A DNA stretch of 64,000 nucleotides from a virus: IMG/VR virus record IMGVR_UViG_3300011261_000048, positions 29,470 through 93,469 of that record. The stretch is one strand, 5' to 3'. The translations under genes and the position numbers were made by a program. Of this stretch, positions 1 to 64,000 are shown one piece after another (the stretch's first letter is position 1; every line of letters begins with the position of its first letter). Under the pieces are notes generated by a model. That model did not search any database, was not told the DNA's origin, and saw only the letters and a list, made by a program, of their open reading frames with translations.

Positions 1-476
1 GCTACAATAGATGTTGTACCTGTACCTAGAATTCCTCTAAGTTCCAGTACTTGTCCTGCAGTTACAGCTCCTCTCCATGTAAATGATGGAAAAGCTCTTC
101 TTGCCATAGTATCTGTATCTGTATTCCTTACTACTGTTTTAGTTTGTAACTGTACAGCATCTAAGAATAACTCTACAGTACTATCTGCAGAAGGTGTTCC
201 TGTAGATATAGCAAATTCACTAGATATGTGTACTTGGTAAGTTCCTGCTGTTGCAAAAGTTACAGTAGCTCCTGTAATTAAAGCTAATGAGCTTGTAAAG
301 GTATAATCTGAAGGTAACTCTGTAAAAGAAGAAAAAGTCATCCCACTTACGCCATCAGCACCATTTGCACCATCTGCACCTGCAGCTCCAGTAGCACCTG
401 TATCTCCTTGGGGCCCAGCAGGTCCTTGAGGTATTGTTATATTTGAAGTGTCAAAACACTCATTACATCCACACAT
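1..476 (-). CDS. Collagen-like (Gly-X-Y) fibre/decoration protein, 3' end beyond window
   Basis: Not in ORF track; translated by hand from ATG at 476: MCGCNECFDTSNITIPQGPAGPQGDTGATGAAGADGANGADG followed by a beta-rich domain, open to position 1. Confidence 0.8.
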   Translation of the reverse strand, partial: MCGCNECFDTSNITIPQGPAGPQGDTGATGAAGADGANGADGVSGMTFSSFTELPSDYTFTSSLALITGATVTFATAGTYQVHISSEFAISTGTPSADSTVELFLDAVQLQTKTVVRNTDTDTMARRAFPSFTWRGAVTAGQVLELRGILGTGTTSIV

Positions 477-477
477 A

Positions 478-1056
478 TTAATTACAATTACATTTTTCTA
501 AATTACAAACTCTTTGTAATTTTAATAGTAAAGCATCTCTAGTAGCAGTATTACTACAAGCAGCTGCTGCACAAAGTGCTTTAAAGATAGCTTCTGCATT
601 TAATGCTTTTTGTTGAAGACTAGATGAGGTACAACCACAATCTGTACTTACAGTATCTGAAGCAAAGTTACTCCAAAGAGTATCTACACAGCATCTTACA
701 TTACATAGCAAGTAGCTACAAAGATAGTAACTTCTGACCTCAACTCCAAATGTAAACGTTAGTTTAATTTCATACTCACCATCTACAGTGTAAATAGCGT
801 AGCTACCTAAGCTATCATCTCCTGATATAGTTAACGCATTTACTAATGCTGTAATATCAGTAGTAGTTACTGTTCCTGATGGGTCAGTTATCTCTAGTAT
901 AGCAGAATCTATATCTGAAGGGTTAGCTGTTGCTCCACCCCATCCATTTATATTAGTTACATCTATATAGGACCCTACCTTATCTTTTAATTCTAAAGTA
1001 CCACAACTATTAGTTACAGCTACTTCTAAGTTTAATTCTAAATCAGCTAATGCCAT
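478..1056 (-). CDS. Putative virion structural protein with Cys-rich C-terminus
   Basis: 192 aa ORF in the structural operon; beta-rich N-terminus, many Cys at the C-terminus. Confidence 0.55.
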   Translation of the reverse strand: MALADLELNLEVAVTNSCGTLELKDKVGSYIDVTNINGWGGATANPSDIDSAILEITDPSGTVTTTDITALVNALTISGDDSLGSYAIYTVDGEYEIKLTFTFGVEVRSYYLCSYLLCNVRCCVDTLWSNFASDTVSTDCGCTSSSLQQKALNAEAIFKALCAAAACSNTATRDALLLKLQRVCNLEKCNCN

Positions 1057-1075
1057 TTATTTAATTTTTTAAAAC

Positions 1076-1108
1076 AAAAAAAGGGAAAGGATTAATTCCT
1101 TCCCCTTT
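1076..1108 (-). terminator. Intrinsic terminator
   Basis: Minus strand AAGGGGAAGGA-loop-TCCTTTCCCTT followed by a T-run. Confidence 0.75.
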
Positions 1109-1130
1109 AATTTGTAGATTAGTATTACTA

Positions 1131-2357
1131 TTACAATGCTAAGTCACCTGTTGCTACTACAGCAGCAGCTAATACCTCAAGAACATCAGTGATGTCATCA
1201 GCAGTACCTGTTACAGCGTAGTTAGGAGTAGTTTCTGGAATAGCTAGTGTGTATCTTTTCTTGATAGGTCCACTTACTATTGATGTATTCATTGTATCCT
1301 CTACAATAAGGTCAATAAATTCATAATTTCCAGAAGCTTCAGTTCTTGCATCAAAGATATTAGGTTCTCCCATTCTCATGATATCACCTTCATTACCTTG
1401 ACAGAAGAATTCAAGTTCCTTAACTTGTTTCTCTGTTCCGTTACCTGCAGTAGCTGCAGTTACAACTTGATTAGGAGTTGATCCAAATCCAGCTACAGTA
1501 ACATCAAAGATTAATGGTTGTAAATCTGCATGTAATTTACCTACTCTATGTGGTAAAGCTACACCTGTCAATAGTAAACCAAAGTTAGCTGTTGCTGCAG
1601 TTGCTGCTACAATAACTTCACCTGCTACAGCTGTTGCTGAAGCATCTGTGATTCTTTGTCTTACTTTGATGTTTACACCATTTACAGAAACTACTTCATA
1701 AACTGAATCAGTTACTGCAGTTCCAATTCTAATGTAATCACCTGCAACTACTGTGTGAGTAGAAAGTGAAGCTACAATATATTGAGAACCTTCTGCATAA
1801 GATAATGTTGCTGGACCTACACCAAGTGCAGCACCTGCATCATCACAAAGCATTGTAATTTTGACTTTGTTATCTGCTTCTTTAGCGAATTCATTAATCA
1901 AGTTTTCAGCAAGATTAGATGCAATTTCAGCTTGTGTAGCAGTTAAGTCAGATTTGTAAAACCCATGTTTTACATACAAACCACCATGGTTAGAAGTTCT
2001 TCCTTCACGCATGTTGATTCTTACTTGATAATCATTGTCGTTGGTTACGTCAATAGAACCTGAAGTTCCATCAAATCCTAAAGCAGATACTTGATTAGCT
2101 GCAGCTACATAAGCAGTTGCAACAGCACCTTTAATAGAAGCCTTCTTAATGATACCAGAGTCAAAGAGTGCCGTAGCAGTCTTTTTTACGATTTTAAACT
2201 CCGTAGCTGTAGCTGCTGATGCCTCAGTAAGTCTAGTCCCTGCTGGAGTAAATAATCCAATTTCACCGTCATTTAAAGTAGATACGCCACCAGTTGTTTT
2301 AGTAGCTGCTGCTCCAATGAATAGTAGTTGGATGTCATTTTGAGAAAATGTTGCCAT
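1131..2357 (-). CDS. Putative capsid auxiliary/decoration protein
   Basis: 408 aa Ala/Thr/Gly-rich ORF downstream of the capsid gene; call rests on composition and position. Confidence 0.55.
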   Translation of the reverse strand: MATFSQNDIQLLFIGAAATKTTGGVSTLNDGEIGLFTPAGTRLTEASAATATEFKIVKKTATALFDSGIIKKASIKGAVATAYVAAANQVSALGFDGTSGSIDVTNDNDYQVRINMREGRTSNHGGLYVKHGFYKSDLTATQAEIASNLAENLINEFAKEADNKVKITMLCDDAGAALGVGPATLSYAEGSQYIVASLSTHTVVAGDYIRIGTAVTDSVYEVVSVNGVNIKVRQRITDASATAVAGEVIVAATAATANFGLLLTGVALPHRVGKLHADLQPLIFDVTVAGFGSTPNQVVTAATAGNGTEKQVKELEFFCQGNEGDIMRMGEPNIFDARTEASGNYEFIDLIVEDTMNTSIVSGPIKKRYTLAIPETTPNYAVTGTADDITDVLEVLAAAVVATGDLAL

Positions 2358-2383
2358 TTTTATTCTTTGTTTTTAATTAATAA

Positions 2384-3097
2384 TTATGATTCGCCTTCTT
2401 GTTGCTCTATACTTTTTAATTGGTATTGTTCAGGATCAGTAACACCTGTGGCTATTTTAACAGCTTCATCTACTATTCTCTTATGGAGAATAACATTTAA
2501 CTCTGAGTCCAATGGTCCTGCTACACCGTCTACTGTATTACTTCCCAGAATAATAGGTTGTAAGTTTTTGATGTAACGTAGATGATACTCACTAACTGTA
2601 GATTGCCCATCTGTAATTAGTTCATGAATTCTACCTTGGTAATCTAGTCTCCAAATAAAAGTCCTATTGTTAGGTTTCTTAAAAGGATTCTGTAAATTAA
2701 TACTATACTCATCGTGGGTAATAGGTTTTACTCTTATTCTCTTCCCGTTTATACAAGGGTCAGCTGAAGCTAAAGTAACTTCTTCTGAGATTGCATATAA
2801 ACAGTCTGCAGGTAAATCATAAAACTCTCCATTAGGTAGAGTATTAGTTTGAGTAGCAGAGGGAGAAGTAATAGTAACTCCCTTTACTAACTCTTGTATA
2901 TCTTTTCTTCTTGCTTCTGTTTCTTCAAACCCCTCACGGAATTTGTTTGCCAGAGGGTTATAGTGTGCAAAAAATACTCTTTCCTGGGCCTTAGTTAAAA
3001 AGATGCTTCTTTCTAGCTCACTGTAACCAGGAGCATCCAAATTTGCAAACTTATCATACAGGACTAAAAACTCCTGATCCATTTCAACTCCAGTCAT
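2384..3097 (-). CDS. Conserved crAss-like virion protein (head-tail ring/adaptor-like)
   Basis: 237 aa; S.FLTKAQ and H..IVDEAV patterns; position two genes after the capsid gene. Confidence 0.55.
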   Translation of the reverse strand: MTGVEMDQEFLVLYDKFANLDAPGYSELERSIFLTKAQERVFFAHYNPLANKFREGFEETEARRKDIQELVKGVTITSPSATQTNTLPNGEFYDLPADCLYAISEEVTLASADPCINGKRIRVKPITHDEYSINLQNPFKKPNNRTFIWRLDYQGRIHELITDGQSTVSEYHLRYIKNLQPIILGSNTVDGVAGPLDSELNVILHKRIVDEAVKIATGVTDPEQYQLKSIEQQEGES

Positions 3098-3103
3098 AGT
3101 ATT

Positions 3104-3985
3104 TTATTTTGCTGCTTTAACTCTTGCTTGAATACTTAATAATAAATCTTGTTGTGCAGGAGCTAATAAATACTCTACTGCTACATCTATAGAAGCTACT
3201 TCTGCTTCTCCACATAAAGGATCTCCTCCTGGTAGAGAATACTTTCTTCCTTGTTTAATTACTACTCCTGCATCAACTGCTTCAGAGATAAGTAACTTCA
3301 TATCAAAAGCTTCTTTGTTTTCAACTATCTTAAGGAAAGTATCAATATCATCAGTAATAATCTTTCTAATTTCTGCAAATAAGAAAGAACCTTTAGATGA
3401 TTCAGATACTTTTCTCCCATATACCTTAAGGAAGTTAACCATGGCTTCTTTATCATCTTTAAGTTTCCCTAAAGCCATAAATGCTTCCATTTCTTTGTCT
3501 CCTTGAGATATAATCTTGTTAGTTTCATACTCTTCTGAAACCAAAGCATATCTATATGTTTTCTTCTTTAACATTGAATCTCCATCAGGAGCAATGAATA
3601 AAGTGTTTGCTCTTAAGATAATGTATATCAAGTAGTCTTTAGGACTTCTTAGATTAAGCTTAACTGTGTCTTTACCTAGCTTAGCTTTAATCTTATGCCA
3701 TTCATTATCTTTGTTTTTGTGCCAGTTTAAGTCTAAGTCTAACTCATACTCTAACCATTCTTGTTCTGCTTTACCTTCTTCACCTGGTAAAAAAGGCTTA
3801 ATTAAATTGTTTCTGTTATCAACAGGTAAACAATATGTTATAGTGCTACTTCCAAATAAGTAATATGCCTCATGTTCTGGGTCACTTACTAGTGGATTTC
3901 TAGCTCTCATAATAGGCTTGACAATGACTATTCTGTCTTCACCTGAAAATTTCTTAGCTTTTACAGCTTTCTTTGTTTCTTCCAT
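3104..3985 (-). CDS. Conserved crAss-like protein following the capsid gene
   Basis: 293 aa ORF; synteny with the crAss-like capsid module. Confidence 0.5.
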   Translation of the reverse strand: MEETKKAVKAKKFSGEDRIVIVKPIMRARNPLVSDPEHEAYYLFGSSTITYCLPVDNRNNLIKPFLPGEEGKAEQEWLEYELDLDLNWHKNKDNEWHKIKAKLGKDTVKLNLRSPKDYLIYIILRANTLFIAPDGDSMLKKKTYRYALVSEEYETNKIISQGDKEMEAFMALGKLKDDKEAMVNFLKVYGRKVSESSKGSFLFAEIRKIITDDIDTFLKIVENKEAFDMKLLISEAVDAGVVIKQGRKYSLPGGDPLCGEAEVASIDVAVEYLLAPAQQDLLLSIQARVKAAK

Positions 3986-4010
3986 CTCTCTCTTTATGAA
4001 TTGTTTATTT

Positions 4011-4043
4011 AAAAAAGAGGGCTCTGCTTCCTACAAAGCCCTC
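4011..4043 (-). terminator. Intrinsic terminator after major capsid gene
   Basis: Minus strand GAGGGCTTTG-loop-CAGAGCCCTC-TTTTTT. Confidence 0.8.
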
Positions 4044-4060
4044 ATTATATTTATTGTTTA

Positions 4061-5554
4061 TTATGCAAATGATGAATAATAACCAGCTTGCATGTTATGG
4101 ATAAAGCTAGCAGTACGAGAAGGATCTCTTACAATAGCAGCTCCACAATAGAACTTGTGCTCTTCCCATGCATCTTCAGCAGTACCTACTGCAGAAAATT
4201 GTGCATCTGGTGCAAAAGGATTTCTCAAACCTGGGATGTACTTGTGTACAATAGGCTGTCCTTTAACTTTACACTTTTGGATGTTTGGTGCTCCTGCAGA
4301 TGTTCCGATATCCATGATATCATATCTGTAAGATTCAACAACTCCTCCAGAAGGATGAAGCATCTTGTTACGGTTTCTGTCATCATACATAGAATCTACA
4401 GAAAGGTTAACCTTAATGTTGTTAGGTCCTAGATATTCAATGAACTGTCCACCATATCCTAATCCCATTTGGAATCCTGATTGTGATACTTTATACATTC
4501 TATCTTGATTCAACAATGGAGTAAACAATTGTGAAAAGTCTTCTAAAGATTTGTGGAACTCGTAAGCACCTCTTTCTCCAGTTCTTAATACAAATTGTCT
4601 TTCATCTGTTTTCAATTTACCTTCAGATAAATCCAAAAGTCTTGAAGACAAATCATTGATATCAAATACATTATAGAAAGAGCTGTTAGCTGCTTCCATT
4701 TGTTGTCTGATTCCTGCTCCTTCAGTAATAGAATAACCTGAGTCACCTTTTATTCTGTATTGTCCATCAGCACTTCTGTTAGATGTTCCAAACATGTATA
4801 ACTTGTTGATATCCTCACGGAACTCATTGTCAAACATGAAAGACTCATAATGTTGCCAGAACTTGATTACCTTTCCAGAATCATCTTTGAAGTATGATCC
4901 CATCTTTTTATTACTCATGTTTCCAGGAGTCTTCTTTTGGATTCTAATTTGTGAGAAAGACTGTCTCATTGAGATATGAGATTTATAGTTAATCTCTCTA
5001 CCTTTTCTAGACATAGTTCTTTCTACTGGAGAGAACTCACCTGAGAATCTTTTATTTGCTTGTACTTCCTCGTAAGGAATAAACAAATCTGCATCTCCTG
5101 AGTCCATTTTACAAGTGTGAACTGTGTTTAGACCTTCAGAAGCAGTAGAGATTACCAATATAGGATAAATCTCATTTAATTCACCTACAATTCTTTGTCC
5201 ATCAGAGAACCAGTTTTTAGGGAATACTAATTCAAAAGTGTTGTAGTTTTTTCCTGGTTCGTCTGCAGGAGTAACTGGTGTTCCGTCAATTCTACATTCT
5301 ACCAACTCAATGTTGTCTAGCCCTTGTGATTGTAAGTCCCATACAAAATCTGTATCGTCTTCTAATTCCAAAGCAGGGTACATAGATAGTACACTATCAA
5401 TGTTATTCCCAAAATAGTTTTGCTGAACATTCATAATCATGTCAGATACCTTTTGTGGAGCTTGTCCCCAGATAGCACCTAAGTGATTTTCTGTAGTCAA
5501 ACCTTTCCATGTAGTAGCATCCGTCATTTGTAATGGGGATATTCTAGTTGCCAT
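4061..5554 (-). CDS. Major capsid protein (crAss-like)
   Basis: 497 aa; N-terminal WKGLTTENHLG, GAGIRQQ, TGERG motifs; TerL-portal-scaffold-capsid gene order. Confidence 0.9.
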   Translation of the reverse strand: MATRISPLQMTDATTWKGLTTENHLGAIWGQAPQKVSDMIMNVQQNYFGNNIDSVLSMYPALELEDDTDFVWDLQSQGLDNIELVECRIDGTPVTPADEPGKNYNTFELVFPKNWFSDGQRIVGELNEIYPILVISTASEGLNTVHTCKMDSGDADLFIPYEEVQANKRFSGEFSPVERTMSRKGREINYKSHISMRQSFSQIRIQKKTPGNMSNKKMGSYFKDDSGKVIKFWQHYESFMFDNEFREDINKLYMFGTSNRSADGQYRIKGDSGYSITEGAGIRQQMEAANSSFYNVFDINDLSSRLLDLSEGKLKTDERQFVLRTGERGAYEFHKSLEDFSQLFTPLLNQDRMYKVSQSGFQMGLGYGGQFIEYLGPNNIKVNLSVDSMYDDRNRNKMLHPSGGVVESYRYDIMDIGTSAGAPNIQKCKVKGQPIVHKYIPGLRNPFAPDAQFSAVGTAEDAWEEHKFYCGAAIVRDPSRTASFIHNMQAGYYSSFA

Positions 5555-5582
5555 TTATTTGTTTTTTGTTAATTAATAATTG

Positions 5583-6758
5583 TTAAAAAGTTATATTCTT
5601 TAAAGCCTCGCCTATTTCTCTACTTGTTTTACCTTGAGTCACATTGCTGATAATGGAACCTCCACTAACTCCTGATCCTTGTTGAGATAATACTTTTTCT
5701 AGGTCATTAACTGCAGCAGTCTTACCGCTAGTAGTTATTTTACTAAAATCTGTAAATCCTTTTGTAATTACATGTAAAGTATGTAGTCTTACTTTGTACT
5801 CTTCGTCATCTTTATAACTGGCCATTACTTCATTTAGTGGAGTGTCATCATCCATTCTTATTGGAGATGTCATACTACTAAAAATTTTATTCTTAGTATT
5901 GGTAGTCACTTTGATACCTTTGAGTATTTCTGATTCACCATCTAACTTTGATTTAAGAGCTGCTATTCTGTTTTGCTCTTGTTCCAATTTAGATGCTTTA
6001 TCAGCTTTTGCTAATTCTAATTCTTTTGAGAACTCAGCTTCTTCATGGGCAACAAGGGCATTTTTTGCAGAAAAAGCATCACTAAAAAAAGTATCAGACT
6101 TAGCTGCAAGAGAAGCGTAATTCTCTGCAGTGTGTTCATCAAAGCCTTTAACAATGAAACTTCTTCTGATTAACTCCTTAGCTAATGCAGGTGATTCATT
6201 TATTGTAGTATCCTCAATTTGTTTGTACTGTGCTGAGTTAGACTTAGCTTTAGCAAATGTTTCTTGAGGTACTCCGTTTCTTAGGGCTTCTAAGTATTGT
6301 TTTTGATTCTCATCTAAATCAGAGAATTCACTTTGTTTAATTTGTTTTCCTATACTTTCCAGTAAGGAATTTACATCTTTAATTTCTGTAATCTCTTCTT
6401 CAGATAAAGAAGAGAAAGCTCCTGTTTCAATTAATGCCGAGGCTAGGGAAGTAAACGTGTCTTGAGAAGAGAGAGAAGCATTTTTATCTACAGGAGCTTT
6501 CTTGTCTTTAATATCTTTATTAATCTCTTCACCACTAGCATCTATGTTTGGGTCAACTATTGGGGTTTCAGCAGAAGCTAATGCTTCAAGGTCTATACCT
6601 TCATTATCTACTACTTCAACTTCTACTTTTTTATCATCTGCGTTAGCAGCAGGAGTAGTTTCCTTTACTGGGTCAGGTGTAAAACCTTCTGTATCTACAA
6701 TTGGAGTCTCAGAGCCAGCCAGCTCCTCCAAATTAATACTGTCAAAATTAAAATCCAT
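5583..6758 (-). CDS. Acidic scaffold-like protein between portal and capsid genes
   Basis: 391 aa; acidic low-complexity N-terminus, coiled-coil middle; position. Confidence 0.6.
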   Translation of the reverse strand: MDFNFDSINLEELAGSETPIVDTEGFTPDPVKETTPAANADDKKVEVEVVDNEGIDLEALASAETPIVDPNIDASGEEINKDIKDKKAPVDKNASLSSQDTFTSLASALIETGAFSSLSEEEITEIKDVNSLLESIGKQIKQSEFSDLDENQKQYLEALRNGVPQETFAKAKSNSAQYKQIEDTTINESPALAKELIRRSFIVKGFDEHTAENYASLAAKSDTFFSDAFSAKNALVAHEEAEFSKELELAKADKASKLEQEQNRIAALKSKLDGESEILKGIKVTTNTKNKIFSSMTSPIRMDDDTPLNEVMASYKDDEEYKVRLHTLHVITKGFTDFSKITTSGKTAAVNDLEKVLSQQGSGVSGGSIISNVTQGKTSREIGEALKNITF

Positions 6759-6781
6759 GTCTCTTTCTCTCTTTATGTGTA

Positions 6782-6789
6782 CAAATATA
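6782..6789 (-). promoter_or_regulatory. Bacteroidota sigma-A type -7 element (TAnnTTTG)
   Basis: TATATTTG on the minus strand just upstream of the scaffold/capsid genes. Confidence 0.65.
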
Positions 6790-6861
6790 CGTACTATTAA
6801 TAATACAAATCACAAAAATTATGTGACATAACAAAAAATATTATCTCCGTGATGACTAAAA

Positions 6862-9303
6862 CTACTTTTTAGGTGTAGCCTTTACCTGTGCCTTCTTAGC
6901 AGCTATTTCCTTTTCTTTCATCTCTTCTGTTTTCTTATTGTGTCTTACTGTCTCTTTTTGTGCTTCCTTCTTTATGTTATAATCTTTATTTATCTTATCT
7001 GCCTGAAGCTTAATACTTTCCAATGATGAGGCATCTGCAGAATCATTTCCACCATCATAATACCTTGAGTCTTCATTATCTTGTCTCATGCTTTCTATAG
7101 TAATCTTAGTGTCTAGGTCTTTATCTTGTCTAGCATCTTCTCTATCCCACTCTTCTCTTATAAAGTCTCTAGCTTTTTCTGCTTCTTCTGCCTGAGCTTT
7201 CATAGCTTCTTGTTGCATTTTTTGCTGTCTTTCTTCATTTTCCTGATCTCTTTGCATCTTCTCATTCTCACTTCTAGTAAGTTTCTTTCTAATAGAAGAA
7301 ATAGATTCAGTAGAGAAGATATCAATAAGTTGGGTGTAGTTAAGGATACCATTCTGAATACCTGCATGTGCAAGTTGTTTCATACTTTGCATTAATTCTG
7401 CAGAACCAGCCCCATCAGTAATAAGTAATCCGTATTCAGAATCCATAAAGTCTGTACCATCTAAGTTCATCATTACTGATGCACCGTCATCTAATACATA
7501 CTGTACCTTCTTATTCTTTTTATCTTTCCATGCATACTTAGCAGTTTGAAGTAAACATTCTAATACTCTAAGTTTAACTTGGTCATGTTCCATAAACCAA
7601 TACTCAGTAATATGTGAAGACTGTGCTACTTCTCTTTCTACATTACCTACAGCTTCTCTAGTAGATATCTGACCTTGTCTTGCTGCAGATACTCCTGCAA
7701 TTTCACCAAGTTCTTGTTTGATGTATGACATCATATTCATATACAACTGGATACTGTTACCCATTTCCATATCAATAACTGGAGCTTGTGCATTCATAGC
7801 ACCTGCCATCTTACCTTGAGCAGCACCTTTGTTACCTTCTTTGAAAGCGTCATAAACAGCAATGTTCATAGAATCTGCCATAGATAACCACTTGTCTATT
7901 TGCCAACCTTCAGGAATTTCATGGATACCTAATCTCATGATTTTACCTTTATTCTTAGCAATCATTAACTCAGTGTTATAAGCTAAGATATTATATAAGT
8001 ATTGGTATGGTTTCATTCTATCCATAAGAGATACTCCTATGTTAGAATTAGTATTGTATATAGTCCCTACTATTCCTGGATGGCATTTAGAAGGGTTTTC
8101 CATAGATCTGTACTGAACCTTCTTAGGTTGCATTCTTACATAGATAGCATTTATATCATTGTCATCACCTACTCCGCCACCTATTTTATGGCCTTCCCAC
8201 CATTCTGATACCCAAAGGATAGTTTCTTCTTCTCCTTTAGTTTCATCTATAGTGTAGTTCTCATCTTGAAAACTGTAATCATATTCACCTTCTTCATTGA
8301 TAGACTTAACTTTCTTAAGCTTTCTCATAGATTTCCAGTAAGCTTTTACTACTCTAATATTACCAGAGCCGTCAAATGTAGAACCATAAGAAGTGTCATT
8401 TTCTAAAAAGGATACGTTAATGGTATCATCTAGCTTTAATGTCAAATCAGGTTTACTACCTATATCTATAGCAGATTCTCCTGAAGAGTTACCTACCATA
8501 TCATTTTCTATTCTAGTTATCTCCTGTGGAGTAAGCTCATCATGATACTCATCTATAATTTGTCCTGGGCTCATATAGCCTGATATAGTTATAATATCAG
8601 CATCTTCTATTTGATTACTTTCTCCAGACCTTACTGTATTGACATTAAGTACATTAAGTATCTTAACTACAGGTTCACCTGCTATAATATCAATAAGGTA
8701 AGCTTCTTCAGCACTAATCAGTGCATTTTTAAATCCTTTAGCAAATAAGTTATCTAACTTAAGATGCTTATATAAGTAAGTAAGTATCTGTGTACCTACT
8801 CTTTCTCTAGCAGATTGGTAATCAAAGTCTACATAATTCTGAAACTTCTTCATCTTCTCAGCCATCTCTTCTTCAGTAGATGACTCATCTTTGATGTCTT
8901 CAGTAATTATTTGAATAAGTTTTTGTTTAAGTTCTTCTTCTTTTTCAGAGATAGCATCAGCATTGATAACTCTAACTCTAAAATCAAATCTTCTTTTAAT
9001 AGATTCTCCTACAAGTAAATCAATTTTAGGATTAGCAATAGGATAGTTCTGCATCTTAGCAGGAGAAGTTAACCCCCCTAACTTATGCGGGTTACATACC
9101 CTTTCTACATCTGCCTGGTCCAAGATATCTGAATACAGGTCAAAGTTAATGCTCTTATTATAGTAAGATTGTCTTAGGGTATCACTACCCCAAATAGCTA
9201 AAGCTTCTGCCCCATTGACACATTCTTTTCTCCACTTAGGAGTTTTGCTACTAGTGGATTTCTTTTGTGAGGGGAATTGTATGTTGTTTCCGTTATTTTG
9301 CAT
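6862..9303 (-). CDS. Portal protein
   Basis: 813 aa; NYPIANPKIDLLVGE, SLMDRMKPYQYLYN, GVSAARQG motifs; adjacent to TerL. Confidence 0.9.
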   Translation of the reverse strand: MQNNGNNIQFPSQKKSTSSKTPKWRKECVNGAEALAIWGSDTLRQSYYNKSINFDLYSDILDQADVERVCNPHKLGGLTSPAKMQNYPIANPKIDLLVGESIKRRFDFRVRVINADAISEKEEELKQKLIQIITEDIKDESSTEEEMAEKMKKFQNYVDFDYQSARERVGTQILTYLYKHLKLDNLFAKGFKNALISAEEAYLIDIIAGEPVVKILNVLNVNTVRSGESNQIEDADIITISGYMSPGQIIDEYHDELTPQEITRIENDMVGNSSGESAIDIGSKPDLTLKLDDTINVSFLENDTSYGSTFDGSGNIRVVKAYWKSMRKLKKVKSINEEGEYDYSFQDENYTIDETKGEEETILWVSEWWEGHKIGGGVGDDNDINAIYVRMQPKKVQYRSMENPSKCHPGIVGTIYNTNSNIGVSLMDRMKPYQYLYNILAYNTELMIAKNKGKIMRLGIHEIPEGWQIDKWLSMADSMNIAVYDAFKEGNKGAAQGKMAGAMNAQAPVIDMEMGNSIQLYMNMMSYIKQELGEIAGVSAARQGQISTREAVGNVEREVAQSSHITEYWFMEHDQVKLRVLECLLQTAKYAWKDKKNKKVQYVLDDGASVMMNLDGTDFMDSEYGLLITDGAGSAELMQSMKQLAHAGIQNGILNYTQLIDIFSTESISSIRKKLTRSENEKMQRDQENEERQQKMQQEAMKAQAEEAEKARDFIREEWDREDARQDKDLDTKITIESMRQDNEDSRYYDGGNDSADASSLESIKLQADKINKDYNIKKEAQKETVRHNKKTEEMKEKEIAAKKAQVKATPKK

Positions 9304-9320
9304 AGGAGTAATATATCTTG

Positions 9321-9328
9321 CAAAGATA
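9321..9328 (-). promoter_or_regulatory. Bacteroidota sigma-A type -7 element
   Basis: TATCTTTG on the minus strand in the TerL-portal gap. Confidence 0.6.
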
Positions 9329-9339
9329 GTAATTTTAAA

Positions 9340-11682
9340 TTAGATATTGAAATTAAACTTATTAGTAGCTGTTTGAGAAGTTGTGAACTGGTCAAAGAAA
9401 GGGTCTGATGCTACATCATTAACTTTCTGTTTTTGGGCCCTTTCTATATACTTAACCTTCTCTTCTTTAAGTATCATTAACATTATTAACGCAGATACTC
9501 TATCAAAGTTACCTGTATTATTATAGTTTAGTAACTCTCTAAGTAAACCTACACTCTTTATTGTATGTAAATTAAGTATCTCTTCACTGTCTTTACCATA
9601 TGCAGGAGCAAGTAACCAATCTAGTATTAATCTTAATCCATAAGCATTAACAGGCTTACTTGCTGTAGTACCTTTTCTTTTGTTACCTATCTTACTTATG
9701 GTAATATCTGCAACATCTCTAAGAGATTCTGGAGTATCACATAACCAATGTGTGCTATTTTTCTGCTCATAGTAGGTGTATAATCCTTTCTTATTTTGCT
9801 CATAATTATGTTCTGCTTTATAATAGATAGTTAGTTTCCTTGTTATCTCATAGAATTCTTTAGCTCCTCTACGTCCTGTATACTCAGCTACTATTCTATC
9901 CGTCCAAGTATCCATTACCCAAGAAGACCCTAGGGATGTAGTTATGGATTCATCATCATCATATGTATCTGTTCCTACTATGTATCTACCTTTAACTATC
10001 TCGTTATTAGCATTACGCTTAGGCATCTCATAAATCTCTATTACCCCAGGTCTATTTTTATTATCCTTTATAGGCCAATCTTTCTCTACAGCATTACCAT
10101 CTATATGCGTTAACTTAAGTTCACCTTGAGCATCCCATTGTAAATCTACATAGTAGTTAGTATCAGTATACTTGTGAGGATTAGCTAATACATCAGCAAG
10201 ATGTGCTTTAATCATAGCCTGTGGGAACATACTTCCTTTGGCATTCAAGAACATCTCACTAGGAATAAGAGGGTAGTTCATCATCTCTGATGCTAGAGCA
10301 GAAGGGTCTTTAGACTTTCTTTTCTCATCTCTTCTTTCTTCATATGCTTCTATAGCCTCTTCTACTAGAGTATTCCCTTGCTTATCCTTGTAGTTACCAT
10401 CCATATAGTAGGCAGGGACAAACCACCCAGTAGGTGCAGTACCTTCCCACTCATCTTCAAAGGCTAAGAAGTTAAATCCAGTAGGATCTCTAAATATAAT
10501 CTCTGCTTCTTGAATCTTTTCTACGTTACCACCTGTACCAATGTAAACAGAAGAACCAAACTTAACAGTACCATCCTTCATCTGACATGCATCATTAGAA
10601 CCATGGACAGCTAATACATTACCTAATAGTCCAACTTCCTCTACCCCCATTACTGTGTAACGTCCACCAGCTGCTGCTTCAGGATTCTCAGTAGTGTAGA
10701 TAACATGTTTAAGTGAAGTACCTGACCCTTTAGTAACCCAGTCATGCCCTACTTTCTTATCATATTCTGCTTTATAAGGTTTCTTTACATTGTTAGGGCC
10801 CAAGCCTCCTGTAGTACGCTTACTAAAAGGAGAAGGTTTATACTGTTTAGTACCTACACCGTATTCTCCAGGTAAGTTATCTTTACCAATACTGAACTTC
10901 TCTAGAATCTCTGCAGACTTAGATGATATTGCAGCACCTAAACATATTTGAGCTCTAGGTGGATTCTTAATAGATTCTTCTGTATATCTTTTAAGCCCAT
11001 CAAATAAGAATTCATGTAGTAATACACCAATACCTACTAAATAGGATTTACCTCCACCCCTTGCACCAAGTAAGAATAAGTTTTTTGCCTCATTACCAAA
11101 TAGGGCTATACCTAAAGACTTAGGATGTAATTTACGTAAATAAGTTCTAGCAGGCTCATACTGTTTAAGTTCTCCGTCTTCCTTGTAACAGTTAGACCTC
11201 ATTCTTCTCTTAATCCTAGCAGCTTTTCTATGATTGTTCTTACTTACTGCTTTGATATACTCAGGTATCCTCCTATCACATGACACTTCATTATCATCTT
11301 CAAATCCAGAGAAACCTCTAGCCTCAATCCAGTTATAGAAGAATTCCCATTCAAAATCCCTTAAGTGAGGCCTCATCTTAATCTTAGGAGCAGTTTCATC
11401 TGCATCCTCAGTATCAGGATTGTGTTCTATAGTACCAAAGTTTACATAGAAGTATAAGTTAGATGGCATCCATCTCCAACCACCTTTTCTATCTAGTATC
11501 TTAGGATCAATTTCATTATTTATATCTACTGTAGCACTTTGGTCATCTATGGACCATAGTCCTTCAATACATCTTTTCTTATGAAGTTTCCAGTATTTTA
11601 CATACGCAATTGAGGCAGGATGTAGTTCAGGTACATCTGATATTAAAAAATTCTCTCTTTTATTTATCTTTATAAATGCCAT
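9340..11682 (-). CDS. terL: Terminase large subunit
   Basis: Walker A ARGGGKS, Walker B VMGVEEVG, coupling motif GTGG, nuclease GTD and GNFDRVSA. Confidence 0.93.
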   Translation of the reverse strand: MAFIKINKRENFLISDVPELHPASIAYVKYWKLHKKRCIEGLWSIDDQSATVDINNEIDPKILDRKGGWRWMPSNLYFYVNFGTIEHNPDTEDADETAPKIKMRPHLRDFEWEFFYNWIEARGFSGFEDDNEVSCDRRIPEYIKAVSKNNHRKAARIKRRMRSNCYKEDGELKQYEPARTYLRKLHPKSLGIALFGNEAKNLFLLGARGGGKSYLVGIGVLLHEFLFDGLKRYTEESIKNPPRAQICLGAAISSKSAEILEKFSIGKDNLPGEYGVGTKQYKPSPFSKRTTGGLGPNNVKKPYKAEYDKKVGHDWVTKGSGTSLKHVIYTTENPEAAAGGRYTVMGVEEVGLLGNVLAVHGSNDACQMKDGTVKFGSSVYIGTGGNVEKIQEAEIIFRDPTGFNFLAFEDEWEGTAPTGWFVPAYYMDGNYKDKQGNTLVEEAIEAYEERRDEKRKSKDPSALASEMMNYPLIPSEMFLNAKGSMFPQAMIKAHLADVLANPHKYTDTNYYVDLQWDAQGELKLTHIDGNAVEKDWPIKDNKNRPGVIEIYEMPKRNANNEIVKGRYIVGTDTYDDDESITTSLGSSWVMDTWTDRIVAEYTGRRGAKEFYEITRKLTIYYKAEHNYEQNKKGLYTYYEQKNSTHWLCDTPESLRDVADITISKIGNKRKGTTASKPVNAYGLRLILDWLLAPAYGKDSEEILNLHTIKSVGLLRELLNYNNTGNFDRVSALIMLMILKEEKVKYIERAQKQKVNDVASDPFFDQFTTSQTATNKFNFNI

Positions 11683-11683
11683 A

Positions 11684-12268
11684 TTATATTATACCCTCTT
11701 CTGATGCAGATTCTGTAGCACCGCCTCTTAAATGTCCTTCAGCAGACTCTTTAGATATCTTTTCTCTGATAAGATCAAAGTCACTATAGATTTTACTAGT
11801 GTTTAGTAATAGTTTATCTATCTGCTCAGCAGTTCCCTTTTGTACTCTACCTGTTTCTTCATTATACGTATCTAATGAGTACTTAGTTCCTTTAATAAAC
11901 CTTGCTCTATCTTTAACCTTATCTTCTAACTCTACTAACTCTCTCTTAGCTATAGATAAACATTTAGAATCGTATTCCTCTACTAGTTTTACTACACTGT
12001 CTTCAGTCCAGTCAAAAGCCTCATTATCTAGAAACTCTAGAGCTATAAGCCCTTTCTTATCCTCCCTGGATACATTCTTCCAAGGGTTATCCTCATGTGG
12101 GTCACAGTGTAGAGCTATAGCCCACATAAGTTTACTTGATTTAACCTTGTTCTTACTTTTATCAGCATCCTTAAGTTCCCTGAATAACTTTATACTAGTC
12201 ATTGCTGGGTTTAGTAACCAGTAATTCTCATCTACATTCCAATTCCTACTTATACTCTCCTGACTCAT
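11684..12268 (-). CDS. Hypothetical protein, terminase small subunit candidate by position
   Basis: 194 aa helical ORF abutting TerL; no diagnostic motif. Confidence 0.4.
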   Translation of the reverse strand: MSQESISRNWNVDENYWLLNPAMTSIKLFRELKDADKSKNKVKSSKLMWAIALHCDPHEDNPWKNVSREDKKGLIALEFLDNEAFDWTEDSVVKLVEEYDSKCLSIAKRELVELEDKVKDRARFIKGTKYSLDTYNEETGRVQKGTAEQIDKLLLNTSKIYSDFDLIREKISKESAEGHLRGGATESASEEGII

Positions 12269-12271
12269 AAT

Positions 12272-12559
12272 CTATTTATCTTCTATAATCTCTGATACGG
12301 GACTCATCTTACTAAGCATCTCTTCAGGTATATCCTTTTGGCCACCTTCAATAGATACTAGTTTTGTTTCTCTCTCTTTATTAATTTCTCTTAAGATTGC
12401 TATGTTCTGATTATCCATGAACTCCATTAGAGCTAACATAGTCATTCTTCCCTCAGCATTCTCACATAGGGCAATGACTCTTAAGCCATCTTTACTTACC
12501 CTTGTCATCATGTTATTAAGTACATTAGTTGCACTGTTTACTTCTCTCTCTTTACTCAT
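12272..12559 (-). CDS. Hypothetical protein
   Basis: 95 aa ORF overlapping the GroEL stop, in operon. Confidence 0.6.
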   Translation of the reverse strand: MSKEREVNSATNVLNNMMTRVSKDGLRVIALCENAEGRMTMLALMEFMDNQNIAILREINKERETKLVSIEGGQKDIPEEMLSKMSPVSEIIEDK

Positions 12560-14078
12560 TTACTTCCTTTTTAATTATTACACAGTTAGTAGTAAATAAC
12601 ATGTTTGCTGCACTAACAGCATTTGTTATAGTTGCCTTAATTACTAAAGCAGGATCTACTATTGTACTCTCTATTAACTCTGCTTTTAGTATAGCAGCTT
12701 CACCTTTAGTTAACTCTCCATTCTCACATAGTGTTACCCATAACTTTCTCATACTATCAAATACAATTGGGGCAGCTACGTTACCTTTAAACTTAGGCTC
12801 ACACTTATAGATTAGGTTCTCATAAGCCATACATCCACCTTTAACAACTCCTTGTTCTAGTGCACTCTGTACTGCTCTAATAGTATCATCTAGTCTATCT
12901 TTCTTCTCTTTAACTTCAGCCTCATTAGCTCCTCCTACGTAGATAATAGCTGCACCTGAAGTAAGTAGACCTAACCTCTTCTTGAAGTTCTTAGCTAATC
13001 CTTCCTTATCGTCCTCTATCTTATCTCTGTAGTATTGAACTCTTTCAGCAATAGCTTCAGGTACACCTTTCCTACCAATAATAGTAGTTTCCTTTAAAGT
13101 AATGTTAACTGCATCAGATAAACCTAATGCTCCTACAGTAATACTCTTAACGTCCCATCCTTTCTTCCTAGATATAAAAGCTGCTCCAGTAGCAATAGCT
13201 ATATCTTCTAGTGCCTCTGTTCTAGCATCAGCAATAAAAGGAGCTCTAATAATCTCTATTAAAGAACCATTAGTCTCGTTATTATAAGCAACTATACTAG
13301 CAGCTTGTTCAGTAATGTCCTCACATATAACAAGTAAAGGTCCACCACAACTTTCCTGTAACTTTACTATCTCTACAGCATCTGTTTGAGTAGTGATCTT
13401 CAAGTCAGTAACTAGTATCTTACACTCTAGGTGCTTAACACTAGTTCTACCTCCTACTAAAGCAGGAACAATGTGGCTTCTATCTAACTTAATACCTTCA
13501 GTAGCATCTAAACTAGTCTCGTAGTTTCTTGAATCAAATACAGACACAATACCTTCTACCCCTATTACTTTAAATGCATCACTTACTAATCCAGCAATAT
13601 AACTATCACCATTACAAGCTACCATAGCAACATCTAAAACATCGTCTATAGTAATGTGTTTAGTATTAAGTTCTAGCTCTTCTAGTAGTACCTTTACTAT
13701 CTCATCAATTGAGTTCTTTAATTGAGTAGTGTTTAAAGACTTATTACTATTAAGTACGTTAAATCCTTCCTCTACAATATACCTAGTAAGTATAGTAGTT
13801 GAAGTAGTACCATCTCCAGCAATCTCAGCAGTTTTTGCTGCAGCCTGTCTAATGATCTGGGCTGCAACATTTTCTACTGGGTCTACAAGGTTAATACTGT
13901 TAGCAACAGTTACACCATCTTTTGTAATATGAGCATCGTTAAAGATTTTAGACAACGCTACATTTCTTCCAAAAGGTCCAAAGGTTGTACTTACTGCATC
14001 AAAGATAGTTTGACTACCTTTTAATAATCTTTCTTGTACTTCCTTCCCTTTAATTACCTCACAAGTCTCTCTTACCAT
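12552..14078 (-). CDS. groEL: Chaperonin GroEL-like
   Basis: TFGPFGRNV, ITKDGVTVA, AGDGTTSTT, GGANEAEVKEKKDRLDD, GVVKGG motifs. Confidence 0.95.
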   Translation of the reverse strand: MVRETCEVIKGKEVQERLLKGSQTIFDAVSTTFGPFGRNVALSKIFNDAHITKDGVTVANSINLVDPVENVAAQIIRQAAAKTAEIAGDGTTSTTILTRYIVEEGFNVLNSNKSLNTTQLKNSIDEIVKVLLEELELNTKHITIDDVLDVAMVACNGDSYIAGLVSDAFKVIGVEGIVSVFDSRNYETSLDATEGIKLDRSHIVPALVGGRTSVKHLECKILVTDLKITTQTDAVEIVKLQESCGGPLLVICEDITEQAASIVAYNNETNGSLIEIIRAPFIADARTEALEDIAIATGAAFISRKKGWDVKSITVGALGLSDAVNITLKETTIIGRKGVPEAIAERVQYYRDKIEDDKEGLAKNFKKRLGLLTSGAAIIYVGGANEAEVKEKKDRLDDTIRAVQSALEQGVVKGGCMAYENLIYKCEPKFKGNVAAPIVFDSMRKLWVTLCENGELTKGEAAILKAELIESTIVDPALVIKATITNAVSAANMLFTTNCVIIKKEVNE

Positions 14079-14383
14079 TTTCCTACAAAATTACTTTCTC
14101 TAATCATAAGGTGCTCTCCCTTATTAATAATAATCCCTGAAGCAGACATTGCTACAGTAGTGATAGCTTTATCACCTACCTCTAATGTTACTACTCCTGG
14201 CCCTACAGCTAGTATTTCTACATCCTGCCATATATCAAACATGTTATGCTTCATATATTCTCCCTTCTCTGCAGGAGCTAACTTAGCTAAGTCTCCTTCC
14301 ATTGTTTTCTCCAGTCCGTATACTGGGTTAGCTATTAATACATAGTTAGCTAACGGTGTTGGTAAATTTTTCCCTAAATCCAT
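14072..14383 (-). CDS. groES: Co-chaperonin GroES-like
   Basis: PLANYVLI, ILAVGPG, LEVGD, GEHLMIRES motifs; overlaps the GroEL start. Confidence 0.85.
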   Translation of the reverse strand: MDLGKNLPTPLANYVLIANPVYGLEKTMEGDLAKLAPAEKGEYMKHNMFDIWQDVEILAVGPGVVTLEVGDKAITTVAMSASGIIINKGEHLMIRESNFVGKW

Positions 14384-14400
14384 TTCTCTTTATTTTAAAA

Positions 14401-14643
14401 TTATTTTTTATCCTCTGTGTACATCGCCTTTACTGCAAACATACATGCTTCTTCAAACTTTGTTTGTGCTAAAGCAATTAGCCTGTGTCTTTCCCTGTTA
14501 TCTAAATCAGGAAAAGCTGGTAGTTTTTGACCTTCAATGTAATCAATCATCTCTGCTACCTTCTGTTTCATAGTGTTAGCAGGTTCATAACTTGCTTTGT
14601 TAGGAACTCCTGTTCTCTTTTGTCCAAATGTAAATTCTCCCAT
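14401..14643 (-). CDS. Acb2/Tad1-like helical-hairpin protein (candidate cyclic-nucleotide sponge)
   Basis: 80 aa; C-terminal RLIALAQTKFEEACMFAVKA resembles the hairpin of Acb2/Tad1-type anti-defence proteins. Confidence 0.6.
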   Translation of the reverse strand: MGEFTFGQKRTGVPNKASYEPANTMKQKVAEMIDYIEGQKLPAFPDLDNRERHRLIALAQTKFEEACMFAVKAMYTEDKK

Positions 14644-14655
14644 CTCTTTTTGTTT

Positions 14656-14949
14656 TTAATTACTTTTTTTAAAAAATCCATCTCTCTTAATGGCTGCTCT
14701 CTTCTTGTTTACTTCTTTTAGGAGTGAAACTAACTCTTTCTTTACTAATAATACATCTCCAGTATATAAATGTACATTAGTTAAGTTCTTATTCCCATTC
14801 TCTACTAGTGTACCTACATATTCATCCATGTATTGTATATCTAAAGGATGGATAGCTACTTTACTGTATACAGTCTCTATTTTATCTGTTAACTCATCAG
14901 TCAGTACTTGGATTCTCTCCAGTACTAGTTCTTGTATTTCTACCATCAA
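14656..14949 (-). CDS. Hypothetical protein
   Basis: 97 aa ORF in operon. Confidence 0.6.
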   Translation of the reverse strand: MMVEIQELVLERIQVLTDELTDKIETVYSKVAIHPLDIQYMDEYVGTLVENGNKNLTNVHLYTGDVLLVKKELVSLLKEVNKKRAAIKRDGFFKKSN

Positions 14950-15160
14950 CTATCTTTTTAATTTTACTAGGTTTTGCTACTAACAGTCCTAAATGCCTGA
15001 ACCTTATATTTAAAAAGGTAGCAGGAGTATCAGCTTCTCCCTTCTTAGTGTTTTCCCTAGCACACTCAAACTGAGAATCAGTTATTGCCTTCACTACCTC
15101 CACTGATAAGTCAAACTCCTTAGCTACCTCTTTAATTATATTAGTTACTCTTTTTTGCAT
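14897..15160 (-). CDS. IHF/HU-like DNA-binding protein
   Basis: IIKEVAKEFDLS..VVKAI..SQF helices then NIRFRHLG; IHF-like genes are typical at this site in crAss-like phages. Confidence 0.7.
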   Translation of the reverse strand: MQKRVTNIIKEVAKEFDLSVEVVKAITDSQFECARENTKKGEADTPATFLNIRFRHLGLLVAKPSKIKKIVDGRNTRTSTGENPSTD

Positions 15161-15211
15161 TCTATTTTCATTGTATGAAATCCTGTTCTAGGACCTATAG
15201 TAATCTCTATC

Positions 15212-15412
15212 TTATGACTGTACTTTGGGTGTTCCTTCTCCCACTGTGCTAGTGTGATAATGTGTTTTAGATAATCTTCCAGAAGTAATGACACATTTTG
15301 ATAATGATTCATGTTTCTTAGTTTCGTTTTTAATATCTCTTTGTGCTTCTTTCTGGGCCCGCATAACATCTTCATTATCTAGTCCAGGTATTTCAAAATC
15401 AAGCTCCTCCAT
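15212..15412 (-). CDS. Hypothetical protein
   Basis: 66 aa ORF whose start overlaps the upstream gene end. Confidence 0.5.
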   Translation of the reverse strand: MEELDFEIPGLDNEDVMRAQKEAQRDIKNETKKHESLSKCVITSGRLSKTHYHTSTVGEGTPKVQS

Positions 15413-15776
15413 CTTTCTTAATATTAAATATGAAACTTAATGTAACCTTACTTTCAGGAGAAACTAAATAAACATCACTTATAGTGTTGTCATCTAATAG
15501 TAATCCTCTACTTCTAAGTCCTGTTAAAGCATTTCTAAATATTGCAGTAGAGATATTAAGCTTATCTTCTATTAATCTTCTGCAATCTGGGTCCATGATT
15601 AACTTAAACCTATCATTTTTATTTTTAATTTCTCTCTTCTTATGATTCCAGTATATAAGTTCAGCAAAAACATCTGCTTCTCTATCTCTAATCTTCTTAA
15701 GAAAAGGTTTTAACATCTCTACATAAGCTCTAAAGAACTCTCTCTCTGTAAGTGTTAATCCAAATTCCTTCTTCAT
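15399..15776 (-). CDS. Putative winged-HTH DNA-binding protein
   Basis: IEDKLNISTAIFRNALTGLRSRGLL is an HTH-like pattern; TACATTTG promoter element at 15792-15799. Confidence 0.6.
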   Translation of the reverse strand: MKKEFGLTLTEREFFRAYVEMLKPFLKKIRDREADVFAELIYWNHKKREIKNKNDRFKLIMDPDCRRLIEDKLNISTAIFRNALTGLRSRGLLLDDNTISDVYLVSPESKVTLSFIFNIKKDGGA

Positions 15777-15868
15777 CTCTCTTATTTTCTACAAATGTAA
15801 TAATAATTTCTGTTACTGCAAGTAATGTTGTGTTAAATAATTACTTTTTGGGCAAAATAAAACCCAAA

Positions 15869-16033
15869 TTAATGGGTTTCTTCATCTATTACCATAGAAT
15901 ATCTGTTTAGTTTACCATATCTGGCCCACCAAGTAACCTTAGAACTAAAACCTAACTGCAACCCAGCTAGGGTAAACCTATGTTTATACCAAGTACCTCC
16001 TCTCCATTTCCTATACCAGCTAAATCTCTTCAT
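15869..16033 (-). CDS. Small basic Trp-rich protein (54 aa)
   Basis: Below the ORF-track cutoff; MKRFSWYRKWRGGTWYKH...DEETH*, A-rich leader, followed by a hairpin and T-run. Confidence 0.6.
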   Translation of the reverse strand: MKRFSWYRKWRGGTWYKHRFTLAGLQLGFSSKVTWWARYGKLNRYSMVIDEETH

Positions 16034-16271
16034 ATCTTTTTAATTTAAATGCCTTATCTCCCCGTGCATTTTTGATTTCACCACCACAAACTGCAGAGCT
16101 GTGTCTTGCAGAACAGGAACCGTATACCTCATTTTCCATGATTTTTAACTAACATCTAAAGATGTACTACCTGATCCAAATACTGTCCATCTTTTTTAGG
16201 TAGTATAAGTAAACCCTGTTCTTATGGGAAGAGTGCTCTTATTACTAAGAGACTATAATTATTATAATTTA

Positions 16272-16706
16272 CTATCCTGTTATATTAGGATTATGTGTAA
16301 AATTCAAAATAGGTCTGTACTTCTTTATGTATTTAGCTTCTTTCTTCTTTCTTTCTGTAGCATTACCTTCAAACTTCTCATATTTAAAAGAAGTAAATTC
16401 TTTTTCAGTAGATTTAAAATGTTGAGATAATCTACTAAATATACATATGGATTCTCCTACATAAACAACTTCATTATCTCTAAATAAAAAATATATACCT
16501 GATATACCAAAAAAATCACTTACTGGAAAAGCACCGTTACTGAAATTACTATTTCTTTTTTCTCTAAGCTCCTTTTGTATTTCAATATTTGATTTACCTG
16601 CTTGCTTATTTCGTAACTTAGTAGCTTCTTCATCTAGAAGTAACTCATACTTCCTCATTTCCTCTCTACCTTTACCTTTAAATCCCATGATGCAAATATA
16701 AGCCAA
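16272..16706 (-). CDS. GIY-YIG family endonuclease (true start may be downstream of 16706)
   Basis: SGIYFL...VYVGES...RLSQH...KEAKYI...LN; lies next to the tRNA genes. Confidence 0.85.
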   Translation of the reverse strand: MAYICIMGFKGKGREEMRKYELLLDEEATKLRNKQAGKSNIEIQKELREKRNSNFSNGAFPVSDFFGISGIYFLFRDNEVVYVGESICIFSRLSQHFKSTEKEFTSFKYEKFEGNATERKKKEAKYIKKYRPILNFTHNPNITG

Positions 16707-16747
16707 ATAAATTATATATGCAAATATAAGCTATATAGCTTATAAAG

Positions 16748-16818
16748 TTTTGGGGAGAAGACTTGAACTCCTATTACCTGGACCAAAACCAGGTGTCCTG
16801 CCATTAGACGACCCCAAA
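16748..16818 (-). tRNA. tRNA-Gln(TTG)
   Basis: TTTGGGG/CCCCAAA acceptor, CCTGG-TTTTGGT-CCAGG anticodon arm, TTCAAGT T-loop. Confidence 0.9.
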
Positions 16819-16823
16819 ATATG

Positions 16824-16895
16824 TGGAGATAACAAGATTTGAACTTGTGTCCCTAGTTCTTCAGACTAGTGCTAGGCCAACTCAGCTATATCTCC
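16824..16895 (-). tRNA. tRNA-Phe(GAA)
   Basis: GGAGATA/TATCTCC acceptor, CTAGT-CTGAAGA-ACTAG anticodon arm, TTCAAAT T-loop. Confidence 0.9.
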
Positions 16896-16900
16896 ATATG

Positions 16901-16971
16901 TCTATAAGTCAAGATTCGAACTTGAGTACTCCTACGTCCAAGGTAGGCATGAAACCTGGCTTCGCTTATAG
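16901..16971 (-). tRNA. tRNA-Pro(TGG) with atypical short D-arm
   Basis: CTATAAG/CTTATAG acceptor, CCTAC-CTTGGAC-GTAGG anticodon arm, TTCGAAT T-loop. Confidence 0.8.
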
Positions 16972-16975
16972 ATAT

Positions 16976-17008
16976 AAAAAAAGCCCCTTTAAATTAATAA
17001 AGGAGCTT
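16976..17008 (-). terminator. Intrinsic terminator/attenuator immediately upstream of the tRNA genes
   Basis: Minus strand AAGCTCCTTTA-TTAATT-TAAAGGGGCTT-TTTTT. Confidence 0.85.
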
Positions 17009-17043
17009 AAAATCACGTAACAAAATGTTAAAACATCAACTTA

Positions 17044-17118
17044 TTAGGTAACAGTAAATCCTTTCCAGTAGTGAAACTGAAAAGGTAGAGGCATTGTATT
17101 TACTGTTAATGAGTTCAT
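17044..17118 (-). CDS. Putative 24-aa leader peptide of the tRNA operon
   Basis: MNSLTVNTMPLPFQFHYWKGFTVT*; lies between a promoter and a terminator; coding region is self-complementary. Confidence 0.7.
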   Translation of the reverse strand: MNSLTVNTMPLPFQFHYWKGFTVT

Positions 17119-17579
17119 TATTTTTTCTTTGTGATGCAAATATACATAATTAATATGTACCACCAAACTTTTTTGAAGAAATCTTTAAATTTATTTACTC
17201 TTCTGCCCTTATCTAATAGTAACCACTTATAAAAAGTATGAAAAGAGAAGTTCCTAACTACTAAAACTAGTATTGCTATATACCAAGTTGTTACTAATCC
17301 TATAGCTACGGCCCATAAAGTTATCTTAAGTCTCTTAAATAAATGCCAAGCATCAGTAAAAGAAACAGGCTTAGTAATCTTAAGTACTAAAATAGACCAC
17401 TTAACTCTACCTGAAGCAGGATCCCTATCCACATATTTAGATAACCATGACACATCTGGGTTCCAGAAGTAGGGGTTTGATCTTTTAAATGTACTTACAG
17501 AGAAGTGATGACTCAAAGTATCCATTATAGCATCACATATTCCTGCTAATGCTATACATATTATTACTGCTACTATCAT
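17118..17579 (-). CDS. Membrane protein
   Basis: 153 aa, several hydrophobic segments. Confidence 0.65.
   Translation of the reverse strand: MIVAVIICIALAGICDAIMDTLSHHFSVSTFKRSNPYFWNPDVSWLSKYVDRDPASGRVKWSILVLKITKPVSFTDAWHLFKRLKITLWAVAIGLVTTWYIAILVLVVRNFSFHTFYKWLLLDKGRRVNKFKDFFKKVWWYILIMYICITKKK
17137..17167 (-). promoter_or_regulatory. Bacteroidota sigma-A promoter for the leader/tRNA operon
   Basis: TTTG (17167-17164), 19-nt spacer, TATATTTG (17144-17137). Confidence 0.8.
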
Positions 17580-17875
17580 TCTCCTAAAGATTTAAGTCTT
17601 TTCCAATGCTTAATTACCTGGTAAGCAATTAGAGATAGTATACTTGTACTACCTGCTAGTAATATCCACTTCCAATGCATTTCATGGTAGGCAAATAAGT
17701 CAGGTGCTACTCCTATAAACAGGGTAATACCAATAAACAGGATAAGTAAACCTCCATTCTCTAACTGTAGTAGATGGTCCTTAAAACTGTAGCCATCCCA
17801 TATACCTCCTTTAACAGGGGATAAAAATTCCTTTAATTGCTTTTTCATATTTTCTTTTAATGTTAATACTGACAA
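17576..17875 (-). CDS. Small membrane protein, 2 TM segments (start probably at the internal MKKQLK)
   Basis: Two hydrophobic segments; TACCTTTG element at 17873-17880 upstream. Confidence 0.6.
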   Translation of the reverse strand: MSVLTLKENMKKQLKEFLSPVKGGIWDGYSFKDHLLQLENGGLLILFIGITLFIGVAPDLFAYHEMHWKWILLAGSTSILSLIAYQVIKHWKRLKSLGE

Positions 17876-17920
17876 AGGTAATAAAACCTAGGGAGTGAGT
17901 ATAATTTTTGGGAAATTTTT

Positions 17921-17969
17921 AAAATTTTTTTTTGGATTTGGGGATTTCTAAAAAATTTTTTTGGATTTG
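17921..17969. repeat. Direct repeat AAAATTTTTTT(T)GGATTTG x2 in the divergent intergenic region
   Basis: Two copies seen at about 17921-17940 and 17952-17969. Confidence 0.7.
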
Positions 17970-18242
17970 TAAGTGAGGAGTAACTATTAAAATTGCACCC
18001 CTTCACAATCTTGCGGGTAATACCCCCACCAAAGTCGTAAAAGTGACTTAGTAATTTACAAACTGTTCTTACAGTATTACTAAAGTTGCAATGATGCATA
18101 GCATATAGTGCTCAGAAAGTGTGATACATATACACATCTACACTATGCTCTTGTTGACCCTTTACTTTCTTGGTGTTCTACTGTTGTTGGGAAAATCCTG
18201 ATGACACATACAATTTATATACATAATTAAACACGTAACATT

Positions 18243-18668
18243 ATGACACATTCAGATGCAGTAGGGATACTTAAATCCAAATCAGTAATTTCACAGGCAG
18301 GTAAATACACAGTTAAGTGTACTAATGTGAATGCTTATGTTAATGGTCAAACCATTGCAATTGCTAACTTCAATGCTATGAACGCATATCAATTTGGAGA
18401 GGCTAAAGACCTTCTTAGAGAGGGTAAATTAGATGATGCTACAAACCAAGGTTTGTCTTTATCTATTAGAGGTAATGATTATATGCCTGCAAAGGGAGAA
18501 ATCGTTGATATTGAGGTTTCTGAAGTAACTCTTAAGAGTGGAGAAACAGCATTGTTGGCTACTTCTTTAGTTGCTAGACAGGCTAAAACTGCAGTAAAAG
18601 CAGACTGGTCAGAGTTTGAGATTGATGCTCCTGTAGCAGAGACTCAAGAAGAGGGAGACATCTCTTAA
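18243..18668 (+). CDS. First early gene; possible ssDNA-binding protein
   Basis: 141 aa, beta-rich with acidic C-terminal tail; has its own terminator. Confidence 0.5.
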   Translation: MTHSDAVGILKSKSVISQAGKYTVKCTNVNAYVNGQTIAIANFNAMNAYQFGEAKDLLREGKLDDATNQGLSLSIRGNDYMPAKGEIVDIEVSEVTLKSGETALLATSLVARQAKTAVKADWSEFEIDAPVAETQEEGDIS

Positions 18669-18686
18669 TCTAGGATAGAATATAAT

Positions 18687-18718
18687 AAGGGGAGCACTTA
18701 GGTGTTCCTCTTTTATTT
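18687..18718 (+). terminator. Intrinsic terminator
   Basis: AAGGGGAGCAC-TTAG-GTGTTCCTCTTTT. Confidence 0.8.
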
Positions 18719-18780
18719 GTTCTTAGCATTGTAACTTATAACTGAATCTCAGATAAATTAATCACTAAAAATAAATAAAA

Positions 18781-18954
18781 ATGAAATATTCTAATTACTT
18801 TCTAACAATGATGCTATATGCATTTGTCTTCTTAATAGTATCCTTTGTTGCTTTTTATGCAAAAGAGAGTACTACTTCAGCAATATTTGCTGTTGCTACG
18901 TTTACTACGTGGTTTGCAGGCATTATGGCTCCTAAAGAGGAGAAGTATAAATAA
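18781..18954 (+). CDS. Small membrane protein (57 aa)
   Basis: Below the cutoff; MKYSNYFLTMMLYAFVFLIVSFVAF..., A-rich leader, two hydrophobic segments. Confidence 0.65.
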   Translation: MKYSNYFLTMMLYAFVFLIVSFVAFYAKESTTSAIFAVATFTTWFAGIMAPKEEKYK

Positions 18955-19137
18955 TAACCCTAAAAAATCAATCATTATGAATTTAGTATTTGTAGATGGT
19001 GTTTATACAGTAAGAGAATGGACTGTAAACACTAACAGTTAATAAATTAAGAGTTGCGTATATATTACGTGACTCTTTCTTTTTCTTAAATGACGTAACA
19101 TACATACCAAACTAAATTCTATTAAAACTATAATACT

Positions 19138-19374
19138 ATGAACAATTTAAATAACGTAACATCTATACCAAACTCTGTTTCAAAACAGCAGGCTAGAAGA
19201 CAACAGTATGTAAATACTACTACTTTTGATGTAGTTTGGATTGTTGATGGTAGATGTAGAGAAGTAATTAGAAGAAATACTCTTAGACCTATAGCAATAT
19301 GGGAAAAGAAGAAAGCAGAGAATAGAAATTATACTACTGGGAAAGTCCTAGTTGTACCTAATGGAACTTATTAA
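19138..19374 (+). CDS. Hypothetical early protein
   Basis: 78 aa ORF with A-rich leader. Confidence 0.6.
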   Translation: MNNLNNVTSIPNSVSKQQARRQQYVNTTTFDVVWIVDGRCREVIRRNTLRPIAIWEKKKAENRNYTTGKVLVVPNGTY

Positions 19375-19508
19375 TAATAAAATGGGAAGTTTGTGAAAGT
19401 TTTTAAGATAATGTGAATGTTACCTTATAAACATCACCCCATTTTCCCCCAAATTTAACCCTATGTAAAGTACAAGGGATATAAATATTATACCTAAAAC
19501 TTAACATT

Positions 19509-19676
19509 ATGAGTACAGATAAACCATCATTAGAAGATGAGATAGCAGTAACTTATCTCTATAAAAACTTCCCTACTTTTCCTATGACTACTTATATGCC
19601 ATCAAATACTTTTAACAAAAAGAAGTTTAATGCTACTTGTACTAAGAATAGGAAGAAACGTAAGAAGAAGAAATAA
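19509..19676 (+). CDS. Small basic protein (55 aa)
   Basis: Below the cutoff; MSTDKPSLE...KNRKKRKKKK*. Confidence 0.55.
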   Translation: MSTDKPSLEDEIAVTYLYKNFPTFPMTTYMPSNTFNKKKFNATCTKNRKKRKKKK

Positions 19677-19697
19677 TTAACCTTAAAAATAACTAAA

Positions 19698-19958
19698 ATG
19701 AAAAAGAAAATAAAATACTGTGTAACTATTACACATAAGCAATTAAGAAAGTCATTAGCCTGGATTACAGGTATGGGATCATCTATATTAATAAAGGATA
19801 TGGAGGATACACATCTAATAAATACAGTTCTTTATCTTAACAAGAAAAGAGATGACTTAGAACTGTATAACCTACCAATGGTACAAGTCAATGATAAGTT
19901 GATTACAGAATGGATTGATATCTTAGACAATGAGATAACATTTAGAAAACTTAAATAA
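19698..19958 (+). CDS. Hypothetical early protein
   Basis: 86 aa; W.T..G..ILIKDMEDTHLINT pattern. Confidence 0.65.
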   Translation: MKKKIKYCVTITHKQLRKSLAWITGMGSSILIKDMEDTHLINTVLYLNKKRDDLELYNLPMVQVNDKLITEWIDILDNEITFRKLK

Positions 19959-19960
19959 TA

Positions 19961-20745
19961 TTAACTTCTATCCAATAGGAATATGTCCACTATAAATTAG
20001 CAACTGAAGGCACAAGTAATGTGGTAGCTATTAAATGTAACGTGTCCGCATTGACAGATGCCAAGGATATGAACCTTGTAGAAGTTAAACTTATTAAACT
20101 CTCATCCAATTGCAGGGATGGTCTATTCAATGGTATTATACAGAACAGTATAATGTTAGACATCAGTTAAAAGTCAAGGGCTAAGCAACCTTGTGAGGGT
20201 TTATATTTTATTAACCATAGTAAAAAAATTAAAGATAGTTGGGCAGACAACCTGCACTATGGTTATATTTTATTAAGAACCTTGCTCCAGTGAAGTAGAC
20301 GTAAAACTCTACCTGATGTGTGATGCTTGAGATGTAGACGGTGTACAACGTTGAAATCAAAGAGTAGCAGGTTCTTAACTTACTAATCACACCACTCCCA
20401 GTTAATGATGGGTCCACAAATAGTATAGTTTGGTGGTGTGTTTATTTATATCCCATCAAAGCCTCTTGTAGGTTAACCGATGCGTCAAAATAATACGACA
20501 GAGTAAGTTTAAATCTTACTGATGGAACACGTGATTGCTAATAACAATCTAGTACAACTCTGTACGATGAGAAAAGGGAGTAATTACCTTATGAGTTGCC
20601 TAGTAGTATAGGTTGTATACTACAGGATATGAATCCTAGTTTGAGAGACTGAATCTTAGTTCTAACTACAATAAAATATACGTAAGAAACCATGCAATTG
20701 AGTAGGTGGAGTATAGTAGGACAGCAGTAATGTTGAACGATTTTT
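19961..20745 (+). ncRNA. Tandem array of candidate structured ncRNAs, several with tRNA-like acceptor/T-arm ends
   Basis: About 790 nt without a credible ORF; successive units each closed by a long stem and separated by AT-rich spacers. Confidence 0.55.
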
Positions 20746-20768
20746 TTAATTAACCTTAAAACAATAAT

Positions 20769-21128
20769 ATGAAAGATAATAAAATCATAGTAGTAGGTGC
20801 AGATAATACTGGCCGTACTACATTAACAAAGAAAGAACATAATGATATTATACTTATAGGTGCAGACAACACTATAGAAGTAAATGGTGTAATATATAAA
20901 AGGAGAGCAAGCAAAGCGAGTACACCAATGTCACGAAGAGTTTCAAGTATAATGATGATGGCACAAATGTTTGGAGAAACTACTTATAGTACAAAGAAAC
21001 AAAGACAAAGACCTAATGTAATAATAGAAAAAGAGTTTGCTTTAATACAGCAAAAGAAATCTAACCTATCAAAAAGTGATAGAGATTGGGTAGAACATAT
21101 GTTTCATATGCAGTACGATAAACTATGA
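20769..21128 (+). CDS. Hypothetical early protein
   Basis: 119 aa; internal duplication IIVVGADNT / IILIGADNT. Confidence 0.65.
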   Translation: MKDNKIIVVGADNTGRTTLTKKEHNDIILIGADNTIEVNGVIYKRRASKASTPMSRRVSSIMMMAQMFGETTYSTKKQRQRPNVIIEKEFALIQQKKSNLSKSDRDWVEHMFHMQYDKL

Positions 21129-21508
21129 AAAACGTAACAGATATACCGTACAAAGTATTATATGTAGAACAATGTAAATTAGCAGGTTATCCTATAGGTA
21201 TGTCATTATATAAAGATATAATTAATGAGTATCCAGAGTATTTTCCTATAGAAGCAGAACATAGTAGGAAATGGGCGTTAATACCTGAAGAAGTACATAA
21301 ACAGTACAATAAAGAGTATTTAGAAGTATATAATAACTATATGAGTAATTTACCACATGAAGGTAAAGGTATAATGTATTTTATACGAAATCCGAAAGAC
21401 TATACTGAATGGAGTAAAGCATATAATGATGCAATAGAGAAATCAAAACCTCATTTAGATGCTATATATAAAAAACATTATAGTAAATATAATATTACAC
21501 TAACATAA
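21125..21508 (+). CDS. Hypothetical early protein
   Basis: 127 aa, ATGA overlap with the previous gene. Confidence 0.65.
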   Translation: MKNVTDIPYKVLYVEQCKLAGYPIGMSLYKDIINEYPEYFPIEAEHSRKWALIPEEVHKQYNKEYLEVYNNYMSNLPHEGKGIMYFIRNPKDYTEWSKAYNDAIEKSKPHLDAIYKKHYSKYNITLT

Positions 21509-21523
21509 CTAAAACTAAATAAT

Positions 21524-21721
21524 ATGGAAATATGGGATAGTAAACAAGGGAAGTTTATTCCTAGACCTAAAGAAATAGATGACTTCTTAAAGGATATAGA
21601 TGAAGTATGTAAGAAACATAATTTATCTATAAGCCATGAAGATGGTCATGGTGCTTTTGAAATAGAAAAATATGATAAGCAGAATATAATTTGGTTAAAT
21701 AACGCACTTAAAAGATATTGA
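21524..21721 (+). CDS. Hypothetical early protein
   Basis: 65 aa; CKKHNLSISHEDGHGAF motif. Confidence 0.65.
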   Translation: MEIWDSKQGKFIPRPKEIDDFLKDIDEVCKKHNLSISHEDGHGAFEIEKYDKQNIIWLNNALKRY

Positions 21722-21722
21722 C

Positions 21723-22094
21723 ATGAAAGAGCAACTAATAACAATTGAAACAGCTAAGTTAGCTAAAGAGAAAGGGTTTGATATACCACTACGTAGTCAA
21801 TACTATGAAAAAGGAAAAATAACTCAAGATATAACTGATGGTCAAAAATTAAGAGGAGGTAATTTTTATGCTGTAAACACTCAATCACTACTACAAAAAT
21901 GGTTACGGGAAAAATATAGTTTTGAAATAAATATCCATAGTTTTGAAACATGTGGTTGGTGGTACTATATTGGTTACATTGGCAACAATGCTAGTGAGAT
22001 AGACTCTTCAGAACATGAATGGTGGTTTGCAGATTATGAAGAAGCCCTAGAAGAAGGATTACAAGAAGCGTTAAAATTAATTAGTAATGAGTAG
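21723..22094 (+). CDS. Hypothetical protein, paralogue of 25649-26029
   Basis: Shared A..xKExGFD, W.R and YEEA pattern. Confidence 0.7.
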   Translation: MKEQLITIETAKLAKEKGFDIPLRSQYYEKGKITQDITDGQKLRGGNFYAVNTQSLLQKWLREKYSFEINIHSFETCGWWYYIGYIGNNASEIDSSEHEWWFADYEEALEEGLQEALKLISNE

Positions 22095-22335
22095 ACAGTT
22101 AGTAATGTACACAGGTGCAGGAGGTATTAAAATGTATATTAAATCATTTTTAATTGAAATGGGTAGTGTGGATGTTACTGATAAAATGGTAAATACTATT
22201 TATAATCAAATTAAGTACTACCCTGAAACAGCCGCTTTCTTTGGTGTTACTGTATCTAGGACTTTTAAACTACCTAGAAAGAAGAAAAAGAAGTATAAAC
22301 AATTAAAACTAAACGAAAATGAAAGAAGGAGATAA
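22087..22335 (+). CDS. Hypothetical protein
   Basis: 82 aa, overlapping operon. Confidence 0.55.
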   Translation: MSRQLVMYTGAGGIKMYIKSFLIEMGSVDVTDKMVNTIYNQIKYYPETAAFFGVTVSRTFKLPRKKKKKYKQLKLNENERRR

Positions 22336-22561
22336 AATAATATGGAATTCTGGATTTGGATATGAACTAGGTACATATATTTCAGATAAAGGAGTAATGT
22401 ATGATACAGTACTAATTAATTTAGAAACAGGTGTAGCACAAGGGAAATTAAGTGTACCTATACATCAGATAATACCTAGAAGTAAGAAAGCATTAGAGAT
22501 AATGCTACGTGAGTATCCTAGAGTACAAGTAAGTAAAACAATAACAACATTAACACATTAA
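22319..22561 (+). CDS. Hypothetical protein
   Basis: 80 aa, overlapping operon. Confidence 0.6.
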   Translation: MKEGDKIIWNSGFGYELGTYISDKGVMYDTVLINLETGVAQGKLSVPIHQIIPRSKKALEIMLREYPRVQVSKTITTLTH

Positions 22562-22583
22562 CAAACACTTAAAAATTAAAATT

Positions 22584-22817
22584 ATGAAATTATTACTATC
22601 AATACTATTAAGTATCTTATTGAGCAGCTGTCTTAAAAGTAATGAATATATGGATGCTGCAGAATTTTATAAAGTTTCTAAAGGGTGTATTGTTACAGGA
22701 GACTCTCCAGAAACTACTTTTATGCATCGAAGAATAACAGTAAAAACTACTACAGATGAATTTTTAACCTATATAGGTGAAGAATTATATTATGAAGTAG
22801 GAGATACTATAAAATAA
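22584..22817 (+). CDS. Putative lipoprotein
   Basis: MKLLLSILLSILLSSC signal peptide with lipobox Cys. Confidence 0.7.
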   Translation: MKLLLSILLSILLSSCLKSNEYMDAAEFYKVSKGCIVTGDSPETTFMHRRITVKTTTDEFLTYIGEELYYEVGDTIK

Positions 22818-22822
22818 TTACT

Positions 22823-23059
22823 ATGGGGAAATTAATGGATAGGTTAGAAAAACAACTAACTACAGAAAATAAGAAAGATGCAGAAGAATGTATAGAGATA
22901 TATAATTGGATTAAATCTACTGATAAAGATGGAAGAGTTTGGTCTAGTAGATGGGAGCCTTTAACAAATGTTAGATTTATTGGAACATACCCTAGTACAA
23001 GAATTTATAACCTTAATATTACTGGTAAAGCACTTCTAAAAGAACTAAGAACAGATTAA
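22823..23059 (+). CDS. Hypothetical protein
   Basis: 78 aa ORF in operon. Confidence 0.6.
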   Translation: MGKLMDRLEKQLTTENKKDAEECIEIYNWIKSTDKDGRVWSSRWEPLTNVRFIGTYPSTRIYNLNITGKALLKELRTD

Positions 23060-23063
23060 TAAT

Positions 23064-23410
23064 TTAAAAGTATAGGTTAAACCCTCATTAGGAGGGGGAC
23101 AGCAAATTAATTGAAAGAAAATAATATAATATTACCTATTGGGCCGATACTAAGGCTATAGTATGTTGAGATCATAACTACTGTTCTAAAAAGTGGTAAG
23201 TGTAGGAACTTATCAACTGACATGTGACTCTTAACTGAGAGCATGAGTGCAAGGCACACTAATATAATAAGCCTCTGAACAGGTACTTAAACAAGAAGTA
23301 ATAATATAGTATTTTTGGTGTGTGTATTCCACTACTAATTAAGGGATTTGTTTTACCGCCTGGAGCAATATGCTCAGTAGAAGGGTGTGAATAAGTGCTT
23401 ATACTTTTAA
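23064..23410 (+). ncRNA. Candidate large structured ncRNA (~350 nt)
   Basis: Ends pair: TTAAAAGTATAGG / CTTATACTTTTAA; no ORF; internal hairpins. Confidence 0.55.
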
Positions 23411-23452
23411 GTTATTATATTTAAATAATTATAAACCCAAAAAATCAAAACA

Positions 23453-23842
23453 ATGAAAAATCTAATTTTAACAGTAATATGTATTCTAGTGAGTACAGTT
23501 ACATTTGCAGGAGAACCAAAAAAAGATAAAGACAATACCTTTGAAATATCAGGGTACTTCTTAAAGAATAGTAATATCTCTTATGAAGTATATGAAGTAA
23601 CTAGTGACTCTTGGGAGTTGATAGAAAGTGGTAAAGGTATGAAACACTACAAGGTAGAGTTGGAGACTAACCATACATATGTAGTAATATTTAAGAAAGA
23701 TGAGAAACAGAAGCTATTATTTGTTGATGTTCAAGTTCCTTCTTATATTGATATAGATGTAGACTTTAAATATTTACAGGATGCTACTTTAAAATACACT
23801 ACTGATATGGAGGAGTATAAAGTAGCATTAATAAAGAAATAG
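23453..23842 (+). CDS. Secreted/periplasmic protein
   Basis: Signal peptide MKNLILTVICILVSTVTFA then a beta-rich domain. Confidence 0.7.
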   Translation: MKNLILTVICILVSTVTFAGEPKKDKDNTFEISGYFLKNSNISYEVYEVTSDSWELIESGKGMKHYKVELETNHTYVVIFKKDEKQKLLFVDVQVPSYIDIDVDFKYLQDATLKYTTDMEEYKVALIKK

Positions 23843-24017
23843 TAATATTATTTATGTTTTTACACGGAGGCCTTGTGTAATGTAATTAGCTTAAGCCTTA
23901 GGTACCATAAATTAGAATTAAATAGTGCCACGCTTCCCATGGTTTAAAGTACAAGGATAATGAAGGAAATAATACGTTCCCTAAGCACTATTTATTTATT
24001 AACTAAAATTAAAAAAT

Positions 24018-24170
24018 ATGCCAGATATAACAATGTGTAGGAATACTAAATGTATTCTAAAAGAGAAATGCTATAGATTTAAAGCAAAACCCAATCCACA
24101 TAGACAATCTTATAGTAGTTTTACTCCTGATAAAAGGGATAGATGTGATGGATTTGTAAAGATTGAATAA
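24018..24170 (+). CDS. Small Cys-containing protein (50 aa)
   Basis: Below the cutoff; MPDITMCRNTKCILKEKCYRFKA...C. Confidence 0.7.
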   Translation: MPDITMCRNTKCILKEKCYRFKAKPNPHRQSYSSFTPDKRDRCDGFVKIE

Positions 24171-24173
24171 ATT

Positions 24174-24387
24174 AAGACTCTCTGATTAAAGATAAACGTA
24201 TCATAACACACCTCTCATTGTGAAGTACGCCAGTAGTAGTATAAACTGTATCAGCAGTTGTGTTTATTGTAGATGTAATAGGTAAAGGTGTAGATATAAC
24301 ACCCCACTTAAAGTGATGCAGGTTCCCATATAAGTGAACTCGACTACAAGAAACTATTACCCCACTGAAATTTGGGCAGAGAGTTTT
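24174..24387 (+). ncRNA. Candidate structured ncRNA
   Basis: Closing stem AAGACTCTCTG / CAGAGAGTTTT; no ORF. Confidence 0.5.
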
Positions 24388-24400
24388 ATTATTAAAAGAA

Positions 24401-24640
24401 AAGACTAAACATTGAATCTTTGTGAATGAGAGAAGTCATAAAAATAGGAAAGATACCAAGACTTTTGATGGTAGATGCTTATTCACATAAAGATACTAGC
24501 AGTAATGTTAGATGTGTTGTCACCTTGAGAAAGTGATGCGAGCCATAAGTATATAGAAGCAAGTTAAAGGGATTCGACACTTAATCTTTGAACTTATGAG
24601 CTGGCTTTCCACAACACAAATGAGTTCTCAGCTAGTAGTT
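24401..24640 (+). ncRNA. Candidate pseudoknotted ncRNA
   Basis: Stems TGTGAATGAG/CTTATTCACA and GTGTTGT/ACAACAC; loop TGAGAA complementary to distal TTCTCA. Confidence 0.5.
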
Positions 24641-24822
24641 AAGGGGCTGGACACAGCATTTAGGCTGGTATAAACCTATCTAAAATGTGCATTAACAAGG
24701 TGATTAACTACGTGGACCCTACTCTTATTAGTCAAGTAGACTTGTTAAATATCTTAACATGTACCTGCGGGTATAGGATGAGCTAATAAGAAAGAGGGTA
24801 CTAATGGGTATAATACCTGAAA

Positions 24823-24895
24823 TGGACAGAAGTAGAAATAGAGAATACGTCTACATTGTAGAAAGGTGTGAGGTTGGAATCCTCACCTGTCCACA
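24823..24895 (+). ncRNA. tRNA-like RNA lacking an anticodon loop
   Basis: TGGACAG/CTGTCCA acceptor, D-arm, TCTAC-ATT-GTAGA, GTGAGG-TTGGAAT-CCTCAC. Confidence 0.75.
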
Positions 24896-24919
24896 ATTTA
24901 TTAAATAAAATTAAAGAAA

Positions 24920-25294
24920 ATGAGTTATAAATCAACAAGTACTAAAGGTTATATACCTTATGATTTTATTGAGCCAAATTTAGTAAGAGAACATAAAGAA
25001 GTAGATAGGTATATAAAATTATTGAATATAACTCTACCACAAGAGGAATTTATTCTTAAATGTTTGTTATCTCAGAAATGGGGTAATAAAATAATAATAG
25101 GGGAAATAAAAGAAATATCAAGAGAAAAAACTTTAGGTATGACCAAATATAAATTTTCATTAGTAGCTCCTTCAATGAATGTATCTTATTGTGATTCTAA
25201 CCCTTTTGAAAAAGAAGGTTGGTCATTAGATAATTTTGAAGATAGAGCTAGTTCTGTATATCATACTTTTATTAAAAGATTAATAAAATATTAA
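24920..25294 (+). CDS. Hypothetical protein
   Basis: 124 aa ORF with A-rich leader. Confidence 0.6.
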   Translation: MSYKSTSTKGYIPYDFIEPNLVREHKEVDRYIKLLNITLPQEEFILKCLLSQKWGNKIIIGEIKEISREKTLGMTKYKFSLVAPSMNVSYCDSNPFEKEGWSLDNFEDRASSVYHTFIKRLIKY

Positions 25295-25299
25295 AATAT

Positions 25300-25477
25300 A
25301 GAGTTCAGAGTACTGAAGATATTCAGTGATGAAGTAGACGTTGAAAAATTACGTAGCAATCACAGCATGCTAAGATGCGTTGTTTATTGTAAGCTACTAT
25401 TAACTCAGGGTATCCGAGACTATTGTGACTCAAGGGACTGAGATGTATTCCACTTAGAAATGGATGCTCTGAACTTT
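25300..25477 (+). ncRNA. Candidate structured ncRNA
   Basis: Closing stem AGAGTTCAGAG / CTCTGAACTTT; shares words with 20272-20378 and 24174-24387. Confidence 0.5.
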
Positions 25478-25507
25478 TATTTATTAACTAAAACTAAAAC
25501 TAAAATT

Positions 25508-25633
25508 ATGTATAAAGTTGTAACAACAGATGATAAAAATACTGCATTGTTTTATGGTACTTATGATGAGTGTGAGGAGTGGGCAAGAAATAACCATCAT
25601 ACTTACGGCCCTATGAATATATTACCATATTAA
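25508..25633 (+). CDS. Small protein (41 aa)
   Basis: Below the cutoff; MYKVVTTDD...FYGTYDECEEW. Confidence 0.55.
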   Translation: MYKVVTTDDKNTALFYGTYDECEEWARNNHHTYGPMNILPY

Positions 25634-25648
25634 CTAAAACTAACTAAG

Positions 25649-26029
25649 ATGAAAAAAGAATTTATACCATATGAAGAAGCATTAGTCTTAAAAGAATTAG
25701 GTTTTGATTATTGTTGTTTTTGTTCTTATCCTGAAAAAGATAAATTATCTGATTCTTTTGGAACTTTTTACAGAATAACACCTAGTAAAGTTGTGTTAGC
25801 ACCTTTATACCAACAAGTATTTAGATGGTTTAGAGACATACATAATATGCCTCACTCAATAATTGTAGGCACAAATCCTACAACAAATATTGCTTATGCT
25901 AACAACATACCAGCAGTTATTGAGGGCAAAACAGATAGTGTATATACTACCTACGAAGAAGCAGAACTCGCTTGTCTTAGAAAATTAATTGAAATTGTAA
26001 AACAAGAACAAGATGAAAAAAGAATGTAA
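25649..26029 (+). CDS. Hypothetical protein, paralogue of 21723-22094
   Basis: ALVLKELGFD...APLYQQVFRWFR...TYEEAE. Confidence 0.7.
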   Translation: MKKEFIPYEEALVLKELGFDYCCFCSYPEKDKLSDSFGTFYRITPSKVVLAPLYQQVFRWFRDIHNMPHSIIVGTNPTTNIAYANNIPAVIEGKTDSVYTTYEEAELACLRKLIEIVKQEQDEKRM

Positions 26030-26726
26030 AACACACATGTTACCTACTAAAGGTGAAAGTCAGATACACGAAATTGATAAAAACTATTTATATTTTTCAA
26101 TATCTCAAGCAGTGCCAGCAGATAGAAGATACCACCTATACATAACAGATGACTCTAAGATTGAGGAAGGTGATTGGGTTTATAACCATGCCACCAACAA
26201 AATTTTTCAACCAAAGGGTCTAGCTGTTAATTTAGTAGGGCTTAGAAAAATAATAGCCTCTACCGATAAGTCATTAACAGTAAAAGAAACTATCAAAGTT
26301 GGAGACATAGTTAACAGCAGTAAAGAAGACTTTAATATTCAGCAAGTTCACACGCAAGAGAGTGCTAACCTTTACAATAAGTCAGACCACTACTTTAAGT
26401 GTTTACCACAAATCCCACAAGACTTCATCAAACAATACTGTGAGAATCCAGTTGAGAGTGTTTTGGTGGAGTATGAATTTAATGGAGGTGCTTGTAGTTT
26501 GGAAGAAGGGTGTACAGAACCCACAGAAGAATGTACTTGTGAACCCATTATATATTATAAGCCAACACTAAAAGACAACTGTATAATCATATCTCCTATT
26601 GAAGAGAAGAAGAAACACCCAACACCATTTAGTTTGATTAGAAAGTTCACGCAAGACCATCCCCTTGAAAGAGGTTTGCAAATTCTTGATAGTGATATTG
26701 AAAAATGGATTAAAGAAAACTTATGA
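26013..26726 (+). CDS. Hypothetical protein
   Basis: 237 aa; HLYITDD.KI.EGDW, KIIASTD, LPQIPQ.FI motifs. Confidence 0.7.
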   Translation: MKKECKTHMLPTKGESQIHEIDKNYLYFSISQAVPADRRYHLYITDDSKIEEGDWVYNHATNKIFQPKGLAVNLVGLRKIIASTDKSLTVKETIKVGDIVNSSKEDFNIQQVHTQESANLYNKSDHYFKCLPQIPQDFIKQYCENPVESVLVEYEFNGGACSLEEGCTEPTEECTCEPIIYYKPTLKDNCIIISPIEEKKKHPTPFSLIRKFTQDHPLERGLQILDSDIEKWIKENL

Positions 26727-26779
26727 TTATGGCTTCGAGGGTTTAAAGAATGAATTACTAAACCAGTTAACTTTTTAAA

Positions 26780-27137
26780 TAACGATTGCAATATGTTTAG
26801 TTACGGATTAATAATAACTTAAAATTTTATAAAATGGAAAATACGATAAACAAATACACAGAGAAACTTGCGATATTAAAAGAGAATAGAGAAAAAACAG
26901 TAGATACTAATACTGATGCAGAAAATGAACTATACGACCAACTAATTAAGCAAGTTGCGGAGTTTGTTAGAGACTTGAAGCAATTAAATATATTATGTGT
27001 TAGCAACTGCAGGGAACTGTTACTTGCTTTCGCTGAATATTGGAATGGATGTAATAACTCTTTAATTGAAGAAACAAACATTGATGAGTTTCTTAAAAGC
27101 AAGTAATTGTTGCTAACGGACAAGAATATGAAGCGTT
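26780..27137 (+). mobile_element. attC-like inverted-repeat/cassette relic overlapping ORF 26834-27106
   Basis: TAAC..AATATGTTTAGTTAC / GCAATTAAATATATT..GTTAG arms; GTTAGCAAC...GTTGCTAAC perfect inverted repeat. Confidence 0.45.
26834..27106 (+). CDS. Hypothetical protein spanning the attC-like junction
   Basis: 90 aa; junction peptide LCVSNCRELLLAF. Confidence 0.65.
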   Translation: MENTINKYTEKLAILKENREKTVDTNTDAENELYDQLIKQVAEFVRDLKQLNILCVSNCRELLLAFAEYWNGCNNSLIEETNIDEFLKSK

Positions 27138-27176
27138 TTAATGCTTTGCAAATAATTAATAAATAACTTTACAAAA

Positions 27177-28142
27177 ATGAGAAAAGTAACAAAAGATGAA
27201 GTAATAGAAAAATATAAAGATGCATTACGAATAAAAAGTACATTTGGACACCCTTTTACACTTGACTTAAGTACTTTACATGGCAATGGTAGTTCTTGGT
27301 ATGTAAAAGATGGTGTGGATATGGTTAGAAACATATATACGGCTACTGAAAATGAGCCGTGGGGAGAAATAATAACATTTAAAGCTAAATCTAATGTAGT
27401 AACAGATGAACATTTAAAGCACTTTAACTACGAGTACCCAAAAGAAGTATTAGAATTATGGTGTAAAGAGCAAGTATTACAAGGTAATAAATTTGACCCT
27501 ACTAAACTTAAAAAGGATAAAGGCTCAGGTGGGGTGCTTTGGCGTACATCTACTCAAGGACATAGTTTCTGGCAACGGATAATAGAGGATAAAATGTTTG
27601 ATAGTGCACGTATACCTGCACCTAGGCCTACTGAATATGCCTATAAACATAACTACCCTCCTAAAGTTAATGAAACAAAGAAAGTAGTTTGGTACAGAAT
27701 AGTAAAGCCTTTACATTATGACGGGGAGCCAAGGGTATTAGTTAAGTCTTCTAAACCTCTTCCTGAAGTAGGTGATATTTCTTGGGAAATTACCCCTATT
27801 ACAGGGAAAAGTATAGACTGTATACATTTAGAGCGTAATAAATTCAGTGCTAATATAGATAAAAGCTGTGTAGTAGAAATAGATAATCCTTATGATTCTA
27901 AACCAACAGTACATGGTGGAAGTTGGATGGGATTAACTAGTGAAAACCATTTAGGTAAATCATTTGTAATTAATAGTGATAATGCAGGAAGTATACAGTT
28001 ACCATGGGAAACACATACGTATAGTAGTAAAACAGAACTAGTACCTAAAAAAGAATCTAGCTCTATGCTTAAAAAAATAGGGGAACCTATTATCTTTAAA
28101 AAGAAGAAAGAAAGAAAACGTAATTTAATAATAACCAAATAA
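27177..28142 (+). CDS. Mosaic hypothetical protein containing a capsid-like motif
   Basis: 321 aa; residues 250-260 WMGLTSENHLG. Confidence 0.7.
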   Translation: MRKVTKDEVIEKYKDALRIKSTFGHPFTLDLSTLHGNGSSWYVKDGVDMVRNIYTATENEPWGEIITFKAKSNVVTDEHLKHFNYEYPKEVLELWCKEQVLQGNKFDPTKLKKDKGSGGVLWRTSTQGHSFWQRIIEDKMFDSARIPAPRPTEYAYKHNYPPKVNETKKVVWYRIVKPLHYDGEPRVLVKSSKPLPEVGDISWEITPITGKSIDCIHLERNKFSANIDKSCVVEIDNPYDSKPTVHGGSWMGLTSENHLGKSFVINSDNAGSIQLPWETHTYSSKTELVPKKESSSMLKKIGEPIIFKKKKERKRNLIITK

Positions 28143-28151
28143 AAAGTAAAC

Positions 28152-28514
28152 ATGAGTTTAACAGAAGGAGTAACAGAAGGAGTATCGTATTTTGTAAAGC
28201 AAACTATTGCCTTGATGAAAGGAGATACAGATGAAGCATTAGCTTTAAAGAACAGAAAAAGAGCAATTGCTGGTATCAAAGCAGAATTAACTCAATTAGA
28301 GTTATTGAAAATGGATGCAGAGCAAGAAGTAGAAGATGCTGAAGCATTAGTGAAAGCTGCAAAGTTTCCAGTAGAATTAATTACTGACACTAAGAGCTAC
28401 ATCTTTAATCTTAAAGAATATTTAGGATTACTAGAGACTAGACAGGATGCTTTAGATGATGTAAATCATTCTATAGAATTTCAAACTGGTTTACTAGCTG
28501 AAATCTCTAAGTAA
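28152..28514 (+). CDS. Coiled-coil hypothetical protein
   Basis: 120 aa, heptad-like; terminator hairpin at 28521-28549. Confidence 0.7.
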   Translation: MSLTEGVTEGVSYFVKQTIALMKGDTDEALALKNRKRAIAGIKAELTQLELLKMDAEQEVEDAEALVKAAKFPVELITDTKSYIFNLKEYLGLLETRQDALDDVNHSIEFQTGLLAEISK

Positions 28515-28572
28515 AATTAAAACCCTCTCTTGAAATATAGGGAGGGTTATTATTAACCTAAAAAATCACAAT

Positions 28573-28782
28573 ATGATCACATTACCAATAATAATTACTT
28601 TAGTAGTTATACTATGGAATTATATAACCTACAGAAAATGTAGAAAAGTTAAAGCAAAATTTAACTTATTTGAAGCATGTGTATATGAGAAATGGAAAAC
28701 CACTAGGTATTTTATAAACACTTCTTACATTTGCTTACTTATAACAGCAATAGGACTATTAATAATATATTATTGTCCTTAG
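28573..28782 (+). CDS. Small membrane protein
   Basis: 69 aa, two hydrophobic segments. Confidence 0.6.
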   Translation: MITLPIIITLVVILWNYITYRKCRKVKAKFNLFEACVYEKWKTTRYFINTSYICLLITAIGLLIIYYCP

Positions 28783-28805
28783 TATTAATCTAAAAAATTA
28801 AAGAT

Positions 28806-29078
28806 ATGTTTGAATCAGAATGTAAAATATTATACCAAGATTATGATAAAAAGCATCTTAAGAGGTGTTTGAAAGTCCTAAAGAAAAGGCAACAGATGGA
28901 TCCAGATGATGAATTAGCATATCATATAAACTATCTTGAAGATAGAATTTACTTTTTAGCAATTACTAACAGTAGACTAGAAAGGCTTAGAAATTGGCTT
29001 GTAGAGTCAGCTGATTTATTCATAGTATTTTTTGGAATCTTAATGGCTATGCTATTATTATATATACTGATTAAATAG
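28806..29078 (+). CDS. Hypothetical protein with C-terminal TM segment
   Basis: 90 aa, hydrophobic C-terminus. Confidence 0.6.
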   Translation: MFESECKILYQDYDKKHLKRCLKVLKKRQQMDPDDELAYHINYLEDRIYFLAITNSRLERLRNWLVESADLFIVFFGILMAMLLLYILIK

Positions 29079-29079
29079 T

Positions 29080-29385
29080 ATGAAAGTAACAGCTAAGCAA
29101 GAAAAGAAGAAAGATTTAATATGGCATATGTGGAGTGTAAAGAAAATGACTTTTAGGGCTATTGCTAAAGAAGTAAAATTACCTTTAACCCATGTATACA
29201 ATACTGTTAATGCTAAAAAAGTACAACATAACTATAAGGAGAGTTATGCTATACCTATTGGCCTGGGTAATGCTAAAAATAAAGTAAACCTAAAAGTAAA
29301 TGATGAAATGGAGTATGGTACTCCTGTTTTTAAATGTACTTGGGATGATTTATCTAAAGCAGAACAACAGTTAGCAACAAATTAA
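29080..29385 (+). CDS. Putative HTH DNA-binding protein
   Basis: KMTFRAIAKEVKLPLTHVYNTV is HTH-like. Confidence 0.65.
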   Translation: MKVTAKQEKKKDLIWHMWSVKKMTFRAIAKEVKLPLTHVYNTVNAKKVQHNYKESYAIPIGLGNAKNKVNLKVNDEMEYGTPVFKCTWDDLSKAEQQLATN

Positions 29386-29497
29386 AGAAGTATACCCGAC
29401 AAGGAATACGTAGTCTATAGCCCTTTGAGGTTCACTGTAAATATAGTCTAGCCCTGATGAGTGTGAAGGGGCTTATTTAACAACTTAAAAATTAACA

Positions 29498-29812
29498 ATG
29501 AGTAAGAGAAAACCAAGACATCATTATGCTACCGCTAAGTACCCTACTAAAGTAATAATATTACCTAGGTTTGATGCTGAAGAAGATAATTATATGCAAT
29601 TTCAAAAAGAAACTGTATTAGTTACTCCTAACAAAGTGATAGATAAGGATACCGAAACAGAAAGATGGGAATACCCACATGAAGCATTAGCTAGAATAGA
29701 GAAACTAGCAGAGGCAAGAGTGGCCCAATTGAATATAGAGTATAAAACTAGTAATGGTTTTTATATTCTTAAGAAAGGAATACGTACTTCACGTAAAGTG
29801 AAGAATTATTAA
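29498..29812 (+). CDS. Hypothetical protein
   Basis: 104 aa ORF with A-rich leader. Confidence 0.6.
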   Translation: MSKRKPRHHYATAKYPTKVIILPRFDAEEDNYMQFQKETVLVTPNKVIDKDTETERWEYPHEALARIEKLAEARVAQLNIEYKTSNGFYILKKGIRTSRKVKNY

Positions 29813-29826
29813 CTAAACTAAATACA

Positions 29827-30261
29827 ATGGAAAAATCTACAAGAAAAGATATTATACTGAATATAATATTCTGGGCAATAGTAGTACTAGCTTTCCTATT
29901 TATGATAGGAGGCAGTTTACATGCACAGACTAAGAGTGAAGTATATAAGGAGATAATTAAACAGGGTATAAAACATCCTGATATAGTTATGGCCCAAGCT
30001 AGATTAGAAACAGGTAACTTTACTTCTGGTATTTGTAAGCGTAATAACAATTTGTTTGGTATGAAACTACCTAAACAAAGAAGAACTACAGCAATAGGAG
30101 AAAGTAAAGGGCATGCTAGGTATAATAACTGGAAGAAATCAGTAGAAGATTATAAAATTTGGCAAGATACCTTTTATAAAGAAGGAGATTATTATATTTT
30201 CTTAGAATCTCATGGTTATGCTACAAGTAATACCTATATTAGCAAACTAAAACAATTTTAA
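29827..30261 (+). CDS. Glucosaminidase-domain (GH73-like) peptidoglycan hydrolase with N-terminal TM/signal
   Basis: AQARLETG, NNLFGMK, W..SVEDY, GYAT...Y..KL motifs. Confidence 0.85.
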   Translation: MEKSTRKDIILNIIFWAIVVLAFLFMIGGSLHAQTKSEVYKEIIKQGIKHPDIVMAQARLETGNFTSGICKRNNNLFGMKLPKQRRTTAIGESKGHARYNNWKKSVEDYKIWQDTFYKEGDYYIFLESHGYATSNTYISKLKQF

Positions 30262-30263
30262 TA

Positions 30264-30437
30264 ATGGGAGATGAAAGTATAATGCCTTGGGGTATTCATC
30301 AAGGTAAACAAATGCAGGAAGTACCTGCTACCTATCTTATATTTCTATTAACAGAAAATAAGGCTAATGGAGAAGTACTAGAGTACATTCAAGAAAATGA
30401 AGAGACTTTAAGACTTGAGATAAAACAAGGACTATGA
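30264..30437 (+). CDS. DUF3820-like small protein (57 aa)
   Basis: Below the cutoff; MPWGIHQGKQMQEVPATYL resembles the MPFGKxKG...VPxxYL motif. Confidence 0.7.
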   Translation: MGDESIMPWGIHQGKQMQEVPATYLIFLLTENKANGEVLEYIQENEETLRLEIKQGL

Positions 30438-30751
30438 GTGAAATAGGGGACAGAAGTAATGAAGGTAAATTAAAATGGTCTTTAGTATCTTGGAAAGCAT
30501 TAGCTCCTATGGTAAAAGTACTAATGTTTGGAGCAACTAAATACTCTGCATGGAATTGGACTAAAGGACTTAAGTATACAGAAATCTGTGAAAGCCTTTT
30601 ACGGCACACACATGCCTTTTTAGAAGGAGAAGATGATGATCCAGAAAGTAAATTAGAACATGTAGGGCATATACTATGTAATGCAATGTTCTTATCATAT
30701 ATGTTTCTTTTTAAGAAAGATATGGATGATAGAGAAAAATTAAATAATTAA
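30434..30751 (+). CDS. dATP/dGTP diphosphohydrolase-domain protein (DUF5664-like)
   Basis: K..WSLV, FGATKYSAWNW.KG, SLLRH, GEDDDPES.L.H..H..CN motifs. Confidence 0.85.
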   Translation: MSEIGDRSNEGKLKWSLVSWKALAPMVKVLMFGATKYSAWNWTKGLKYTEICESLLRHTHAFLEGEDDDPESKLEHVGHILCNAMFLSYMFLFKKDMDDREKLNN

Positions 30752-30775
30752 AATAATATAAAAATATAGACACAT

Positions 30776-31135
30776 ATGGGAAATTTTAGCAGGAGATTAG
30801 ATTTTGTAGTAGGATTAATTACTGGGAGAACTAAGAAAGTAAAAGATAGTGAAGGTAGAGTAAGAGAAGAATTTGTTCCTAATCAATGGAATAAGCATCC
30901 TCTAATCTCTGTATTAGAGAAAGGTAGTCCAGATAAGACTAGGATGGAAATCTTAGAAAAGGAAGGATTAGTGCTACCAGCCTTAAATATCAATAGAGAT
31001 GTTTTTGGTAAAACACCAAGAGAGAAGAGATATCTTAAGAAACTTAAAGCTGAACATAAAAAGGCTTTAATTAATGCAGGATTTAATCCTAAGAAGAGAC
31101 TAAATGTGTCTGAACCTATGACCTTACATGCGTAA
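30776..31135 (+). CDS. Hypothetical basic protein
   Basis: 119 aa ORF. Confidence 0.6.
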   Translation: MGNFSRRLDFVVGLITGRTKKVKDSEGRVREEFVPNQWNKHPLISVLEKGSPDKTRMEILEKEGLVLPALNINRDVFGKTPREKRYLKKLKAEHKKALINAGFNPKKRLNVSEPMTLHA

Positions 31136-31198
31136 GGTTATTATAGTTTAGATAAACAATACTGAGGGCTACTACTATAGAAGTAGTCCTCTTTATAT

Positions 31199-31586
31199 GG
31201 GCCTGTTCTGGAATTGCTTTATGTAGGAAAATTATAATATCAGCAGTCAGTGGTGACTTTAAATACTGTAGGTGAATTTCAATAAACGGAAATACAATCA
31301 AAAATGAAGTTGGCTCTAGAGCTGACGTAGAAGCTCCAATGATTAAGTTCTTTGGAGGTGACGTAACAGAAGGTTCTGTTATTGCTCCAGCAATGGAGAT
31401 GGCTATTGCAGCCTAAACCCAAAATAGTTTCTTAGTTCTATAAAAACTAAGTGGTGGAGGTTAACATCTAATGTTGACCCTAGACTAATTCTGAAGTTAG
31501 TCTTTAAATAAGTATCAGAGTAAGCTGTATAAATATTATATTTAGAATATGTGAATACAAGGGTTCGACTCCCTTCAGGTCCACTA
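31199..31586 (+). ncRNA. ssrA: tmRNA
   Basis: GGGCCTG/CAGGTCC acceptor with G3.U wobble, AAGGG-TTCGACT-CCCTT T-arm, internal tag frame 31288-31416 ending MAIAA*. Confidence 0.92.
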
Positions 31587-31587
31587 C

Positions 31588-31687
31588 AATAGTTAAAAGC
31601 GAAAATCTTTGGATAAGTAGAGTAGGTAAGAGTTAGATCTGAGATTTACCTTCTCCCTTTGAATAACGTGAGTAACTTTTAACTATT
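31588..31687 (+). ncRNA. Candidate structured RNA directly after tmRNA
   Basis: Perfect 12-bp closing stem AATAGTTAAAAG / CTTTTAACTATT; inner AGGTAA/TTACCT. Confidence 0.45.
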
Positions 31688-31710
31688 TTTATTAACTTTA
31701 AAAACAAGCA

Positions 31711-32454
31711 ATGAAATATAAATTAATTAAAGAATATCCAGGAAGTCCTAAAAAGGGGTTTATTTCTAATAATGAAGGAGGAGTAAGTCATTATCATAAA
31801 GACCATCCTGACTTCTGGGAGGAAGTAGTTGAAAAAGATTATGAGATACTGTCAATTATATCCACTAAGTACAATAGTATATATGGTAGAGGAGAAATAC
31901 AAAATATTCATAGAAAAAATTATACACATAGTAATAATTTGGCAGATGATTCTCCTTGGAATATCCATTCAGTCAAAAGATTACATGATGGTGAAGTATT
32001 TAATGTTGGTGATAGTATCAATGTAATGCATCATCCTCATCACCCTAAAGGAGTTAAGATAAGATCTTTGACAGTAGATAAGGATTATATTTGTGTAAGT
32101 ACCACTGATGATATAGATAGTGCTTTTTCAGGTGGAGCAGGGTTTAACTTCTTAATAGCGGAACATAATATCAAACCATTATTCACAACAGAAGATGGTG
32201 TTGATATATTTAAGAATGACACTTATTATGTTGTTTGGAAAGATTTTACTTTTGCCTTAACAAACCAAGAACCTGGGAGTGAGGCAGTAAAAAGAGTTTT
32301 AACTAGATACTCAACACAAGAAAAAGCTGAAGAATATATTCTAATGAATAAACCTTGTTTATCTATTAAGGAAGTACAAGAAGCATACTATCTTAGTGCT
32401 AGAGAACATACTCATATAGATAAATTAATAACAATAGCAAAAAGTAAATTATGA
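31711..32454 (+). CDS. Hypothetical protein
   Basis: 247 aa; YKLIKEYPGSP, HSVKRL.DGEVF.VGD, LFTTEDGVDIF motifs. Confidence 0.7.
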   Translation: MKYKLIKEYPGSPKKGFISNNEGGVSHYHKDHPDFWEEVVEKDYEILSIISTKYNSIYGRGEIQNIHRKNYTHSNNLADDSPWNIHSVKRLHDGEVFNVGDSINVMHHPHHPKGVKIRSLTVDKDYICVSTTDDIDSAFSGGAGFNFLIAEHNIKPLFTTEDGVDIFKNDTYYVVWKDFTFALTNQEPGSEAVKRVLTRYSTQEKAEEYILMNKPCLSIKEVQEAYYLSAREHTHIDKLITIAKSKL

Positions 32455-32786
32455 AAAAATACATAGCAATAATGTTAGTAGTAATACTAACAAGTATTAG
32501 TTGTACAAAGATGACAACTAATAACAGAATAGAAGGAACATGGACTGCCAATGATATTGGTGTTGAACATGTAGAAACTTATTCTGATGGGTATATAATG
32601 AATGAAAATGGAGATACTACTTATATTTATGAAGTAATGTCTAAAGGTATAATTCATTATAATCAAGTGTTTCCTAATGATTCATTAGGTGCTTTAGAAG
32701 AATACACAATTATTTCTATAAGTAAAAAGGAAATGATTATAGAATATGGAGTTTTAGGTCAGAAAACCTGGAGTAAGAGAGATTAG
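32451..32786 (+). CDS. Putative lipoprotein (lipocalin-like)
   Basis: Signal peptide ending SISC, then IEGTW. Confidence 0.7.
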   Translation: MKKYIAIMLVVILTSISCTKMTTNNRIEGTWTANDIGVEHVETYSDGYIMNENGDTTYIYEVMSKGIIHYNQVFPNDSLGALEEYTIISISKKEMIIEYGVLGQKTWSKRD

Positions 32787-32833
32787 TGGGTTATGGTTTT
32801 CTACACTTAAACAAGAAATCCGTGGGTTAATAC

Positions 32834-32862
32834 GGTCCAGGTGTGATTACCTGGACCTTTTT
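32834..32862 (+). terminator. Intrinsic terminator
   Basis: GGTCCAGGT-GTGATT-ACCTGGACC-TTTTT. Confidence 0.8.
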
Positions 32863-32886
32863 ACATTAAAAATTAAAACAACTATA

Positions 32887-33108
32887 ATGAATAAAGAATT
32901 TACCGTAGAATATGCATGTGACTTTGAAGGAGATTACACTGCAAGTATAGTTAACTGTACTGAAACAAAAGAAAAAACTTTCAAGTGTTGGGAAACCGCA
33001 CTAAATTTTATAAATAAATGTACAATGGTACATAACTTAGACCAATTATTAAATGTAGTACCTATAGAGCTCGTCCCTGATGCTGTATATGAACCTACAT
33101 TTTATTAG
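32887..33108 (+). CDS. Hypothetical protein
   Basis: 73 aa ORF. Confidence 0.6.
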   Translation: MNKEFTVEYACDFEGDYTASIVNCTETKEKTFKCWETALNFINKCTMVHNLDQLLNVVPIELVPDAVYEPTFY

Positions 33109-33137
33109 GTAATTATTAATTAATTAAAAATAGACAT

Positions 33138-33431
33138 ATGTTAGACATAGGTACTAAATTTGAAGGCGCAGAACAATATGAAATGTGTGAATTACAAGTA
33201 GTTGATAATTCTCAATTTGAAGAGTCAGATATATATGAATGTATTATAACAAGTTCTCCAGAAGAAGATGAGATAGGAGACACTTGCTTTTTAGATTCGT
33301 ATGAAGTAGGAGATTTACTACGTCAAAGTTCTACAGGGACAATTGGAGTAGTAGTAATGAACTTTTCTTCTGCCCCATTATTTCAAACTTCAGAAATGAA
33401 CACAGCCATTATCTTAGGCTTAGTAAAGTAA
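33138..33431 (+). CDS. Acidic hypothetical protein
   Basis: 97 aa, strongly Asp/Glu-rich. Confidence 0.6.
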   Translation: MLDIGTKFEGAEQYEMCELQVVDNSQFEESDIYECIITSSPEEDEIGDTCFLDSYEVGDLLRQSSTGTIGVVVMNFSSAPLFQTSEMNTAIILGLVK

Positions 33432-33505
33432 GATAAATTAAATTACAATTTCAAGTAAACTACACGAAGTAGTTTGCAATTATTAATGTCACAAAAAATA
33501 TAAAC

Positions 33506-33796
33506 ATGGCAGCAACAAAAAAAGATGTATTGAGCTTAGCATTAGCTAACGTAAAGAAAACTGATATTGAAAGAGAATCAGAAGGAATCAGAAGAGCAGT
33601 AGCAGATAATGCTCATTCTTGGGGAAATGAATTACATAATGCAAAGAAAGCAGTTCAAACTGCAGGAGACAAGATTGCAGCATTAGCCTCTAATGTTAAC
33701 GCTACAGCAGCACAATGTCTACAAGCAAGTAGAGATTTGGCATTGGCGGAAGCTAATGTTAAAGCTATTGAAGAATTAATGGCAGTAAGATTTTAA
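33506..33796 (+). CDS. Ala-rich coiled-coil protein
   Basis: 96 aa; terminator hairpin at 33816-33844. Confidence 0.7.
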   Translation: MAATKKDVLSLALANVKKTDIERESEGIRRAVADNAHSWGNELHNAKKAVQTAGDKIAALASNVNATAAQCLQASRDLALAEANVKAIEELMAVRF

Positions 33797-33840
33797 TTAA
33801 TCTTATGATTATTATGCCCTCTACTTAATTGTAGGGGGCT

Positions 33841-34008
33841 TTTTATTAAATACTAGATTTGAGTTCGAATCTTGATAAGACTACGATAATCGCAGTTTTT
33901 CTTATCCTCTCTTCAACGATTAGAAATATTGAAAGACGGGATAAAGCAGCTATGCTTTGAAATAGCATTTAGTCTTATGGTATAAGGTATTACGAGTATT
34001 TAATAAAA
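33841..34008 (+). ncRNA. Circularly permuted tRNA-like RNA (YrlA-like topology)
   Basis: T-arm and 3' acceptor strand precede the 5' acceptor strand and D-arm; 14-bp terminal helix in place of the anticodon arm. Confidence 0.7.
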
Positions 34009-34022
34009 AATAATTAATTTAA

Positions 34023-36997
34023 ATGATATATTTAATAACTAATCAAACATCAATAGGTTTAGAAAAAGGTATCAAACAGGCTTCTTTACAGGAGTGTATT
34101 AGTTACCTTTCAGGTATACCTACGCTAGGATTAGATATAGAAACTACTAGGAAGTATAATAAGTATTTTGATTTTGAGGGTTTAGATCCTCACACATCTA
34201 AAATAGTAATGTTACAGATAGGAGATTTACATAATCAATATGTTATTGATACTAGAAATGTAGACATTAGTCCTTTAGTTCCTATGTTTGGTAATAAAGA
34301 TATCACCTTTGTAGGACACAATATAGCCTTTGAGTATAAACATATACTTAAGAACTATGGAGTAAGACTTGCAAAAGTATATGACACTATGATTTCAGAG
34401 CAGTTGCTTAACAATGATGGTGTACAGAAATCCTACTCTTTAAATGCTTTAAATGAGAAGTATTTAGATATTACAGTAGATAAAAGTATTAGGTTAGGTT
34501 TCCTTACTATAGGAGACAGGCCATTTAGTACACATGAAATAATTTATGGTGCTGATGATATTATTAATCCTTTAAGGATAAAGGCTTATCAAGAAGTACA
34601 GATGAGTGCAGAGCATAAGGATATAGAACCTGTGTTTAAATTAGAGATGCGTTTCCTATTAGGTAAGGCAGAGATGGAATATGTTGGAGTACCTTTTAAT
34701 AGGCACATATGGGAAAGTACTTATAATGAAAATTTAAAATTGTTTAATGAAAAAACAGTTGGGCTAAATGAATTTATTATTGCTAACTTCCCTAATAGCC
34801 CATTTATAGAAAGACAATTAGACTTATTTGATGAGTCTACTAAATGTTCTATACAATGGACTTCTTCTAAACAAGTTATAGAATTCTTAAACTTCTTAGG
34901 TATATGTCCTAGAGCAAAATCTAAAACTACTAAAAAGGTTAGAGATACAGCAGAGGCAAAAGAAGTAAGAGCTATACTATTAAGAGATGACCTTAGTGAT
35001 CTAATTAAGGACTTTGTTAAAAGCTACTTAAGTATGAAAGAGTTAGAGCAAAGAGTAACAACTTTTGGTATTAAATTCTTAAAGCATATTAATCCTATTA
35101 CAGGTAGAATACATAGTCATTATAAACAGATACTAAATACAGGAAGAATTTCTAGTAGTGGGCCCAATAACCAAAACATACCTGCTCAACATGAGTTTAG
35201 GAGTGCGTTTTGTGCTGATGAAGGCTCTTACTTAGTTAATGCAGATTACAGTGGTTTGACAATTCAACATATTTTACTAACTTTGTAGTAAAATAATACG
35301 TTATGAATCCAATTAATAAATTTACAGAAGAAAAAAATCAAGAAATACTTAGGTTATATGAAGAAGGTATGTCTCAAAAAGACATTGCTATACTTTACAA
35401 CACATATAATACGTCTATACGTAGAGTATTACTAAGAAATAATATAGCTATTAGAAGCAATAAAGAAATACAAAGTTACATTTCAACTAATCCGTTTAGG
35501 TTAGGAGAGGATGAATCTGATTACTTCTTTGGTTTACTAGTAGCTGATGGATGTATAAGTGCTAATAGACTTACATTAGGACTAAAAAAAGATGATATTT
35601 ATATGTTATATAGGTATGCTAACTTTTTAGGGACTAAAGTAAACGTAAATAGTTATTTTCATAAAAATCACAATAAATTTCAATATGAAGTTAAAGTTAG
35701 AAATGAAGAGATTACCATATTTTTACAAAAGCAAGCACAATTTATTAATAAAAGTGAAAAATTACAGTTATTTATACCGTTAACATGGGCTATACTTAGA
35801 GGTATAACTGATGGGGATGGGGGTTTTATAAAATTAGGCAAGACTAAAAATCAGTTAAGATGGTTTGTAGTAAGTAAGTCTAAGAAGTTTATTGTACAAA
35901 TTTATGAATTTCTAGTAAAAGAAGGGTATCACCCTACTATTACAGGTAATTATGAAAGTTGTTATTATGTAAACTTATATCGTAAAACAGAATTATGTAA
36001 TTTTTTTAAAGATTTATATCAAGATACAGATGTTTACTTAAAACGTAAATATTCTATTTTGGCCACCTTCTATGAGAAATCACTGAAGTAAAACAACCTA
36101 AATTCAGGGAAAGAGAGTATCTTCCAACCCTGAGCAAAATCTATACACCCTAGTGGTAAATTTAAGTATATAGAGATGTGCAGAGACTATAATGGTTGCA
36201 CCTAAACGAGAAAGTTAGACGTAGGTGAAGGGATAGTCCATCCAAGTTGAAGGACGCAAGAGTCAGTGATCTTAGTTAATAATTCTTTAGATGATGATTT
36301 ACTAGAGTTTTATGATAATGGAGGAGGAGATTTGCATAGTTTTGTTGCAAAGAAGATATGGCCAGATTTATTAGGAGGATTATCTCTAGATGAAGTCAAG
36401 GCAGAACATAAAGAAAAGAGACAAATTGCTAAGTCAGCAAACTTTGCCTTAGCCTATGGAGGTAATGGTTTTACTATTGCATCTAATTTAGGTATATCTG
36501 CTGCAGAAGGAGATAGAGTTTATGAGGATTATTTTAAGGCCTTTCCAGGATTAAAGACTTACTTTGAAAGTGTAGTTAAGCAATCATTGGCACAAGGGTA
36601 CATACTTATTGATCCTCATACAAAAAGAAAGTTTTTCTTTCCTTATATTAATGAATACTATAAGTATCAATATCAAGGTAATAAAAGAAAGGCTGATGAA
36701 TTAGAAGGTAAAATGTCTAGGGCAGCTATGAATTATTGTATTCAAGGTGCTGCAGGAAGTATGACAAAATATGCCATTGTATTAATTTATGAATGGTTAC
36801 TAGGTAATAAAGAATTACTAGAAAATATAAAATTAGTATTAACAGTCCATGATGAAATAATTCTAGAAGCTAAAGAAGGCTACCAAGACATTGCAAAAGA
36901 AAAACTATCTCACTATATGGTAGAGGCAGGAAGTGTGTGGTGTAAAAGAGTACCTATTAAGGCTGATGCTGTGATTTCAACAATATGGGAACATTAA
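34023..36997 (+). CDS. polA: Family A DNA polymerase, exons 34023-35255 and 36257-36997
   Basis: Exonuclease DIET; splicing restores motif A DYSG|QE; motif B RQIAKSANFALAYG; motif C TVHDE. Confidence 0.93.
35256..36256 (+). mobile_element. Group I intron in polA
   Basis: Exon ends in U, intron ends in G; guide GGCCAC near 36061; core words GCAGAGACTA and GGGATAGTCC. Confidence 0.9.
35303..36091 (+). CDS. Intron-encoded LAGLIDADG homing endonuclease with N-terminal HTH
   Basis: FFGLLVADG and ILRGITDGDG motifs. Confidence 0.9.
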   Translation: MNPINKFTEEKNQEILRLYEEGMSQKDIAILYNTYNTSIRRVLLRNNIAIRSNKEIQSYISTNPFRLGEDESDYFFGLLVADGCISANRLTLGLKKDDIYMLYRYANFLGTKVNVNSYFHKNHNKFQYEVKVRNEEITIFLQKQAQFINKSEKLQLFIPLTWAILRGITDGDGGFIKLGKTKNQLRWFVVSKSKKFIVQIYEFLVKEGYHPTITGNYESCYYVNLYRKTELCNFFKDLYQDTDVYLKRKYSILATFYEKSLK

Positions 36998-37010
36998 AAA
37001 TTAAAAAATT

Positions 37011-37217
37011 ATGACTATAGAATCAAGACACATAGGCTCTTTTGGAGGTAATGTTGCTGCATGCATTCAGGTAACAGTTACAGATTGGGGTGGAGGCTCT
37101 GCCATTACTGAAGATGTAACAGATTTACATGGGTTTGTAGATATAGAGTTAATTCAGCAGTTAAGAAATTTAGCTGATGAATTAGAAGAACAAAATAACT
37201 TATTAAAAGGAAAATGA
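37011..37217 (+). CDS. Hypothetical protein
   Basis: 68 aa ORF in operon. Confidence 0.6.
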   Translation: MTIESRHIGSFGGNVAACIQVTVTDWGGGSAITEDVTDLHGFVDIELIQQLRNLADELEEQNNLLKGK

Positions 37218-37399
37218 AATGTCCAAAATGTAAAAGTAAACACTATTGTGGATGTAAGTCATGTAAGCCTAGGAAAGGCATGCATAGATTAAGGTCTAAT
37301 AAAATGAAAGGAGATTTTATAACTTGTGCATATTGCAGAACTAAGTCTCATTTTGATGCCTGGTTAGATGCAGAAGCAGCAACAATAATTAAATTATAA
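37214..37399 (+). CDS. Small zinc-finger protein
   Basis: CPKC, CGCKSC, CAYC. Confidence 0.65.
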   Translation: MKCPKCKSKHYCGCKSCKPRKGMHRLRSNKMKGDFITCAYCRTKSHFDAWLDAEAATIIKL

Positions 37400-37403
37400 T
37401 AAA

Positions 37404-38597
37404 ATGAATAGAAGAGAAGAACTTATAAGAAAGGGACTCAACAGGTGGGTTAAAAATGACTTTAAAGGGATTCTCAATTATGCGACTGGAGTTGGAAAAA
37501 CCTTTGCACTAGTTTTAGCAGTAGAACATGCTGTTAAAGTTGACCCTAGGAGAGCTATATTAATAGTAGCACCTACAAATGTTGTATTAGATGGTATACA
37601 GGAGAATTTCAGAAAATTTAAGAGAGGAAAACTCATTAAATATTGTGATTTCATCTGTTATGCCAGTTTAGTTAACCAATCAGGAGACTATGGATTAGTA
37701 GTCTTTGATGAGATACATCATTTAGTAACAGAAAAGAAGCTAGAATTCTTTAATAATTGTACTTACTCCTATATATTAGGACTAACTGCATCATTAACTA
37801 CAGATCAAGAAGATGAATTACGTTTTTATTGCCCTATAGTTGATAAACTCTCATTGGAAGATGTAGAGGATGAAGGATTTATAGCCAATTTTACTGTTAT
37901 TAATTTTCCAGTAGATTTTACTAAAATGGAAAAGGACCTGTATGATGAGTGTACTAAGAAAATGGAGTGGACTTACGCCACTTATGGTACTCAAGCATGG
38001 TCAGCTATAGGTACTAGGTCTAATCTAGTGTATAATGCTAGTAATAAACTAAAGGTAGTACAATCATTAGTAGATTTATTCCCTGAAGAGTACGGAATTG
38101 TATTCTCATTAAAAAATGAGTATGCACAGAAAGTAGCTGATATATTAGGAACTAACTGTACCTGTATTACAAGTAAAGATAAGGCTAAAAGTCAGACAGC
38201 TAAGTTGAAGTCATTCTTAGATGGTAGACGTAAAGTTAACATAATATCAGCAGTTAAAATGTTTGATGAAGGTGTAACTTTACCTAGGCTATCTTTTGGG
38301 ATAGCATTAGCTAGATATTCTAAAGAGAGGCAGTCTATACAGACTATAGGAAGACTTCTAAGAGCAGATATGGAAGATAAGCACTCTATATTAATTAGAA
38401 CTTATGTTAAGGGCTCAGTAGAAGAGAAATGGGTAAGAGAAAGTCAAAAGAATTTTAATGTTAAATATGTAAATAGTTATGATGAACTTAAAGAAACAAT
38501 TGAAGAAGCCAGAAGTGGCATTAAGCGAACTAGGACTAAAACTGAGATTAATCCAGTTGGAGTATCCAAACTTGGTTACGGCAGAAGAACTATCTGA
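37404..38597 (+). CDS. Superfamily 2 helicase
   Basis: ATGVGKT, DEIHH, GLTAS, DEGV, QTIGRLLR motifs. Confidence 0.92.
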   Translation: MNRREELIRKGLNRWVKNDFKGILNYATGVGKTFALVLAVEHAVKVDPRRAILIVAPTNVVLDGIQENFRKFKRGKLIKYCDFICYASLVNQSGDYGLVVFDEIHHLVTEKKLEFFNNCTYSYILGLTASLTTDQEDELRFYCPIVDKLSLEDVEDEGFIANFTVINFPVDFTKMEKDLYDECTKKMEWTYATYGTQAWSAIGTRSNLVYNASNKLKVVQSLVDLFPEEYGIVFSLKNEYAQKVADILGTNCTCITSKDKAKSQTAKLKSFLDGRRKVNIISAVKMFDEGVTLPRLSFGIALARYSKERQSIQTIGRLLRADMEDKHSILIRTYVKGSVEEKWVRESQKNFNVKYVNSYDELKETIEEARSGIKRTRTKTEINPVGVSKLGYGRRTI

Positions 38598-38724
38598 TAA
38601 AATAGCAGAAGAATTTGAAGTAAACTGTACTCCCCAATTAGTAGAAGACTATTGGAGGCTACATATTCATTTTGGAGATGTAGAAAAACAAAGTAGGGAG
38701 GTGGAATATGGAGTTAGTTATTGA
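38479..38724 (+). CDS. Hypothetical protein
   Basis: 81 aa; bridges the helicase and the next gene. Confidence 0.5.
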   Translation: MMNLKKQLKKPEVALSELGLKLRLIQLEYPNLVTAEELSDKIAEEFEVNCTPQLVEDYWRLHIHFGDVEKQSREVEYGVSY

Positions 38725-39283
38725 TTTTAAGTTGTTAAGAGAAAATAACTTAACACCTGATACCTACTGCCTACTTATGTCTATCTTACTTAAAGAGCCT
38801 TATGAATTTATATCAGGAGACTCTTTAAGAATTACTCTTAATTATTTAGAAAGAGAAGGTTGGTGTAAAGTTACTGAGGAAGAAGTGATACTAAGGCAGA
38901 AGTTCTTGAAACTTGTAGATGCAACTGATACTTCTCCAGGTAATGTAGAATCTTGGATTGATGAATGGCGGGAATTATTCCCTAAAGGAGTTAAGTCAGG
39001 TGGAAGACCTGTTAGAGGAGATAAACAGGGAGTATTGAAAAAGATGAAAGGATTCTGTAAAAAGTATCCTAATTATAAGAAAAAAGATATAATAGATGCT
39101 ACAAAGCTGTATGTTTTTGAAAAGAGTAGAGATAGGTATAACTATATGCAATGTGCAGACTACTTTATTGACAAGAACAATACTTCTTTATTAGCATCTT
39201 TTATTGAAGACTTGGAAGGGAAAGAAAACCCGTTAGAATTAATAACCAAAGGAGGCGGAAGTGCTTTCCATAAAGAGATATAA
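38708..39283 (+). CDS. Putative replication initiator/helicase-loader-like protein
   Basis: N-terminal wHTH-like region; WRELFP and YMQCADYFI; upstream of DnaB. Confidence 0.5.
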   Translation: MELVIDFKLLRENNLTPDTYCLLMSILLKEPYEFISGDSLRITLNYLEREGWCKVTEEEVILRQKFLKLVDATDTSPGNVESWIDEWRELFPKGVKSGGRPVRGDKQGVLKKMKGFCKKYPNYKKKDIIDATKLYVFEKSRDRYNYMQCADYFIDKNNTSLLASFIEDLEGKENPLELITKGGGSAFHKEI

Positions 39284-39712
39284 ATGAAAAAAACAAAATC
39301 AATTGCTAGTACAGTACAGAGAAACTTAGAAAGGTTACATACAATAAGGGAAAGTGTAGAAAATAATCTATACCCAAGTATGGCTACTATTAGAAAAGAT
39401 GTTGGAGGGTCTTCTAGATTCTACCACCACTTAAAGCATAGTAATATACTTATTAAAGTTAATGGTAACTATATATGGAATGATAAAATCCCTGTATCAA
39501 ATACATTAGCAACTACTTTAAGTAAGCAAGTTAGAGCAGATCATGATAAGCGTTTAGAAGCAAATAAGGAACCTATAGTTAAGACACTTAAGGAAGATCC
39601 TACTAGACGTACTTCTCATGTAGTAAGAACTGCTACCAAATCAGATAAGCCTACTAAAGAATCTCGTAGAGAGTTTTCTTTAATGTGGGGATTAATTAAA
39701 TTTAATTATTAA
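39284..39712 (+). CDS. Hypothetical basic protein
   Basis: 142 aa ORF in operon. Confidence 0.6.
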   Translation: MKKTKSIASTVQRNLERLHTIRESVENNLYPSMATIRKDVGGSSRFYHHLKHSNILIKVNGNYIWNDKIPVSNTLATTLSKQVRADHDKRLEANKEPIVKTLKEDPTRRTSHVVRTATKSDKPTKESRREFSLMWGLIKFNY

Positions 39713-39714
39713 AC

Positions 39715-40065
39715 ATGACTAAATTAAATAAAGCAGAAATAGATGCACTTACAGCTAGATTACATCTACTAATTTCAACACAATTACGTGATGAGGATAA
39801 GGCAGTATACGCAAAATTTACATCATTATTTTATAAAACTAAAGAAGGTAAAGTGCTTAAAAAGGCACGTACTCTTTTCCCTGATTTACCAGTAAATAGT
39901 ATACTATTAAAGGAGACTAAGGCAATGGGGTATGTACCTCTTAAACTTAGTATCTACCAGAGGGAAATTAGAAATGAAATAGTATTACTTAATTCTGAGA
40001 AAATAGGTATGACTCAAATCATTAATTTAGTAGCTAAGAAGTATAAAGTAATTATAAAAGAATAG
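39715..40065 (+). CDS. Hypothetical protein
   Basis: 116 aa ORF in operon. Confidence 0.6.
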   Translation: MTKLNKAEIDALTARLHLLISTQLRDEDKAVYAKFTSLFYKTKEGKVLKKARTLFPDLPVNSILLKETKAMGYVPLKLSIYQREIRNEIVLLNSEKIGMTQIINLVAKKYKVIIKE

Positions 40066-41199
40066 ATGAGTACATTTGAAAGAGCCTTAGCTCAAGTAGA
40101 AAGAGGTAGAAATGGAGACAATGTCGGAATTCCTATCCCTTTTGATAGGCTAAGGAGGTATTTACCTAATATTCAGCAATCTACCTATTATCTAATAGGT
40201 GCTGGTACTAAGGTGGGTAAAACTTCTCTTGCAGATGATATATTCTTTTATGGTGCTTATGACCACTATAAGACTCTTAAAGATAAAGATGAATTGGATG
40301 GATTTGAGTTAGATATAGACTATTTCTCTTATGAAATAGATAAACAAACTAAAATCATTAAAGGTATAGGTAGGAAACTGTGGCATGACTACGGTATTAT
40401 TGCAGATGCTAATACAATTTTATCAAGAGGAGAGAATTATTGTGAGGATGAATTATATAGATTAGTAGTAGGATATAGAGAGTATTTTGATGAGATGGAG
40501 GACGTAGTCACTATCCATGACATGCCTGATAATCCTACAGGAATCTTTAAATATATTAACAGTAAAGCAGCACAACATGGTACTATTCATACCAAGAATA
40601 TAAATAAAGACCCTGAAGGTACACCTGTCATGAGATTTGACAGATATGAAATCAATAATCCTAAAAGATATTGGTTAGGCATGGTGGACCATATTGCTTT
40701 GGCAATGGAAGAAAGGAGTTTTAGTACTAAACAAACTATTGATAAGTTATCTCAGTATATGGTAGGCTTCCGTAATAACTACGGGATGAGTCCTGTAATT
40801 ATACAGCAGTTAGCTTTTGATAGTGAATCTGATGAAAGACATAAAACAGGTAGGTTAACTCCTACACTTAAAGATTTTGGAGATAGTAAGTATACTACCA
40901 GGGATGCTAATGTTATTATGACATTATTTAGTCCTTATAGATACAAACTAGAGCAATTTCAAGGGTATAATGTTGCAGCATTAGGTAACAGTTTTAGAAG
41001 CTTAGAAATTCTTGAGAATAGAGATGGAGAACCTAATGTAAATTTAGGTTTAAATTTTATTGGGCCTTGTGGTACTTTTAGAGAACTACCAATGTCCAGT
41101 GAAATGAATACAGCAAGAAATGAGTATGCAGCAAGGCTGGAAAATATAAAATCTAAATACAAGAAAGATGATTCTGGTAATTGGATAATAAGAGCATAA
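40066..41199 (+). CDS. dnaB: DnaB-like replicative helicase
   Basis: GAGTKVGKT, FSYEI, VDHI, IQQL, DFGDS...RDAN, NRDG motifs. Confidence 0.88.
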   Translation: MSTFERALAQVERGRNGDNVGIPIPFDRLRRYLPNIQQSTYYLIGAGTKVGKTSLADDIFFYGAYDHYKTLKDKDELDGFELDIDYFSYEIDKQTKIIKGIGRKLWHDYGIIADANTILSRGENYCEDELYRLVVGYREYFDEMEDVVTIHDMPDNPTGIFKYINSKAAQHGTIHTKNINKDPEGTPVMRFDRYEINNPKRYWLGMVDHIALAMEERSFSTKQTIDKLSQYMVGFRNNYGMSPVIIQQLAFDSESDERHKTGRLTPTLKDFGDSKYTTRDANVIMTLFSPYRYKLEQFQGYNVAALGNSFRSLEILENRDGEPNVNLGLNFIGPCGTFRELPMSSEMNTARNEYAARLENIKSKYKKDDSGNWIIRA

Positions 41200-41200
41200 C

Positions 41201-41297
41201 CCTTAAAGGGACTACGGTGATTGTCTTGGAGAAGACTACTTAAGGTAAACAGTTTATCTAAACTATAAACAACTAAGCTGTAGTCCCTGCCTTAAGG
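41201..41297 (+). ncRNA. Candidate structured intergenic RNA
   Basis: AGGGACTACGG / CTGTAGTCCCT stem enclosing two hairpins. Confidence 0.45.
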
Positions 41298-41323
41298 AAA
41301 TAGAAATTATTAAATATATATAT

Positions 41324-42157
41324 ATGAGCAAAGGAGTGGTATTACCAACAGGTAAACACAAAGTGACAAGGGAAGACCCCAAAGTGATGGTTATTTATGG
41401 ACCACCAAAAGTTGGGAAGACAACATTATTAAGTTTATTACCAAATAACTTAATATTGGATTTAGAGAGAGGATCAGAATATGTAGAAGCAATGTCTATG
41501 TGTATTATAGGATGGATGCCTCCAGTAGGAGAAACCAAAGCCTCTATAGATGCTAGAATGGCTACTGTAGATAGTAATGGAGATGAAAAACCTTCAGAAT
41601 ACTATATTACAGAAGTTGGACAAGGTATTATGAAAGCAGGTAGACCTTATGATTTTATTACTGTAGATACAGTAACAGAATTAGAAGACATGGTAATGCC
41701 TATGGCAGTAGCAATGTATAAATCTTCTCCTATGGGAGGAAATTATGATGGTACTAATGTTAAAGAATTACCTAGAGGTGCAGGTTATTATTATTTAAGA
41801 GAAGCATTTAAAGAAGCAATTGAGAAATTGAAGAAACTTGCTAATAATATAATTTTAGTAGGTCATGTAAAAGATACTTTCATAGATAAGAAAGGAAAAG
41901 AAGTAGCAGCTAAAGATTTAGATCTTACAGGTAAAATTAAATTTACTGTATGTGCTAATGCAGATGCTATAGGTTTCTTACATAGAGGGCCAGATTCAGA
42001 AATTCTGATAAACTTTAAAAGCAATGATGAAATAATGTGTGGAGCTAGATGCAAACACTTAAAAGGTGCTGAAATTAAAGTAGCAGAATACGATGAAGAA
42101 ACAGAAGAATTAGTTAACGTAAAATGGGAATTAATATACCCATCATTAAAAAAGTAA
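41324..42157 (+). CDS. AAA ATPase (AAA_24/Sak4-like)
   Basis: YGPPKVGKT, ILDLERG, ITVDT, LVGH motifs. Confidence 0.85.
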   Translation: MSKGVVLPTGKHKVTREDPKVMVIYGPPKVGKTTLLSLLPNNLILDLERGSEYVEAMSMCIIGWMPPVGETKASIDARMATVDSNGDEKPSEYYITEVGQGIMKAGRPYDFITVDTVTELEDMVMPMAVAMYKSSPMGGNYDGTNVKELPRGAGYYYLREAFKEAIEKLKKLANNIILVGHVKDTFIDKKGKEVAAKDLDLTGKIKFTVCANADAIGFLHRGPDSEILINFKSNDEIMCGARCKHLKGAEIKVAEYDEETEELVNVKWELIYPSLKK

Positions 42158-42160
42158 AAT

Positions 42161-42601
42161 ATGTCAGAAGAGAGAACAGGGCCTGTAACAATTAGTTTGT
42201 CAGGTGTATTAGCAGATTTAGAGAATGGTATTACTAGAAAAGAAGGAGATAAAGGGTATAATCCTGAATTAGGCTCTATTCAAGAAAAGTATAGTATTAC
42301 TAAATCAGATGTAGATGAATTATTTAAACATCCTGCATTAAAAGGTAAGAAAGTAAAAACACCTAAAAAGGTATCATTTGTCATTGTAGATGATAGAGAA
42401 GTTGCCTATGGTTCACCAAGTAAAGCTGGAGAAGCTAGACTTGCAAAGAATATTGCTGAAACACCTGAAGCAGAAGTAGAAACAGATGGTGAGATGCTTA
42501 ATGCAGATGAATCACCTGTTATTAATACAGAAGAAAATAATGATAGTATTGAGGCTACTATCCAACAAGTAGAAGAATCAACAGTTGATTCTCAATTTTA
42601 A
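42161..42601 (+). CDS. Hypothetical protein with acidic tail
   Basis: 146 aa ORF in the replication operon. Confidence 0.65.
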   Translation: MSEERTGPVTISLSGVLADLENGITRKEGDKGYNPELGSIQEKYSITKSDVDELFKHPALKGKKVKTPKKVSFVIVDDREVAYGSPSKAGEARLAKNIAETPEAEVETDGEMLNADESPVINTEENNDSIEATIQQVEESTVDSQF

Positions 42602-42618
42602 TAAATAAAAAAGTAAAT

Positions 42619-43206
42619 ATGAGTTACGGATCAAAAACAGACAGTGAAGGAAATGCTTTAAGAGCAGAAGGAAACATCCCAGTAATAACTGGAGAAAGAG
42701 TAGAAGGGAATGAGTTTGTTTCTTTGGAAATGGCCAAAGATAAGGACGGTAATCTAATGGAGAATAGATCAGTATTAACTATTAAGCAGTCAAATGGGGC
42801 TACTTTTAGAGTTATGTTCTTTGATTCAGAAGAAGATTGGGCTATTAAAAGTACTAATGAGGCTATGCTTCATATTTGTACTAGAATTATGCCTGAAGCA
42901 GATTACTATGCAGCAATTGCAGGTAGTACTACTTTCCAAGCATTTATGACAGCTATTGGAACTAAAGTAATTCCACAGGCAGCAGGTAAGAAGTTTACTA
43001 TGAAGATTATATTGAAACACAATAAATCTTCTGATGCATGGTTTCCAAACTTTCCAAAGTTTCCAAATTATGTTGAATTGGATGGTACTAATCCAACTAC
43101 AATTGGTAAGACTAATCCTAAGTATGACATCTATGCTGTACCAGCTAAAACAGCGATGGCAGCTACACCAGTAGCAGCAGATTCTACTGAAGGAGAGTTA
43201 TTTTAA
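42619..43206 (+). CDS. Putative single-stranded DNA-binding protein
   Basis: Between the AAA ATPase and primase; acidic-aromatic C-terminus DSTEGELF. Confidence 0.55.
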   Translation: MSYGSKTDSEGNALRAEGNIPVITGERVEGNEFVSLEMAKDKDGNLMENRSVLTIKQSNGATFRVMFFDSEEDWAIKSTNEAMLHICTRIMPEADYYAAIAGSTTFQAFMTAIGTKVIPQAAGKKFTMKIILKHNKSSDAWFPNFPKFPNYVELDGTNPTTIGKTNPKYDIYAVPAKTAMAATPVAADSTEGELF

Positions 43207-43229
43207 TAAATAATTAGTACTTTTACTGT

Positions 43230-44219
43230 ATGTACGGTAAAAAAGTAGTTAGTCAGGATAATATTCTTGCATTAATAAATTCCTACGATATATTTAAGAA
43301 GTATATCGTAGGGTTTGTTGATGTAGGTAAGGCATTTAAAAGTGAGTTAAGACCAGATAAATCCCCTACTTGTGTAGTGTTTAAAGGAAATACAGATTTA
43401 CTATATAAAGATTATGCAGTAACAGGAGCATTAAGTTGCTTTGGTTACATTATGCAGAAATATAGTTGTAATTACTTTCAAGCATTAGATATAGTAAACA
43501 GGGATTTTAATCTAGGTTTTGAGTCATCAGTGTCAGACTATGAATATACTCCTACAGCTTCTATTGTCTATAATGTAGATGTATCTAAGATAGAATCAAC
43601 ACCAGCTGATATTAGAGTTAGTGTACGTAATTGGAATGAGAATGATAAATTGTATTGGCATGACCAGTATGAATTTACAGTTAAAGAGTTAGAAATAGGT
43701 AAAGTATACCCTTTAGAGGGGTTTTGGCTTAATGATTCTTACTTTAAAGCACATTCTACAGCATATGGTTACTACTTTGGTTTCAAAGAAGGTAGAGAAC
43801 TATGGAAGATATATCAACCTTATAGCAAGAAAGCTAAATTTTTTACAAATACAGGTCCAGATGATTATCAAGGATTTGATTTACTCCCTGAAACTGGAGA
43901 TAGGTTAATAATTACTAAATCATATAAAGATGTACTAGTCTTAAGGAAACTTGGCATACATGCTATAGCTCCTCAAAGTGAGTCATCTATTATAGATAAA
44001 GATTTTTATGATTACCTACTTACACGTTTCAAAGAAATCAGATTATTATTTGATAATGATAAGCCTGGAATAACAGCAGCTAATAAGTTACAAGAACTAA
44101 TTGGCATACAACACTTTATATTGCCTCAAGATACTAAAGATTGTGCTGACTTTGTACATAAATATAACTACGCTAAGTTATTAGAATATATTAACCGATG
44201 TTGGGAAGTTATGAAGTAG
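43230..44219 (+). CDS. dnaG: DNA primase (TOPRIM)
   Basis: SELR.DKSPT, ITKSYKDV, LFDNDKPG, KDCAD motifs. Confidence 0.88.
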   Translation: MYGKKVVSQDNILALINSYDIFKKYIVGFVDVGKAFKSELRPDKSPTCVVFKGNTDLLYKDYAVTGALSCFGYIMQKYSCNYFQALDIVNRDFNLGFESSVSDYEYTPTASIVYNVDVSKIESTPADIRVSVRNWNENDKLYWHDQYEFTVKELEIGKVYPLEGFWLNDSYFKAHSTAYGYYFGFKEGRELWKIYQPYSKKAKFFTNTGPDDYQGFDLLPETGDRLIITKSYKDVLVLRKLGIHAIAPQSESSIIDKDFYDYLLTRFKEIRLLFDNDKPGITAANKLQELIGIQHFILPQDTKDCADFVHKYNYAKLLEYINRCWEVMK

Positions 44220-45724
44220 TGATTCCTGAATGGGAAAGCAGCTACCAGAAATCTGCAAAAAGAATGCCTAAGTATTGGCTATGGACAGAAAGAGAAAAAT
44301 TACCAATAAAGCATACAGAAAACTTAAGACGCACCCCTCTAATTATAGGAGGTAAAGCGTATTGCTGTAATGATTTAGAGGAAAGGTTTCTTAAAAATAC
44401 CAAAACTGCAGGAAAACCTAATCTTTGGGTAATGAACGGTCAGGATTAAACACAAATAGTTTGAAAGTATACAGATTTTAACTATATTTGTATATGGAAA
44501 AATTAGAACAACTTATAATAGGATCAATGTTAGGAGATGGATATTTAGATAAAATATCACATACATTGAAAAATTCAAGATTATCTATAGCTCACAGTGC
44601 TAAACAAAAAGAGTATTGTGAATATAAACATAGTATATTAGCTGAAAAAGAATTAGCTGGTAAACTTTGTTACAATAAGATAGTTAATGATAGGTATAAA
44701 GAGGGATTTATTGAAGAGTATAGGTTTCGGAGTAAGACGAATCCTATATTTACTGAATATAGAGAACTTTTTTACAAAAACAAGAAAAAGATTGTACATA
44801 GAAGTACTATACAGAAAATGAATGCTTTAGGATTAGCCATATGGTTTATGGATGATGGAGCTAAAACAATTTCTGGATATCTGTTATGTACTCAATCTTT
44901 TACTAGGAAAGAAAATAATTTCTTAAGAAAATTACTTAAAGATAAATTTAATATTGAAACAACTTTGCAACCGCAAAGTAATATGATATATATCCGAAGT
45001 AAATCTAAAGAATTATTTACTTCTACTATTAGTCCTTATGTTATAGAATCTATGAGATATAAGTTATTTATATAGGTCCTGAATAAACTATGTGAATTGC
45101 TGGAACACTAAGTGAAATAATAAGTGACAGATGCTGGGAATGGTTACGCTCTGTTTATGCTAACCTGGAAAGAACAGCTTATTATTTTGTATGTCAATCA
45201 GCAGCCAAGGCTCTCAGAAATGAGTTCAAGGTTCAACGACTAGTACATGGAGTCTCAGCATTAAGTTGGAGATAGTAAAGTACCAAGAGCGCATAGCACC
45301 TCATGTGGAGGTGATGATATAGTCTGAACTATATGGAAACATATAGAAGTGCAGGATAAAGAGCCAGCACGATAACAAAATGTTATATAATGCTACTTTA
45401 AATTGGCGTTTACGTAAAACCGTGGCTAAATATTACCATACTTATTTTTCTAAATACATCAAAGCACAACTTAAGAAACCTATTATTATACCTGAAGGTA
45501 AGTATCTATCTATTTCATGTGATATATATGAAATAAGACGTAGAACTATGCCTGATGTGTCTAATATGTGGCTACTAGAGAAGTTCTTTGAGGATTCTTT
45601 GCAAGAGTGTAAAGTAATTCCAGGGGATGACCCTGATTATGTATTAGAAAGTGGTAGAAAAAGATATCACTGGGTTGAAAATGAAGAAGATAGAAAACTG
45701 GTGTTTACTATCAAAATAATTTAA
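44198..45724 (+). CDS. RusA-like Holliday junction resolvase, exons 44198-44446 and 45383-45724
   Basis: Splicing gives NGQD|LYNA; C-terminal DVSN...KFFEDSL...IPGDD..YV is RusA-like. Confidence 0.75.
44447..45382 (+). mobile_element. Group I intron in the RusA-like gene
   Basis: Exon ends in U, terminal G; guide GGTCCTG near 45075; core GAATTGCTGGAA, AATCAGCAGCCAAG, TTCAACGACTA, GATATAGTCT. Confidence 0.92.
44494..45075 (+). CDS. Intron-encoded LAGLIDADG homing endonuclease
   Basis: IIGSMLGDG and LAIWFMDDG motifs; ATG at 44494. Confidence 0.9.
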   Translation: MEKLEQLIIGSMLGDGYLDKISHTLKNSRLSIAHSAKQKEYCEYKHSILAEKELAGKLCYNKIVNDRYKEGFIEEYRFRSKTNPIFTEYRELFYKNKKKIVHRSTIQKMNALGLAIWFMDDGAKTISGYLLCTQSFTRKENNFLRKLLKDKFNIETTLQPQSNMIYIRSKSKELFTSTISPYVIESMRYKLFI

Positions 45725-45833
45725 GCAGTAATAACTGTAAGTAAGGGACGACTTAAAGTTATGTAATTGTAATATTTATAAAATTAAATGAAAGTTAATT
45801 AAATATTACTGCTTGAATTTTTAATATCTATAT

Positions 45834-46055
45834 ATGGAAGATGAAGAATTAAAAACAAAAATAGAAAGCATAATAGGATACAAGCCTAAAGTATTACTGG
45901 CAGATAAAATCAGATATGCTTTGGAAGACGCTTATGATAAAGCTAAAAAATCACTAGAAAGATCCTCTTCAGGAGAAGAGTTTATTACAAACAAAAATAA
46001 GTTTGACGAGGCTGTTAAAACTTATTCATTATTTATGTTAAAAATCACAAATTAA
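45834..46055 (+). CDS. Hypothetical protein
   Basis: 73 aa; first gene before the Ubl operon. Confidence 0.6.
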   Translation: MEDEELKTKIESIIGYKPKVLLADKIRYALEDAYDKAKKSLERSSSGEEFITNKNKFDEAVKTYSLFMLKITN

Positions 46056-46056
46056 G

Positions 46057-46353
46057 ATGAGAAAAATTACAATTGTATCAACTAAGATTGACGGGAAAAA
46101 AGAATTAAATTCAAGTGCAACTACATGGGGAGAGTTAAAACCTGAATTAGAAAATAACGGTATCAGTATTTCTGATATGAAAGTTATGGAGAAGGTTTCA
46201 AAGATGACACTTGATAGTGATGCAGCAATGCTACCTACAGGAGATGTTATTCTTTTCCTTACACCTGGTAAGGTGAAAAGTGGTAGTGATGAAATTACTG
46301 CCCACCAAGAAGCAATGGTTGCAAAACTACGTGCTCTTAGAGATAGCATTTAA
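46057..46353 (+). CDS. Ubiquitin-like (beta-grasp) protein
   Basis: Beta-beta-alpha-beta pattern ending ILFLTPGKVKSG (Gly76) plus a 22-aa tail; next to E2/JAB/E1. Confidence 0.65.
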   Translation: MRKITIVSTKIDGKKELNSSATTWGELKPELENNGISISDMKVMEKVSKMTLDSDAAMLPTGDVILFLTPGKVKSGSDEITAHQEAMVAKLRALRDSI

Positions 46354-46405
46354 ATATATAAGGGGGGCTTATGCTCCCCTTTTTTATTAACTTAAAAATT
46401 ATAAT

Positions 46406-47575
46406 ATGTCAGAACAAGATGACTTTGCATTATTAGAAGCCAGATTAGCTGATGATAGTAATGTAACAGTAATAGAAAATACTTCAGTACCTAGTGTACC
46501 AGAAGTAGTGGAGGAAGTAGTTGTAGACAGTATACCTGAACCTATTATTACACCTATTGTAGTAGAGAAGACAAAACCTAAAGAGACTAGATTAGAAATG
46601 AGAATAAGACTAGTTAAAGAGGTAGCAGAGGAAATACATGGAGGAAATTGGGATTTTATTGCCCTTAAAGATTACCCTTTAGATTATGATTCTAAATATC
46701 TTACTACTGCTAGATTTGCATTAACTATACATTTTCCAGAGTTTGTAATAACTAATAGTAGAGGACATATACATACTATAAGAGATTTATATGTTAGAAT
46801 GTACTTTAATAGTAGTATGAGTCATTTACAAGGATGGTTTGGTACTAGAAGTACGTATAGTTATCCAGAATTTAAAAGTAAATATGGTCATTCCCATTTA
46901 CCAACTATTACCAGTAATGATGGCACTAGAATAAGTTCTTTTGGTAGATTTTGTTTAGGAGGAGATAGTGATACAGGAAGTATAGTATCAACCCTAACTG
47001 TAGAGGAATGGAATATAGAAGAATTTAAGAATGCACTATTAATACTACATTCTTATGTAGTATGGGAATCTATAGAAGGAGGTCCTTATAGGAGAATGGA
47101 AAATATCACTATGAAAGGGGGAAGTAGTGGGGCATATAGTCCTGGTACTACTGCTATAGAGCAAACATTTAAGAGGTATTGTATGGAATCTGAAATTTAT
47201 CCTGTATTTACTGTAGATACGTCATATGATGTACCTTCAATTAAAGTACAAAATGAAGCAGAGTTAGAAGTAGCATTAGCTGTAGGACTTAGCCCAAATT
47301 ATATAAGATATAGAGATAGTAATGGTGATATCCATACTATTGATGCTTCTACAAACATAAGTACTATTAACAGATCTATCAGTAATATAAATAGTAAACA
47401 AATACCTTTCTTTACTTTTAAAGGAGTAGGTGTTAAAGCAAAAGTATTAGAAATGGATAATACAGAGGATACTAATGAAGCCATAGTGCATATAGCCCAT
47501 CCCTATGTTACTAAGTTTGCTATAGCACAATTAGAAAAAGAGGCTAATATATATTTATTAAAAATTAAAAAGTAA
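46406..47575 (+). CDS. Prokaryotic E2-like conjugating enzyme
   Basis: YGHSHLP...FCLG active-site-like motif; operon context. Confidence 0.65.
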   Translation: MSEQDDFALLEARLADDSNVTVIENTSVPSVPEVVEEVVVDSIPEPIITPIVVEKTKPKETRLEMRIRLVKEVAEEIHGGNWDFIALKDYPLDYDSKYLTTARFALTIHFPEFVITNSRGHIHTIRDLYVRMYFNSSMSHLQGWFGTRSTYSYPEFKSKYGHSHLPTITSNDGTRISSFGRFCLGGDSDTGSIVSTLTVEEWNIEEFKNALLILHSYVVWESIEGGPYRRMENITMKGGSSGAYSPGTTAIEQTFKRYCMESEIYPVFTVDTSYDVPSIKVQNEAELEVALAVGLSPNYIRYRDSNGDIHTIDASTNISTINRSISNINSKQIPFFTFKGVGVKAKVLEMDNTEDTNEAIVHIAHPYVTKFAIAQLEKEANIYLLKIKK

Positions 47576-47578
47576 AAT

Positions 47579-48805
47579 ATGAGTTTAAAAGATGATGGTA
47601 AAGTTCATAGTAGAACTGTAGTACCTATAAAAGATAAAGCTAAGTTAATTCTTAGTAAAGAAGTAGTAATGAAAATTCATTATTTACATACTAGAGTAAA
47701 GAATAATACAGAATGGAGTGGTATTTTAGTATTTAATACCAAAGAAGGGAGTATAGATAACCCTGCTAATTGGGTATTAGAAGCAGAAGATTTTATCTTT
47801 ATGGATGTAGGTACAGGAGCATATACAGAATATGATTTTGATACAGATGATACGTACTCTTTTGATAAGTATACTGATGCTATGGCAGAAGGTAAGAGAT
47901 TAGGTCATATCCATACTCACCATAATATGAAGACTTTCTTCTCAGGTACTGATATGTCAGAGTTACATGAAAATGCACCAAATCATAGTTACTATGTAAG
48001 TTTAATTGTAAACTACAAGGAACCTGATGAGTGGTGTGCTAAAGTAGCATTTGTAGGAGAAGAAAAAGTATCTGGTACTATAACTAGAACTAAGAATTCT
48101 CTATTTAACCTGTTAGGATTTGGTAGTGAAGTAACTGAAACTATTGAGAAAGTAGTTCCTATTCTGTATACTATAGATTTAGATTTAGAGTTAGCAGAGG
48201 AAATTAAACCTTTCTATGATAGAGTTACTGAAATATGTACTCCTAAAGTTGTTAAAAGAGCTGTAGGAAGAGCTGTAGGAGCATCTACTCACCATGCTGG
48301 ATGGCATGGAGGATTTAGGGATTGGGATTTACCTACTTTAGGTACTTTAAAAAGTAAAACACCTACTTTATTTGACAAAAAAGAGCCAGAGATTCAAAGA
48401 AGACCTGCAGGATTATATAGTAAACCTTCAGTTATGGATTTTTTACCTAAACTAGCTTATGCAGATTTACAATCTAAAGCTAGAATAGGGGAAGTGTTTA
48501 AAACTGCTACAGCGTTACCTGATGTACATATAGAAATATTAGTGGAACAAATGGAGGAGAATTTTGAAGATTATATAGCAGATTTCTTTGCTATAAATAA
48601 ACTGACAGATTTAGATACTTTCTGTGTGGCTTTACAAATAATAGACACATGTACGATATATGATGACACTTATTTATATAATTGTCTATCTGAAGTACTA
48701 GCAGTTTATTTAGATGTAGATAGAGATGCAGAATTTGATAAAAAAGTAATGCTATTAACTAATTTAAAAGATACAACAAAATGGGCAGCAATGACAGCAA
48801 TATAG
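47579..48805 (+). CDS. JAB/MPN+ metalloprotease
   Basis: EWSG and HTHHNMKTFFSGTD (HxH-x7-SxxD). Confidence 0.9.
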   Translation: MSLKDDGKVHSRTVVPIKDKAKLILSKEVVMKIHYLHTRVKNNTEWSGILVFNTKEGSIDNPANWVLEAEDFIFMDVGTGAYTEYDFDTDDTYSFDKYTDAMAEGKRLGHIHTHHNMKTFFSGTDMSELHENAPNHSYYVSLIVNYKEPDEWCAKVAFVGEEKVSGTITRTKNSLFNLLGFGSEVTETIEKVVPILYTIDLDLELAEEIKPFYDRVTEICTPKVVKRAVGRAVGASTHHAGWHGGFRDWDLPTLGTLKSKTPTLFDKKEPEIQRRPAGLYSKPSVMDFLPKLAYADLQSKARIGEVFKTATALPDVHIEILVEQMEENFEDYIADFFAINKLTDLDTFCVALQIIDTCTIYDDTYLYNCLSEVLAVYLDVDRDAEFDKKVMLLTNLKDTTKWAAMTAI

Positions 48806-50030
48806 ACAATAAAAAAGTAAGATTCAGTGATGCAGATTGGTATAAATCTGGTCCTGAAGATATTATTGTAGGTGGAGTTGGAGGTATTGGTTCCTGGGTA
48901 GCATTATTGCTGTCCAGGATTGGCCATGAACTCCATATCTACGATGATGATACAATAGATGAAACAAACATGGCAGGACAACTTTACCCTATTTCAGCAA
49001 TAGGTAAAAGTAAAGAAGTAGCTGTTATGGAGATGATTAGAGATTTCTCAGGAACACGTTGTTCTTCAAATGGTAGATACACAAAGGATTCTTTATATTC
49101 TCCTATAGTGTTTAGTTGCTTTGATAACATGGAAGCTAGAAAAGTAATGTTTGAGAAGTGGGCAGCTGAAGAGGATAGAGAATTATTTGTAGATGGTAGA
49201 GCATAATATGAAATTTTTTCGTATATTATACAATCTGCCCCTGTTAGTAGTAATATTAACAGTGGAGAGGATGAATTGCTGGAAAGCTAAGTAGAAATAA
49301 AATATTGCGTTGAAAAATAACTCGCTTAATTGTTGGTGAAAGATATATACGCATATAGGAACCCCCGTTTGGAAGTAGTAGGTTAAAAACTTCCCCTAGA
49401 TGATTAGCAAAGGGTTAGGAGCTAATTATTCGGAATAAAGCAAGAAGACTCCCTTAGCTCCGTCTTAAGAGTTGACAGGTTATACGGGTAAGCCGTGAGA
49501 TACTTCAAATAGAAAGAATCTAAAAACTAGAAAGGGTTTAACTAGCCCTTTTGTATTTTTATATGCCAATCAGCAGCCAAGCCATAGACACATCTATGGA
49601 AGGTTCAGAGACTACCTGAGCACTAAAGTGTGCTTAATAACAGGAAGTAGATAGGGTTAGTAACCTATTGAAAAAGCGTCCTCCACCCTAATAGGGTGAT
49701 GATATAGTCCGTGCCTATATGAAAATATAGGAGAGCACGAGAATGCTTGCAGAAACAGGTATGGTGTTTCTAGTTCAAAAAGGACAAGAGGACCAATATA
49801 GAGCAGAGATTTTTGCTGATTCAGAAGTTGAAGATGCACCTTGCTCTTTTAAAGCTACAAGTCATTGTGGTTCATTTATAGCTTCCTTAATGGTAGCAGG
49901 ATTAAATAATTACCTAGCTAATAGGTATATTAATGCAGATATTAGAAGTATGGATTTCAGAATTGATTTTGAATTACCTCTATTAAATGTACAAGCTACT
50001 AACGTAGTAGCTGAAGAAGTAATAATTTAA
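48781..50030 (+). CDS. ThiF/E1-like activating enzyme, exons 48781-49197 and 49740-50030
   Basis: GVGGIGS, DDD...NMAGQ, DNMEAR; splicing restores DG|RMLAE; APC candidate catalytic Cys. Confidence 0.9.
49198..49739 (+). mobile_element. ORF-less group I intron in the E1 gene
   Basis: P1 GGT|AGA pairs with TCTGCC (U.G at splice site); core GAATTGCTGGAA, AATCAGCAGCCAAG, TTCAGAGACTA, GATATAGTCC; terminal G. Confidence 0.92.
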
Positions 50031-50040
50031 AATAGTAAAT

Positions 50041-51096
50041 ATGACAGATATACGTGAAGTATTTGATAGCCAAATAATACAGAACCATTCTAGTAAAAAT
50101 TATGAGTATGCTCCTAGTATTGGTAGAAATACTTCAACTATCCCTTTACTTAATAACAGTAAGCAGGCAGAGTATGTACCCTTACATGGTATAAATGCTA
50201 TAATGGCTATAGAAATGAGGAGGACTTATACATCTGGAAGTAATTATGGACATTTTGATAGGACTACTTTAATGTCACATGATATAGGCAAAAAACTAGT
50301 ACGTGTAATGGTAAAGTGTATAGAAAGACTTCCAGATTATACTGAGTTACTGAAGTATAATAGGGGATTAAATGTACACATAGCTAGTATAGTAGATAGC
50401 TTATTTAAAAAAAATCAAGCAGTTATCTTAGCAAATTTTGATGATGCTAGTACCCAATCCCTAGAAAAGTTAGCTAAAGACTTACTGAGGCAGAGTATAA
50501 ATATCATTATTGATAAAGTCATTTATGGTACTATAGAATATGGATTACCTGATATGTCTTTTAATCATTATGGTAGTAGTTACGCTGAATTAATAAGATC
50601 TAATAAGCATGCATATAGATGGCATCATATTAATTTACGTACTCAAGCTTTTATGGTTAACAGGGGAAGTATATACAATATACAGCGTACTTACCATAAT
50701 AGGGAATTACGTATACTTAGACCTTTAATGGAGACTGTACTACATAAGGACTTTGTACCTTATGTTTACTTATGTATGATTATGAAGGAAAACCCTTTAC
50801 CTGAAGTTTATGAGGTATGGGTAGATCCTGAATTTGATGTAGTAAGGTCAGAGTTTAAGAACTTAAGACCTCATTATAGAAAGCATATTAAGGCTCCTTT
50901 AGTAGCAGCAGGTATAGATATTATACCTACTGATAGTATTTTAACTTCATTATATAATACTGTAAGCATTCCTAATGAAGTAAAAAGTATTAAGGAGAAA
51001 AAGGTGTGGCTAAGTGATTTAGCATTAGAGGTTAAAGAGCATATTAGTTTCAGACAGCAGTTAAATATGGAACGTCAATTAACATTAGTACCATGA
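50041..51096 (+). CDS. Hypothetical protein following E1
   Basis: 351 aa ORF in operon. Confidence 0.65.
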   Translation: MTDIREVFDSQIIQNHSSKNYEYAPSIGRNTSTIPLLNNSKQAEYVPLHGINAIMAIEMRRTYTSGSNYGHFDRTTLMSHDIGKKLVRVMVKCIERLPDYTELLKYNRGLNVHIASIVDSLFKKNQAVILANFDDASTQSLEKLAKDLLRQSINIIIDKVIYGTIEYGLPDMSFNHYGSSYAELIRSNKHAYRWHHINLRTQAFMVNRGSIYNIQRTYHNRELRILRPLMETVLHKDFVPYVYLCMIMKENPLPEVYEVWVDPEFDVVRSEFKNLRPHYRKHIKAPLVAAGIDIIPTDSILTSLYNTVSIPNEVKSIKEKKVWLSDLALEVKEHISFRQQLNMERQLTLVP

Positions 51097-51842
51097 TTAA
51101 GGTAGGTGTTATAGATGCAGACCCTATAGCTTATATATGTAGTAAAGATACCTTACAGGAGAGTTTAGATAACGTAGATGATTTAATAAGTAATGCATTA
51201 AATGCAGTACATTGTTCTCATTATTATATGTTTTTATCTGACTCTCCTTATTTTAGGCATCAAGTTAATACAGAGTATAAAGGGAAAAGGCCAACTTCAG
51301 AGTTGAAGTATTTAGAAGAAATAAAGCAGTATTTAAGAGATAAATATGGAGGGGTAAGTTATGAGGGGTTAGAAGCAGATGACTTAAGTGCATATGTAAT
51401 GACCACAGTATCAATAGCTTCTCCACAATTCTCTTTTATAAATATGTCAATAGATAAAGATGTGTTGCAATCTGTTTGGGGACCATGGTTTAACTTTAAA
51501 AAGTTTGAATCAGGTAAAACCACCAAAAAAGATGCAGCAGTATTTATATTTTTGCAGACATTAATGGGAGATGTTACAGATAATATCAAAGGAATCCCAG
51601 GAGTAGGAGAAGTAAAGGCTAATAATATCTTAGCAACTTGTAAGACACTAGATGAGATGAGAGGTACAGTTTTAAATGAATACTGTAAGAAATTTAAATC
51701 AACCTCAGTAGGAATTTATGAGTTTCAAAAGAATTTTAGACAAGTTTACTTATTAAGAAACACAGAGGACTTCAAGAATGAGGTAGGATATATTCCTAAG
51801 TTACCGAAACTTAGGATAACAGAGAGATGGGAAGAAGTATAG
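51093..51842 (+). CDS. 5'-3' exonuclease (FEN/T7 gp6-like)
   Basis: IDAD, YKGKR, EADD, DKD, GDVTDNIKGIPGVG motifs. Confidence 0.92.
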   Translation: MIKVGVIDADPIAYICSKDTLQESLDNVDDLISNALNAVHCSHYYMFLSDSPYFRHQVNTEYKGKRPTSELKYLEEIKQYLRDKYGGVSYEGLEADDLSAYVMTTVSIASPQFSFINMSIDKDVLQSVWGPWFNFKKFESGKTTKKDAAVFIFLQTLMGDVTDNIKGIPGVGEVKANNILATCKTLDEMRGTVLNEYCKKFKSTSVGIYEFQKNFRQVYLLRNTEDFKNEVGYIPKLPKLRITERWEEV

Positions 51843-52651
51843 TTTTAACAACAGAGAAAAATGTTTCTGTAATTATTACAGAAGAGAACCCCAGAACAAT
51901 ACATGTTAGTCCAGCACATGCTGACTACGAAGTATTAGATTCTGAAGGTAATATAGAAAGCATAAATTATGGCGGAGAGTACAAGATACACAAAAATAAA
52001 ACAATAAACCTAAATAAAACAAAATATAAACTAACTAATATAAAGAAAATAAAGGCTACCGCAAATAAGCCAGCATATTACAAACTTATAACAAATAACG
52101 GTTTAACAAAAACGTTTAACTTTATTATGCCCTTATTAGGGGATAATAGGGCGTTTTTTAAATTTTCTACACAATTTGTCAATGCATTTATAGGGTATGA
52201 GCCCTATGGAGATTACGGAGATAGTATATATTTACTTTACCGTTTTAGTGGGCAATTAGATTATATAAAATTTGAAGAACAACTAATGGAGCATCCTTGG
52301 TACAAAGAAACAGTAGATGTGGATAAATACCAAGTATTATATCAATTTGATATTCCAGAAGAACATAAAAAAGACGTAAATTTATTAATTAAAGGTAAGT
52401 ATTCTAGTGTTAGTGTAAGCACTAAAGAAAGGATACTAAGATTCCATAATTCTAGGGAAACTAGCACATTAGGACAGATTTTAAGTAAATCACCTATACG
52501 TAAGGAGTCCCTAGAAAAGGATTTACTACTAGATACCCCTATACCTGAAGATGTAGACTTATATAGTGTATTTTATCATGGAGATGAGATATTTAGAAAT
52601 CATTTAAGACTTGATAATAGTAAATTAGACAATAATAAGTTAGATGAATAA
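51827..52651 (+). CDS. Hypothetical protein
   Basis: 274 aa ORF in operon. Confidence 0.65.
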   Translation: MGRSIVLTTEKNVSVIITEENPRTIHVSPAHADYEVLDSEGNIESINYGGEYKIHKNKTINLNKTKYKLTNIKKIKATANKPAYYKLITNNGLTKTFNFIMPLLGDNRAFFKFSTQFVNAFIGYEPYGDYGDSIYLLYRFSGQLDYIKFEEQLMEHPWYKETVDVDKYQVLYQFDIPEEHKKDVNLLIKGKYSSVSVSTKERILRFHNSRETSTLGQILSKSPIRKESLEKDLLLDTPIPEDVDLYSVFYHGDEIFRNHLRLDNSKLDNNKLDE

Positions 52652-53342
52652 ATTAACAGAATGGTATCTAAAGGAATTAGGAGAGGGGTGGTACAATGTA
52701 CTACGGCCTTTTCTGGTTTCTGAAGATATGGAGACAATAAGAAAAACAGTACTAGAAAGGAGGAAAAGTTCCGTAGTTATGCCTAAAAGTACTGAAATGT
52801 TTGAAGCATTTAAACTATGTAAATGGGAAGATGTGAGGGTAGTAATAGTTGGGATAGAACCTTATCATATAGCAGGACATGCTACAGGATTAGCGTTTAA
52901 ATCTAAGAAACTATACCCTTTACATCCTGTAGTAAAAGAGATATTTGAAGAAGTAGAAAGAGATGTGTATTTTAAGGAGCAAGATTTACATCTAGGTCAA
53001 ATAAATGATGTATCTTTGTGGGCTTCTCAAGGAGTACTTTTACTAAACAGAGCCCTTACAGTTCAGAAAGATAAACAACACTCTCATATTAAATTATGGG
53101 AGCCGTTTACGTCTAATATATTTAAAGTTTTACGAGAAAAAACAGGATTAATTTATTTACTTTGGGGTAATTTTGCTCAAAGTTGTAAACCTTTAATAGA
53201 TAGTAAATCAAATTACATATTAGAAGCAGGTTTTCCTGCAACTGGAGCATTTACTAGAGGGTTTAAAAATTGTAACCACTTCTCACAAGTAAATGATATC
53301 ATAACTAAACAAAATGGAGAGGAATTTAAAATAAATTGGTAA
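52644..53342 (+). CDS. ung: Family 1 uracil-DNA glycosylase homologue with altered catalytic motifs
   Basis: VRVVIVGIEPYH, ATGLAF, WASQGVLLLN, LLWG, CNHFSQVN. Confidence 0.85.
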   Translation: MNKLTEWYLKELGEGWYNVLRPFLVSEDMETIRKTVLERRKSSVVMPKSTEMFEAFKLCKWEDVRVVIVGIEPYHIAGHATGLAFKSKKLYPLHPVVKEIFEEVERDVYFKEQDLHLGQINDVSLWASQGVLLLNRALTVQKDKQHSHIKLWEPFTSNIFKVLREKTGLIYLLWGNFAQSCKPLIDSKSNYILEAGFPATGAFTRGFKNCNHFSQVNDIITKQNGEEFKINW

Positions 53343-53749
53343 TGGGAGAAGTACAGTTTTTACAAGAAATAACCCAGCTTAATGGGAAGCAAGATGAATT
53401 TAGGATAAAGGGGGCTATAACAATAGAAATAGACGCAATTATTGACTCTAATACCTTAAACCAAGCTATTAAAAATAGAAATACAAGGGATTTTAATGTA
53501 TCCATTCTCAATATAGTAACAAGACATAAAATACATAGTACAGATAATAGTGATCTTAAGGGGGATGTAACAATACAATATCTTAATAATGACCAACCTA
53601 TTATAAATGTAATAGAGAGGAAAGGTGGTGAAGTCAATGTTATTGCTCCTACGCAATTAGATACTATTATAGCAGCTAAAGAGTTATTTATAGTTGAAAA
53701 AGAGAAATTTTTATTTAAAGCACTTGACTTAGAATTAGAAATAAATTAA
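53336..53749 (+). CDS. Hypothetical protein
   Basis: 137 aa ORF in operon. Confidence 0.55.
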   Translation: MVMGEVQFLQEITQLNGKQDEFRIKGAITIEIDAIIDSNTLNQAIKNRNTRDFNVSILNIVTRHKIHSTDNSDLKGDVTIQYLNNDQPIINVIERKGGEVNVIAPTQLDTIIAAKELFIVEKEKFLFKALDLELEIN

Positions 53750-53758
53750 ATTTATAAA

Positions 53759-56464
53759 ATGGAGGGAAAAGATAAAGACACTAGGCTACTTGATTACTTT
53801 AAAGGTGATGAGTTAGCTGCTAGTGTATGGAAAGGAAAATATGCATTAGATAGTGAGGTAACTCCTGATGATATGCATAGAAGAATGGCAAAAGAATTTG
53901 CTAGGGTAGAGGATAAATATGAGTTTCAAAAGACTTATACTGAGGAGCAAACAAGTAATTTATCTGACTATGGTAAAATCCGTAAGGAGTTATTAGAAAA
54001 AGATATATATAACTTATTCAAAGATTTTAAATATATCATACCTCAAGGCTCAGTAATGAGTCAATTAGGGGCAGATTCTATTGGAAGTTTAAGTAATTGC
54101 TTTGTAGTGGGTCAACCTACTGATTCTTATGGAGGTATATTCCAGAAGGATCAGGAAATGGCTCAACTAATGAAACGTAGAGGTGGAGTAGGAATTGATA
54201 TTTCTCCACTTAGACCTGAAGGAGTAGCTACTAGTAATGCAGCTAAATCTAGTACTGGAGCTATAAGCTTTATGCATAGGTTTAGTAATACTACTAGAGA
54301 AGTTGCACAGAATGGTAGAAGAGGAGCATTGATGATATCTATTGATATTAATCATCCTGATGTAATGGAATTTATTAAAATTAAAAGAGATTTAAGTCAG
54401 GTAACTGGTGCTAATATTTCTATTAAACTTAATGATGAGTTTATGAAAGCTGTAGAAGCTGATGAAGATTATATTCTTAGATGGCCTTGTACTTTTGAAG
54501 AAAAGAATATACTTAAATACTTTCCTGAAGGGATGGAGTATAATAAATTAGCAAAACTTAATTTTGTAGACGCAGATGTTTACATTAAAAAGATTAAAGC
54601 TAAAGAGTACTATGATGAGATTATTAAGTCTGCTCATAATGTAGCTGAGCCTGGACTAATGTTCTGGAATAGAATGGTAAATTATTCTCCTGATGGAGTA
54701 TATCCTCAATTTAAACAGATAACTACTAATCCTTGTAGTGAAATAGGGATGCAACCTTATGATGCATGTAGATTAATTGCACATAACTTGTTCCACTATG
54801 TAACTAATGCTTTTACTAAGGAGGCTAAGTTTGACTTTAACCTATTCTATACTCATAATTATGAGGCAATGAGATTATCTGATGATTTAATTGACTTAGA
54901 AGTAGAGCATATAGATAGAATTCTAGCTAAACTTGCTAAAGACATTGAAGAAGATGTAGCTACAGGGGAGCTTTCTAGAGAAGAAGTAGAGCAAAACTAC
55001 TCAGTAGAAGTTAAACTATGGAATAAAGTTAAGAAAACAGCTCTTGCAAGTAGAAGAACTGGACTAGGAATTACTGGTTTAGGAGATACACTTGCAGCTT
55101 TAGGATTAAAGTATGATTCTGATGAAGGTTTAGAGATGATTAAGACTATTATGCATACTAAAATGGAATCTGAATTAGACTGTACTATTGATATGGGTAT
55201 CTTAAGAGGTACTTTTGATGGATGGGATAGTTCTTTGGAATACTTAGGAGTTACAGATGGTCATACATCAGGTGCTTATGAAGGTACTAATCCGTTTTAT
55301 CAGTTTTTATTGAACACGTTTCCAGAACAAGTTCAAAAAATGTATAAATATGGGCGTAGAAATGTGTCTTGGAGCACAGTAGCACCAACAGGTAGTTTAT
55401 CTATTATGGCTAAGGCTATTGTACATTGTAACTTATCTTCAGGATTAGAACCTGTATTTGCACCTTATTATATGCGTAGAAAGAAAGTTAATCCTGGCCA
55501 AGAAGGTTCTAGAGTTGATTTTACTGACCAGAATGGAGATACTTGGCAAGAGTATCCTGTAATGATGGGAGCTTTTAAGGATTGGTTAATAGTAAACGGT
55601 AAAGCAGGAGTTACTGAAGCAGGTAATTTTGATTATCAAGAAGGAGTAGATAATTGGCAACTTTGTATTAATGATAAAGTTATTACTAATCCTACTATAG
55701 AAGAATGCTATGAATTATCTCCTTGGTTTGGAGCTACTGCACCAGATATAGATTGGGTAAGAAGAGTTGAAATACAAAGTGTTATACAACAGTATATTAC
55801 GCATAGTATATCCTCAACTATTAATTTACCTGAAGATGTAACTGAAGCAGAGGTAGCTGAAATCTACTTAGAGTCCTGGAAAATGGGACTTAAAGGTATT
55901 ACTGTTTATAGAGATGGTTCAAGGTCTGGAGTGTTAGTTTCTAATGATGCTAAATCTACTGATAGTTTTGATTATGTAGATGCTGTGAAAAGGCCTACAG
56001 AATTAATAGGCCATGTACATAATAGTACTACTAAAGATGTAGCATACAAAATCATTGTAGGTTTAATGGATGATAAGCCATATGAAATCTTTATTGATGA
56101 ATCTGATAATCAAATGTCAGGAGTAGGAGTTATTCTAAAGAAAGCTAGAGGTGACTATTACTTTAAGAAAGGAGATGTTACTGTGGATATTAGTAGTAAT
56201 ATGACTGATGAACAGGCAGCTATTACTAGATTAGTGAGTACTAGTTTAAGACACAGAGCTGATATCAAGTTTATTGTAGAACAACTACGTAAAGCTGATG
56301 GTGATATGTTTAGTTTTACTAAATCTTTAGCAAGAGTACTTAAGAAGTATATTCCTGAAGGGGCAAAATCAACAGTAAGCTGTAATGATTGTGGTTCAGA
56401 AAATGTAATATTTCAAGAAGGATGTAATCTATGTTTGGAATGCGGAAGCTCTAAATGTGGGTAG
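53759..56464 (+). CDS. nrdJ: Class II (adenosylcobalamin) ribonucleotide reductase
   Basis: SNCFV, RRGALM, TNPCSE, VAPTG, KGITVYRDGSR; C-terminal EGC..C..CG.SKC; no small subunit nearby. Confidence 0.92.
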   Translation: MEGKDKDTRLLDYFKGDELAASVWKGKYALDSEVTPDDMHRRMAKEFARVEDKYEFQKTYTEEQTSNLSDYGKIRKELLEKDIYNLFKDFKYIIPQGSVMSQLGADSIGSLSNCFVVGQPTDSYGGIFQKDQEMAQLMKRRGGVGIDISPLRPEGVATSNAAKSSTGAISFMHRFSNTTREVAQNGRRGALMISIDINHPDVMEFIKIKRDLSQVTGANISIKLNDEFMKAVEADEDYILRWPCTFEEKNILKYFPEGMEYNKLAKLNFVDADVYIKKIKAKEYYDEIIKSAHNVAEPGLMFWNRMVNYSPDGVYPQFKQITTNPCSEIGMQPYDACRLIAHNLFHYVTNAFTKEAKFDFNLFYTHNYEAMRLSDDLIDLEVEHIDRILAKLAKDIEEDVATGELSREEVEQNYSVEVKLWNKVKKTALASRRTGLGITGLGDTLAALGLKYDSDEGLEMIKTIMHTKMESELDCTIDMGILRGTFDGWDSSLEYLGVTDGHTSGAYEGTNPFYQFLLNTFPEQVQKMYKYGRRNVSWSTVAPTGSLSIMAKAIVHCNLSSGLEPVFAPYYMRRKKVNPGQEGSRVDFTDQNGDTWQEYPVMMGAFKDWLIVNGKAGVTEAGNFDYQEGVDNWQLCINDKVITNPTIEECYELSPWFGATAPDIDWVRRVEIQSVIQQYITHSISSTINLPEDVTEAEVAEIYLESWKMGLKGITVYRDGSRSGVLVSNDAKSTDSFDYVDAVKRPTELIGHVHNSTTKDVAYKIIVGLMDDKPYEIFIDESDNQMSGVGVILKKARGDYYFKKGDVTVDISSNMTDEQAAITRLVSTSLRHRADIKFIVEQLRKADGDMFSFTKSLARVLKKYIPEGAKSTVSCNDCGSENVIFQEGCNLCLECGSSKCG

Positions 56465-56675
56465 TATGCCAGAAAAGAAGTATAGATACTTTTTTCATTG
56501 GGTAAGACAGACAGATAAATGGTCTGTACATTTTAGGAATCAGTGCATTCATGCTACTGACCTAGAATGTAACTTACCTTGTGAAAGTAAGAAGAATAAA
56601 AGACAACCCTACAGAGTAATGCAAGGTTTCGCAACTTCTGTAGAAGTAATTAATGATAAAATAGTTATAAAATGA
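56457..56675 (+). CDS. Hypothetical protein
   Basis: 72 aa; overlaps the RNR stop. Confidence 0.65.
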   Translation: MGSMPEKKYRYFFHWVRQTDKWSVHFRNQCIHATDLECNLPCESKKNKRQPYRVMQGFATSVEVINDKIVIK

Positions 56676-56746
56676 CTTATACATATTTAGGCACTGCGTG
56701 CTGGATATACACGGAATATTTACGGAACATTAACGAAACTAAAAAG

Positions 56747-56774
56747 AAAAAGGGGAATTAACTTCCCCTTTTTT
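56747..56774. terminator. Bidirectional terminator at the convergence of the replication and RNAP modules
   Basis: AAAAAGGGGAA-TTAAC-TTCCCCTTTTTT. Confidence 0.85.
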
Positions 56775-56799
56775 GACTTTTCTAAATTTTTTGACTTTT

Positions 56800-59700
56800 C
56801 TACTGTAGTAAGAAATCTAATGATTCTTTAGCAGTTCTGTCTAGTTGTTTCCATACAGGTACTAACTTAGTTAATCTTCTTTTAATTTTAAGCTCATCTT
56901 TACGTCTACCTGATTTGTATCTTTCTGCATCTCCACCTGTAATTACAGCAAAAGAATCACTTCCAGCTTGCATAATTAACTCTAGTCCTGCCTCTACAGT
57001 ACTTAAGCCTACTGCAGGACTTCTTAATGTTCTTACTCCTTCAATAGGATTAGCAAATGTTGTAAGTTCAGAGTATAAACGTCTAGCGTATAATGCTACA
57101 TATACATCTTCAGGGTCATCTCCATCTGCAGCTAAGTTGTAAACTAATAATGCTAATACAGCAAACCCTACTTCAGCTATAGCAGTTTTAATTCTACCTC
57201 TTTCCGCATCAGTAAGATTATTCCAATTTTCAGGAACAGTCTGAATCTTCATAGTTTTCAAATCACCCTTAAGATGCCATAGAAATCTCATAGTAGTAGT
57301 ATAAGTACCTTCTTCAAATTGACCTGTTTCCAAGTTAAAGGACTTTCTATCTATATCTTCTTCTCCTAATTTAGTGTTTATATTTCCAAATCCTCTCCAT
57401 CTTTTTTGAATACCTGGAATTAACCATCCTCTCATCTTAAGCATTTGATTTCCTACTACGTGTCTTTGGATAGCAGCTTTATTAGAAGCATCGTAGTTAC
57501 CATAGTAGTCTCTATTAGATCTTCTAATCAACTTACTTATCTTTCTCATATCTTCCATACCTACACCAGGAGTTCTATCCGTACTAGTTACGGAAGGGTG
57601 TAAATCTAATTCACCTTTTTCATTAATTACATAAGCAGTATCTAATGAAATAGCTTCATCTCTATTATCTGTAGGTGTAAAATCCTTAGTTAAGTATTTA
57701 CCGTTAGCATTTCTTACTTTAATGTTATCTAAAATAGAGTACATAACTACACTTTGAACATAGTGTTCCCCCATAGCCTGCATACCCATTAGAGTACCTG
57801 TATTAGCCATCCTTTTAGCGGTGTTATTATCTACAAATCTTTTATCTAAAGCGTGGTACTCAGAAAAGGCATTGAATAGTTCAACTAGTTTATTAGTCTT
57901 ACTTTTAGGTACTCTTTGCCCTATATCTCCTATAATACCAACATCGTCTAAATGGTACTTAGCTATAGCATTAGCTTTATTTTTAATACCAAATAAGCCA
58001 GTAGAATTACCCATAGCTTCTATAGTAGACATAGTAGTACCTTGTAAAACATTGGTTACTGCTGAAATATGGTTAACTGCCATTCCTATTATAGAAGAGT
58101 AGTTCCCAAGAGAACCTACTACCTTAGCTACACCAGGATCACCTTCTATATTAATACCATATACTCTATGTCTAATTAAGTGGTCCAAGGTTTTAACTAT
58201 ATTACTGCCTTCTGCAGATTCAGTTACTTCTCTACCTAATGTACCTTTTATTGTTTTAGTAATCTTAGTAAAATTAGCCTTCTTTTTTATGTCTGCAGCA
58301 GATACTACTTCTTTAAGTACATCTAATACTACAGCAGATTCTGTTTTTAATTTATAGTTTAAAGAGTTATGGTAATCTAGTAGTATAGAGGATACTACAT
58401 CTTTACTTAAATCTTTACTATCTATTTTCTGTCTGTAGAAAATAGGTATAGTTTCTCTTTCTTTACCTGATTCACTAACAACTACTTCTTTTACTTTTTT
58501 ACCGTCTACTTCCTCTACAGTACTTAAATCTATATTTCCAAACTCAGTATCCTCTGCCCTTACTTTGAAATGGTCAATAGTACCTTGCTTTAAAGTCTCT
58601 AACACACCATTAGAATAGGCTCTTTCTATATTACTTTTATTAATAGAAGGTAAACCATACCCAAGTTTAGCTCTTTTAGGTACTAATGCCTCTTTTTCTT
58701 CTATTAGCTCACTTAATATAGAATGTAACTCCCATACTGCAGTACCTTCATACTCTTTTTTAAATTCTACCCATCCTTTAACCTTTTTATTAATAATCTG
58801 GTTATCAGATGTAAGTAATACACTATATTGGTTTGCAGGATTACCAGATTTACCTACTTGCTTAATAAAAGCTTGGTTAGCAAATTCTAATCTGTCTCTA
58901 GCGGATATAGTTTTCTTTTGTATTTCCCAGTCTGCTTTATCTAATTGGTCTACAGCTAAAGATATAATATCATTATTCATATCTTTAGGGTTGACAGCAT
59001 ATGAAATAATACTATTAACATCTACAGTTTTTAGAAGCATATCATTAAGATAATCCTCAGTAGCATATTGGATACGTACTGCATTATCCATCATATAGTT
59101 GTCTATATACTCCTTCTTGGCTTCAGCTAACTGTTTACCACTAAGTCCTTGCTCCTTATATCTGTCTTTTTCCTCAGCAGTAAATTTTCTTTCTGCTTTA
59201 ACTCTCTCTTCTGCCTCTATTTTGGCAAAATGCGGAGCAAATTGAGAAGCTAATGATTCTCTAGCTAGTACTATAAAGTCATTTTTAATTCCCTTTCTTA
59301 TAGTAGATATGTCATTTACTATGGCGTAATCTTTTTTATGCTTAGGATCATTGAAAAACTCTTCTTTGATATCATCAATAATAGAAAAACTCTGAATAAA
59401 TTCATTAATCTGCTTTAGTTTATCTAAAGAAGGTGTATCTTCTTTCTTAAGTTCCGCCATCCACTTCTTAGCTGAAGATGACATTCTATTACCTGCTAAG
59501 ATAAATCTGTGTAAAGCTATATCAGCACTATTACTATTCATTTCTGCTAGTAATTCTCTGAATTCCTTTTCAGCATCAGTTAAAGTTTCATTTCCTTGCA
59601 TTATATTACCTAACTTCTTAATCTTAAGCTCTATAATAGTTTTACTTTTCTGTAAGATAATATCTCTTTCCCTTAGATATTCAGTAGTACCTGGAGTGTA

Positions 59701-59880
59701 AGATTCTTCTTTAGGTGCTATACCTTCTTCTTGTTCTACTTTAGTAAGAATATCAGTAGGATAGGCTCCGTCTAAACTATCCCATTCTATAAAAGCTTTT
59801 TCTGTAACTCCGTTATGTTTCTCTACTAAGAGTTGCCATTCTCTAGTTTTTTTATTAGGGCATCTTGTTTTATTACTCAT
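56800..59880 (-). CDS. Large virion (cargo/ejection) protein
   Basis: 1026 aa helical ORF downstream of the virion RNAP, as in crAss-like phages. Confidence 0.7.
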   Translation of the reverse strand: MSNKTRCPNKKTREWQLLVEKHNGVTEKAFIEWDSLDGAYPTDILTKVEQEEGIAPKEESYTPGTTEYLRERDIILQKSKTIIELKIKKLGNIMQGNETLTDAEKEFRELLAEMNSNSADIALHRFILAGNRMSSSAKKWMAELKKEDTPSLDKLKQINEFIQSFSIIDDIKEEFFNDPKHKKDYAIVNDISTIRKGIKNDFIVLARESLASQFAPHFAKIEAEERVKAERKFTAEEKDRYKEQGLSGKQLAEAKKEYIDNYMMDNAVRIQYATEDYLNDMLLKTVDVNSIISYAVNPKDMNNDIISLAVDQLDKADWEIQKKTISARDRLEFANQAFIKQVGKSGNPANQYSVLLTSDNQIINKKVKGWVEFKKEYEGTAVWELHSILSELIEEKEALVPKRAKLGYGLPSINKSNIERAYSNGVLETLKQGTIDHFKVRAEDTEFGNIDLSTVEEVDGKKVKEVVVSESGKERETIPIFYRQKIDSKDLSKDVVSSILLDYHNSLNYKLKTESAVVLDVLKEVVSAADIKKKANFTKITKTIKGTLGREVTESAEGSNIVKTLDHLIRHRVYGINIEGDPGVAKVVGSLGNYSSIIGMAVNHISAVTNVLQGTTMSTIEAMGNSTGLFGIKNKANAIAKYHLDDVGIIGDIGQRVPKSKTNKLVELFNAFSEYHALDKRFVDNNTAKRMANTGTLMGMQAMGEHYVQSVVMYSILDNIKVRNANGKYLTKDFTPTDNRDEAISLDTAYVINEKGELDLHPSVTSTDRTPGVGMEDMRKISKLIRRSNRDYYGNYDASNKAAIQRHVVGNQMLKMRGWLIPGIQKRWRGFGNINTKLGEEDIDRKSFNLETGQFEEGTYTTTMRFLWHLKGDLKTMKIQTVPENWNNLTDAERGRIKTAIAEVGFAVLALLVYNLAADGDDPEDVYVALYARRLYSELTTFANPIEGVRTLRSPAVGLSTVEAGLELIMQAGSDSFAVITGGDAERYKSGRRKDELKIKRRLTKLVPVWKQLDRTAKESLDFLLQ

Positions 59881-59881
59881 A

Positions 59882-62800
59882 TTATACGTTTATACAGAAT
59901 TTTAAATTATCTACTGCTTCTGATTTACTCATTTCCTTTTTCTTAGCTTTACTTGCTGTATCATCATACTCAGATACTGGTACATTCACAGGCATAGTAG
60001 CATTTAAATAAGGCATAATCTCTGCAGGTAAAGTTACATTATTTTCTTTGAATAACGAAACCTTATCTGTTTTACCCATGTATTCTTTAATAACTACACC
60101 TTTATTATTGTATCCTAACTTATTAGTCCTAACATATACAGCGTTACCTTTTTCAGTAGTACCTGCATTTTGAAATAAGTCACCATTCTTAGTTTTTACA
60201 AATCTCTTGAACACATATTTACCATTAGCATCTAGTCCAGCAACATAGTTAGTCCCTTTTTCAGGAGTAAGTATAAATCCTACTGAAGTAGGTATTTCTA
60301 CTTTGTTATCTACTGTCTTCATTCTGAAGTAAACTTTATCACTAACTGTAGGTACTAGTTGGTCATTACTAGATAAATGTTTGTATATACTATCCATTTT
60401 ACCTTCTAGAAATTTAGGATTAGAATATTCACCTATTTTATGTTTAATCTGATCTGAGAAGTGTTTATCAGATAAGAATTGCATAGGGATATGCTCATAG
60501 AAACTGCCTATTGCTTTAGACATACCAGAAGCGTAGAAAGAGTATAACATTAAGTCATCTGCCAAGTAATGATTTTCAGACTTAAGTTCTTCCCAAGCTA
60601 GGTATAAATCATCTTTAGCCTCTTTTAATGCTTCTCCTTTTGGTAAAAATATAGCACTAGGCTTATTTTTATCTCCTGCTCTAACTTCTAAAGCATTTAT
60701 TAATGCATTATCTTTATGTACACCATACTTAGCTTCAAGTAGTCTTTCAGCTAAAGATGCTTCTTCTGAATTACCAAATAGTAATCTATGAAGTCCTATT
60801 TGTCCTTCACTATACTTAGACCCTTCTTTAACATCTGCAGCTATATCAAATGCTGAAGTATCAGTAGCAGTCATAGCATAAGCTTCATTCTTAATGGCAC
60901 TATCTACTTCTTCACTTTGAGCTCCAGGAGTTAAATATACATACCCAGACATTGAAGCCATAAGGTCAGTTAAGTTTTCTACTGCAGGTGAATTAGATAC
61001 AAACATACCTTCATACATTATTCTAGCAGCTCTAACTGAGTTAGCAAAATAAGTACCTGTCATTCTAGAACCATTAAATACTGCTTCACCATTAACTACA
61101 TCATAGCCCATTAACTTATCTACATTACCTACTGCATCATCAGCAATAACTTTTCTTAGTAAGTTCTCAGTAAGCTTAGCAGTACCTTGATTCTTAGTAG
61201 CACCGTCAGTATCTGATTTAGATATCTTAACTACTTCATTAAGTTGCTTAGCTTTCTTTTGCCATTCTAGGAATTGCCCTAATATTTTAATCTGCTCTGC
61301 TTTATTTACTTCTCCTACAGTTAAATTAGCTTGTAACTCTTCAGTAGTAGTAGAAATCTCATCCATATACTTCATATTTATATCATGGATATTACCTTTA
61401 AAATCATAATCTGCTAATAGTACATCTAAAGGCTTGATAATCTCACCTTTAGCGTTTCTGCCCTTTTTAGCAAATTTACCTTCAGCATCAGCAGTATAAG
61501 CCACTAGTTCTTTAAGTATAGGTTGTCCCATAAAAGATACAATCCATTCTCTACTAATTCCTGCTCTAGCCATCATAAAAGCTGTGTTAGCAGTAAACTG
61601 GTTAATATTAGCTCTAGTAATATAAGGGTCTTTAGCAGCATCAACAATAGCATTCATAAATGCTCCTAAAGTATTAGCTACATTATTATCATTTTCATCT
61701 ACTTTATTAGAAAGCGATGTATTATTTCCTACTTTAACTCCTTTACCTAAGTAGTAGTCATTAAAATACAGACCTTCAGATAAAGCTAAAGAGTGGTGAG
61801 TCATGTGATTAGCAATTGTACCTACTAATGACTTAGCACTATCAAATGTAGCTTTAGTTTTCATCTGATTATTACCAGTGAAGAATTGCAAGTTTTTAAG
61901 TTTCTCCTTAACAGGGAAAATCTTAGTAGCTAACTTCTCTAACCATGGATCATCTAATGGAGCCATAACAGCAGCATAAGCTGAAGGATGCATAAGCATA
62001 TCTCGCATCATTTCTAATCTCTGGTTTTCTAATCCTTTAGGACTATTATCTTTTACATAGAATACTCTACCTTCTTTATCAATACTAAAGTTAGGTAAAA
62101 TAACAAATGCCTTATCAATATCAAAATCGGAACCTGTTTTAGTAGTAATAGCAGAGTAAGCTACCATAGTATCTCCAGCTTCTTCTGGTAATATACCTAC
62201 AATTTCAAAAGCATCATTAGATGATGGGCCTTGATTAGGAATACGGTAAGAGAAACCTTCTAATACTTCTTTAGGTATTAACTTCATAATTTCACTATGA
62301 GTCATACCTTTAATATCTATATTTTGTTTCTTTAACTCTTTAGCTAAATAACTATGAGGCATTAAGATTTGTGCAGGATGTACTACACCTTCTTCATCTA
62401 TTCTCATAGGTTGAAGTCTTTCTTTAGGGTCTTTAAGCCAAACAATACCATCTTTAACTTTAGAATCCATATCTACTTCAGTACCTACAAATCCAAAATC
62501 AGATAACTGTACCATTGCTCCACCTAATTGCTTAAGTTTTACAGACTTTTTAGTTAACATTGCGTGTAACTTATTCTGTATCTTCTTAGAAATAGGTAAT
62601 GCATCTAAATTAATACCTCCTAAAATAGCGTCAATGTGGTTATCAGAAATCTCTCCTGCAAATTCATTAGCAAGTAGCTGTCTAAGAGCCTTATCATTTA
62701 TACCAGTTTCTTCAGAATAACCAATTGTCTTTTTATAAGAGTTAAGTCCTATGTCAGATAATTGGGAAATTACTTCATGGTATTTATCTATTAAATCTCT

Positions 62801-64000
62801 ACCATTAATTTCTCCATACATTTCATTTGGATTAACTACAGATAGTACATTCTTTACACCTTGAGAGCCTACTACAGTTTGTTTAGTACCTTTAGTAGAT
62901 AAATCTTGCTGTAGGAATAGTCTTCTATAAGATAACTTAGTAGAATTAAAAGTAGGATTGGCTACAATATTACCATTTCCATCAGAAATATCTGTAATAC
63001 CAACTCCACCTGCTTTCTTACCATCTAGTACAATAACGTGGTCTGGGCCACCTTTAGATATTAACTTACCATTACTATCAAATTTATCTTCTGCTTCCAT
63101 TGCTAATCTTAGGTTCTCTAACTGAGTACCTTTAGTCATAATAGGAAGTAAAACTGCTTCAGATTGTTTATTATAATGTAACGACATTACATCATTATTA
63201 GTCTTAACTAACTCATTATGAACAGTCTTTAGAGGCATAGCTAATAATTTAACTTGCTCTGGAGTAGGTGTTTCATCTGTAGCATACATAGCAGCATATG
63301 CATCTTCATGTGCTGGGGACCATTTTCCTAATCCTAGTAATCTTTCTTTATAGACAGGTAAAGTAATCCAAGCTTGTGCATCAGTTACATTTACTCCTAG
63401 ATAAGGTTTAAATAACTTCTCAAGTTCACTAACTGGTAGATTAGTAGCTTTACTAATTCTTTCTAAATTACCTTTATTGAATTTACCATCTTCTCCAGCA
63501 AAAAACTCAGAACCAATACCATCAATATTAGCTACTGTAGCTGAATTGTAGAAAGACCTAACTGCAGGAGTACCATTAGAATGGTTATATATTCTAAAGT
63601 CTTTACCTGAAGCACTAGTAGAAGGAATTCTTTTTCTAAAGTCTCCAAACATATCTACGTCTGCCCATTGAACTGTATTCTCTGGAGTAGATGGTTTACT
63701 AGCATCTATAAGTGTACCTACTTCTTTAATTTCTTTTACTTTAAACAATGCAGGGTCACCATTAAACATCTTAGTTTGTTCAACATTCCCTATTAAAGAG
63801 TTAAGTACATAATCACCCATCACAGCAAATACATCTCCACCTTTTTCATTTAATTGGTTTAAATCTATTAATCTATTAGTTAACTTACCATTATCAAAGT
63901 TTAATAAACCTGCTTCTATAGCAGTACCTATCTCAGCTCTAACTAAGTCTATAAAAGAAGTACCTAAGAAGTCTTTAACTTCAGGATTATTATCTAAGTA
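59882..64000 (-). CDS. Virion RNA polymerase (crAss-like), 5' end beyond window
   Basis: YRIPNQ and catalytic GSDFDIDK motif; frame checked open from 63823 to 64000. Confidence 0.92.
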   Translation of the reverse strand, partial: YLDNNPEVKDFLGTSFIDLVRAEIGTAIEAGLLNFDNGKLTNRLIDLNQLNEKGGDVFAVMGDYVLNSLIGNVEQTKMFNGDPALFKVKEIKEVGTLIDASKPSTPENTVQWADVDMFGDFRKRIPSTSASGKDFRIYNHSNGTPAVRSFYNSATVANIDGIGSEFFAGEDGKFNKGNLERISKATNLPVSELEKLFKPYLGVNVTDAQAWITLPVYKERLLGLGKWSPAHEDAYAAMYATDETPTPEQVKLLAMPLKTVHNELVKTNNDVMSLHYNKQSEAVLLPIMTKGTQLENLRLAMEAEDKFDSNGKLISKGGPDHVIVLDGKKAGGVGITDISDGNGNIVANPTFNSTKLSYRRLFLQQDLSTKGTKQTVVGSQGVKNVLSVVNPNEMYGEINGRDLIDKYHEVISQLSDIGLNSYKKTIGYSEETGINDKALRQLLANEFAGEISDNHIDAILGGINLDALPISKKIQNKLHAMLTKKSVKLKQLGGAMVQLSDFGFVGTEVDMDSKVKDGIVWLKDPKERLQPMRIDEEGVVHPAQILMPHSYLAKELKKQNIDIKGMTHSEIMKLIPKEVLEGFSYRIPNQGPSSNDAFEIVGILPEEAGDTMVAYSAITTKTGSDFDIDKAFVILPNFSIDKEGRVFYVKDNSPKGLENQRLEMMRDMLMHPSAYAAVMAPLDDPWLEKLATKIFPVKEKLKNLQFFTGNNQMKTKATFDSAKSLVGTIANHMTHHSLALSEGLYFNDYYLGKGVKVGNNTSLSNKVDENDNNVANTLGAFMNAIVDAAKDPYITRANINQFTANTAFMMARAGISREWIVSFMGQPILKELVAYTADAEGKFAKKGRNAKGEIIKPLDVLLADYDFKGNIHDINMKYMDEISTTTEELQANLTVGEVNKAEQIKILGQFLEWQKKAKQLNEVVKISKSDTDGATKNQGTAKLTENLLRKVIADDAVGNVDKLMGYDVVNGEAVFNGSRMTGTYFANSVRAARIMYEGMFVSNSPAVENLTDLMASMSGYVYLTPGAQSEEVDSAIKNEAYAMTATDTSAFDIAADVKEGSKYSEGQIGLHRLLFGNSEEASLAERLLEAKYGVHKDNALINALEVRAGDKNKPSAIFLPKGEALKEAKDDLYLAWEELKSENHYLADDLMLYSFYASGMSKAIGSFYEHIPMQFLSDKHFSDQIKHKIGEYSNPKFLEGKMDSIYKHLSSNDQLVPTVSDKVYFRMKTVDNKVEIPTSVGFILTPEKGTNYVAGLDANGKYVFKRFVKTKNGDLFQNAGTTEKGNAVYVRTNKLGYNNKGVVIKEYMGKTDKVSLFKENNVTLPAEIMPYLNATMPVNVPVSEYDDTASKAKKKEMSKSEAVDNLKFCINV

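Follow-up and report, generated by a model that had tools for sequence, protein, structure and literature searches.

Bil and Type I Bub are the nearest known systems to the phage cassette described here. The latter, formerly 6E.1, is composed of BubAB, BubCD and BubE (Ye et al. 2024, PMC11601596). Bil is a bacterial anti-phage ubiquitination system, composed of the ubiquitin-like protein (Ubl) BilA, the E2 BilB, the JAB peptidase BilC and the E1 BilD (Chambers et al., PMC10557695). A comparable set of genes is present in a crAss-like phage, within a 64,000-nt stretch of DNA called the window below. According to the analysis of the window sequence, four adjacent genes of the plus strand, lying amid DNA-replication genes, encode a Ubl, an E2-like protein, a JAB/JAMM peptidase and a minimal ThiF/UBA5-type E1. 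The cassette and its flanks are organized as follows, in window positions:

45834-46055, plus strand: lineage-specific small ORF of 73 aa, immediately before the Ubl gene
46057-46353, plus strand: Ubl precursor, 98 aa (beta-grasp model, structural matches, conserved C-terminal Gly)
46360-46387, plus strand: intrinsic-terminator-like hairpin (46360-46381) with its T-run, between the Ubl and E2-like genes
46406-47575, plus strand: E2-like protein, 389 aa (UBC/RWD-type fold matches, invariant Cys)
47579-48805, plus strand: JAB/JAMM metallopeptidase, 408 aa (Prok-JAB near cut-off, metal motif)
48781-49197, plus strand: first E1 exon, covering residues 1-139 and the GGVGGIGSW nucleotide loop (Pfam ThiF; L003 E1)
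49198-49739, plus strand: group I intron, predicted to be self-splicing, 542 nt, no ORF (Rfam RF00028; intron-less homolog)
49740-50030, plus strand: second E1 exon, covering residues 140-235 and the crossover loop, in which Y159 and C174 (codon 49842-49844) are invariant (phrog_15670, hhalign)
50041-51096, plus strand: downstream gene X, 351 aa, abutting the E1 gene tightly, fast-evolving

An earlier note on this DNA had claimed Ubl, E2-like, JAB and ThiF features for this region, and all of them are indeed there, namely the K72-V-K-S-G76 motif of the Ubl followed by a 22-aa tail, the H162-S-H-L-P and F182-C183-L-G motifs of the E2-like protein, the intact metal motif of the JAB and the A-P-C174 of the E1. 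The last of these lies in exon 2; the E1 is not a single ORF, and the note had missed the intron. Its remark that ThiF and JAB genes occur in crAss-like genomes was correct: crAss001 Gp76 is annotated 'ThiF' and Gp77 'metalloprotease'. We found no functional description of this phage cassette in the literature.

Gene order and motifs were counted over 11 related loci, those with sufficient flank. The order Ubl, E2-like, JAB, E1 is kept in all 11, the cultured crAss001 and the Flavobacterium phage FpV4 among them, and in all related phages the cassette is located in the replication module, whatever the host. Over 73 phage records, the per-genus counts of the E1 and of the E2-like protein match. 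Among the genomes of 185,579 prokaryote species, this type of E1 was found on 6 MAG contigs only; the cassette is restricted to phages. The Ubl, the JAB core and the E1 evolve at about the same rate as the flanking replication genes, and the E2-like protein, the JAB C-terminal domain and gene X at about twice the rate of their neighbours.

A similar collinear organization of Ubl, E2, JAB, E1 and a fifth gene is observed for Type I Bub (PMC11601596). In both systems the E1 lacks a separate CYS domain, being limited to one adenylation domain of the homodimeric ThiF/UBA5 type, and has an invariant Tyr in its crossover loop. The Bub E2 has a diverged UBC fold, as is probable for the phage protein; BubB (9eav_D) is among the matches of the phage E2-like model in a wide structure search, with a Z of 4.7. 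The Bub JAB cuts past a conserved Gly and frees the Ubl, and the same cut is predicted for the phage protein. On the other hand, Bub carries two fusions, Ubl-E2 and JAB-E1, where the phage has four separate genes, and it has no catalytic cysteines and relies on Tyr and Ser oxyesters, whereas a Cys is invariant in both the E1 and the E2-like protein of the phages. Moreover, the phage E2-like protein is not similar to BubB in sequence and carries an additional C-terminal domain, gene X is not DUF6527, unlike the peptidase encoded by the fifth Bub gene, and Bub belongs to bacterial defence islands whereas the cassette is phage-encoded. Membership of Type I Bub was rejected on the separate genes, the invariant Cys of the E1 and E2-like protein, and a gene X with no Pfam family.

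Bil resembles the phage cassette in dividing the same four roles among four separate proteins, in a JAB pre-processing that bares the C-terminal Gly of the Ubl and in the catalytic cysteines of its E1 and E2, all of these roles being predicted for the phage. However, BilD is large, with an inactive and an active adenylation domain, a mobile CYS domain and a Zn site, whereas the phage E1 is 235 aa long without its intron and has a single adenylation domain and none of these additions. The CEHH motif of BilB is also absent from the E2-like protein, which runs H-S-H...C...E, and Bil defends the host and tags the tail proteins of phages. The size and single domain of the E1, together with the lack of C-E-H-H, led us to discard Bil membership. 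More distant is Type II CBASS, whose Cap2/Cap3 share the E1, E2 and JAB chemistry, and PADLOC E1-E2 and JAB models weakly match the phage E1 and JAB (E 3.2e-5 for the JAB models); Cap2, however, is a fused E2-E1 acting on the CD-NTase C-terminus with no Ubl, and the phage E2-like protein gives no match to Cap2 models. The PRTRC cassette (ParB-related, ThiF-related; NCBIfam TIGR03736 and others) similarly combines a small ThiF-type E1 with small partners. PRTRC membership was rejected, with PRTRC_ThiF scoring 39.4 bits against a cut-off of 144.75 and the other PRTRC models matching no cassette protein.

The beta-grasp domain of the Ubl spans residues 1-76 (46057-46284; Gly76 codon 46282-46284), and the tail that follows is helical. 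The earlier note had asked for a structure prediction of this protein, and the results concur on a beta-grasp: the AF2 model (pLDDT 72.7) has the topology bb-a-bb(b), Foldseek matches it to ubiquitin, SUMO and NEDD8 (probability 1.0, TM 0.6-0.73), and the best 50 matches of a VIA structure search are all beta-grasp (Z 9.6-7.5, rmsd about 2 Å over 66-73 residues). The stretch LFLTPGKVKSG is invariant in the homologs, K-x-[KR]-[SG]-G stands at the end of the conservation in 11/11 loci, and the conserved domain stops exactly at the invariant Gly76. Many homologs stop 1-3 aa past this Gly; across the loci, the tails measure 1, 1, 1, 1, 3, 21-23, 122, 135, 164 and 206 aa. Conservation that ends at Gly76, with tails of 1-206 aa in relatives, fits trimming by the JAB, and the tail after Gly76 appears to be dispensable. 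The terminator-like hairpin that had been noticed after the Ubl gene is borne out as well. Composed of a 9-bp G+C-rich stem, a 4-nt loop and a T-run, it ranks first among the terminator-like sites of the 43-53 kb region, at -18 kcal/mol (z -3.3), and two close relatives, L002 and L003, have a hairpin at the equivalent position with a compensatory G-C to A-T change in the stem.

The JAB protein is composed of a catalytic N-domain and a fast-evolving C-terminal domain. Its catalytic Glu is E45, within E45-W-S-G, and its metal site comprises H112, H114, S122 and D125 (47912-47953), arranged as H112-T-H114-x7-S122-x2-D125; the motifs E-W-S-G and H-x-H-x7-S-x2-D are intact in 11/11 loci. Pfam Prok-JAB matches the protein at 24.1 bits (E 3.6e-5), just under the gathering cut-off of 25.

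The E1 gene is interrupted at 49198-49739 by a group I intron, the splicing of which is predicted. Rfam RF00028 matches it at 64.6 bits (cut-off 50, E 8e-15) over the full model, and its 3' core matches the introns of other phages. The junction was set by an intron-less homolog reading ...FVDGR/MLAETG, to which the joined exons align without a gap, and the insertion point falls between the codons for the invariant Gly and Arg of a D-G-R motif. At the splice site, P1 would pair GGU/AGA (49195-49200) with UCUGCC (49234-49239) over 6 bp, including U49197.G49237; exon 1 ends in U and the terminal G of the intron is 49739. Exon 1 alone matches Pfam ThiF at 46.2 bits (E 4e-12, cut-off 28.1) and is 79% identical to the intron-less L003 E1, which itself scores 62.4 bits, while exon 2 matches positions 148-222 of phrog_15670. 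The invariant residues, in L003 numbering, are those of the ATP site (GGxGGIGSW, D56, N62, K77, D114 and R119), Y158 and C173, the last being C174 of the window and present in all loci, FpV4 included.

By profile, the best solved relative of this E1 is UBA5 (E 9.5e-11), with a similarity that spans the nucleotide-binding half of the E1 only. In UFMylation, the precursor of UFM1 is trimmed to a bare Gly, and UFC1, the E2, is minimal and lacks HPN; this UBA5-UFM1-UFC1 system differs from the phage cassette in being eukaryotic and in the trimming by cysteine proteases, not by a JAB. As an E1, UBA5 is minimal and homodimeric, and its catalytic Cys is found towards the end of the crossover loop (PMC11601596); this Cys is C250.

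ThiF-ThiS and MoeB-MoaD share with the phage cassette the E1 fold and a beta-grasp partner with a C-terminal Gly. CysO and QbsE are likewise sulfur carriers, trimmed by the JAB peptidases Mec+ and QbsD, respectively. The phage cassette could be read as a sulfur-carrier pathway: the JAB would bare the Gly of a ThiS/MoaD/CysO-like Ubl, the E1 would adenylate it, and the thiocarboxylate would give its sulfur to a cofactor, tRNA or DNA modification, with the Cys-bearing E2-like protein as a persulfide relay or sulfur acceptor enzyme. The invariant C174 does align with E. coli ThiF C184 (hhalign, probability 95.4%), a residue that acts in sulfur transfer, and the nearest NCBIfam families of the E1 are ThiF-type adenylyltransferases, with scores far below their cut-offs. 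Against the Ubl model, MoaD structures score almost as high as ubiquitin (Z 8.1 vs 8.6), and the modelled fold does not separate the two. Nevertheless, we regard this explanation as unlikely. Rhodanese, cysteine desulfurase, PP-loop ATPase and ThiS/MoaD families have no match in the 98%-complete phage genome, though host enzymes could stand in, and the known carriers come with sulfurtransferase partners not found for the phage cassette. Furthermore, the C-terminus of the phage Ubl is mostly Ser-Gly, whereas these carriers end in Gly-Gly; they have no UBC-fold partner, whereas here a partner with a probable UBC-type fold is strictly co-conserved; and the Zn-binding CxxC pairs of ThiF/MoeB are absent from the phage E1, in which 'AYRAE' aligns with the ThiF 'CYRC' stretch.

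This partner, the E2-like protein, has a core with a probable UBC/RWD fold at about residues 57-245 and a fast-evolving C-terminal domain at 246-389. Its homologs amount to 2341 cluster representatives at E<=1e-3. S163, H164, C183 and G185 are invariant among 88 diverse homologs, and the invariant set can also be given as H162-S163-H164, C183 (codon 46952-46954) and W220-E-S. The AF2 model (pLDDT 85.6) starts with a helix, followed by four strands, a loop and further helices, an arrangement that fits a UBC fold. In a VIA search of the PDB, 44 of the best 50 rows are E2, UEV or RWD proteins, at Z 4.2-5.9, below 8, and the nearest named Atlas structure clusters carry UQ_con at TM 0.44-0.46, which is a lead only; Foldseek gave no significant match. 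In the model, the invariant C183 sits on the loop that joins strand 4 to helix 2, and the catalytic residues of Ubc9, Ube2W and BubB correspond to about residues 182-186, an approximate position obtained by linear interpolation within the aligned ranges. The protein has no HPN motif and carries H-S-H at that place. It matches no Pfam, PADLOC or NCBIfam family, no Pfam family is common to the 88 members, and the family profile has no match among PDB sequences. The E2 assignment of the earlier note has moderate support from the UBC-superfold matches and no sequence or Pfam link to E2 families, and an E2 role is plausible from the moderate fold matches and the context.

Another possibility is activation without protein conjugation. 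MccB and PaaA are ThiF-like enzymes that make C-terminal modifications on peptides, and the E1 could similarly adenylate the C-terminus of the trimmed Ubl and build a modification on it; alternatively, the Ubl could be only a cleavable fusion partner or chaperone of its tail domain. Either way, the E2-like protein would be a UEV/RWD-like non-catalytic adaptor or some other metal-binding enzyme. In the E1 profile search, PaaA and MccB come shortly after UBA5, the non-enzymatic UEV and RWD domains match the E2-like model as well as true E2s do, and the invariant H162, H164, C183 and E221 could form a metal site instead. In Steigviridae, moreover, the tail past the Gly is a conserved domain of 120-165 aa, resembling ubiquitin-ribosomal protein fusions. 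However, since many Ubl homologs have tails of 1-3 aa, the general function cannot lie in setting free a tail domain, and an invariant Cys both in the E2-type loop and in the crossover loop of the E1 is what a thioester relay requires. We give this possibility a low probability.

Both flanking ORFs had been proposed as specificity factors. Gene X, with its roughly doubled rate, is compatible with this proposal; its single detectable homolog is in L003 (32%), and no family or fold lead was obtained for it. An ORF of 200-365 aa abuts the E1 end in 9/10 loci checked, the L012 locus stopping inside such an ORF, and these ORFs have no detectable sequence similarity to one another. The upstream ORF is confined to close relatives, its homologs being found in L002 and L003 only (53-58% identity). 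The window copy has no family match; a WWE domain was considered on a sub-threshold match of the L003 copy (E 0.0097) and is not taken as evidence.

In our view, the cassette is probably a virus-owned system of Ubl activation and conjugation, with the tagging itself as a prediction. A precursor of the Ubl would be produced and, since the terminator-like hairpin comes after its gene, would probably outnumber the enzymes; the JAB/JAMM peptidase would cleave past Gly76, taking off the 22-aa tail. The minimal E1, probably homodimeric, would be produced only once the group I intron has left its mRNA; it would adenylate Gly76 and then carry the Ubl on Cys174 of the crossover loop, with the invariant Tyr159 nearby. 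The E2-like protein would accept the Ubl on Cys183 and hand it to lysines of host or phage proteins. The fast-evolving parts, namely the C-terminal domains of the E2-like protein and the JAB together with gene X, could select or regulate the targets, and the JAB may in addition reverse conjugates. It is very improbable that the cassette is instead mainly a counter-defence deconjugase or decoy, whose JAB would undo host Bil, Bub or CBASS-type conjugation while the phage Ubl and E1 would act as competitors or poisons of the host machinery and not tag targets of their own: bacterial Ubl systems do attack phage virion proteins (Bil, PMC11601596), and the roughly doubled rates are as expected at an arms-race interface, but a deconjugase alone needs no Ubl precursor, E1 and E2-like protein strictly co-conserved in a fixed order in 11/11 loci, and the cassette lies in the replication module irrespective of host.

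Taking the conjugation reading to the whole group, Crassvirales and related Bacteroidota phages, including the cultured crAss001, DAC15 and FpV4, may well run their own complete Ubl cascade with a previously unrecognised E2 family, in which the fast-evolving E2-like and JAB C-terminal domains and gene X would aim the tag at host or phage proteins, possibly for take-over or counter-defence. Bacterial anti-phage defence is so far the only setting in which comparable kits have been studied; if this is true, prokaryotic viruses would here have their first virus-owned system of ubiquitin-type tagging.

The source virus record is 93,469 bp long and rated 98% complete, and the window is its right-hand 64 kb. 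The minus strand of the window carries crAss-type major head, portal and terminase proteins; the plus strand carries a long replication module with DNA polymerase, helicases, a Sak4-like protein, primase, exonuclease, UDG and ribonucleotide reductase. Inside this module, with the primase and RusA-like genes on one side and the exonuclease and UDG genes on the other, lies a cassette of four genes. All ORFs and motifs that an earlier note had described for its Ubl, E2-like, JAB and ThiF-type genes were located in the window. The cassette and two other features, of the minus strand, are as follows:

12552-14078, minus strand, GroEL-like chaperonin (phrog_5725, E 3.6e-94), adjoining the terminase gene
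16747-16895, minus strand, adjacent tRNA-Gln (UUG) and tRNA-Phe (GAA)
46057-46353, plus strand, Ubl precursor, 98 aa, ...LFLTPGKVKSG76 and then a 22-aa tail
46360-46381 and a T-run, plus strand, terminator-like hairpin after the Ubl gene, -18 kcal/mol, z -3.3
46406-47575, plus strand, E2-like protein, 389 aa, with H162-S-H-L-P and F-C183-L-G
47579-48805, plus strand, JAB, 408 aa, with E45-W-S-G and H112-T-H-x7-S-x2-D125, a complete JAMM signature
48781-49197, plus strand, E1 exon 1
49198-49739, plus strand, group I intron in the E1 gene, placed by Rfam, the junction in the close relative L003 and the U/G rules
49740-50030, plus strand, E1 exon 2

Structure prediction agreed with the earlier proposal that the Ubl is a beta-grasp protein. 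Its AF2 model (pLDDT 72.7) has the elements in ubiquitin order, with residues 73-79 disordered and the tail helical. Foldseek matched this model to ubiquitin, SUMO, NEDD8 and the B. fragilis ubiquitin, each with probability 1.0, and in a fold search of 48,161 chains the top 50 matches were all beta-grasp domains (Z 9.6 to 7.5; ubiquitin 8.6, MoaD 8.1). The end LFLTPGK-x-KSG is invariant across seven Ubl homologs, three of which stop 1-3 residues past the Gly, and the alignment with the Ubls of more distant cassettes likewise breaks off at this Gly; one locus has the variant end K-I-K-G-G. The tail beyond the Gly is 1 aa long in two MAG contigs, 122 aa in cr111_1, 135 aa in crAss001 Gp79, 164 aa in the bajarodcaudo virus and 206 aa in gp53 of the Flavobacterium phage FpV4. 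Collectively, the model and the alignments make a Ubl fold with a processable C-terminal Gly well supported; the predicted fold by itself cannot tell a modifier from a sulfur carrier. In three gut crAss-like phages (cr111_1, crAss001 and bajarodcaudo virus 1), the 122-164-aa tail is conserved (AMSR.EAY...GLQ...FGKNF). Since the tail itself is conserved, it may be a second functional protein set free by the cut, by analogy with ubiquitin-ribosomal protein fusions.

The terminator-like hairpin, already pointed out in the earlier note, is the strongest such site in 43-53 kb. Two close relatives, L002 and L003, have a hairpin and T-run at the matching site behind the Ubl gene, with one G-C pair changed to A-T on both sides. 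Because the hairpin is retained through this paired change, its conservation supports a real terminator or attenuator, which would produce Ubl in excess over the enzymes. As for the JAB, it scores just under the cut-off of Pfam Prok-JAB (24.1 bits, cut-off 25), and its catalytic Glu and metal-site motif are identical at all 11 loci examined. The JAB gene of L003 (4056-5323) consists of two ORFs of 294 and 121 aa, which may mean that the gene is truly split, is frameshifted or contains a sequencing error.

The ThiF-type gene, previously taken as one uninterrupted E1 gene, turned out to be split by an intron. Its reading frame starts at 48781, halts at 49206 and picks up again at 49743, and Rfam places a full-length group I intron in the gap (49215-49731, 64.6 bits, E 8e-15). 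The intron-less homolog of L003 (237 aa, 78% identical) reads ...ELFVDGR|MLAETG..., gapless over the junction, and the intron ends were set by two rules, namely that a U closes the 5' exon and a G closes the intron. The P1 helix joins GGU|AGA (49195-49200) to UCUGCC (49234-49239), so that the splice site bears the canonical U.G pair. Spliced RNA is predicted to encode an E1 of 235 aa and unspliced RNA a 141-aa fragment, and E1 expression in the window genome would depend on RNA splicing. The intron sits between the Gly and Arg codons of D-G-R, a motif invariant in 57 E1 homologs. Homing introns typically occupy sites of this kind, and in the window genome the intron shows the E1 gene to be a conserved homing target.

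A second intron-bearing gene lies nearby:

44198-45724, plus strand, RusA-like resolvase gene with a group I intron

Its exon 1 (44198 to ~44446) and exon 2 (~45383 to 45724) are 70% and 81% identical to the intact 194-aa homolog of L003. An ORF for a LAGLIDADG homing endonuclease (44488-45075, Pfam E 3e-37) lies within the intron, whose 3' end (45309-45395) is similar to introns from phages of Staphylococcus and Clostridium; Rfam made no call on this intron. The DNA polymerase gene (region 34023-36997, plus strand) may also be split, since its ORF has only 421 aa, aligns with the central part of the polymerase profile alone and is closely followed by two more ORFs (262 and 243 aa).

Pfam ThiF recognizes the E1 well over its cut-off. 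With a profile of the 57 homologs, the best solved relative was human UBA5 (E 9.5e-11), followed by PaaA, TcdA, MccB, ThiF, SAE2, MoeB and UBA3. UBA5 is a minimal homodimeric E1 whose crossover loop bears the catalytic cysteine close to its end (PMC11601596). All 57 homologs keep the nucleotide loop, the acidic and basic residues of the ATP site and, in the crossover loop, Y159 and C174 (Y158 and C173 in L003) without change. When aligned by hhalign with E. coli ThiF (probability 95.4%), the crossover-loop Cys falls on ThiF C184, and the 'CYRC' zinc motif of ThiF becomes 'AYRAE' in the phage E1.

The E2-like protein belongs to a family of 2341 cluster representatives (E<=1e-3) that has no match in Pfam, PADLOC or NCBIfam, nor in PHROGs with a function, and its profile found only chance-level matches among PDB sequences. 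In 88 diverse members, S163, H164, C183, G185, E221, S222, G225 and P227 are invariant, and N117, G146, R148, E155, Y160, H162 and W220 nearly so. AF2 modelled the protein with confidence (pLDDT 85.6), giving residues 57-245 one helix, then four strands, a long loop that holds H-S-H and C183, and two helices; behind them comes a separate C-terminal domain. Foldseek gave no significant match for this model, with E2/UEV chains dispersed among the weak ones. A search independent of Foldseek returned the GCN2 RWD (Z 5.8), the Tsg101 UEV (5.5) and BubB (4.7), together with UBE2J2, Ubc8, Ubc9, Ubc13 and UBE2F; on a second look, 44 of its 50 rows were E2, UEV or RWD proteins (Z 4.2-5.9). In the ESM Atlas, UQ_con is the label of the nearest named structure clusters (TM 0.44-0.46), which is a lead only. 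By rough interpolation in the aligned ranges rather than superposition, the catalytic residues Ubc9 C93, Ube2W C91 and BubB S333 correspond to model residues ~182-186, at C183. The E2 identity proposed earlier is favoured by the UBC-type matches and the placement of C183 but weakened by the middling scores and by non-catalytic UEV and RWD domains that match as well. Alternatively, the His, His, Cys and Glu could form a metal site. In our reading, the E2-like protein has a diverged UBC fold, with an invariant Cys at the expected E2 cysteine position.

The order Ubl, E2-like, JAB, E1 is found at 11 places, that is, at every locus with enough flank: the window, L002, L003, cr111_1, crAss001 (Gp79-76), bajarodcaudo virus 1, FpV4 (gp53-50) and four MAG contigs. 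The E2-like protein and the E1 have equal per-genus counts in 73 GenBank phage records (29 Flavobacterium, 29 Bacteroides, 12 uncultured, 3 others). Searching with the E1 yielded six more records, four of them Xanthomonas jumbo phages, whose related E1 has a Cys at the equivalent place. In PhiXhv-12 (227 kb), the only Xanthomonas phage inspected, profiles detected no Ubl, E2-like protein or JAB; a 70-aa ORF follows its E1 gene. A search of viral contigs with a single E2-like protein gave zero related loci, and a locus search with the Ubl alignment gave two only. Among 185,579 prokaryote species, with one genome each, this type of E1 is confined to six MAG contigs, probably of phage origin, which argues that the cassette is a phage trait and not a host defence island. 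Three MAG contigs with the labels Promethearchaeia, Nitrososphaerota and 'uncultured archaeon' (L010, L013 and L014) carry the phage-type E1, with the complete cassette present in L010 and L013; all three are probably misbinned phage contigs.

Between the window and L003, identity is 65-81% in the flanking replication genes, 76% in Ubl 1-76, 77-79% in the E1, 74% and 41% in the N-terminal and C-terminal domains of the JAB, and 39% in the whole E2-like protein (core 45%, C-terminal domain 34%). It is 53% in ORF 45834 and 32% in gene X (50041-51096, plus strand), downstream of the cassette. Judged from these values, the cores predicted to bear the chemistry are conserved, and the parts that could touch targets evolve about twice as fast. 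ORF 45834 has homologs in L002 and L003 only, and gene X has one detectable homolog. The Atlas model of gene X was poor and gave no usable match; comparisons with the fifth gene of cr111_1 by hhalign and with FpV4 gp49 by BLAST were negative. An ORF of 200-365 aa abuts the E1 gene end at nine of the ten loci checked (the locus L012 ends within that ORF), and no mutual sequence similarity was detectable among these ORFs. A complex predicted from L003 proteins, with two E1 subunits plus Ubl 1-76 plus the core of the E2-like protein, scored 0.00, which speaks neither for nor against binding.

Type I Bub has the closest architecture: it shares the collinear gene order, a JAB that frees the Ubl after a Gly and a minimal E1 with an invariant Tyr in the crossover loop, but differs by its fusions, its DUF6527 peptidase and its lack of catalytic cysteines. 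Bil likewise has the four roles on separate proteins and thioester chemistry (proposed on the phage side), whereas its E1 is large and multi-domain and its E2 carries a CEHH motif. PRTRC membership was rejected, the NCBIfam PRTRC models scoring below their cut-offs. By its defining features, the cassette fits none of these named families. A sulfur-carrier pathway, whose missing enzymes could come from the host, is improbable, given that the near-complete phage genome has no match to a rhodanese, cysteine desulfurase, PP-loop ATPase or ThiS family, that the Ubl has its usual Ser-Gly end and that a UBC-fold partner is present. Activation without conjugation is just as improbable, and a decoy or deconjugase role still more so. 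The cassette plausibly works like the named conjugation systems.

ThiF and JAB genes had indeed been noticed in crAss-like genomes, as the earlier note stated: GenBank labels the E1 'thiamine biosynthesis protein ThiF', or 'E1 enzyme family protein' in one record, and the JAB 'metalloprotease'. A family of gut-phage proteins resembling UBA5 receives a passing mention in a 2026 preprint. Our literature search found no paper tying Crassvirales to a Ubl system and no functional description of the cassette; Gp75-79 are absent from the main text of the two main crAss001 papers.

Prokaryotic ubiquitin-type conjugation characterised so far is a bacterial anti-phage weapon (Bil, type II CBASS), and Bub has been found in bacterial operons; here, the whole kit is on the phage side. 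Across a large set of crAss-like phages, three cultured model phages among them, the cassette has a fixed place beside the primase gene, and the idea is therefore directly testable. If true, it would add a new family of E2-like proteins, one of more than 2000 cluster representatives, and would raise the question of the phage's tagging targets, which might be host factors, host defence proteins or the replication or virion proteins of the phage itself.
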